Shown here: positions 1 to 35,904 of the stretch, in pieces
How the letters are laid out: every line of letters starts with the position of its first letter
How positions within the stretch are numbered: the first letter of the stretch is position 1
Source: a virus
Lineage: Duplodnaviria > Caudoviricetes
Length of the DNA: 35,904 nucleotides
IMG/VR virus record: IMGVR_UViG_3300032250_000105
Span: 1 to 35,904 of that record
Strand: one strand, 5' to 3'
Made by a program: the position numbers and the translations under genes
The notes under the pieces: model-generated
Database searches by the model: none
The model's input: the letters and a program-made list of their open reading frames with translations, nothing else
What the model was told of the DNA's origin: nothing

Positions 1-123
1 GCCCCTAAATTTGACTCAGAAACTTATTATAATGAAACATTTGTAAATAAGCAAAGTAATGATAAATCTGACTTTGAAAAACCTTTTATAGATTTTGCTA
101 AACAATATGTAGAACAATTAAAA
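1..123. repeat. Terminal direct repeat, left copy (circular assembly overlap)
   Basis: Bases 1-123 (gcccctaaat...caattaaaa) are identical to 35782-35904, and an ORF reads through the junction. Confidence 0.97.
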
Positions 124-133
124 TGTAAGGGAA

Positions 134-559
134 ATGATAGTAAAAGTAAAAATTGAAAAAGAAATAGAATTAAAAACTATGGTCGTAAAAGCAGAACCTC
201 GTTATTGGGAGGATTCTGTAATAGATGGCAAAGATGATACAGAAAGAGGATTATATGTTCCTTGTAAAAATGGGAACATATGGAATCCACACATAGACAT
301 TGATACTGGAATAATTACTAATTGGGATAAAGGAGTTAAAGCAAATATTCATTATAAGGTTGCTGATTGTTGTGGGTATGAATTATTAGATAGTAATGAT
401 AATGTTGTTATTTCATTTGAAGATGGATATGTTCCCAAAACATTATATCCTAAAGAAAATGGTTATGGAGATTATATAATAATGGATATTGATGAAAATG
501 GTAAAATAGAAAATTGGAAATTTATAAAAGAAGATTTTGAAGGTATAGAGAACAATTAA
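134..559 (+). CDS. Phage hypothetical protein
   Basis: 141-aa ORF with GYVP and GYGDYIIMDID motifs resembling a recurrent phage hypothetical family; function unknown. Confidence 0.8.
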   Translation: MIVKVKIEKEIELKTMVVKAEPRYWEDSVIDGKDDTERGLYVPCKNGNIWNPHIDIDTGIITNWDKGVKANIHYKVADCCGYELLDSNDNVVISFEDGYVPKTLYPKENGYGDYIIMDIDENGKIENWKFIKEDFEGIENN

Positions 560-578
560 AAACTAAAAAAGATTAGTT

Positions 579-818
579 ATGACACCACAAGAGAAAGCCG
601 AAAGCATAGTAAACGAATTTTTACAAGTAGGCGCCCAAACAATACACAACGAGCAAGGCAGTTACAAAAAAACCGCATTAACTTACGCCGAGGCCCAAGT
701 ATGCGCCTTAATTGCCGTAGAGGAAATTATGGCCGTATTGTATAAAGACTACTACGATATTAATAACGGTATTTTTGACTATTGGGAAACTGTGAAAGTT
801 AAAATAGAAACCTTATAG
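579..818 (+). CDS. Hypothetical protein
   Basis: 79-aa ORF with an A-rich upstream region; MTPxEKA...CALIAVxEI...YW pattern. Confidence 0.75.
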   Translation: MTPQEKAESIVNEFLQVGAQTIHNEQGSYKKTALTYAEAQVCALIAVEEIMAVLYKDYYDINNGIFDYWETVKVKIETL

Positions 819-819
819 T

Positions 820-921
820 ATGTGGAAAGTATATTTATTTGAATTTGTCGTAGTTTTGGTAGTATCTATTTTGTGGGTACACGTATTAGAAAAGGAAAAA
901 AATGACGAAGATAATATTTAG
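820..921 (+). CDS. Small membrane peptide (33 aa)
   Basis: Translated by hand: MWKVYLFEFVVVLVVSILWVHVLEKEKNDEDNI; starts 1 nt after the previous stop; one hydrophobic helix. Confidence 0.5.
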   Translation: MWKVYLFEFVVVLVVSILWVHVLEKEKNDEDNI

Positions 922-994
922 CTTTATTTTTTGCGTTACCGCTACCATTATGTTTATAATGGCTAATAAAGACGACAAAAACGATTTAATATGA
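902..994 (+). CDS. Small hydrophobic peptide (30 aa)
   Basis: MTKIIFSFIFCVTATIMFIMANKDDKNDLI; A-rich context before the ATG; ATGA overlap with the next ORF. Confidence 0.45.
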   Translation: MTKIIFSFIFCVTATIMFIMANKDDKNDLI

Positions 995-1143
995 TAAAAT
1001 TACTACTAATAGGCTTACTAGCCCAAGACACTATAAAGCCAATTACTATTAATATGTATTACGATACCGCCACGTGGAAAATGGTAAAAATGACTAAACA
1101 AGATAGCGCAATACTTAAAAAACACTATAAGCGTTTTAAATAA
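991..1143 (+). CDS. Small hypothetical protein (50 aa)
   Basis: MIKLLLIGLLAQDTIKP...KRFK; ATGA-coupled to the previous ORF and fills the gap up to the terminase. Confidence 0.5.
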   Translation: MIKLLLIGLLAQDTIKPITINMYYDTATWKMVKMTKQDSAILKKHYKRFK

Positions 1144-1150
1144 AAAAGAT

Positions 1151-1636
1151 ATGGCAGCAAGAAAAGCAAATAGTACCTCTTTTAAACTAGGTAACGATAT
1201 TTGGAAACGTCGCAACACCTCGGGGAGGTTTAGAACGTGGCAAGACCCTAACGCTCTTTGGGAGGCCGCGCAAAAGTATTTTGAATGGGTAGACAATAAC
1301 CCCGAAGAGGTAGAGCAAAGCCACGTAAGGCTAGGAGTAGTAAAAGTAAAGATTAAGACCCCTTATTTAAAAGAAGATATAGCCCAATGGCTAGAGGTTT
1401 CGCATTGGCGTATAATTGAGAGTTATAAGGAGGTTAATGCCGAATTTTTGCACGTCGTTACGTGTATAGAGAATATTATAGTAGGAAATAAGAAAAGAGG
1501 CGCCTATACAAACCAATTTAACCACAATATAGTAGCTAGAGATTTAGGCCTAACGGATAAGACAGATATAACCACGGGCGGCGAGAAATTACCGCAAACT
1601 ATAATCAAGTGGGGCGATAAAGAGATAAAAGTATAA
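1151..1636 (+). CDS. terS: Terminase small subunit (P22 gp3-like)
   Basis: LWEAAQKYFEWVDNNP and VARDLGL motifs; directly upstream of and TAATG-coupled to the large subunit. Confidence 0.85.
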   Translation: MAARKANSTSFKLGNDIWKRRNTSGRFRTWQDPNALWEAAQKYFEWVDNNPEEVEQSHVRLGVVKVKIKTPYLKEDIAQWLEVSHWRIIESYKEVNAEFLHVVTCIENIIVGNKKRGAYTNQFNHNIVARDLGLTDKTDITTGGEKLPQTIIKWGDKEIKV

Positions 1637-3000
1637 TGATAGATTTTAGCGCAAAGCAAATAGAAGCTATGGACGCCGTGGCGAGCGAGAAATATAGTTT
1701 TATACTGTTTGGCGGTGCTATGGGTGGGGGTAAGACCTTTTGGGGTTTGTCGGCTTTGCTAATTATGTGCGAGATATTTCCGCGCTCTAGGTGGTGCGTT
1801 ATACGTGAGGACTTAGAGAAAATACGAACGACTACCATACCGTCTTTTAGGAAACTAAACGCCTCGGGGCGCCTCAGAGAAAACCCCTACGAGTACACAC
1901 ACCCTAACGGCTCGGTAATTATCTTTAAGGGCGAAAACTACGACAACGATAAAGATTTACAATGGCTAAAAGGGCTAGAGGTTAACGGCTTTTTGTTTGA
2001 AGAGTTAAACGAGTGCCAAGAGGACACACTTAATATTAGCTTTGGTAGGGCGGGGCGTTGGGAGTGCGACCCTAGGCCCAAGCCGATTATAATAGCTACT
2101 TGTAACCCTACAAATAATTGGGTAAAAAAGAAAATATACGATAAGTGGGCTACCGATAGCTTACCCAATGGGTGGCTATATATCCCGTCTAAGATAACCG
2201 ATAACCCCTACTTAACCGACGACTATAAAGCCAACTTGGAAAATATGCCACGCTACCAATACGAAGTATTCGTTAACGGTAATTGGGATATACAACTAAA
2301 GCAAGGCGGCGAGTTTTACAAATGCTTTGAACTAGACCAACACATAGCGCCACTATCTTACGACCCTACACTAGCGCTACACATTAGCTTTGACGATAAC
2401 GTAAACCCTTATTTACCCCTAGGCATATTTCAAATAAAGGGCAAAGAGGTATTAATGATAGACGAGATAGCGGGCGAAACCCCTAGAAATACAGTTAAAG
2501 GCGTTTGTAATGAGTTTAAAAGGAAATACGGCACACATACGGCGGGTTTATTTGTATATGGCGACGCTACGGCCAATAAAGAGGACACAAAACTAGAAAA
2601 GGGGTACAATTTTTACAGATTAATATTAGACGAGTTAGCAGAGTTTAAGCCAAATAGCCGAGTATTGAGGTCTAACCCTAGCGTAGTAATGCGCGGTAAT
2701 TGGATAAATACAGTATTAGAGAAAGAACTAGGCGGCATTAGCATTAAGATAAACGAAAAGAATAAAAAAGCTATTAACGATTTTGTAAACCTTAAAGAGG
2801 CGGCCGACGGTACGAAGCTAAAAGAAATGGAAACCGACCCGCGTACTAAGGTGCGTTACCAAAAGGTCGGCCACTTTTTAGATTTATTTGATTATCTTAT
2901 GGTATCGGCGTTTGCGTCAGATTTTGAGGCGTACCAACGTGGCGGCTCAAATATTTTAATTAACTTTGGTAAGAACAAACCAAGTAAAAACCATTTTTAA
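1636..3000 (+). CDS. terL: Terminase large subunit
   Basis: Walker A GGAMGGGKT, Walker B FLFEE, coupling motif ATCNP and a C-terminal acidic nuclease region (GHFLDLFDY). Confidence 0.93.
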   Translation: MIDFSAKQIEAMDAVASEKYSFILFGGAMGGGKTFWGLSALLIMCEIFPRSRWCVIREDLEKIRTTTIPSFRKLNASGRLRENPYEYTHPNGSVIIFKGENYDNDKDLQWLKGLEVNGFLFEELNECQEDTLNISFGRAGRWECDPRPKPIIIATCNPTNNWVKKKIYDKWATDSLPNGWLYIPSKITDNPYLTDDYKANLENMPRYQYEVFVNGNWDIQLKQGGEFYKCFELDQHIAPLSYDPTLALHISFDDNVNPYLPLGIFQIKGKEVLMIDEIAGETPRNTVKGVCNEFKRKYGTHTAGLFVYGDATANKEDTKLEKGYNFYRLILDELAEFKPNSRVLRSNPSVVMRGNWINTVLEKELGGISIKINEKNKKAINDFVNLKEAADGTKLKEMETDPRTKVRYQKVGHFLDLFDYLMVSAFASDFEAYQRGGSNILINFGKNKPSKNHF

Positions 3001-3002
3001 TT

Positions 3003-3878
3003 ATGGCGTACTTATTCCCAAGAGATTACCAAGTTAACATACAAGACGTTAACATAAACCAAATAATAAGCGCAGACGAAAGCATAAGAAACCGCGCACA
3101 ACTAGCGGGCGAGGCCGAGGCGCAAAGCTATTTAAAACAAAAGTATCTTATAGCCCGCGAGTTTCAAGATATTTTACCGTGGTCGTGGCCTACAATGTAC
3201 AAAGCGTTTAACCGTATGTATTTAGACGGCCCGCAGTATATAGAGGGCGACACTTGGGTAGATAGAGATTTATGTAGCTATTTAGGTGTGGTATATATCG
3301 CCAACACAACTACTACGGGAGTGTTTAATAGTGCCGATTGGGATATAGTAGGCAAACAATACGATATATACTACGCAGCACCGCCAAAACCCGAGTTTAG
3401 CTATTCGGCGCTTTATAATATCGGCGCTGAGGTGTTTTATAATAACGGTGTATATAGGTGCTTGGTACAAACCTCAGTACTAGACCACGACACCGCTTTA
3501 CAGTATAGAGCAATACAAAACCTACCACAAAATAACGTAGCACCCGACGACCCTATAAGCGGCTCTCATTATTGGGAGTTACTTTATAACTACGAGTTTG
3601 TTAATTACTTACCCGACGATACACAGTATTGGACGCTAGGCGACAACCGCGACGCCCAAATGGTGCTATATACTTGCGATATTGTACTCTATCATTTACA
3701 CGCTAGAATAGCGCCTAGAAATATACCCGAGTTAAGAGTAAAACGATACGACGACGCCAAAGCGTGGTTAAAAATGTGTGCCGAGGGTGCTATAACGCCT
3801 AACCTACCATTAATACAACCCCGCCAAGGTAACCGTATACGTTACGGCGGTAATATCAAACAAATAAATACTTACTAA
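3003..3878 (+). CDS. DUF1320 / Mu gp36-like head-tail adaptor with an internal aromatic insert
   Basis: AEAEAQSYLKQKY and DIVLYHLHARIAPRNIPELRVKRYDDAKAWLK match the DUF1320 pattern; about 150 extra residues lie between them. Confidence 0.75.
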   Translation: MAYLFPRDYQVNIQDVNINQIISADESIRNRAQLAGEAEAQSYLKQKYLIAREFQDILPWSWPTMYKAFNRMYLDGPQYIEGDTWVDRDLCSYLGVVYIANTTTTGVFNSADWDIVGKQYDIYYAAPPKPEFSYSALYNIGAEVFYNNGVYRCLVQTSVLDHDTALQYRAIQNLPQNNVAPDDPISGSHYWELLYNYEFVNYLPDDTQYWTLGDNRDAQMVLYTCDIVLYHLHARIAPRNIPELRVKRYDDAKAWLKMCAEGAITPNLPLIQPRQGNRIRYGGNIKQINTY

Positions 3879-5209
3879 TGGCTACTATAATTTCAAGAGT
3901 ACGTAACTACTTATTTCCAACGCCCGACAACCCACTAACGGGCGAGCGTCCTAGCGATTGGAAAACGATGAAAAACCCCGAGAAAAATCTACGCAGCTAC
4001 ATAACGCCCGTACAGTTACAACGTATTAGGCACGATATACAGTTATGGCGTGAGGCGGTAGGCGAGGCAGAACAAGCGTGGTATCCACACCGCGTACGTA
4101 TGCAACGCCTTTACTTAGATACTGTATTAAATGGCCACGTAAGCGCGTGTATGAGTAGACGTAAAAACCTTACACTACTTAAAGACTTTAAATTATGCGA
4201 CGAGGCGGGCGAAGAGAACGAAATAGCAACTAAGCTACTAAAAAAGCAATGGTTTAACCTATACTGTAATTACATACTAGACGCGCAATTTTTTGGCTAT
4301 TCTCTTGTAAGTTTAGGCGATTTAGTTAACGACGATTTCCCAAAACTAACGACTATTAGACGTTTTAACATAAGCCCCGATAGACTTAACGTTACCTCTT
4401 ACGTATATTCTTTAAGCGGTGCGCAATTTCTAGACGACCCATATAGACTATGGCACGTATGGCAGCCAACACCTACCGAAGTAGGTATAAGTTTAACGGG
4501 CTATGGCTTACTTTATAAGGTGGCTATGTACGAAATTATATGTAGAAATACATTAGGGTTTAATATGGACGCGGCCGAGTTATACGGTATGCCGCTAAGA
4601 GTGGGTAAGACCTCTAAAACAAATGAGGACGAAAGGGCGTTATTTGAAAAGGCCCTAGCCCAAATGGGTAGCGCGGGTTATATCCTAATGGATACGCTAG
4701 ACGAAATAAACCTAGTAGAAAGTAGCGCAAGCGGCCAAGGCTTTAAGATATACGAAAGCCTAGAGGCACGCTGCGAAAAGAAAATAAGTAAAATACTTTT
4801 AGGCCACGCAGACGCGCTAGACAGTACGGCGGGTAAGCTAGGCGGTGGCCAAGGCGAAGATAGCCCCGTAGCCCAAGCGTTACAAGATATACAAACTGTA
4901 GATAGTAGATTTTTAGAGAATAACATTAACACCGAACTACTACCAAGGTTACGCGAAATGGGTATGGCTATACCCGAGGGCTTAATATTCCAAATTAAAA
5001 ACGACCAAGAGCGCGAAGAGATGAGAGCGAGAGAGGACGCAAGCAACAAAGCTACCGCAGATATTGCCCAAGTAATGAAAAACGCGGGTTTACAAATGGA
5101 CGCGGCCTACTTTGAAGAGCGCACGGGCATACCTACTACAACAGTAGAAGCGCCACAACCAAACTTAACGCCTAAAGTACAAAATAGGTTACGTGAAATA
5201 TACCGATAA
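3878..5209 (+). CDS. Portal protein (DUF935, Mu gp29-like)
   Basis: 443 aa following the terminase; GYGLL, AELYGMPLRVGKT and ISKILLG motifs. Confidence 0.88.
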   Translation: MATIISRVRNYLFPTPDNPLTGERPSDWKTMKNPEKNLRSYITPVQLQRIRHDIQLWREAVGEAEQAWYPHRVRMQRLYLDTVLNGHVSACMSRRKNLTLLKDFKLCDEAGEENEIATKLLKKQWFNLYCNYILDAQFFGYSLVSLGDLVNDDFPKLTTIRRFNISPDRLNVTSYVYSLSGAQFLDDPYRLWHVWQPTPTEVGISLTGYGLLYKVAMYEIICRNTLGFNMDAAELYGMPLRVGKTSKTNEDERALFEKALAQMGSAGYILMDTLDEINLVESSASGQGFKIYESLEARCEKKISKILLGHADALDSTAGKLGGGQGEDSPVAQALQDIQTVDSRFLENNINTELLPRLREMGMAIPEGLIFQIKNDQEREEMRAREDASNKATADIAQVMKNAGLQMDAAYFEERTGIPTTTVEAPQPNLTPKVQNRLREIYR

Positions 5210-6833
5210 ACAAATAGACGACTTATATAACGATATTTATAACGGGATAGTAACACAAGAAAACTTACCCGAGGACTTATATTTAGCAATAGGCGATAGG
5301 CTTAAAAAGGGCTTATATGAGGGTTACGGCGGCAGTATAAAAGACTTTAAGCTAGGTACAACCGACCACGAATTACTAACCGAACTAAGAGAAAATATTT
5401 ATATGTTTTCGGGCGCCAAGACCTACCAACAAGTTAGGGAAATGAGCGACCTAGTAGCAGATAGTAAGACTTTTAGCGAGTTTAAAGAAAAGGTAACCCC
5501 CGTTTATAAACAGTATAACGAAGATTGGCTAAAGGCTGAGTACGATACGGCAATAGGGCAAGCGCAGCAAGCTAGACAATGGAACGATATACAAAGAGAT
5601 AAAGACCTCTACCCATACCTAAGATATAACGCCGTATTAGATAGCAAAACCTCAGATATTTGCCGACCTCTAGACGGTGTAACCCTTAAGGTAGACGATA
5701 AGTTTTGGGATAACTATACGCCTCTTAATCATTTTCGTTGTAGGTGTACTCTAGATAAGCTAGATAAATACGAGGACGTAGAAACCACACCCCCAAGCAA
5801 AGTAAAAGACCTAGAAAAGGAATTAGGCGACACAGTAGACGACGTGTTTAAAATGAACGCGGGCAAAGATAAATACGTATTTAGCCCCGACCACCCCTAT
5901 TTTAAGGTAGAGCCTAAAGACAAAGCCCTAGCGCGTCGTAATTTTGATTTACCTTTACCCGAAGAGAAAGGCAGCCCTAAAGACTTACCAATAGAAGAGC
6001 GCATAAAAAAAGTAAAAGAGGAAAGTAAGAAACTACACGAAACGGGCGAGGGTAAAGAGTATAGACTAGTACAAGATAAATACAGAAAAGCAACCGACGA
6101 AAGCAATAGAGCAATAGACGAGGCAAACATATTAGCAAGGCGTAGAGGTTTTAACGACCCCGAAACCATAGCGGCCCGAGATAGAGCAAAAGAAATACTA
6201 GAGAAAAGGAAAGCTATTTTAGAGGAAAGGAAAAAAGCCAAGATAGTTTACGAAGATAAAGTAACTGAGATACTACAAAGTAAAAATAGCCCAAGTAAGT
6301 TTAAATTAGGGGCTAGCGCTGCACAGTATAAGAGTATAGAAAGGTTAAAGGCGGGCGATAGCGCATTTAGGAGTATAGTAGGCGATAAATTGTTAGGCGA
6401 AAACATAACAATAAACGTAAATACATTAAAAGCAAACGGTAGGGCTTATTTTCGCTCTAGCGAAAACGTTATAGCCATAACTAAGACCGAGGAAATAGGC
6501 ACAATAACACACGAACTAGGCCACGGGCTAGAGTTTCACAATAAGGAATATTTTGAAAAGGTAAAGGCTTATTACGCCGAACGAACAAAGGGCGAAAAAT
6601 TAGAAAGCCTTAGAAATGTTACGGGTAATAGAGGTTATAGAACAGACGAGAGAACAAAAAAAGATAAATTTAGAGAGGCTTATACGGGTAAATGGTACTC
6701 AGACATTACGGGAGAGCAAAGGGCTACGGAACTTACTAGTATGTGGTTTACTGAGGTTTACGACGATTTAGACCGATTTATAGATAAAGACCCCGATTTT
6801 TTTGAGCATTTTTATAAACTATTCAACGAATGA
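5193..6833 (+). CDS. MuF (Mu gpF / SPP1 gp7-like) minor head protein with C-terminal HEXXH metallopeptidase-like domain
   Basis: MuF motifs WLKAEYDTA, YLRYNAVLD, CRPLDG and PLNHFRCRC; the C-terminal extension contains HELGH (6510-6524) and a distal ATELTSM. Confidence 0.88.
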   Translation: MKYTDKQIDDLYNDIYNGIVTQENLPEDLYLAIGDRLKKGLYEGYGGSIKDFKLGTTDHELLTELRENIYMFSGAKTYQQVREMSDLVADSKTFSEFKEKVTPVYKQYNEDWLKAEYDTAIGQAQQARQWNDIQRDKDLYPYLRYNAVLDSKTSDICRPLDGVTLKVDDKFWDNYTPLNHFRCRCTLDKLDKYEDVETTPPSKVKDLEKELGDTVDDVFKMNAGKDKYVFSPDHPYFKVEPKDKALARRNFDLPLPEEKGSPKDLPIEERIKKVKEESKKLHETGEGKEYRLVQDKYRKATDESNRAIDEANILARRRGFNDPETIAARDRAKEILEKRKAILEERKKAKIVYEDKVTEILQSKNSPSKFKLGASAAQYKSIERLKAGDSAFRSIVGDKLLGENITINVNTLKANGRAYFRSSENVIAITKTEEIGTITHELGHGLEFHNKEYFEKVKAYYAERTKGEKLESLRNVTGNRGYRTDERTKKDKFREAYTGKWYSDITGEQRATELTSMWFTEVYDDLDRFIDKDPDFFEHFYKLFNE

Positions 6834-7051
6834 TAATAAAACTAAAGATATACGGCGATAATGTTACAATAAAAGACGATAAAGCGTATAGCGATAATCA
6901 ATTATTAGCGGAAATGTGTAACTTTATAAGCGATACCGTAGGGCTAGGGGGTGCGACTAACGAGGGGTATTTACCTACGTTACGCGAAACTTTCGGCGAT
7001 AATTTTACACTTTTAGAGGTAGAAGATGAGCCAAAAGACGCCATTTATTAA
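6830..7051 (+). CDS. Small acidic protein, candidate immunity partner of the MuF C-terminal domain
   Basis: 73 aa with an ATGA overlap on the MuF stop; function inferred from position only. Confidence 0.55.
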   Translation: MIIKLKIYGDNVTIKDDKAYSDNQLLAEMCNFISDTVGLGGATNEGYLPTLRETFGDNFTLLEVEDEPKDAIY

Positions 7052-7061
7052 AATTAGATAT

Positions 7062-7424
7062 ATGAAACCAATACAAGTACTTAACAGATTTTTTGAGGCC
7101 CGCGACTGTATGCACCTCGTACACTTTAATACTACGTCGCTTTCTGAGCATAAGGCGCTCGGCGAATTTTACGACGGGTGGCTAGACTTGGTAGATAGCT
7201 TTGTAGAAACCTACGCGGGTAGATATGGTAGGATAGAGGGCGCCATAACTATAGAGGTTAGCAGCGATTATAATAGCACCGAATACCTACAGAAATTAAG
7301 AGCCTTTGTAAGTATGGACGCTATGACGATTATAGCGCCTACCTTAGATAGCGATTTAAACAACATTTTAGCCGATATGTTAGCCTTAATTAACCACACC
7401 TTGTATATGTTAACCCTAAAGTAA
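7062..7424 (+). CDS. Ferritin/Dps-like four-helix protein (DUF5856-like)
   Basis: HLVHFNTTSLSEHKALGEFYD...LVDSFVETYAG pattern; start moved to the second ATG (MKPIQ), just after the upstream stop. Confidence 0.7.
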   Translation: MKPIQVLNRFFEARDCMHLVHFNTTSLSEHKALGEFYDGWLDLVDSFVETYAGRYGRIEGAITIEVSSDYNSTEYLQKLRAFVSMDAMTIIAPTLDSDLNNILADMLALINHTLYMLTLK

Positions 7425-7549
7425 TGAAGCTAATAAAACTAATACTAAAAGCCTTGCACGTACACGATTGGAATATAATAAGTACTAGTAATTTTTATAG
7501 CGAGGTGTACCTATGTACTAAATGTAACAAGATAAAACGCGTAAAATGA
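7424..7549 (+). CDS. Tiny putative metal-binding protein (41 aa)
   Basis: MKLIKLILKALHVHDW...YLCTKCNKIKRVK; coupled by TAATG upstream and ATGA downstream; HxHDW plus CxxC. Confidence 0.6.
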   Translation: MKLIKLILKALHVHDWNIISTSNFYSEVYLCTKCNKIKRVK

Positions 7550-7830
7550 TATACGACTTTAATAAATACGAGCCGACACACAATAAAATGATAGACCTTT
7601 GCGCTAACGTGATAAGTTTAGCCCGCGAACGTAACGAGCCTATAAAGGCTTTACACCTTAAGCCTATGAATTACGAGTGGTTTAAGAGCGGGGTACAAAC
7701 TTTGTTAAATAGACCGTTAGAAGTAGAAGAGTTGCTAGAGTTTGACGGGGTTAACATTGAGTTAGGCAGTAAATTCCAAAGTAAAACTATCGTAATAGAA
7801 TACTATGAGCGACAACAAGCTATCGTTTAA
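7546..7830 (+). CDS. Hypothetical protein
   Basis: 94-aa ORF overlapping both neighbours within the operon. Confidence 0.7.
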   Translation: MIYDFNKYEPTHNKMIDLCANVISLARERNEPIKALHLKPMNYEWFKSGVQTLLNRPLEVEELLEFDGVNIELGSKFQSKTIVIEYYERQQAIV

Positions 7831-8236
7831 AGAGGTAATGGCGAAAATGGAAACGCTAAAGCTAGAACTACCGCGCGTATTGTCTAACGATACGCAACGT
7901 TTTTTTACTCAAAGTTTCGATAAACAAGGTTTTACCGATAAAAGCCTAGAGCCTTGGGCTAAAAGAAAGAAACCTAAAAAGACAGACGAGGGCCGCGCTA
8001 TATTGGTGCAGTCGGGTAGATTACGTAGAGCGGTGGCAAATAGTGCGCGTGGGGTAAGTTTTGATAAAATAGATTTTATAGTAGACGTACCCTATGCGGA
8101 AATACATAACGACGGGGGTTTAATGGGTAAAGGGGGTACAATGCCAAAGCGCCAATTTATGGGCGAAAGTGCTGAGTTAACCAAAAGACTAATAAAAAAG
8201 ATTAATTTAGCAGTAAGTAAGTTATGGCGGGAATAA
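7805..8236 (+). CDS. Phage virion morphogenesis protein (Mu gpG-like neck/tail completion)
   Basis: ILVQSGRLRR, VPYAEIHNDGG and MPKRQFMGES signature motifs. Confidence 0.88.
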   Translation: MSDNKLSFKEVMAKMETLKLELPRVLSNDTQRFFTQSFDKQGFTDKSLEPWAKRKKPKKTDEGRAILVQSGRLRRAVANSARGVSFDKIDFIVDVPYAEIHNDGGLMGKGGTMPKRQFMGESAELTKRLIKKINLAVSKLWRE

Positions 8237-8781
8237 GCGCAGTATATCAAGACCTTAAAAGCAAAATAAGCACGGCCACGGCGTCGGGCTTTGTTCATAT
8301 ATGGAATAACCAACTAGAGCAACTAGCAGAGGGTAAAACTTACGCCTTTCCTTTTCCTTGTTACTTTATCGAGGTTATGCCGCCAACGCAGTACGACCCA
8401 ATAGGTAGGGGGTATGCAACGGGCGAACTTACTATAAAAATACACATAGGCCACGAAGAGTACGACGCCTTTAACGGCAATTATGAGGAAAACGTAAACG
8501 TATTTACGCTACGCGACGGCATAATAAACGCTTTAAATAGCTACCAACCCGTGGCGTGCAGTAGTTTAATGAAGATTAGCGAAACCCAAGATTATGTACA
8601 CACGAATATATACCATTATGTGGTAGAGTTTAAATGCGCATTTATAGACAGTAGGGGCAGTATAGACGAGCAATTACCTTTCGTAGACGGCTCATTTAGC
8701 GAGATAGATATAAACGCTATTGTAGACACTAGCCTAGCGAATAAATTTGATAGTACTTTTGATAATACTTTTAACTTATAA
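8224..8781 (+). CDS. Putative tail terminator/completion protein
   Basis: Position after the virion morphogenesis gene; WNNQL and FPCYFIE pattern. Confidence 0.55.
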   Translation: MAGISAVYQDLKSKISTATASGFVHIWNNQLEQLAEGKTYAFPFPCYFIEVMPPTQYDPIGRGYATGELTIKIHIGHEEYDAFNGNYEENVNVFTLRDGIINALNSYQPVACSSLMKISETQDYVHTNIYHYVVEFKCAFIDSRGSIDEQLPFVDGSFSEIDINAIVDTSLANKFDSTFDNTFNL

Positions 8782-8783
8782 CA

Positions 8784-9572
8784 ATGCAAAAAACGGACGT
8801 AGAATTACTAGCCGAAGCTAACATAATTAAGAACGAAACCAACGCGGGCGCCAATACGGCTACTCGTGTAGGTGTTATGTTGGTAGATATGATAGACAGT
8901 AAAGCAAATAACGCCAATGCGGGCGCTCAAAACTTGGACGGGGTATTATTAGCGGGTAACATATCTAGCCAAAACATACAGTTAAGAAATAGCCTTACCG
9001 CGCCAACTATTGAAAACGAAATAGCGCCTAACTATGTGTATATGTACGACGACCAAAGCGGCGAGGCTGAGTTATCCCCTAATCAAAATTATATCTATCA
9101 ATATGTAAGCGGGCAAGACGTTTACGTATATAGCACAATTAATGGCGGTAACCCATATACAGAAATTAAAGGCGTATCGGGCGAATTTGTAAGAGTAACA
9201 CACAACTATATAAATTTTAACGATACGTGTAGCTTATATTTTCCAAACAATAGCGGCGTAATTAAAACAGAGGAAACCACTAACAATATAGATACTACCA
9301 CGCAAGACGTACAAGTAAACGGCAATACGATTAACGAAGTAACGGCAGCGGGTGCTTTTAATTTGATATTTCCCGACCCAAGTTTAAACAATAACCAAAG
9401 AATAACAATAGTAAATACCGATATAGTAAACCCCGTATTATTTGACGATACTAATACCTTTGCCCCTTATTGGTTAGGCTCACAAAACAAAATGACGGTT
9501 TTAGGCGCGGCGCAAATGTTAGTATTAACAAGCGTTAACGGTAAGTGGCGCGGTGGTTTAATGTACGATTAA
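8784..9572 (+). CDS. Putative structural, fibre-like protein
   Basis: Asn/Thr-rich and beta-rich; N-terminal IKNETNAGANTATRVG; AQNLDGVLLAGN motif related to one in the 803-aa protein. Confidence 0.55.
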   Translation: MQKTDVELLAEANIIKNETNAGANTATRVGVMLVDMIDSKANNANAGAQNLDGVLLAGNISSQNIQLRNSLTAPTIENEIAPNYVYMYDDQSGEAELSPNQNYIYQYVSGQDVYVYSTINGGNPYTEIKGVSGEFVRVTHNYINFNDTCSLYFPNNSGVIKTEETTNNIDTTTQDVQVNGNTINEVTAAGAFNLIFPDPSLNNNQRITIVNTDIVNPVLFDDTNTFAPYWLGSQNKMTVLGAAQMLVLTSVNGKWRGGLMYD

Positions 9573-9582
9573 AATAAAAACA

Positions 9583-10425
9583 ATGGCTAGAAGCGTAAAC
9601 GAAATACAACAAGAAATAATAAGCCTAGTACAAGCTACCCCCGAGTTAGCAGAGGCTAGCAGTACGTCTAAGCGTGCTATATGGCGTTTATGGACGTATG
9701 TAGTAGCGGTAACGATTAACCTATATGAGCAACTACAAGACCTTTTTAGAACGGAGGTAGAAAGTATAGTAGCTTTATCAGCACCTCAGACGCCGCAATG
9801 GGTACAAGATAGAGTATTTAAGTTTCAATACTCAGCAACCGACCCGCAAGTAATACAGTTAATAGACCTAGTACCACAATATCCAAACGTTAACCCCGCT
9901 TTAAGAATAGTTACTAGGTGTAGCGTTAAAACTAATTTAAGCGGTAGGGTAAATATTAAGGCAGCTAAGAGCGAGCCGCCCGCGCCATTGGATAGTCTAG
10001 AAATAGACGCCCTACAAAGTTATATAAACGTAATAGGCGTAGCGGGCATTAACTACGCAGTAGTTTCTAGCGATAGCGATAAATTGTATATAGAAGCCGA
10101 TATTTATTATATTGGTAGTTACTCGGCAGTTATCAGCGCTAACGTTATCGCCTCTATTGAAAGCTATTTAAGTACTTTACCTTTTGACGGCTCTATGAAG
10201 TTACTAGATTTAGAGATAGCTATTAGGAATACAGTAGGAGTTAACGACGTGTTTTTTAAGAATGTAAAAGCGCGTAAAGATAGCACGCCTTTAAGCGGTG
10301 CAAGTGCATTGGTTTTGAATAATACCGTAATATCTAGGCAATGGCCAACGGTTAGCGGTTACATTGTCGGCGAAACTACTAGCGGTAGTACGTTGGCAGA
10401 TACATTAAACTTTATAGCTGAGTAA
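9583..10425 (+). CDS. Baseplate J-like wedge protein
   Basis: MARSVNEIQQEI, STSKRAIWRLW and IESYLSTLPFDG motifs typical of Bacteroidota myovirus baseplate proteins. Confidence 0.72.
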   Translation: MARSVNEIQQEIISLVQATPELAEASSTSKRAIWRLWTYVVAVTINLYEQLQDLFRTEVESIVALSAPQTPQWVQDRVFKFQYSATDPQVIQLIDLVPQYPNVNPALRIVTRCSVKTNLSGRVNIKAAKSEPPAPLDSLEIDALQSYINVIGVAGINYAVVSSDSDKLYIEADIYYIGSYSAVISANVIASIESYLSTLPFDGSMKLLDLEIAIRNTVGVNDVFFKNVKARKDSTPLSGASALVLNNTVISRQWPTVSGYIVGETTSGSTLADTLNFIAE

Positions 10426-11096
10426 TGAGTATTTTTACATTTAACTATATACAAAAAGTTGTAGAACTATTACCGCCCGATAAACGCGGGCCTAAAATGG
10501 TTAATTGGCTTATAGACCTATTAGGGCCTATGGGCGTAAACTATAACGATTTATTTGTAGACTATAAGACGGGCAGCGAATACGATTTATACGACAGTTT
10601 AACTACTTACAATACGGGCGACCGCGTACAATACGGGCAAAGCGTTTACGAAAGTATTATAGATAGCAACACCTTAAACCCTACCGACGTGGCGGGGTGG
10701 CGTTTATACGAAGAGTATTTTATAGGTGTAGACGAGCGTATAATGTACAACCATATTAAAGTAGTGCTAGAGTACGCATTAAATAAAAGGTTTGGTACTA
10801 CGTTTAGGCAGCCTAATTTAATTAGCGATATTTACATAGAAACCAACCAACCGCCCTACGGGCCTTTTATAGTTGGCGCGATAGAGGACGAAAGTAGCGT
10901 AGTGTATTTAGATACTAGTAGCGATTGGGTAATAAACGGCTATAGCTTTGCTATATTCAATAACTTTACGATATACGTACCTTTGGCAGTATATGAGGCG
11001 CAAAGCGCAGATATTAACGCTAGAGAGCCTATATTTAGGTACTTTATTGATAAATACAATACGGCGGGTTTAAATTATAACATAGTAACTTACTAA
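10425..11096 (+). CDS. Baseplate I-like protein with an aromatic CBM-like insert
   Basis: Follows the J-like gene; LLPP, LEYALNKRF and C-terminal KYNTAGLNYNI motifs. Confidence 0.65.
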   Translation: MSIFTFNYIQKVVELLPPDKRGPKMVNWLIDLLGPMGVNYNDLFVDYKTGSEYDLYDSLTTYNTGDRVQYGQSVYESIIDSNTLNPTDVAGWRLYEEYFIGVDERIMYNHIKVVLEYALNKRFGTTFRQPNLISDIYIETNQPPYGPFIVGAIEDESSVVYLDTSSDWVINGYSFAIFNNFTIYVPLAVYEAQSADINAREPIFRYFIDKYNTAGLNYNIVTY

Positions 11097-11120
11097 TAAC
11101 TTACTAATAAATACTAATAA
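11089..11120 (+). repeat. Triple tandem repeat with core TACTAATAA
   Basis: cttactaataa-cttactaataa-atactaataa spans the stop of one gene up to the ATG of the next. Confidence 0.85.
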
Positions 11121-11939
11121 ATGAAAAAAATAATTACAAGCGATATTAGTACGGGTATAGGTATGCCGATAAAATCGGGTACTTTAGACCATTTACAAAG
11201 CGCATATAAAGAGGCTTTAGATTTTGTAACTAGAAACCTAATAGGCAATTACGACGCAAATAAAGTGTATATAATTAGCGGCTGCGTATTATACCTAGAC
11301 GGCGCAGTAACAAAAGTAACCGAGGGGGCTATGTTTTATGGCGGTGAAATATACCTAGTAGATAATTCAAGTATAGGTATAGCGCCTTTTAATTACCCAA
11401 TATGTAATATATCTACTACGTTTTTTTCGGGTACTAATGCCGACCCCGTTAATTTTACCGACGGTATAGATAGAAACGTACACGAGATTAAAAAAATAAC
11501 ATTAGCTAACGGTACTAGCGGTAGTGGGTTAATTGATTTTGTAGACTGTACGCGCCTAGATTGGCAAACAAAATACGACGCGGGCGTAGTATCAGTAACG
11601 ACGGGTACGGCTACTATTACCTCTTGTAGACTAAGATATAAAAAGCAAGGCGATAGCGTTATTATAAACTATAAAGTAAATTTAGACGTAATTTCCTACG
11701 ATAGCAGCATATTAGAGTTAGCTATATTATTGCCTATTCTAGCAGATATACAAAACACGGGCTTTAATATGTACAATAGCGGTACATTTATTAATACTAC
11801 TAATACAAGATATGGTAGCTTTTGCGAGGTAAGATATATTAACGCATTTATAGACCCGCAATTAATTGTAAATGTAAATAATAGCGAGTTAGGTAATTGC
11901 GTTATAGCGGGGCAAATAATTTACCCAACAAAAGCCTAA
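11121..11939 (+). CDS. Baseplate-attached tail fibre-like protein
   Basis: Position after J and I; GMP...TLDHLQSAY and IISGC...EGAMFYGGEIY N-terminal pattern; beta-rich C-terminus. Confidence 0.6.
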   Translation: MKKIITSDISTGIGMPIKSGTLDHLQSAYKEALDFVTRNLIGNYDANKVYIISGCVLYLDGAVTKVTEGAMFYGGEIYLVDNSSIGIAPFNYPICNISTTFFSGTNADPVNFTDGIDRNVHEIKKITLANGTSGSGLIDFVDCTRLDWQTKYDAGVVSVTTGTATITSCRLRYKKQGDSVIINYKVNLDVISYDSSILELAILLPILADIQNTGFNMYNSGTFINTTNTRYGSFCEVRYINAFIDPQLIVNVNNSELGNCVIAGQIIYPTKA

Positions 11940-11948
11940 TATGAAAAT

Positions 11949-12143
11949 ATGCCTAAAAAACGATTACACCCTAACAAGGTATGCGGCTACTTAAAGCCAA
12001 AAAACGAGGCCCTATTTAAGGGTTACATAGCCGTTAACGAGTTAGGGGTAAGCGAGGGTATCAACATTATTTTAAAAGACTTTTTTAGCAGATTACCCGA
12101 AAACGAGAAAGTAAAATATTTGAATAAAAAAAATAAAAGTTAA
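11949..12143 (+). CDS. Small basic protein, possibly DNA-binding
   Basis: 64 aa and Lys-rich, with a strand-helix-helix-like pattern (SEGINIILKDFF). Confidence 0.55.
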   Translation: MPKKRLHPNKVCGYLKPKNEALFKGYIAVNELGVSEGINIILKDFFSRLPENEKVKYLNKKNKS

Positions 12144-12183
12144 TAAGTGTACCCCACACCAAAAAAGCTATAACATTTAAAAC

Positions 12184-12191
12184 TATTTTTG
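12184..12191 (+). promoter_or_regulatory. Bacteroidota -7 promoter element (TATTTTTG)
   Basis: Matches TAnnTTTG and ends 5 nt before the protease GTG; no -33 TTTG at 19-nt spacing. Confidence 0.45.
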
Positions 12192-12196
12192 ATAAA

Positions 12197-13291
12197 GTGA
12201 ATTTCATTTATACCATAGACGTAGAGAGCGACGAGCCAATAATGCTTATTAATAAGCACATAGGTTTTGATAGCGACGAGGGCCAAGGCGTAGACGGCTC
12301 GTTATTCCAAGAGGAGTTACTACGACTAGACGCAATGGGTAAAAAGCGTATACAAGTTTGGATAAATAGCGCGGGTGGTGTGGTAATGGACGGCTACAAT
12401 ATCTACAACGCTATTCTAAAATCTAAGACTAAGGTAGACACTTATTGCGTAGGTATAGCCGCTAGTATTGCTGCGGTAATATTTCAAGCGGGGCGTAAAA
12501 GAGTAATGGCAGATTATAGCCTATTAATGTACCATAACCCATACGGTGGCGATAGCGTAGAACTTAAAAAAATGCGCGAGAGTATCGCGGTTATGATTAG
12601 CAGCAGAACTAACACTAGTTTAGACGAGGTATTAAAAATTATGGATAGGACGACGTGGATAACGGCAAGCGAGGCGCTTATAAATGGTTTTGCTGACGAG
12701 GTAGAGGCTAGTAAAGATAATAACCTAAAGCACGGCAACGCTAAAGCAATGTGGGAAAGCGGTAAAGTAATTGCAAACAGTATTTTAAAACCAAAAATAG
12801 AAAACAAAATGAACAAAGTAGCTAATAAACTTGGCTTAAACGCCGAGGCTAACGAAGAGGCTATTTTAGCGTCTATTACGTCTATCGTAAACAAAAGCGA
12901 AGATATGGAGGCTAAATACTCTAAAATGGAGGACGAATTAAAAAAGGCGCAAGAAAAATGCGACGAATTAGAAAACAAAATGGCCGAAGCTAAAAAAGCT
13001 ATGGACGAGGCAGAAGCTAAGAAAGCAGAAGCCGAGGCAGAAGCTAAGAAAAGCGAGGCTAAAAATATGGTAGAAAACTTTGTTAAAGTTGGTAAGATTA
13101 AAAACGAAAGCGCTGAAAAATGGGTAGCAAAAGCTATCGTAGATTTTGACGGCGTTAAAAACTTGTTAGAAGAGTTACCAACAAACGGCAAGGCTACAAC
13201 TATTGCAACTAGTGAAAGTAAAAACGATAGTGAATTAACTATGGTAGCCGCTAAAGCAATGGCAGAAGTACGTAACAGATTAAAAATTTAA
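12197..13291 (+). CDS. ClpP-like head maturation protease fused to a coiled-coil scaffold
   Basis: INSAGG, GIAASIAAVIFQAG, LMYHNP and TWITASEALINGFAD ClpP motifs; Glu/Lys/Ala-rich C-terminal half; GTG start. Confidence 0.9.
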   Translation: MNFIYTIDVESDEPIMLINKHIGFDSDEGQGVDGSLFQEELLRLDAMGKKRIQVWINSAGGVVMDGYNIYNAILKSKTKVDTYCVGIAASIAAVIFQAGRKRVMADYSLLMYHNPYGGDSVELKKMRESIAVMISSRTNTSLDEVLKIMDRTTWITASEALINGFADEVEASKDNNLKHGNAKAMWESGKVIANSILKPKIENKMNKVANKLGLNAEANEEAILASITSIVNKSEDMEAKYSKMEDELKKAQEKCDELENKMAEAKKAMDEAEAKKAEAEAEAKKSEAKNMVENFVKVGKIKNESAEKWVAKAIVDFDGVKNLLEELPTNGKATTIATSESKNDSELTMVAAKAMAEVRNRLKI

Positions 13292-13314
13292 TAACCCAAT
13301 AAAAAACCAATTTT

Positions 13315-14346
13315 ATGGCAGACAGTTTAAACATTATAGATACCTCGTGGAGTGGCCCCGCCGCGTCGTATATGATTACCCGTGCAGTTATCGGCGCGGA
13401 CACTATTGAAAAGGGCTGCATTTACGTTGAGGACGGTATTAGAAAGAAAAAGACTATCCCACGTATTGAAGTATCTAACTTTATGCAAAAGCGTACGGCT
13501 ACACCAACCTCACAAGGTGCGGTAGACGTAGACGGCAGAGTATTAACGCCGCAAGATTTAATGTTGTACTACGAATTTAACCCAAGAGATTACGAGCAAC
13601 ATTTTTACGCAGAGCAGTTGCAACCTAAACTAATCGGCAGAGAGTTACCCGTAACGGCTGAAAATTTTATGATGTTGCAAACTATGAAGCGTTTGAACGA
13701 ATTTTTTGAAAATGCTATTTGGCGCTCACGTATTGAGTACGACCCCGCGGGCGATAACGTAGACCCTACAACTAAGGGCGATACGGCTAGCGCGGCGTCT
13801 TATTTCTACTTTGACGGTTTAGTTAAAAAAGCGTTAGACGCAGCTACCGACCCTAACTATCCTACTATCGTAGTAACTAGCCCCGCTACACTTGTTGCGG
13901 GAACTGCGGGCGCGGGTCAAGAAAACATAGGCGCGGCTTTCCAACGTTGTTTATTAAAAGTACCTAAAGCCTTGTTATTTAGATACGGCGCAGCGGGTTT
14001 AAAATTCCACGTATCGTACGCTACTAAATTAGTTTACGAAGAGTGGCTAACTACTACTGCAACGTTTAAGAATAATAACTTTACTGAGCAAGGGCAAAAC
14101 TTTTACAAAGGTTACACAGTAGCACCGTTAGCGGGTATGCCCGATAACACTATTATTGTAGCATTGTCTAAGCCCGACATCGATAGTAACCTTTGGTTAG
14201 GTATCAATAGCACAGAGGACAACCAACTACAGTTAATGCGCTTGCAAAACAATAGCGAATTGTTTTTTGTAAAAGGTTTGTTTAAAATGGACACGCAAAT
14301 AGGTTTCGCAGACCAACTAGTAGTATATACCACTCTCACGGCTTAA
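13315..14346 (+). CDS. Major capsid protein
   Basis: 343 aa directly after the protease/scaffold and followed by a strong terminator; FDGLVK motif. Confidence 0.8.
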   Translation: MADSLNIIDTSWSGPAASYMITRAVIGADTIEKGCIYVEDGIRKKKTIPRIEVSNFMQKRTATPTSQGAVDVDGRVLTPQDLMLYYEFNPRDYEQHFYAEQLQPKLIGRELPVTAENFMMLQTMKRLNEFFENAIWRSRIEYDPAGDNVDPTTKGDTASAASYFYFDGLVKKALDAATDPNYPTIVVTSPATLVAGTAGAGQENIGAAFQRCLLKVPKALLFRYGAAGLKFHVSYATKLVYEEWLTTTATFKNNNFTEQGQNFYKGYTVAPLAGMPDNTIIVALSKPDIDSNLWLGINSTEDNQLQLMRLQNNSELFFVKGLFKMDTQIGFADQLVVYTTLTA

Positions 14347-14361
14347 TTTCATATATAGGAC

Positions 14362-14388
14362 AAAAGCCCCCTACGGGGGGTTTTTTTT
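14362..14388 (+). terminator. Intrinsic terminator after the capsid gene
   Basis: AAAAGCCCCC-TACG-GGGGG-T8, with a cUACGg tetraloop. Confidence 0.92.
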
Positions 14389-14395
14389 AAACTTT

Positions 14396-15229
14396 ATGGC
14401 AAACTTTAGATTTAATAACGAGCAAGGGCAAGACGATACGGGGCGAGTAGCTACGTATATACAAAGGTTATATAATCTAAATAGTAGCAATATTGTAATT
14501 AACCCCAATGGGTACGTAAATACTTATTTACTTAGTGGTACACAAACCCAAACGAGCGTAACTGTTAATATAGCACCTAATAATAAACCTAATATAGGCG
14601 ATTATTTAGAGTTGATTATAGCGCCTAATACTGACGGCTTAACGCTAGATTTTGGTACGGGCTTTTTAAATGCTAGCCAAATAGTAGTAGCAGCGGGAGA
14701 AAGACAAATAGCTAATTTTCAGTACGACGGCACAGATTGGGTAAACGTATTAGCGACTAGTGGAGGCGGTGGCGGCGGTGCAGTAAACACAGTAAATAAC
14801 ATAGCCCCCGTCAGCGGTAACGTAGATTTAGGTACAATAGTAAATAGCGTAAATGGCCAAAGCGGCGCTATAACAATAGCAGCACCCCCGCAAGTATACA
14901 TAGGTTTACTAGGCGCGGGCGCACCTAACGGAAACGTACAAGTATTAAAAAATACTATTTCGGGGTGTACTATGACAGTAAGTAAAATTGGCGTAGGTCG
15001 GTATCGTTTAACCTCAAACATTAGGCTATATTTTGATAGTGTAGCCTCTAATATTTCTGTAAGTTATCCTAGCGTTATTAGTAGTAGTCAAGCAATACCT
15101 AATCTAAATTACGTAATAATGGGGCCAAGCGGAGAAAATTATAGCTTTGATTTTAATGTATATAATAACCTTACTAGTGCGTTTAACGACGATTGGACTA
15201 CGATACGTTTTAAAATAGAAGTATATTAA
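14396..15229 (+). CDS. Putative head decoration or fibre protein
   Basis: Two beta-rich domains joined by a Gly linker and VNTVNN/VNSVNGQSG fibre-type repeats. Confidence 0.55.
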   Translation: MANFRFNNEQGQDDTGRVATYIQRLYNLNSSNIVINPNGYVNTYLLSGTQTQTSVTVNIAPNNKPNIGDYLELIIAPNTDGLTLDFGTGFLNASQIVVAAGERQIANFQYDGTDWVNVLATSGGGGGGAVNTVNNIAPVSGNVDLGTIVNSVNGQSGAITIAAPPQVYIGLLGAGAPNGNVQVLKNTISGCTMTVSKIGVGRYRLTSNIRLYFDSVASNISVSYPSVISSSQAIPNLNYVIMGPSGENYSFDFNVYNNLTSAFNDDWTTIRFKIEVY

Positions 15230-15230
15230 T

Positions 15231-15416
15231 ATGATAAACGAAATAAAAGAAAAATACAAAAACTTACCCCACATTAAGACGGTTTGGGTTATTGGTAATG
15301 ATATTTGGATAACGCCCGTTAGCGGTGGTACTAAAGTAGATTTAACCAAGAGCGAAGAGCCAATTAATGAAGAGGTAAACGAAACCCCAATTAATAAAAA
15401 ATCTAAAAAGAAATAA
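15231..15416 (+). CDS. Small hypothetical protein
   Basis: 61-aa ORF tightly packed between neighbours, with a basic tail. Confidence 0.65.
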   Translation: MINEIKEKYKNLPHIKTVWVIGNDIWITPVSGGTKVDLTKSEEPINEEVNETPINKKSKKK

Positions 15417-15417
15417 A

Positions 15418-16926
15418 ATGGCATTAAATGACATTATTTTTATAAAAGGCCAAGGCGGGTTAGGCCGACCATTAGAGGGCGAAGATTATATAAGCGGCTT
15501 ACAAATTTATACTTCTAGCGTGCCTATGATTGCTACGCCCGTATTTTTGGGTAGTTTAGCAGACGCCGAAAAATTAGGAATTACTAACGATTATAGCGAC
15601 GCAGTATCCGAAGTTGATTTATTTATAGTAGACGCAATAGGCGCAGACGGCGACACCTCAACTATTACAGTATCAACTATAGACAGTTTAGGCTTACCCG
15701 TTACTTATACTTTGGCTACCTATACACAAGTTAGCGGCGATAATACTCCGTCTTTAGTAGCCTCGGCTATTGCTAGCTTAATTAACGATAGCAGCTATAC
15801 AACGGGTTACACCGCAGAGGCAGACGGCGACGGCGTTTTAATTTCGTCCCCTAAAAGATTAGGTTTATATGGTAACAGTTTCGGGGTTAGTAATATGGGT
15901 AGTATTATTGTAGTTTTTGACGGTATAGACACCGCGGCTACATTTAGCAAAATGGCGGTATGGCATTACCATATAAGCGAGTTTTTTAGAGTACAACCTA
16001 AAGGCGAATTATATTTACATTTTTCTAATAGCACGACTTGGGATTTTAGCGAATTACAAACGCTACAAGACTTTTCGGGCGGTAAAATTAGACAAGTAGG
16101 GGTATTAGCTTACGAAAGAACATTTAGCGCGGGCGATACGTCAGCTATTCAAACTGTATGCAATACTTTAGCTAGTCAACACAAGCCAATGAGCGTTATT
16201 TTGTCTGAAAATATGATAGGTAGCGTACTTACTAACTTAGCAGATTTAAACGCATACTCTAACAATAACGTAAGCGTAATTATTGGCCAAGACGGCGCGG
16301 GCCAAGGTAACTACCTTTTTATAACTAACAGTCAGACTAATAGTATTGGAATGATTGGCGCAACACTTGGCGCGGTTTCTTTGTCTAAGGTTAGCGAAGA
16401 TATTGCGTGGGTATCTAAGTACAATATGAGTAACGGCATTGAATTAGATACTATCAACTTTGCAGACGGTACACCAATTAAAACAACGGCGCAAAACTTA
16501 CTCAATAAGCTAGATAATCAACGTTATATTTTCTTAATTAAATACGTAGGTATTGCGGGTAGCTATTTTAACGATAGCCATTGCGCGGTAACCGTAACAA
16601 GCGATTACGCGTATATTGAGAATAACAGAACGATAGACAAAGCAATAAGAGGCGTTTACTCGTCTATGCTGCCTAATCTTAATAGCCCATTGGTACTTAA
16701 CGCAGACGGCACGTTAACAGATACTACGGTAGCTTATTTTACTAGCCAAGCGTCTACTAACCTAGACCAAATGGTAAGAGATGTAGAGTTAAGCGCTTAT
16801 GGTGTAACAATAGACCCACGCCAAAACGTTTTAAGTACAAGTACTTTGGTAATTACTATTAAATTAGTACCTATCGGGGTAGCTAGAAACATTATTGTAA
16901 ACATTGGTTTCACACTTTCAATTTAA
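15418..16926 (+). CDS. Tail sheath protein (DUF2586-like)
   Basis: GQGGLGR, YHISEFFR, SYFNDSHCA and DYAYIENNRTIDKAIR motifs; precedes the tube gene. Confidence 0.88.
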   Translation: MALNDIIFIKGQGGLGRPLEGEDYISGLQIYTSSVPMIATPVFLGSLADAEKLGITNDYSDAVSEVDLFIVDAIGADGDTSTITVSTIDSLGLPVTYTLATYTQVSGDNTPSLVASAIASLINDSSYTTGYTAEADGDGVLISSPKRLGLYGNSFGVSNMGSIIVVFDGIDTAATFSKMAVWHYHISEFFRVQPKGELYLHFSNSTTWDFSELQTLQDFSGGKIRQVGVLAYERTFSAGDTSAIQTVCNTLASQHKPMSVILSENMIGSVLTNLADLNAYSNNNVSVIIGQDGAGQGNYLFITNSQTNSIGMIGATLGAVSLSKVSEDIAWVSKYNMSNGIELDTINFADGTPIKTTAQNLLNKLDNQRYIFLIKYVGIAGSYFNDSHCAVTVTSDYAYIENNRTIDKAIRGVYSSMLPNLNSPLVLNADGTLTDTTVAYFTSQASTNLDQMVRDVELSAYGVTIDPRQNVLSTSTLVITIKLVPIGVARNIIVNIGFTLSI

Positions 16927-16932
16927 TAAAAA

Positions 16933-17358
16933 ATGAGTACACCATTAATTAACGGCATTAACTACTCGTGGGCTAACGTAACCTTAAATTTGTTTGGCGT
17001 ACCCGTTGTAGGAATTACCAAGATAGAATATAAAAGAAAGCAAAAAAAAGAAAACAATTACGGCGCGGGTAGCCAACCGGTAAGCCGTGGTTATGGCAAC
17101 TACGAGTACGACGGTAGTATAGAAATTTACCTAGACGAGTGGAAACGCATAATAGCCGCAGCACCTAATAAAGACCCTTTATTAATCGCGCCTTTTGATA
17201 TTCAAGTAACGTATAGCGGTCGTGGTATTGCAGCCGAGAAAGACGTATTAAAATCGTGCGAATTTCTAGAAGATAATTTTACCGCTAACCAAGGCGATAC
17301 TAAGCTAATGGTAACCGTTCCTTTAATTATCGGTTTAATTGATAGAAGTAACGCGTAA
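16933..17358 (+). CDS. Tail tube protein
   Basis: INGINYSWAN and YGAGSQPVSRGYGNYEYDGSI motifs; follows the sheath gene. Confidence 0.85.
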   Translation: MSTPLINGINYSWANVTLNLFGVPVVGITKIEYKRKQKKENNYGAGSQPVSRGYGNYEYDGSIEIYLDEWKRIIAAAPNKDPLLIAPFDIQVTYSGRGIAAEKDVLKSCEFLEDNFTANQGDTKLMVTVPLIIGLIDRSNA

Positions 17359-17363
17359 TTATT

Positions 17364-17371
17364 TATATTTG
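17364..17371 (+). promoter_or_regulatory. Bacteroidota -7 promoter element (TATATTTG)
   Basis: Consensus match in the short gap before the chaperone gene; no -33 element. Confidence 0.4.
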
Positions 17372-17387
17372 TTGTAAATTTATTTTT

Positions 17388-17720
17388 ATGACAAACGAAG
17401 AAATACAAGAGAAAGCGGGCGAACTTGCGCAGCGTGAAAACTGCAAAGTACACCCGCTTATTTTTATGGCCGCCGAAAACGACAACGTTATAGGTTTTAT
17501 AAAAGAGCCGCCACGCCACGTTAAGTTACGCGTAATGGATAAAGGGCTAACAAGCCCCGCAACCGCCGCCGCTGAGGTAGTAGACGCGTACATAATTAAA
17601 GACGCTAGCGACCCTAGGATATGGGACGAAAACCCCGAAAACGATAAATATTACCTAGGTGCTACTATGGAGGCGTACAATATGATTAATATGGCCGTTA
17701 ATCAGTTTAAAAAAAAATAG
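17388..17720 (+). CDS. Tail assembly chaperone (G-like)
   Basis: Lies between tube and tape measure; ends TTT AAA AAA AAA TAG. Confidence 0.8.
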   Translation: MTNEEIQEKAGELAQRENCKVHPLIFMAAENDNVIGFIKEPPRHVKLRVMDKGLTSPATAAAEVVDAYIIKDASDPRIWDENPENDKYYLGATMEAYNMINMAVNQFKKK

Positions 17721-17884
17721 AAGAGGCGACGCTAGAAGATTATAGCGAAGATATTTTACAATGGGGGGCATTAATTCAATACTATTTTAAAGTAGACCCC
17801 GACGACTTAGACGACGATAGACTAGCTATTTATATAGGGCGATTACAGTACGCATTAAAAAAGACCCAACAATGGCAAACGTAA
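17717..17884 (+). CDS. -1 frameshift extension of the tail chaperone (GT-like product)
   Basis: ATG-less open -1 frame IEEATLEDYSEDILQWGALIQYYFKVDPDDLDDDRLAIYIGRLQYALKKTQQWQT begins at the A9 run (17709-17717). Confidence 0.78.
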   Translation: MEEATLEDYSEDILQWGALIQYYFKVDPDDLDDDRLAIYIGRLQYALKKTQQWQT

Positions 17885-19386
17885 TAGAATACGTAATAAG
17901 TTTAAAAGACCTCTTGACCTCTAAACTAAAAGAGGCCGAAACCGAAGCCGAAAAGCTAAACGAGAAAATGAGCGGCTTAGAGGGTATGGCTAAGAAAGTA
18001 GGCGCCGCAGTAGTCGCGGGTTTTGCCATTGATAAACTTAGCGAGTTTGGCAGCCATATCGTTAGTACATTGGGCGAGTTTGAGCGCTACGACGCAGTAT
18101 TAACCAACACCCTAGGCAGTAGCAGCGAAAGCAAAAAGATACTAGCCGAAATTACAGACTTTGCAAGTAAGACACCTTTTGCAGTTAACGAGTTAACCGA
18201 TAGCTACGTAAAACTAGCTAACCAAGGATTTAAGCCTACTATGAACGAAATGACTAAACTAGGCGACTTAGCAAGTAGCACGGGTAAGGGTTTCGGACAG
18301 TTAGGAGAGGCAATACTAGACGCGCAAAGCGGCGAATTTGAAAGGCTAAAAGAGTTTGGCGTAAAATCTTCAAAGCACGGCGACCAAGTAACCTTTACTT
18401 TTAAAGGTATGGCTACGACTGTAGACAATACAAGCGCCTCAATACAAAAATATTTATTAGGTCTAGGCGAGGCGCAAGGCGTAACGGGCGCAATGGCCGC
18501 AATATCTCAAACTACCGAGGGGCAAATTTCCAATTTAGACGACAACCTTAACAGTTTATATCTTACTTTAGGCACAGAGTTAAAGCCCGTAATAGCGGCG
18601 GTAATTTCGGGGCTAAGTGGCTTTGTAGACGTTATAAAAAATAGTATACATTGGCTTAAAGATAATCAAGATACGGTTAAGGCTTTCGCTATAACGGTAG
18701 GAGTATTAACTGTAGCTTATGGCGCCTATTGGGCTGCAACAAATACCGCCGCCATTTATGAAGGAATTTTAACCGCTCAAACTTGGTTACTTAATATTGC
18801 TATGAGTGCTAACCCTATTGGTATAGTAGTCGTAGCTATTGGGGCTTTTGTGGCTGCGATAGTGTACGCGTGGGAAAAGGTAGTAGGTTTTAGGGCCACA
18901 ATAACGGGCATTTGGGGCGTTATACGTGAGTTTGGTAGTATCATTACGGACGTTTTCGGCGGTATATGGAAAACTATACACGGCGTTTTTACATTTAATA
19001 AAGACGAGGTAGCGCAAGGCTTTGCACAGACTACCGACGCTATGAAAAACGCGGGCGTGCGTATGGCTACCGCATATAAAGAGGGTTACGACGGTGTAAT
19101 GGCCGACGACGCAAAGAAAAAAGCGGCAGAGAAAGAAAAGCCCGCAATGGCGCCAACTAAACCCGCAACAAAAGCGGCGGCAGCAACGGCAGCAAAAAAA
19201 GACACCTCGCCAAAAGGTGCAACGGGTACAAAATCAGTAACCATTAATATTTCAATAGGCAAACTAATAGAAACCTTTAAGGTACAAACTACCAATATGG
19301 GCGAGGGTGCGGGTAAGATAAAAGAAAAGGTAGCGGAAACTTTACTAGGTGCAATTAATGACAGTCAAATAGTAGCGGGTATATAA
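17872..19386 (+). CDS. Tape measure protein
   Basis: FASKTPF, TKLGDLASSTGK and GEFERLKEFG tape-measure motifs; ANPIGIVV hydrophobic segment. Confidence 0.92.
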   Translation: MANVIEYVISLKDLLTSKLKEAETEAEKLNEKMSGLEGMAKKVGAAVVAGFAIDKLSEFGSHIVSTLGEFERYDAVLTNTLGSSSESKKILAEITDFASKTPFAVNELTDSYVKLANQGFKPTMNEMTKLGDLASSTGKGFGQLGEAILDAQSGEFERLKEFGVKSSKHGDQVTFTFKGMATTVDNTSASIQKYLLGLGEAQGVTGAMAAISQTTEGQISNLDDNLNSLYLTLGTELKPVIAAVISGLSGFVDVIKNSIHWLKDNQDTVKAFAITVGVLTVAYGAYWAATNTAAIYEGILTAQTWLLNIAMSANPIGIVVVAIGAFVAAIVYAWEKVVGFRATITGIWGVIREFGSIITDVFGGIWKTIHGVFTFNKDEVAQGFAQTTDAMKNAGVRMATAYKEGYDGVMADDAKKKAAEKEKPAMAPTKPATKAAAATAAKKDTSPKGATGTKSVTINISIGKLIETFKVQTTNMGEGAGKIKEKVAETLLGAINDSQIVAGI

Positions 19387-19393
19387 TTTAATT

Positions 19394-20026
19394 ATGAGTA
19401 CTTTTAATAAGATTAATACAACCTTTCCAATTATCGCGACTACGGGCGCTTTAATTAGGGCCTTTAACTTACAAAACGTAAGAGTACCCGACGTAAGAAA
19501 AAACGAGTACGATACTAGCAAGCTAGCTACCAACTACGTAGAGGGCGACCCAAAGCTATACGATAGCGTTTTAGGTACGCCCGTTTTTGCTGACGTAACG
19601 CTAAAGGGTGGCAGTTATACGGATATAATTACTAACAAGGTAGTAACCTACCCCGAGTTAAGATATGACGCCGTTTTACTTACTATTGATTTTGCGGCCC
19701 GTATTATTAAAACAGAAATACAAGGCCGTAACGGTACGGTAAAAGAATACATAGGCGAGGACGACGCCAAGATAAGCATACAAGGTATAATTTGTGGTAC
19801 TAACGGACACTACCCCGCTTTTGAGGTAGCGCAGTTAAACGATTGGCGGAGGGCGCCCGTATCTAAAGCCGTAGTAAGTACATTTTTGCAAAATTTAGGT
19901 ATAGACAGTTTAGTAGTAGAAGATTTTAGCCTACCGCAAGTAGCGGGCGGTTACTCGTACCAAACTTTTACTATTAGCTGCGTAAGTGATTTACCCGTAG
20001 AGTTAAAAATAAGTAATAATGTTTAG
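19394..20026 (+). CDS. DUF6046-like tail tube initiator/baseplate protein
   Basis: IIKTEIQGRNGTVKEYIGEDDAKISIQG motif; follows the tape measure. Confidence 0.75.
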   Translation: MSTFNKINTTFPIIATTGALIRAFNLQNVRVPDVRKNEYDTSKLATNYVEGDPKLYDSVLGTPVFADVTLKGGSYTDIITNKVVTYPELRYDAVLLTIDFAARIIKTEIQGRNGTVKEYIGEDDAKISIQGIICGTNGHYPAFEVAQLNDWRRAPVSKAVVSTFLQNLGIDSLVVEDFSLPQVAGGYSYQTFTISCVSDLPVELKISNNV

Positions 20027-21212
20027 GTGCATAACCGAAATAACGATAAAACAAAATAGCGAAGGCCGTAATAAAAGCCTTTTTTTTGACTTTGTTAACG
20101 AGTTTGAGGCTAGTGATACGTGGGTAGATTTAACTAACCAAGCTACCGTTAAGTTTCCTAAAAACATTTACGTACGCGACGAAAACGGCAAGCTATTCCC
20201 GTTAGGCGGAGATAACAAAAGTATAGGCGGTTTTAGCAACGAAACGCCACTTTTTTTAAAAGGCGATTTAATTAGTATAAATTTTGGTTATTGGTATTTT
20301 GACAAACTAGGAAACGAAAAAAGAGAACTACCGCAAGAGCCAATATTTAAAGGCTACATAACTGAGGTAATAAGTAAAAAGCCTATCGAGTTAAAGTGCG
20401 AAGATAATATGTGGAAACTAAAACAGATTAGCGCACCTAATAAACTATTTCCTCAAAAATCCTATACTTGGGAAGCCATTTTAAAAGAATTATTAACGGG
20501 TACGGGTTTTACTGTAAATGCTTTAACTAGTACGCGTATTGGCGATTTTAGAACGCAAAACGAAACCGTAGCGCAAGTAATTGAGCGGGTAAGAAAAGAT
20601 TTTCATTTAGAGGCCTATTTTAGAGGCAACGAGTTAAGGTGCGGCGCTAAGGTTTACGTAGATAGCGACAACATAGTAAACGGCGTAGAGGTGGCTAATA
20701 CATTCGTATTTCAAGAGAATATAATAAGCGACGACCTAGCCTATAAAAGAAAAGACGACACCATATTAAGCGCGGTATGTTACTCAGTCAATAAGTTTGA
20801 ATTAAACACAACAACTAAGACGGGTAAAACCAAAACAAAAAACGAGCGCCTAGAGATTTTAGTATATTGGGATAAGAAACTAAACGAGTTTAAATTTCAG
20901 AAAAAAGAGAAAGGCAAAGAGTACCCCCAAAACGTAGAGGGCGAGCGTAGAAGCCTTTACTTTTGGGATATTAATAACGTTAACGACCTTTTTGCTAAAG
21001 GCGTAGACGAGTTAAAAAAGTTTTACTATACGGGTTTTAAAGGTAAGTTTACTACGTTTGCTATACCGTATATAAGACAAGGCAATAACATTTATATAAA
21101 AGATAACGTACTACCCGAGCGTAACGGAAAATACAAAGTAAAAGGCGTAAATTATTCGGGCGGTACTAGTGGGCATAGGCAAGAGATAATACTAGACTAT
21201 AAAATAAGTTAA
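20019..21212 (+). CDS. Baseplate hub (P2 gpD / Mu gp44-like)
   Basis: FKGYIT, LKCEDNMWKLK and GFKGKFTTF motifs; C-terminal GKYKVKGVNYSGG. Confidence 0.8.
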   Translation: MFRCITEITIKQNSEGRNKSLFFDFVNEFEASDTWVDLTNQATVKFPKNIYVRDENGKLFPLGGDNKSIGGFSNETPLFLKGDLISINFGYWYFDKLGNEKRELPQEPIFKGYITEVISKKPIELKCEDNMWKLKQISAPNKLFPQKSYTWEAILKELLTGTGFTVNALTSTRIGDFRTQNETVAQVIERVRKDFHLEAYFRGNELRCGAKVYVDSDNIVNGVEVANTFVFQENIISDDLAYKRKDDTILSAVCYSVNKFELNTTTKTGKTKTKNERLEILVYWDKKLNEFKFQKKEKGKEYPQNVEGERRSLYFWDINNVNDLFAKGVDELKKFYYTGFKGKFTTFAIPYIRQGNNIYIKDNVLPERNGKYKVKGVNYSGGTSGHRQEIILDYKIS

Positions 21213-21754
21213 TGAACGCTAACTACGATAGGAGTATAATAGCCTCGGTGCAAAAAATGACGGGAACGTATAACATAGATACGGTTTACCTAGTTACGGG
21301 TAACGTATTAAGTGTAGACGAGGCGGCGGGTACTTGTAGCGTAGAGGCTATTAGCGGTAATGCTGCGACTAATATAGACGGCGTAGAGTTTCAAACCGTA
21401 ATAGCTGACGGGGTGCTAATTATACCTAAAATAGATAGCGAGGTAAAAGTACTTTTTAGTAAATATACTACCCCTTTTATTGTACAATATAGCGAGGTAG
21501 ATAAGATTTATTTAGGCGCTGAGTTAGTACAATTTAACGACGGCAACCTAGGCGGTATGGTAAAAGTAATAGACCTTACGACCAAGTTAAACAACTTAGA
21601 GAATAAGGTAAACGATATACTAACGGCTTTTAACGCCCATACACATACTAGCACCGCGCCAAGTACACCAACAACGCCGCCACTAGCACCGATAGTGGGA
21701 ACGTTAACACCGACACAACAAACAGACATAGAAAACACTTTAATAGTACAATAA
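21212..21754 (+). CDS. Baseplate spike (gpV / gp45-like)
   Basis: OB-fold-like N-terminus (IIPKIDSEV) and a C-terminal FNAHTH HxH metal-binding tip motif. Confidence 0.8.
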   Translation: MNANYDRSIIASVQKMTGTYNIDTVYLVTGNVLSVDEAAGTCSVEAISGNAATNIDGVEFQTVIADGVLIIPKIDSEVKVLFSKYTTPFIVQYSEVDKIYLGAELVQFNDGNLGGMVKVIDLTTKLNNLENKVNDILTAFNAHTHTSTAPSTPTTPPLAPIVGTLTPTQQTDIENTLIVQ

Positions 21755-22062
21755 TGCCGATTAGATACGATATAGGACTAGACAACAACGAGCCGATATT
21801 TAATAACGGCGATTTTGTAGTAACTGAAAGCGACACGCAACACATAGTAGACACCGTTAACGCCTTTGCGGGGTGGTGGAAAGAAAACCCGCTAGACGGG
21901 GTAGGTATAATGGGTTATAGCAAGGCGCCCGCAGTTATACAAGAGATTAACCGAAAATGTAGAATAGAAATTGAAAGCGACGGATATAAGATTAAAGCGC
22001 CTATGGTTACTTTAAGCCCGTCGGGAATATTAACAATACAACCTAACGCAGAGTATGCTTAA
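21754..22062 (+). CDS. Baseplate wedge (gp25 / gp46-like)
   Basis: GDFVVTES and GWWKENPLDGVGI motifs; follows the spike gene. Confidence 0.72.
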   Translation: MPIRYDIGLDNNEPIFNNGDFVVTESDTQHIVDTVNAFAGWWKENPLDGVGIMGYSKAPAVIQEINRKCRIEIESDGYKIKAPMVTLSPSGILTIQPNAEYA

Positions 22063-22603
22063 TTATTACGCAGTTTATGGGCAGAGTTTGCCCGATATAT
22101 GCCTAAATACCTACGGTAGTATGGACTACTTTTATAAGCTATTACAAGATAGCGGCATAGCAGACGCTAACCAAGAGCCGTACACGGGCCAACTATTTGT
22201 ATACGACCCTACCGTAATAGTAGACATATCGGTAAACCGTACAACGACTTTAAATAACATTAGATACGCCACGGCTAACGCGGGCAATGGTAACACTTAT
22301 TATATAGTAACGGGCGGTAGTACACCAAAACCAAATAACCCGCCGCCACAACCCCCAACCATTTACAATATGTACGAGAAAGTAAGCGCCTTAAATTATA
22401 CGTCTACGTCAGACACGGGCGAAACGTCAATAGTTATACCAACTTTAACGGGTAAGACCATAGTACAAATAGAAAGGAATATACAACCCTACAAGACTAG
22501 CGAGTGGTCTTTTAACAAAACAACGGCCACGCTTACACTAACCGAGCCAATTTTTAAAGACGAAACGTTATTTATTATTTACAAAGAAATGATTACAATA
22601 TGA
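22055..22603 (+). CDS. LysM / tail X-like baseplate protein with a C-terminal extra domain
   Basis: GQSLPDICLNTYGS N-terminus, a Pro-rich linker and a second beta-rich domain. Confidence 0.65.
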   Translation: MLNYYAVYGQSLPDICLNTYGSMDYFYKLLQDSGIADANQEPYTGQLFVYDPTVIVDISVNRTTTLNNIRYATANAGNGNTYYIVTGGSTPKPNNPPPQPPTIYNMYEKVSALNYTSTSDTGETSIVIPTLTGKTIVQIERNIQPYKTSEWSFNKTTATLTLTEPIFKDETLFIIYKEMITI

Positions 22604-25011
22604 GAAAGTTTTTATTTTTCGCCTTTCTAATTATATCTACTACGGCCTCGGCTCAATGGACTATAATAAACGGTAAGCAAAGGTTTGCTAAAGGCTTGGG
22701 AATACCTACACTAGACACAATACACACCGAAATACCTAACGATAGTAGCCAAATGGTATTAAGACCGCAAGATAGTACGATATGGTATAGATATAAGGGC
22801 AAATGGTTAACGTTTGGAGGCGGTAGTACGATAGATACTACCAATAGATTTGTAAATAACGTTACGTCGGTTAACGATAGTACTATAAGGGTTTACAAAG
22901 GTGCTACAAGTACTACCATAACAGTAAGGCCAACATTACCAACATATACGCCTACTATTGTACCTTATGCAAATGCTAGCGGCGTGTTAACGGGTGCGCT
23001 AGCTGACTTAAAATATACAAGCAATACGCTTTATATAGGTTCTACGGGTGCTATAGGTACTCAACACGCTTTAGACTTAAATAACGGACGCGCGACTATA
23101 TACGGGAATTTTAACGGTATGCGACTTAACGTTGGTAGCGGTACTACGGGAGTAGTAGACCCGTCAAAATCATTTTCTTTTTACAATAAAGGAACTAGAT
23201 ACGCATACATAACTACTGTAGGTAGCGGAACGTTAGGGCAAGACCCGCCATTTACGCATAAATTTATTTTAGATAGCGCCAATTTATACGTACCACGGTT
23301 TGGCGGTACTAGCGATAGTATGGCAATATTTGAAGCTACAACGGGCAAAATAAAAGCTATGGCAATACCAAGCGCGGGAACGCAAGACCTACAAAGCGTT
23401 TTAAATGTTGGAGAATATGCTAACGATAAAAATATATATTTAAGAGATGCGCTAGGGAATAATATAGATATAACTACGCCTTACGGAATATCTTACTATA
23501 CGTCGCCTTTTAATGGCAATAGAATGTATGTAGACCAACTAGAAATACAAAAAAGCAGCAATTCAAGACAAGTTAACTTAACTACTGAGTTGTTAAAATG
23601 GACTAATACCTCAAATGGTAACCAAGTTTCTTTATATCCAAGCGCTACATTTTCTAATCAAAAAGACACTTTACCTACTACCTCGGGAGTGTTAGCTATT
23701 TCGGTAAATGGAGTAAAAGCTAATACCTCGGGTAATATTGTTTTAACTACGGGCAGCGGTACGGTAACTAGCGTAGCTACGGGTTACGGTTTAAGCGGGG
23801 GTACTATAACTACTAGTGGTACGCTTTTAGTAGATAGTGCTACTTTATCTACTAAGTATTTAAGAATAGTAGACACTACAAACAAATGGGTTAATAGTGT
23901 TAGTCAGCCAAACGATAGTACAATACGAGTAATAAAAGGCGGCACTACTAGCGATTATATTATAAGGGCAAGCGTTGCGGGTATTGCTACTAGATTAATT
24001 ACCCAAGTTTACAATAATAGCGGCGCTACTATCGCTAAAGGTAGTATAGTTTATATTAACGGCGCACACTCTAGCAACTTGCCTACTATTTTAAAAGCCC
24101 AAGCAAATACCGAAGCTACTAGCGCTTATACTTATGGGTTAGTAGAAACCGATATAGCAAACAATAGCAGCGGCACGGTTATACAAAATGGCGCTATAAC
24201 TAATCTAAATTTACCTACGTCTAGTTATACAGACGGGCAAACTTTATATTTAAGCCCAACAGTAGCGGGAGGCTATACAACTACTAAACCTTTAGCCCCT
24301 TATCATTATGTAGCTATTGGTACAGTAACTAGAGCGCACCCTAATTTTGGTACTATTCAAATAGCGGTAAGAAATGGTTTTCAGTTAGACGAAATGAGCG
24401 ACGTATCTATAGCTTTAACGCCCGCAGATAGCACACTATTACAGTTTAGCCGTGTAGATAGTTTATGGCACGACGTTAGCGTGGTAAATGCAATAGGTAA
24501 CAAGTATATAAAACCTAGCGATACGTCGGTATTTCAGCGTAAAAGTTTATCGGCTTATACAGTAATGGCAAACAATACCGCAGCAACGGCTAACGCTACG
24601 GCTATAACTTATAGAGATAACGCAGAGGCAGCCTATACGGGTAGTATTACTTGGTCAAGTGGTACGGCGCCGTCGGGTACTACTAACCACCGCTATAAGT
24701 GGTCGCAGATAGGCAAAACGGTTACTTTATCTATTATGTTAAACTATGGTACGGCGGGAGTAGGTAACACGGGCGTAGTAATGGCTTTGCCTAGTGATTG
24801 CCCCGCGCCTTTAAATTGGAACGGGTGGGCTACTAGCTCAGATATGATAAGCACGGCGTGGGGTTTTATTGGTGCTAATACCGCAACACCTACAACGGGT
24901 AGAGCGATTTTAGCTAATAACGCAAGTAATACGGGTTATAATATTACTATATCGTCGTCTAGTACGGCGTCTAGAACTGCGGGCTTTACATTAACTTATT
25001 TTACACCTTAA
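22600..25011 (+). CDS. Large Thr/Ser/Gly-rich fibre- or adhesin-like protein with a predicted Sec signal peptide
   Basis: N-terminus MRKFLFFAFLIISTTASA-Q; internal duplication; GTVTSVATGYGLSGGTIT and GQTLYLSPTVAGG fibre-type motifs. Confidence 0.75.
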   Translation: MRKFLFFAFLIISTTASAQWTIINGKQRFAKGLGIPTLDTIHTEIPNDSSQMVLRPQDSTIWYRYKGKWLTFGGGSTIDTTNRFVNNVTSVNDSTIRVYKGATSTTITVRPTLPTYTPTIVPYANASGVLTGALADLKYTSNTLYIGSTGAIGTQHALDLNNGRATIYGNFNGMRLNVGSGTTGVVDPSKSFSFYNKGTRYAYITTVGSGTLGQDPPFTHKFILDSANLYVPRFGGTSDSMAIFEATTGKIKAMAIPSAGTQDLQSVLNVGEYANDKNIYLRDALGNNIDITTPYGISYYTSPFNGNRMYVDQLEIQKSSNSRQVNLTTELLKWTNTSNGNQVSLYPSATFSNQKDTLPTTSGVLAISVNGVKANTSGNIVLTTGSGTVTSVATGYGLSGGTITTSGTLLVDSATLSTKYLRIVDTTNKWVNSVSQPNDSTIRVIKGGTTSDYIIRASVAGIATRLITQVYNNSGATIAKGSIVYINGAHSSNLPTILKAQANTEATSAYTYGLVETDIANNSSGTVIQNGAITNLNLPTSSYTDGQTLYLSPTVAGGYTTTKPLAPYHYVAIGTVTRAHPNFGTIQIAVRNGFQLDEMSDVSIALTPADSTLLQFSRVDSLWHDVSVVNAIGNKYIKPSDTSVFQRKSLSAYTVMANNTAATANATAITYRDNAEAAYTGSITWSSGTAPSGTTNHRYKWSQIGKTVTLSIMLNYGTAGVGNTGVVMALPSDCPAPLNWNGWATSSDMISTAWGFIGANTATPTTGRAILANNASNTGYNITISSSSTASRTAGFTLTYFTP

Positions 25012-25013
25012 TT

Positions 25014-25184
25014 ATGTTACACATTAGACAGAAAAATAGCGTAGGTACGGACAGTTATACTATTGTAATTACTGACGATTGGAATGAGCCACTAGAGCAA
25101 CACCCTAGCATAGTAGAGCGCCCCGAAGATTTTGAAATAGTAGACTGCGAGCCGCCCGCATACGTGCAATATTTAAAATATTAG
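25014..25184 (+). CDS. Small acidic protein (56 aa), possible fibre chaperone
   Basis: MLHIRQKNSVGTDSYTIVITDDWNEPLEQHPSIVERPEDFEIVDCEPPAYVQYLKY; starts 2 nt after the fibre gene stop. Confidence 0.6.
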   Translation: MLHIRQKNSVGTDSYTIVITDDWNEPLEQHPSIVERPEDFEIVDCEPPAYVQYLKY

Positions 25185-25220
25185 TATATACACAATGGGT
25201 TACTAAATTGTCTATTTAAT

Positions 25221-25228
25221 TAAGTTTG
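25221..25228 (+). promoter_or_regulatory. Bacteroidota -7 promoter element (TAAGTTTG) before the lysis genes
   Basis: Consensus match in the intergenic gap; no -33 element. Confidence 0.4.
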
Positions 25229-25244
25229 GTAGCAAATTTGAACT

Positions 25245-25439
25245 ATGATAGACAAACGTACACCTATGACACACCATTTTGACAATAAATTTGACTTGTT
25301 AGCCGTTTGGTTATTTAGTAGCTTATCCTTTATGACTATGAATAACTTAGTTGGCTTTTTTGCTATATTGGCTAGTTTGGTTTCTATTGTAAAGGCTTTG
25401 CCTAGCATTATTAGAGATTTTAAAAAATTAATGAAATGA
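25245..25439 (+). CDS. Small membrane protein, holin or antiholin candidate
   Basis: Hydrophobic segments and a basic C-terminus; first gene of the lysis cluster. Confidence 0.6.
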   Translation: MIDKRTPMTHHFDNKFDLLAVWLFSSLSFMTMNNLVGFFAILASLVSIVKALPSIIRDFKKLMK

Positions 25440-25612
25440 GCAACATAAAAACGACAGTAGCGGGCTTAATCTTAGCCGTGTTAGTAGTAATACAACCAAT
25501 AGTAGAGGGCGTGGGTTATCATTTAGACGCGGCTACCATTGGTAAAATTATTTTTGCTGCGGCATTAGCTGCGCTCGGTTACTTATCAAAAGACCATAAT
25601 AACAATGCGTAG
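25436..25612 (+). CDS. Two-TM holin candidate (58 aa)
   Basis: MSNIKTTVAGLILAVLVVIQPIVEGVGYHLDAATIGKIIFAAALAALGYLSKDHNNNA; ATGA-coupled; absent from the ORF track. Confidence 0.7.
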   Translation: MSNIKTTVAGLILAVLVVIQPIVEGVGYHLDAATIGKIIFAAALAALGYLSKDHNNNA

Positions 25613-26102
25613 TATTATACTATTGATATTTTTAAGTAGTTGTTTGACTTCAAAAAAAGTAGACAAGTACCTAGATAAACACCCCGAATTTTCAGCCAAA
25701 GATTGCGCCGATAGATACCCCGTATATGTAGACACGATAGTAAATTATAATTGGGATACTATAAGCGTACCCGATATTAAGATAATAAGAGATAGCCAAG
25801 ACCGCGTTATAATCAAAAAAGTACCACAACTAAAATTAGTTGTAAAAACTGTTACAATAACTAAAGAAAACACCGCCAAGGCTCAATATATTCAAACGGT
25901 AAAAACTAAAGATAGTTTAGCATTTACTAAGGCCGTTACTAACCTTTCAAACCAATTAACCCAACTTAAAGCGGACGTATCAAACAAAGAAACCAAAATA
26001 AAGGTTTTAAAAGGCGAGCGCTTTAAGTATTGGTTAATTATTTTACTACTAACCCTATTACTAATTCGTAAACCTATTTCAAGGCTTATTACGAGGGTTT
26101 AA
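25605..26102 (+). CDS. Unimolecular spanin candidate
   Basis: N-terminal lipobox (LSSC) plus C-terminal TM segment (YWLIILLLTLLLI), next to the endolysin. Confidence 0.72.
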   Translation: MRSIILLIFLSSCLTSKKVDKYLDKHPEFSAKDCADRYPVYVDTIVNYNWDTISVPDIKIIRDSQDRVIIKKVPQLKLVVKTVTITKENTAKAQYIQTVKTKDSLAFTKAVTNLSNQLTQLKADVSNKETKIKVLKGERFKYWLIILLLTLLLIRKPISRLITRV

Positions 26103-26115
26103 CTAACTTAGGCTT

Positions 26116-26760
26116 ATGTTTGTACTCAACGGCGATATTTTACTAAAAATAGCCCCTAAAATGGGTAAAGACTTAGCCGACAAAATAGCCGACCTACTTA
26201 CTGAGGTTTGCCCATTGTACGGGATAAATTCGGCAGATATACTACACGAGTTTCTAGCTAACCTTTTACACGAAAGCGGCGAATTTTCACACAAAACCGA
26301 GGTACTTAATTACACACCTAAACGACTTATGCAAGTTTGGCCCGCACGTTTTCGCGATTACGAAAAGGCCCTAAAGTATAGCCAAAACCAAAAACTATTA
26401 GCTGAGGAGGTTTACGGTAACCGTCGCGACCTTGGGAATATACAAGCGGGCGACGGGTGGCGGTTTCGTGGTAGTGGTTTTATCCAAATGACGGGGCGGC
26501 TAAACTTTGTCGCCTTTGCGTCGTATATGCGCCAAAAATTAAACATAGTTAAACCGTTGGACGTATGGGCAGACGAGTTAAGAAATAACGACGTATGGGC
26601 CTTGCATAGCGCTTGCTACATTTTTGCGATTAGTAAAGACCTTATAAAAGCCGCCCTAGCTAATAATATGACTTTAATAGTAAAAAAAATTAACGGCGGT
26701 ATAATTGGGCTAGACGAGCGCCAAGCCTACTACGAACTTTGTAAAAAATACATTAAATAA
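26116..26760 (+). CDS. Glycoside hydrolase family 19 endolysin
   Basis: FLANLLHESG, LGNIQAGDGWRFRGSGFIQMTGR and INGG motifs. Confidence 0.92.
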   Translation: MFVLNGDILLKIAPKMGKDLADKIADLLTEVCPLYGINSADILHEFLANLLHESGEFSHKTEVLNYTPKRLMQVWPARFRDYEKALKYSQNQKLLAEEVYGNRRDLGNIQAGDGWRFRGSGFIQMTGRLNFVAFASYMRQKLNIVKPLDVWADELRNNDVWALHSACYIFAISKDLIKAALANNMTLIVKKINGGIIGLDERQAYYELCKKYIK

Positions 26761-26783
26761 CTACCCCACTTTATACATATATC

Positions 26784-26807
26784 GCCCCCATTTATTGGGG
26801 GTTTTTT
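26784..26807 (+). terminator. Intrinsic terminator at the end of the late operon
   Basis: GCCCCCA-TTTAT-TGGGGGT followed by a T run. Confidence 0.85.
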
Positions 26808-26872
26808 ACTTTTATGTTGATTGATGTTTTTATGAATAAATTATCCTAGTGTTGGCCAAACGCGAAAACCAC

Positions 26873-26905
26873 GCCCCTATATTTCTATATCGGGGGCTTT
26901 TTTTT
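26873..26905 (+). terminator. Second intrinsic terminator (loop TTTCTA)
   Basis: GCCCCTATA-TTTCTA-TATCGGGGGC followed by T8. Confidence 0.8.
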
Positions 26906-26907
26906 CC

Positions 26908-27001
26908 TATATTTGCACCGTGTAGATTTACAGTTTTTTTTAGTTTTGCATCTGAATTAGTTTAATTTACCCCGAGCGTTTCCACGTTTGGGGTTTTTTT
27001 T
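26908..27001 (+). ncRNA. Candidate small RNA unit: -7 element, U-rich body of about 80 nt, terminator
   Basis: TATATTTG at 26908-26915; no ORF; ends in ACCCCGAGCG-TTTCCA-CGTTTGGGGT plus a T run, with two G-U pairs favouring the + strand. Confidence 0.5.
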
Positions 27002-27063
27002 GTCTTTTTTTTTAATTTTTTTTCTCAGTATTGGCGAGGGTTTCAAAGGTTTTTTATCTTTTT

Positions 27064-27117
27064 TTTGAAAATTCTTTGAAAAATGTTTTGTAGTTTCAAA
27101 AAGGCGGTATATATTTG
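27064..27117 (+). promoter_or_regulatory. Strong early promoter P1
   Basis: TTTG (27087-27090), 19 nt, TATATTTG (27110-27117); preceded by 11-bp phased TTTGAAAA repeats. Confidence 0.9.
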
Positions 27118-27148
27118 CTCTATCAATAACAACTAAAAAACTAAAAAA

Positions 27149-27367
27149 ATGGCACAAGTTACTAAAATCACTAAAAGAGAATTACACTTACAACTAGTAG
27201 AAATTGAAAACACTTTAGACGCTTTTAAATTTGCTGAAAACCTTATGAACGCTTTGAAAAGCGAAGTTATCAACTATAACGAGTACGATATGTTTAGCGG
27301 CGATTTATACTACCATTGCTTAAAAAACAATATTAGAACTACTAACGAGTGCGTAAACTTATTTTAA
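27149..27367 (+). CDS. Early hypothetical protein (cassette 1)
   Basis: 72 aa with AAAACTAAAAAAATG start context, downstream of P1. Confidence 0.8.
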   Translation: MAQVTKITKRELHLQLVEIENTLDAFKFAENLMNALKSEVINYNEYDMFSGDLYYHCLKNNIRTTNECVNLF

Positions 27368-27405
27368 TCAATAACGGAAGCGAAAGCCCCCACTAAAACT
27401 ACACA

Positions 27406-27585
27406 ATGCAAAATTTAGAAATCAAATTTATGGGTAACACAGTTTGGAAACTTACGACTACCTACTACGGTAAAACAATATCGTGTAACAGTCAGTCAGT
27501 AAGCAATATTATAGACGCCCGAAAAGGTAAAAAAACGGCGATTAAAGCGCTAATTAAAGAAACTATACAAAAAAATAAATGGTAA
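27406..27585 (+). CDS. Early hypothetical protein (59 aa)
   Basis: MQNLEIKFMGNTVWKLTTTYYGKTISC...KNKW, translated by hand; TAATG-coupled to the next gene. Confidence 0.65.
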   Translation: MQNLEIKFMGNTVWKLTTTYYGKTISCNSQSVSNIIDARKGKKTAIKALIKETIQKNKW

Positions 27586-27788
27586 TGAAAGTTAATAAAA
27601 TATGGCGCTACTACGACCGCCTAGACCTCAAAAACAAAACCTTTTATCTAGCATACCACGACGAGTTATTAAGGCTATGCCAAGACTTTAACCAATGCGA
27701 AGATAAACAAGAGGCCGCGCAGTATGCAAACCGCGCAAAAGCAATAATAAAAGCACAAACAATTTTAAATAATTCTCAAATAAACTAA
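27585..27788 (+). CDS. Early hypothetical protein
   Basis: ORF track 27579-27788; start placed at the TAATG overlap. Confidence 0.7.
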   Translation: MKVNKIWRYYDRLDLKNKTFYLAYHDELLRLCQDFNQCEDKQEAAQYANRAKAIIKAQTILNNSQIN

Positions 27789-27789
27789 A

Positions 27790-27873
27790 ATGAGCCAAAA
27801 CACTAAAGACACGATAACCGTAACAGTAATTATAATACTGTCGCTATTAATTGAAAACTTTATAAAATTTTAA
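27790..27873 (+). CDS. Small hydrophobic peptide (27 aa)
   Basis: MSQNTKDTITVTVIIILSLLIENFIKF; AAACTAAAATG context; fills the gap between its neighbours. Confidence 0.5.
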   Translation: MSQNTKDTITVTVIIILSLLIENFIKF

Positions 27874-27876
27874 CCA

Positions 27877-28134
27877 ATGTACGTAGAAGATTACAATTTA
27901 AAAGACGGCGTATTATACGCCTTTGTTTACCCCGCCAAAACGATAGAAATAGATACTATAGATTTTGAGGCTTTTTTAAAAGATACTGATAAGCTAGCGT
28001 GGTGTAATGATTGGAATGAGGGCGGCAACCACCACCAAATAACGGGCCAACTAGACATATACGAATACTTTGAGCATACGCCCTACGCTGATAAGTTAGC
28101 CGATATAAAAGAGTACATAAATAAATATTATTAA
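27877..28134 (+). CDS. Early acidic hypothetical protein
   Basis: 85-aa ORF in the early operon. Confidence 0.75.
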   Translation: MYVEDYNLKDGVLYAFVYPAKTIEIDTIDFEAFLKDTDKLAWCNDWNEGGNHHQITGQLDIYEYFEHTPYADKLADIKEYINKYY

Positions 28135-28174
28135 ACAAAATTAAAATCATATCTTTATCAAAACAAAAACAAAA

Positions 28175-28348
28175 ATGAAAAAAGAAACGACACAAGGCCG
28201 AGGCGGCGCCCGCCCCAACTGTGGGCGAAAGCCCATAGCCGACAAAAAGCAAAACGTAACCGTTTTTATACCCGCCTCGGTTATAAAAAAAAATGGCGGT
28301 ATTGAAAAATTAAAAACTAAAATCTTAAAAACTTATGTACACGTCTAA
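28175..28348 (+). CDS. Small basic putative DNA-binding regulator (57 aa)
   Basis: MKKETTQGRGGARPNCGRKPIADKKQNVTVFIPASVIKKNGGIEKLKTKILKTYVHV; RGGxRxxxGRK arm; very A-rich leader; absent from the ORF track. Confidence 0.72.
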   Translation: MKKETTQGRGGARPNCGRKPIADKKQNVTVFIPASVIKKNGGIEKLKTKILKTYVHV

Positions 28349-28640
28349 AAGTTTAAAACTAGCAAGCAAACTAACTAAAATACTAGAACTAATACACGAG
28401 GTTAATAACCGCACAGAGTTTCAGCGCTCAGAGTTGCACCGGTACGACCACGCCGATAGTAGCAGCCTCTTAAAATGGTTTTACACCCGCGAGCATTTTA
28501 CTAAAAAAATAGAAACTTACAAAGCCGTAAAGAGCCGTTTAATGAAATACTATGAGAATACTTTACACGCGTTAATCGTGGAGGGCTTTAGACACGGTAT
28601 TACATTTGATAACCAAATAAAAGAAACTGTATGCAGCTAG
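28335..28640 (+). CDS. Hypothetical protein
   Basis: 101-aa helical ORF in the early operon. Confidence 0.7.
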   Translation: MYTSKSLKLASKLTKILELIHEVNNRTEFQRSELHRYDHADSSSLLKWFYTREHFTKKIETYKAVKSRLMKYYENTLHALIVEGFRHGITFDNQIKETVCS

Positions 28641-28945
28641 CTTGGTTTATGTTTACCGCGTTTATGTTATGGCTTATAGCTAACTTTTATATTTTTATTT
28701 TGCTACCTAGGCAAGTAAAAAAAGAGGTATATGGCCACCCCGTATATATCCAACAAGACTACGACAATTTAATAAGTGCGATACGCAGAGCCAACGACCT
28801 AGACCAACTAGAGTTATGTGGCCACGCTATTAAACTTTTTAAAAAACGTTACGAAATAGTTACCGACTGTAAAGTAAAAATGGAGGGCCTACGTAAAGCA
28901 TACTACACTAAAAAAACATTATTAAAAGAATTAAACTTAAACTAA
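28631..28945 (+). CDS. Hypothetical membrane-anchored protein
   Basis: N-terminal hydrophobic helix; 104 aa. Confidence 0.7.
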   Translation: MQLAWFMFTAFMLWLIANFYIFILLPRQVKKEVYGHPVYIQQDYDNLISAIRRANDLDQLELCGHAIKLFKKRYEIVTDCKVKMEGLRKAYYTKKTLLKELNLN

Positions 28946-28946
28946 A

Positions 28947-29642
28947 ATGAACGAACTAATTAAGACCCCCGAGCAAAGCGTATTTAAAGCCGACGAGCAA
29001 TTTAACCACGCGCAAAGAGTAGCCAAAATGCTAGCCTCTAGTAACCTTATCCCTAAAGACTTTCAAGGTAATATACAAAACACTATGATAGCCTTGGAAA
29101 TAGCCAATAGGATAGGCGCAAGCCCGTTAATGGTAATGCAAAACCTATACATAGTACACGGTAAGCCGTCTTGGTCGTCTAGTTTCATAATTGCGGCTAT
29201 TAACAGTAGTAAGAAATTTAGCCCATTACGCTTTGAAATTAGCGGCGAGGGCCTAGACAAAGGCTGCATAGCTTGGGCATTAGAAAATGGCACGAATGAG
29301 CGCCTAGAAAGCCCCCGCGTTACTATGGCAATGGCTAAAGCCGAGGGGTGGAGTACTAAGAGCGGTAGCAAGTGGGTAACTATGCCCGACCTTATGCTAA
29401 GATACCGCGCGGCTAGTTTCTTTGGCAGACTTTACGCCCCCGAAATATTAATGGGTATGTACACAGTAGAAGAGGTAATAGACATTAAAGCCGAGCCTAT
29501 TAAAATAGATAAAGAGGCCGAGCGTATTGAGTTAATGATTAACGACGCCGAAACTATAGAAGATTTAACGGCCCTAGAGGCCCACGTAAGCGAGGCGCAG
29601 TTAGAACTATTTGAGGCTAAAAAAGTAGCGTTAAAAAAATAA
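28947..29642 (+). CDS. Single-strand annealing recombinase (RecT/Bet-like)
   Basis: VMQNLYIVHGKPSWSS, MAKAEGW, W..MPDLMLRYRA and PEILMGMYT motifs; close to an exonuclease gene. Confidence 0.75.
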   Translation: MNELIKTPEQSVFKADEQFNHAQRVAKMLASSNLIPKDFQGNIQNTMIALEIANRIGASPLMVMQNLYIVHGKPSWSSSFIIAAINSSKKFSPLRFEISGEGLDKGCIAWALENGTNERLESPRVTMAMAKAEGWSTKSGSKWVTMPDLMLRYRAASFFGRLYAPEILMGMYTVEEVIDIKAEPIKIDKEAERIELMINDAETIEDLTALEAHVSEAQLELFEAKKVALKK

Positions 29643-29696
29643 TTTGAAAAAAGTTTGAAAAAAGTTTTGTGGTTTCATTATAAGGGTGTAATATTG
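29643..29696 (+). promoter_or_regulatory. Early promoter P2 (copy of the P1 element)
   Basis: TTTG (29666-29669), 19 nt, TAATATTG (29689-29696); phased TTTGAAAA repeats upstream. Confidence 0.85.
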
Positions 29697-29726
29697 CTAT
29701 ATCAATTAACAATAAAACTAAAAAAA

Positions 29727-29966
29727 ATGGAAAAAAATGAAATTAAACTAGGAGAATTTATTAAAGCTAATTATAAAAGATACCCTATTTTCGGAATAGT
29801 AGTAGAAATTAAAAAAGACATATTAATAATAAATTTTTGCACACCTATTTACAACGAAGAAAAAAATAGTTATTCAGATTATCGTATAGAAAAAAATCTT
29901 GTAAATATTAGCAAAAAAAATATAATACAAATAGGTTTAAACGAAAACGAAACTATACTAAATTAA
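29727..29966 (+). CDS. AT-rich hypothetical protein (cassette 2)
   Basis: ATG in AAAACTAAAAAAAATG context; the upstream TTG extension in the ORF track is promoter DNA. Confidence 0.75.
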   Translation: MEKNEIKLGEFIKANYKRYPIFGIVVEIKKDILIINFCTPIYNEEKNSYSDYRIEKNLVNISKKNIIQIGLNENETILN

Positions 29967-29973
29967 CTAAAAC

Positions 29974-29991
29974 GGGGGCTTAACCGCCCCC
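29974..29991 (+). other. GC-rich hairpin without a U tail, closing cassette 2
   Basis: GGGGGC-TTAACC-GCCCCC; a related degenerate copy lies at 27373-27397. Confidence 0.7.
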
Positions 29992-30008
29992 ACTTAAAAA
30001 TAAAAACA

Positions 30009-30731
30009 ATGTTTAATAACTTACTATTTAGATGTAGCAGTATTGGCAAGTTAATGACTGAGCCAAAATTAAAAGCCGACAAAGAGGCGGGCAACCTTTC
30101 CGAAACTACTAAAACCTATTTGGTAGACCTTTACGTAAAAGAAAAATACGGCCGTGAAAACGACATAACGAGCAAGTATTTAACTAAAGGCCTTATGGTA
30201 GAGGAGGACAGTATAACCCTTTATAGTCGCGTTAAAAAAACTTTCTTTAGCAAAAACGAAGAGAGGCTAAACAACGAGTATCTAACGGGCGTACCCGATT
30301 TATACACGGGCGCCAATATCTTAGACACCGAGGTAATTATAGACCTTAAAAGTAGTTGGGATATTTTCACTTTTTTTCGTACACAGACTAAAGAGGTTAA
30401 TAGCGATTATTACTACCAATTACAAGGCTATTTATTTCTTACGGGTGCTAGGGTAGCTAAGTTGGCTTATTGCCTCATAAACACGCCCGAAATGCTTATA
30501 AACGACGAAAAAAGAAAGCTAATGTATAAAATGGGCGCAACGACCGACGAAAGCCCCGAATTTTTAGAAGCGTGCGAGAAATTAGATATGGCTATGACTT
30601 ACGACGACATACCGCTAGCCAAGAGGTTAATAGAGTTTACCATACCACGCGACGAGGCAGCGATAGACAAGATTAAAACCAAAGTACTAAAAGCCCGTGA
30701 ATACCTTAACCAACTAGACCGCGAACTATGA
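30009..30731 (+). CDS. YqaJ / lambda-Exo-like PD-(D/E)XK exonuclease
   Basis: FRCSSIGKLMT, KGLMVEE, GVPD, DLKSSW and YYYQLQGY motifs. Confidence 0.82.
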   Translation: MFNNLLFRCSSIGKLMTEPKLKADKEAGNLSETTKTYLVDLYVKEKYGRENDITSKYLTKGLMVEEDSITLYSRVKKTFFSKNEERLNNEYLTGVPDLYTGANILDTEVIIDLKSSWDIFTFFRTQTKEVNSDYYYQLQGYLFLTGARVAKLAYCLINTPEMLINDEKRKLMYKMGATTDESPEFLEACEKLDMAMTYDDIPLAKRLIEFTIPRDEAAIDKIKTKVLKAREYLNQLDREL

Positions 30732-31132
30732 CACTACCCAAACTAATAGCAAAGGCCCAAAAGGTTTTTAACGAGTGGATAAGAGATAGAGATAAAGATA
30801 AAGGCTGCATTAGCTGCGGCGCCTCAATAGACCACGCGGGCCATTACTTTAGTGCGGGCCATTACTCAGCGCTTAGGTTTAACGAAATGAACGTAAACGG
30901 GCAATGTTTACGGTGTAACAATTTCTTACACGGTAACCTAATAAACTATCGTAAAGGCCTAGTAAAGAGATACGGCGAAGAGCGCGTTTTAATGCTAGAG
31001 AATAGCGCAGAGATTAGAAAGGTTAACAAGTTTTCCCGTACAATTTTAGAAGTAATAATAACGACCTATGGCAAAGAAAAAAAACCTAGAGCCACGCGAG
31101 CAAATGGTACTAGTACCAACCGAGCCAAATAA
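30728..31132 (+). CDS. ninG: NinG/Rap-like recombination endonuclease
   Basis: AQKVFNEWIRDRD, CISCG, AGHY, LRFNEMNVNGQCLRCN and GNLINYRKGL motifs. Confidence 0.88.
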   Translation: MTLPKLIAKAQKVFNEWIRDRDKDKGCISCGASIDHAGHYFSAGHYSALRFNEMNVNGQCLRCNNFLHGNLINYRKGLVKRYGEERVLMLENSAEIRKVNKFSRTILEVIITTYGKEKKPRATRANGTSTNRAK

Positions 31133-31250
31133 AATCTATATCTATCCGCGGCCGTGGAAATTATTAAACCCATTACCGTATAAATTCAAACTAGATTTAC
31201 AAACAATTAAAAAGCTAAAAAATGATACTAGAACGACTAAAGACAGTTAA
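31068..31250 (+). CDS. Small basic hypothetical protein
   Basis: 60-aa ORF overlapping both neighbours. Confidence 0.5.
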   Translation: MAKKKNLEPREQMVLVPTEPNKIYIYPRPWKLLNPLPYKFKLDLQTIKKLKNDTRTTKDS

Positions 31251-31524
31251 AGCAAAAGTTAGGGCGTTAATGCTTAAAAACGACCGATATAAAGACGACG
31301 TTAAATTTATGGTTAGCGGCTTTTATTGGAACTATTACCCCATTCAAGATATGACGGCCCTAGACTTTTTAAAAGGCCTTGCCAATGGCGATTACCCAAA
31401 CCCCGACGACGTAGCTAGAATATGGCGTAAACTTTTAGAAAACGAGCCAAGCCTCAGAGGCCCGAATTATGTAGAAAGACAAAATAAAGGCGATAAAATG
31501 AAAACCGAAATACACGATTTATGA
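31222..31524 (+). CDS. Hypothetical protein
   Basis: 100-aa ORF, ATGA-coupled to the next gene. Confidence 0.75.
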   Translation: MILERLKTVKAKVRALMLKNDRYKDDVKFMVSGFYWNYYPIQDMTALDFLKGLANGDYPNPDDVARIWRKLLENEPSLRGPNYVERQNKGDKMKTEIHDL

Positions 31525-31823
31525 TAAAGTTAAAAAAACCACGTAGCCAAATGGCTAAGGTATTGCACGATTTAATAATATACGGCAGCACAAACCACAG
31601 AAACTACCCCTTTAATTATGGCTCTAAAATATCTACTTTGATAAGCAAAGGTATTGATATAAAAAAGCGTAAAGTAGTTAATAATGGCCACTATTACGTA
31701 GAGGCTTTTATAGACCCTTTCTATACCAATATAGCTATAATTATGTACCAAGTTATAAACCACGATACCCACAAAAAATATGAAAAGAAAATACAAAGTA
31801 GAAATAGTAAGCGCACACCATAA
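31521..31823 (+). CDS. Hypothetical protein, possibly winged-helix
   Basis: SQMAKVLHDL...SKISTLISKGIDIKK pattern resembles small phage HTH proteins; weak support. Confidence 0.6.
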   Translation: MIKLKKPRSQMAKVLHDLIIYGSTNHRNYPFNYGSKISTLISKGIDIKKRKVVNNGHYYVEAFIDPFYTNIAIIMYQVINHDTHKKYEKKIQSRNSKRTP

Positions 31824-31986
31824 AAACGGTATATGGTACACAAAGAAACGAGGCGACATATACGAGGTAGAATTAGGTATAGTAAACGGTAGGGCGGTTT
31901 TTGTTGTGGATAGACTGCATTATATAAGCCCGCTAGACTGTTTAATATTAGAGCAATGGCTAGAGCCGCCATATCAAAAACTTTAG
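31780..31986 (+). CDS. Hypothetical protein
   Basis: 68-aa ORF with an A-rich start context. Confidence 0.65.
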   Translation: MKRKYKVEIVSAHHKNGIWYTKKRGDIYEVELGIVNGRAVFVVDRLHYISPLDCLILEQWLEPPYQKL

Positions 31987-32090
31987 TATATTTGTAAAAA
32001 TCTCGTTACGAAGTAGTAGCCGAAACGAGGTTAAATTTTAACTTTAAAGGGTTAATAACGCTACTACCGTTGTTAGCCCTTTTACTTTTT
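31987..32090 (+). ncRNA. Candidate cis-regulatory leader RNA (two hairpins with complementary loops) upstream of the initiator
   Basis: -7 element TATATTTG at 31987-31994; hairpin 31999-32032 (loop AAGTAGTAGC); 15-bp hairpin 32046-32082 (loop CTACTAC) followed by TACTTTTT. Confidence 0.65.
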
Positions 32091-32813
32091 ATGGCAAAAG
32101 ATACCTTTTATTTTTCCCACGATTATAACGCTAGAACTGATAGCAAAATAAAAAAACTTATAAGAGTACACGGCTACGAGGGCTACGGTATTTATTGGGC
32201 CATAGTTGAGGACTTGTATAATAATGCGAACGCATTGCCAACGGACTACGATAGCATTGCGTTTGACTTGCATACGCAAAGCGAACTTATAAAAAGCATA
32301 CTTAACGACTTTGATTTATTTGATTTAACCGCTGATTATTTTGGCAGCAATTCAGTTTCTAGAAGATTAGAAGAGCGCGAAAATAAGAGTAACAAAGCCA
32401 AAGAAAGCGCTAAAAAGCGTTGGGATAATGCGAACGCAATGCGAACGCATAGCGATAGCAATGCTATAAAGGAAAGGAAAGGAAAGGAAAGGAAAGAAAA
32501 GGAAATAGTAATAAACACAAACGGCATAAAACCTAACACCGATTATAAACTAGAACTAAACGAAATACAAATAGGCGCGGCGGTACAGTATATGGCGATA
32601 GCTAAGCAAACCAAGGTAACCACAGACACTATAAAAGGCCTTTGGGAAACCTTTAAGGTTAAAGAGTTTACGGGCGCCAAGCATTACAACAACGAAGGCG
32701 ATATATTTACTCATTTTATGAATACGTTGAAATACGAAAAGATAGACGAGCAAAAGCCGAATATTATAAAAACTAACGACGATAAGGCCAAAAAGTTACT
32801 AGGTATAGAATAA
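32091..32813 (+). CDS. Replication initiator (DUF4373 / Lin1244-like N-terminal domain)
   Basis: YFSHDYNARTD and GYEGYGIYWAIVEDL motifs; internal iterons; DnaB downstream; ATG start at 32091. Confidence 0.82.
   Translation: MAKDTFYFSHDYNARTDSKIKKLIRVHGYEGYGIYWAIVEDLYNNANALPTDYDSIAFDLHTQSELIKSILNDFDLFDLTADYFGSNSVSRRLEERENKSNKAKESAKKRWDNANAMRTHSDSNAIKERKGKERKEKEIVINTNGIKPNTDYKLELNEIQIGAAVQYMAIAKQTKVTTDTIKGLWETFKVKEFTGAKHYNNEGDIFTHFMNTLKYEKIDEQKPNIIKTNDDKAKKLLGIE
32223..32288. repeat. Degenerate 11-bp tandem array (6 units) inside the initiator gene
   Basis: AATGCGAACGC, ATTGCCAACGG, ACTACGATAGC, ATTGCGTTTGA, CTTGCATACGC, AAAGCGAACTT. Confidence 0.6.
32427..32505. repeat. Putative replication origin: 11-bp iterons followed by a (GGAAA)n tract
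   Basis: AATGCGAACGC twice, ATAGCGATAGC, AATGCTATAAA, then GGAAA x5, GAAAA, GGAAA; lambda-O-like placement inside the gene. Confidence 0.75.
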
Positions 32814-32858
32814 ATTTTAAAAAAATCTTTCTAGCATTGGCAAGGCTTTCAGCCTATT

Positions 32859-32912
32859 TTTAAAAATAATTTGAAAAAAGTTTTGTGGTATCAAAAAGGC
32901 GGCGTAATATTG
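32859..32912 (+). promoter_or_regulatory. Early promoter P3 (copy of the P1 element)
   Basis: TTTG (32882-32885), 19 nt, TAATATTG (32905-32912); spacer closely related to those of P1 and P2. Confidence 0.85.
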
Positions 32913-32948
32913 TGTGGTCAATATGACACAACGCAAAAAACTAAAAAA

Positions 32949-33239
32949 ATGCAAAACGCAAACTACACTACTTACACTATCTACACAGTAACAATTAACT
33001 ACAACAATAAAGAAAATAAAAATTTAGAATACAATTACGATACTCGTAATGATTTAAAAGATGCTTTTCAATCGGCTTTAGATAAGTATAGGTTAATCGT
33101 ATCTGATAAAGCCGATATGTGCGCTATAATGTCTGTTAATAAATGTTTTTATACTATATCTATAACACGCAGTATTTACATAGAAAATTTATTATCTGAT
33201 AAAGAAGTAATGAGAAACGTAAATTTAAAAAACTATTAA
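32949..33239 (+). CDS. AT-rich hypothetical protein (cassette 3)
   Basis: ATG in AAAACTAAAAAAATG context downstream of P3. Confidence 0.75.
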   Translation: MQNANYTTYTIYTVTINYNNKENKNLEYNYDTRNDLKDAFQSALDKYRLIVSDKADMCAIMSVNKCFYTISITRSIYIENLLSDKEVMRNVNLKNY

Positions 33240-33277
33240 TAAAGACAGATACGTAACACCCCGATAAAATTAAAAAA

Positions 33278-34252
33278 ATGAATGTACTCAGTTTATTTGA
33301 CCGTATGAGTTGTGGACAAATAGCACTAAACCGATTAGGAATTAAAATAGATAATTATTTAGCTAGCGAAATAGATTTACACGCTATGAAAGTAGCTAAA
33401 GCAAATTACCCTAATACTCATCACATAGGAAGCGTAGTAAATGTAGACGGGTACAGTTTACCTAAAATAGATTTATTAATAGGTGGCTCGCCTTGTCAAA
33501 GTTTTAGTTTTGCGGGTAAAAGAAAAGGAATGAGTACAATAGACGAGCAAGAGATTTTAACCCTAGGCCATTATTTACAATTAAAAGCCGAAAATTACGA
33601 ATTTGAGGGCCAAAGCTATTTATTTTGGGAGTATATGAGGCTTTTAAATGAGGTAAAACCTAAGTATTTTTTACTTGAAAATGTAGTAATGTCTGAAAAA
33701 TGGGAAAGGGTTTTAAGCAAGGCTATAGGAGTTAACCCAATTTTAATTAATTCTAATTTAGTCAGCGCACAAAATAGAGAGCGTTTATATTGGACTAATA
33801 TAGGTTTAAAGCCTATGGGCTTATTTAATTACCCTATGACTACAATAGAGCAGCCCAAAGATTTAGGTATATTATTAAAAGATATATTACAAACTGAAGT
33901 AGATAAAAAGTATTTTTTAAAAGAAAAAATACAAGGTGTTTATAATAATAGACGGCTTAACGAAACTATAAAAAAGCATAAAAAAAATATAGAAAACGGA
34001 ACTTTAATAGATGCGTACAATAAAGCAATACAAAAAGAAAAATCTATAACAATAAGTACGAGAGTAGATGCTAGTAATGCTACTTTTATAAATTCGGATA
34101 ATTGTATAAGAAAACTAACACCCATAGAGTGCGAAAGGCTGCAAACTGTACCCGATAACTATACTAACTACGTTGGTAATACTTATCGTTATAAAATGCT
34201 TGGTAATGGGTGGACTGTAGACATAATTAAACACATATTTACATATTTATAA
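33278..34252 (+). CDS. C5 cytosine DNA methyltransferase with altered motif I
   Basis: GGSPCQ, ENV, QNRERLYW, RKLTPIECERLQ and LGNGW motifs are present; motif I reads FDRMSCG. Confidence 0.92.
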   Translation: MNVLSLFDRMSCGQIALNRLGIKIDNYLASEIDLHAMKVAKANYPNTHHIGSVVNVDGYSLPKIDLLIGGSPCQSFSFAGKRKGMSTIDEQEILTLGHYLQLKAENYEFEGQSYLFWEYMRLLNEVKPKYFLLENVVMSEKWERVLSKAIGVNPILINSNLVSAQNRERLYWTNIGLKPMGLFNYPMTTIEQPKDLGILLKDILQTEVDKKYFLKEKIQGVYNNRRLNETIKKHKKNIENGTLIDAYNKAIQKEKSITISTRVDASNATFINSDNCIRKLTPIECERLQTVPDNYTNYVGNTYRYKMLGNGWTVDIIKHIFTYL

Positions 34253-34263
34253 AAACTAAAAAA

Positions 34264-35616
34264 ATGATTTCAACAAAACTACAACCCCAAGCCCGAGAAA
34301 TGGAGGTAGCATTATTAGGCTCGTTACTCTTAGTAGACAAGTACGACGAGGTAGCAGACATAATAACCGCCGATAGCTTTTACTTAGACGCACACAAGCG
34401 TATATTTTTTGCAATGGAAACCCTAGCCAAGGGTAACCAACCAATAGACCTACTTACGGTAGTAGAAGAGTTACGCAGAAATGGCGACCTAGAAAAGATA
34501 GGCGGCCCTTACGAGATAACCAAACTAACTAACAACGTCGTAGTAGGCCCTAATATCGTTTTATATGCCCGTAAAATAGCCGAAAAATACATACTAAGGG
34601 AATTAATCAGATTAAGCACCGAAACGATTAGCGAGGCTTTAAATGATGAATTAGACGTTTTTGATATTTTAGACAATGTAGAGAAAGGCGTAGCCAATAT
34701 AGCCAATAGTAACGTTAAGGGCGAAATGACGCCAATACATAACGTACTTAACCAAGCCATAAACAAAATACAAGAGTGGCGCAAAAACGACGGAACGTTA
34801 ACGGGAATACCTACGGGCTTTTCTGAGTTAGACCGTGCTACGCGTGGGTGGCAAAATGGCGACCTAATAATAATAGCCGCTAGACCTAGTGGTGGTAAGA
34901 CCGCTTTAGCTTTAAACCTTATTCGTAACGCAGCCATAAACGCTAACGTAACCGTAGCCGCTTGGTCGTTGGAAATGAAAGCCGTTTACCTAGCTTTGCG
35001 TATGCTAGCCGCCGAGAGCGAGATAATACTACACAAAATACAAACGGGCAGACTTAGCGACGAGGAAATGGCTACAATAATAACTAAAGCCGTTAATACC
35101 TTGTCTAAAGCCTCAATATTTTTTGATGACAGTAATAACGTAAACCTACGTACTTTAAAAGCCAAGGCCCGCAGATTAAAAAAGAAAAATAAGCTAGGTT
35201 TAATAGTTATAGATTACTTACAGTTAATGCAAGGCGAGGCAAAGGGAAACCGAGAGCAAGAGATAAGCACCATTAGCCGAGAGTTAAAAAACCTAGCCCA
35301 AGAGTTAGACTTACCCGTAATAGCTTTAAGCCAATTAAGCCGCGAGGGTGTCAAGGGTGTTAGTTGGGAGGTAGGCCCGCCCGCCTCAGCGCTTAGAGAA
35401 AGCGGGGCAATAGAGCAAGACGCCGACTTAATACTAATGTTATGGGGGCCAAGTGAGGGCGAAATAGCCCAAGACGCTAGCCTAGAGAATAAACGTAAGA
35501 TTAGAATAGTTAAGCAGCGTAACGGTATGCTACTTACGGTAGAATTAGATTTTAGGAACGAAATACAGTTATTCAGTAAAATTCAACAATACACACCATT
35601 AGACACACACTTTTAA
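34264..35616 (+). CDS. dnaB: Replicative DNA helicase
   Basis: TGIPTGF, AARPSGGKT, SLEM, IVIDYLQLM, ALSQLSR, LRESGAIEQDAD and KQRNG motifs. Confidence 0.96.
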   Translation: MISTKLQPQAREMEVALLGSLLLVDKYDEVADIITADSFYLDAHKRIFFAMETLAKGNQPIDLLTVVEELRRNGDLEKIGGPYEITKLTNNVVVGPNIVLYARKIAEKYILRELIRLSTETISEALNDELDVFDILDNVEKGVANIANSNVKGEMTPIHNVLNQAINKIQEWRKNDGTLTGIPTGFSELDRATRGWQNGDLIIIAARPSGGKTALALNLIRNAAINANVTVAAWSLEMKAVYLALRMLAAESEIILHKIQTGRLSDEEMATIITKAVNTLSKASIFFDDSNNVNLRTLKAKARRLKKKNKLGLIVIDYLQLMQGEAKGNREQEISTISRELKNLAQELDLPVIALSQLSREGVKGVSWEVGPPASALRESGAIEQDADLILMLWGPSEGEIAQDASLENKRKIRIVKQRNGMLLTVELDFRNEIQLFSKIQQYTPLDTHF

Positions 35617-35625
35617 AATTACATT

Positions 35626-35904
35626 ATGACATCAATAGAATGGTTTATCTATGAATTAGAGAAGGTTAATTACCACCCAACTGAAGCAATGGTAATGTAT
35701 GCTAAAAAGTTGCACAAGCAAGAGATAATTAAAGCATTTGATGAAGGTCAAGAGTATGAGTACCAATACCATATTAATAATGCCCCTAAATTTGACTCAG
35801 AAACTTATTATAATGAAACATTTGTAAATAAGCAAAGTAATGATAAATCTGACTTTGAAAAACCTTTTATAGATTTTGCTAAACAATATGTAGAACAATT
35901 AAAA
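35626..35904 (+). CDS. Hypothetical protein spanning the circular junction (103 aa; stop at 154-156)
   Basis: MTSIEWFIYELEK...AKKLHKQEIIKAF...YYNETF reads in frame through the repeat and ends CKGNDSKSKN. Confidence 0.75.
   Translation, partial: MTSIEWFIYELEKVNYHPTEAMVMYAKKLHKQEIIKAFDEGQEYEYQYHINNAPKFDSETYYNETFVNKQSNDKSDFEKPFIDFAKQYVEQLK
35782..35904. repeat. Terminal direct repeat, right copy
   Basis: Identical to bases 1-123. Confidence 0.97.

What the first reader, a model, noticed from the sequence alone, without database searches (positions are those of the whole stretch)
31987..32093. Kissing-loop leader RNA in front of the replication initiator
Seen: a -7 element places the likely transcription start near 32000. 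Hairpin 1 is CTCGTT-A-CG [AAGTAGTAGC] CG-A-AACGAG. Hairpin 2 is AAAGGGTTAATAACG [CTACTAC] CGTTGTTAGCCCTTT, 15 bp with two G-U pairs that work only on the + strand RNA, followed by TACTTTTT and the ATG. GTAGTAGC (32013-32020) is perfectly complementary to GCTACTAC (32060-32067), which covers the whole loop of hairpin 2. Hairpin 2 resembles a terminator and ends 8 nt before the start, whose context is U-rich, unlike the A-rich starts typical elsewhere. Known analogy: loop-loop pseudoknots control rep translation in IncI/IncB plasmids. Inference: a cis-acting RNA switch setting initiator levels; I cannot match it to a named family.
Basis: partly seen in the sequence, partly recalled or inferred. 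Interest (0 to 1): 0.76.

Follow-up and report, generated by a model that had tools for sequence, protein, structure and literature searches.

The report
Kissing-loop attenuator before phage replication gene
Just ahead of its likely DNA-replication gene this uncultured phage encodes a two-hairpin RNA sequence whose loops are exact complements, a design that over a hundred related leaders keep with changing letters, and it likely acts as a switch on a predicted transcription stop that rations how much replication protein is made.

Summary
A Bacteroidota -7 box (31987) precedes hairpin 1 (31999-32032), a 13-nt linker, hairpin 2 (32046-32082), a U-tract and the ATG of a Lin1244_N initiator. In blind pattern searches the loop 7-mer had its perfect complement in 41 of 41, 110 of 111 and 4 of 4 promoter-bearing leaders, against 1 of 79 and 0 of 8 without a promoter. 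Both stems covary in the window's own subfamily. Across 115 distinct leaders there are 16 loop codes, yet the loops stay 38-44 nt apart, which points to pairing in cis. Best reading (0.5): a kissing-loop-gated intrinsic attenuator that works like the guanidine-IV riboswitch, probably without a ligand. The IncI analogy is only partial: no antisense promoter, leader peptide or third site was found, and 26 complete carriers lack an integrase. There is no Rfam match, but a bulk screen lists an unvalidated 49-nt candidate before the same genes. This scan found the class before on other DNA many times. No expression data could be tested.

The parts
31987..31994 (+). Bacteroidota sigma-ABfr -7 promoter box (TAnnTTTG), directly after the stop of the upstream ORF; predicted start 31999-32000
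   Evidence: Sequence. Consensus and spacing from PMC6847099 passages. The box tracks the element in homologs; 6 of 12 closest metagenome relatives carry only a variant box.
31999..32032 (+). Hairpin 1: 9-bp stem, 1x1 mismatch, 2-bp cap, 10-nt loop (two unpaired A, 7-nt code, C)
   Evidence: Fold; 5 of 11 pairs change on both sides in 10 subfamily members, 99% of cells paired
32013..32019 (+). Loop-1 code, 7 nt, the 5' partner of the kissing helix (C32020 can add an eighth pair)
   Evidence: eighth Watson-Crick pair possible in 40 of 102 leaders only
32033..32045 (+). 13-nt linker; its 3' end can form a weak alternative hairpin (32038-32055, about -2.8 kcal/mol) with the 5' base of hairpin 2
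   Evidence: Present in 12 of 14 subfamily C leaders (7.3 expected from linker shuffles), 16 of 39 in B (3.2 expected), 0 of 49 in A: suggestive only.
32046..32082 (+). Hairpin 2, predicted intrinsic terminator stem, 15 bp with two G-U pairs, -17.9 kcal/mol
   Evidence: 9 of 11 counted pairs change on both sides in the subfamily
32061..32067 (+). Loop-2 code, exact complement of loop 1, 41 nt downstream of it
32080..32090 (+). U-tract after the last G-C pair (6 U in the first 8 nt); predicted 3' end about 32086-32088; also the whole unpaired start context
   Evidence: At least 6 U in the first 8 nt in 102 of 102 leaders; last G-C pair 9-16 nt before the ATG
32091..32813 (+). Regulated gene: 240-aa putative replication initiator with a Lin1244_N domain
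   Evidence: Pfam PF14297 E 3e-11; phrog_2562 replication initiation protein E 2e-15; GenBank phage hits annotated replication initiation protein
32221..32464 (.). Iteron-like direct and inverted repeats inside the initiator gene (two blocks, 32221-32260 and 32425-32464), candidate origin
   Evidence: 83% over 40 nt; role as origin inferred by analogy to lambdoid O genes (recalled)

Best explanation
The element is a conserved two-hairpin 5' leader whose loops are exact complements, and it likely works as a kissing-loop-gated transcription attenuator for the replication module. Shown: promoter box, both stems, the 7-bp loop-loop helix, the fixed spacing, the U-tract, and the position at the head of the replication genes. 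Inferred: RNA polymerase starts at about 31999 and hairpin 1 folds at once. Loop 2 would leave the polymerase just as it reaches the U-tract. If loop 1 captures loop 2, the stacked rod (about 35 base steps) would outreach the 13-nt linker and keep the base of hairpin 2 open. The polymerase would then read into the initiator, and the start region would also be less occluded. If hairpin 2 zips first, transcription would stop near 32087 and release an RNA of about 88 nt. The loop letters are free to change, so a small-molecule ligand is unlikely. The balance is probably kinetic (pausing, Mg2+, elongation factors) and rations the initiator during infection.
For: Blind tests with the complement not in the pattern: 41 of 41 promoter-bearing against 1 of 79 other matches; 110 of 111; 4 of 4 against 0 of 8, including a compensatory pair change in the window's own subfamily, L745. 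Covariation: 14 of 26 stem pairs in subfamily C; in B, 5 of 7 kissing pairs once the misaligned window row is discounted, 0 of 500 shuffles. Loop spacing is 38-44 nt in 115 distinct leaders although hairpin-1 arms run from about 4 to 13 nt and hairpin-2 arms from about 9 to 20 nt, which argues for a constraint in cis. A U-tract follows the last G-C pair in 102 of 102, although adenines at -3, -6, -12 and -13 favour translation in Flavobacterium and the window has none. Hairpin 2 is the most stable of six terminator-like hairpins compared, and the subfamily model picks up ordinary host terminators with similar tails. Precedent: in guanidine-IV the kissing loop competes with the growing terminator through a shortening linker (PMC11611296 Discussion; PMC7736828 passages).
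Against: No transcript data were tested. The direction (kiss = read-through) is borrowed from one precedent; 7-nt loops can kiss with both stems intact (recalled for ColE1). In subfamily B the linker is about 20 nt, so the tension argument is weak there. The published 49-nt candidate DNAVirus_187, probably hairpin 2 of subfamily A, was scored 'no terminator' by RNIE. The U-tract and the ATG are only 9-16 nt apart, so anchoring to the hairpin or to the start cannot be separated cleanly. One natural leader, L329, has a mismatch in the kiss. The 115 leaders fall into only about four scaffolds, so the independent sample is small. 14 of the 102 rows were pre-filtered to spacing 36-44.
Confidence: 0.5

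Rival explanations
1. Translational gate: hairpin 2 mainly blocks ribosome loading, and the kiss opens its base to free the start region, as the IncI pseudoknot activates repZ translation.
For: The last G-C pair lies 9-16 nt (mostly 10-12) before the ATG in 102 leaders. Bacteroidota initiation depends on low structure at -20 to +20. RNIE did not call DNAVirus_187 a terminator.
Against: A U-rich, A-poor context is kept in 102 of 102 leaders, against the A-rich preference of these hosts. There is no leader peptide or Shine-Dalgarno element to uncover.
Confidence: 0.2
2. Self-counting in trans: the terminated RNA of about 88 nt accumulates, and its loop 2 captures loop 1 of nascent leaders. This would block the kiss in cis and shut off the initiator as genome copies rise or when a phage with the same code superinfects.
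For: No other partner exists: no conserved antisense box, no third code-tracking site in 166 genome pairs, and an HTH_3 match in only 2 of 26 complete carriers. In subfamily B the code changes on a nearly fixed scaffold (six codes) and shuffles freely among downstream genes. P4 CI RNA is a leader-derived trans factor (PMC4825925 passage).
Against: In subfamilies C and A the code is more conserved than the stems (13 of 14, partly fixed by the search pattern, and 35 of 54 share one code), unlike a diversifying key. A released RNA could kiss itself. Carriers show no integrase, recombinase or ParA, so a need for copy control is not evident.
Confidence: 0.15
3. The kiss compacts and stabilises the terminated RNA, which is itself the product (structural RNA or protein decoy); the initiator is made by leak or by a phage antiterminator.
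For: Strong hairpin 2 (-13 to -19 kcal/mol in subfamily C); strictly Watson-Crick kissing helix; conserved loop-flanking motif in B and C.
Against: In the 19 relatives whose downstream genes were read the leader sits directly before an initiator-type gene or an HNH inserted ahead of one, 9-16 nt from an ATG. A free-standing RNA would not need that.
Confidence: 0.12
4. DNA-level inverted sites bound by the initiator or another protein (an autoregulatory operator), with no RNA role.
For: The loop complementarity is strictly Watson-Crick and so reads equally as an inverted repeat spaced about four helical turns apart.
Against: Both flanking stems covary with many G-U pairs and fold better on the + strand (74 of 102 leaders; 10 of 10 hairpins 2 in C). 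One code precedes unrelated proteins, and one protein family follows several codes.
Confidence: 0.03

Closest known systems
Guanidine-IV riboswitch (GGAM-1; PMC7736828, PMC11611296)
   Same: A 5' hairpin loop kisses the loop of an intrinsic terminator shortly before a start codon; the model is competition between kiss and terminator through linker length.
   Different: Guanidine-IV loops hold highly conserved ligand-binding nucleotides and sit before sugE-type transporter genes. Here the loops take 16 codes, the genes are phage initiators, no Rfam model matches and no ligand is evident.
DNAVirus_187 and related candidates of Fremin et al. 2023 (PMC10690425, supplementary tables)
   Same: A 49-nt candidate structured RNA, 122 sequences, mostly freshwater, within 25 bp upstream of 54 DUF1376 and 36 DUF4373 genes: the gene mix and about the hairpin-2 length of subfamily A found here.
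   Different: It is too short to hold both hairpins, unvalidated and scored as no terminator, and the main-text passages seen do not mention it. Its sequence could not be read, so identity is inferred.
IncI-alpha/IncB/IncK plasmid rep control (repZ pseudoknot and Inc antisense RNA; PMC10724649, PMC7646527 passages)
   Same: Loop-based pairing in the leader of a replication initiator; small loop changes could set specificity.
   Different: That system uses a counter-transcribed antisense RNA and translational control (leader peptide recalled). Here no conserved antisense promoter, no leader ATG and a terminator-like hairpin were found.
Phage P4 immunity (CI RNA with seqA and seqC; as summarised in PMC4825925)
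   Same: Complementary segments within the leader of replication genes, linked to premature termination without a protein repressor.
   Different: P4 has three sites and a processed trans RNA in a lysogen. Here there are two sites only, and carriers lack integrases.

Membership tests
Guanidine-IV riboswitch | 5' hairpin loop pairs with the terminator hairpin loop | tested here: met
   Covarying 7-bp helix
Guanidine-IV riboswitch | Intrinsic terminator stem plus U-tract before the gene | tested here: met
   By sequence only; 102 of 102 with at least 6 U of 8; function untested
Guanidine-IV riboswitch | Highly conserved ligand-binding loop nucleotides | tested here: not met
   16 different loop codes in 115 leaders
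Guanidine-IV riboswitch | Upstream of guanidine-related transporter genes; match to a curated model | tested here: not met
   Downstream genes are initiators or HNH; no Rfam hit
Guanidine-IV riboswitch | Ligand-dependent read-through | not testable with these tools
   Needs in vitro transcription
IncI/IncB rep leader | Intramolecular long-range pairing in the initiator leader | tested here: met
IncI/IncB rep leader | Counter-transcribed antisense RNA | tested here: not met
   Minus-strand -7 boxes: 9 hits in 100 leaders, none nearer than 125 nt inside the gene; window +191. A non-consensus promoter is not excluded.
IncI/IncB rep leader | Leader peptide coupled to rep (feature recalled) | tested here: not met
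   No ATG in the window's leader; upstream ORFs not conserved
IncI/IncB rep leader | Control at translation | not testable with these tools
   Needs fusions
P4 CI immunity | One RNA segment complementary to two targets (seqA, seqC) | tested here: not met
   No third site locally or genome-wide in 166 pairs
P4 CI immunity | Temperate or plasmid context | tested here: not met
   0 of 26 complete records with PF00589, PF07508 or PF13614
P4 CI immunity | Processed leader RNA acting in trans | not testable with these tools
   Needs RNA data
DNAVirus_187 (Fremin 2023) | Directly upstream of DUF1376/DUF4373 genes in freshwater phages | tested here: met
   that PF14297 Lin1244_N was formerly DUF4373 is recalled
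DNAVirus_187 (Fremin 2023) | Sequence and structure match to its model | not testable with these tools
   Alignment archives unreadable

The most novel reading that the evidence does not exclude
A protein-free, antisense-free copy counter: the aborted leader transcript is itself the repressor, its loop 2 capturing loop 1 of nascent leaders, so that the 7-letter loop codes act as incompatibility or superinfection-exclusion groups among Bacteroidota phages that have no repressor or integrase.
Probability: 0.15. Interest if true: 0.85.

Novelty: new variant of a known kind. Interest (0 to 1): 0.62.

Why it matters
Terminator control by a kissing loop has one well-studied case, guanidine-IV. Here the same design appears, apparently without a ligand, at the head of the replication module of many small freshwater-type Bacteroidota phages that lack the usual repressor and integrase. 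It offers a natural library of 16 loop codes on about four scaffolds with one conserved spacing, which makes the steric antitermination model directly testable. It may also explain how such phages time replication, and it could give compact orthogonal regulators for Bacteroidota.

Tried and rejected
Rfam: no gathering hit in the window or in 20 related loci; best E 1.1 locally. Sequencing runs: no RNA holder listed. A pattern from the window's hairpin-1 base gave 57 viral matches, none with a promoter. A code-only pattern gave mostly chance matches; 2 of 120 (L624, L712) look like further scaffolds. MAFFT misaligned the window row with subfamily B, so its cells were discounted; a covariance model from subfamily C later linked C and B (E 5e-9 to 3e-6) and the L044 type (5e-4), but not A. 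No cultured GenBank phage carries the leader (best E 5). In 151 genomes of one host order the model found 3 hits, all plain terminators: not found in those searched. Antisense promoter, third site, leader peptide and temperate genes were tested and not found. An extended anti-terminator helix from hairpin 1 into the 3' arm of hairpin 2 is possible in the window but not conserved in subfamily B (read). An in-frame alternative start in the 3' arm occurs in 8 of 14 C leaders but not above chance in A or B. Literature searches found no paper describing this element. The supplement of PMC5737381 and the alignment archives of PMC10690425 could not be read and may bear on novelty.

Full report
Context. 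The window is a complete 35,904-bp virus record with direct terminal repeats. Terminase, portal, head and tail genes are followed by RecT, an exonuclease, NinG, an initiator, a methylase and DnaB, all on the + strand. A Bacteroidota host is inferred from the promoter box and from the best genome hits of the initiator. The ORF at 32091 has a Lin1244_N domain (PF14297, E 3e-11) and matches phrog_2562, replication initiation protein. It contains iteron-like repeats and is followed by a terminator-like hairpin at 32843-32855.

Observation. Hairpin 1 runs 31999-32032, starting at the predicted transcription start (4-5 nt after the -7 box; PMC6847099 passages). Hairpin 2 is 32046-32082. The fold has z = -3.3, and a 7-nt complement between hairpin loops arose in 2 of 2000 shuffles.

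Homologs through the protein. Of 160 loci fetched plus the window, 131 distinct upstream regions were usable. 42 had a -7 box, and 28 of these had a complement of at least 7 nt, against 1 of 89 without a box and 18 of 1310 shuffles. 24 of the 28, the window included, share this architecture; 4 (L014, L020, L038, L043) are other designs. 14 promoter-bearing regions were negative, among them L044, whose 8-nt loops the detector missed (seen).

Blind tests. A pattern that left the 7-mer free gave 120 loci: 41 of 41 with a promoter carry the exact complement, against 1 of 79 without. A linker-only pattern (subfamily B) gave 120 loci, 111 with a promoter; 110 of 111 are perfect, with six codes, and L329 has one mismatch. 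Subfamily A gave 108 loci, 104 usable, 45 distinct, all complementary. The window's own subfamily C came from metagenomes with both loops fixed by the pattern: 12 of 14 hits are genuine, and 6 of the 12 have only a variant promoter box. There the stems are the blind part: 14 of 26 pairs change on both sides in 10 sequences (0 of 500 shuffles). With the loop free, 4 of 4 promoter-bearing C hits are complementary (0 of 8 others), and L745 shows a compensatory change of one kissing pair. In B, 5 of 7 kissing pairs covary after discounting the misaligned window row, with no G-U intermediates. A covariance model of C finds all six B leaders given and the L044 type, but not A.

What is conserved. 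115 distinct leaders carry 16 codes, and the loops lie 38-44 nt apart. The search range was 25-69 nt for A and B; 14 rows were pre-filtered to 36-44. Arm lengths trade off: A about 4 + 15 + 20, B about 11 + 20 + 10 (counted to the outer G-C pairs), window 13 + 13 + 15 (all pairs). The leaders fall into only about four scaffolds, so the independent sample is small. A U-tract (at least 6 of 8) follows the last G-C pair in 102 of 102, 9-16 nt before the ATG. The + strand folds better in 74 of 102. The downstream gene varies: Lin1244_N, DUF1376-like, phrog_270-like, or an HNH inserted before the initiator. A whole-genome scan found one leader per genome in 20 of 21 records, plus one stray hit.

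What is absent. There is no conserved minus-strand promoter (9 hits in 100 leaders, none within 125 nt). There is no third code-tracking site (0 in 166 genome pairs with different codes) and no leader ATG in the window. Among 26 virus records at least 90% complete, none has a tyrosine integrase, a serine recombinase or ParA, and 2 have an HTH_3 match, 1 over the cut-off. These carriers look non-temperate as far as those four families can tell.

Mechanism. Shown: anatomy, covariation, spacing, tail and position. Inferred: hairpin 2 plus U-tract terminates, and the kiss competes with the base of hairpin 2. With recalled textbook dimensions (about 2.7 A per base pair, at most about 6 A per single-stranded nucleotide), a straight kissed rod of about 35 steps (about 95 A) exceeds the 13-nt linker (about 78 A). 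Bending would ease this, and in B the linker is slack. This is the steric model proposed for guanidine-IV (PMC7736828 passages; PMC11611296 Discussion). A weak hairpin between the linker and the base of hairpin 2 may help in B and C (12 of 14 against 7.3 expected; 16 of 39 against 3.2; 0 of 49 in A). I commit to kiss = read-through at 0.5. Rivals: translational gate 0.2, self-inhibition in trans 0.15, stabilised stand-alone RNA 0.12, DNA operator 0.03. Against the trans-key idea, codes in A and C are more conserved than the stems; for it, six codes sit on one scaffold in B.

Prior knowledge. No Rfam family matches. Eight literature searches found no description. However, the supplementary tables of PMC10690425 list DNAVirus_187 (49 nt, 122 sequences, mostly freshwater, before 54 DUF1376 and 36 DUF4373 genes, RNIE 'no') and five other candidates before DUF4373 or DUF1376 genes. 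It is probably hairpin 2 of subfamily A; I could not see its sequence. Papers seen: PMC11611296 (abstract, Discussion); PMC7736828 (abstract, passages); PMC4825925, PMC10724649, PMC7646527, PMC6847099 (passages); PMC10690425 (passages, table rows); PMC5737381 (nothing; supplement unreadable). Earlier notes of this scan describe the same class on other DNA and gave me the guanidine-IV and P4 leads; they are not counted as evidence.

Verdict. A real, widespread and essentially undescribed kissing-loop leader. It works most like guanidine-IV but is not a member of that family, nor of the IncI or P4 systems. New variant of a known kind; interest 0.62.

Noticed in passing
window 27060-27149, 29640-29728, 32865-32949: Three similar promoter-like cassettes (T-rich run, TTTG box, -7-like box, A-rich leader) each precede a small ORF of unknown family; one sits between the initiator and the methylase/DnaB genes. 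Seen by eye.
   Followed up: no
window 26908-27001: A -7 box followed about 60 nt later by a G-C hairpin (-16.5 kcal/mol) and a U-run, with no ORF between: a possible stand-alone small RNA. Two more terminator-like hairpins lie at 26784-26895.
   Followed up: partly
window 32221-32260 and 32425-32464: Iteron-like repeats inside the initiator gene, a candidate origin.
   Followed up: partly
L329:254-347 (-): Natural leader with one mismatch in the kissing helix, intermediate between two subfamily-B codes; a possible recombinant or evolutionary intermediate.
   Followed up: partly
L003, L014, L016, L020, L038, L043, L057, L232 upstream of the initiator: Other leader designs before the same initiator family, in which a 5' segment complements an arm or the tip of a long terminal hairpin.
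   Followed up: no
window 32070-32072 and subfamily C: An in-frame TTG, ATG or GTG is hidden in the 3' arm of hairpin 2 in 8 of 14 subfamily C leaders, and a U four bases after loop 2 is kept even when unpaired (10 of 10 aligned; L745 is an exception); not seen in B.
   Followed up: partly
L015 and L065 (also L007, L075): Nearly the same subfamily-A leader heads initiators of distant clades (68% against 39% identity to the window's protein), suggesting that leader and initiator are swapped as modules.
   Followed up: partly
L587:8182-9349; L614, L615: An HNH gene is inserted between the leader and the initiator in G010; two subfamily C leaders precede ORFs that look like homing endonucleases by eye.
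   Followed up: partly
L624, L712: Same loop code on further scaffolds with short hairpin 1 and an 8-nt loop.
   Followed up: no
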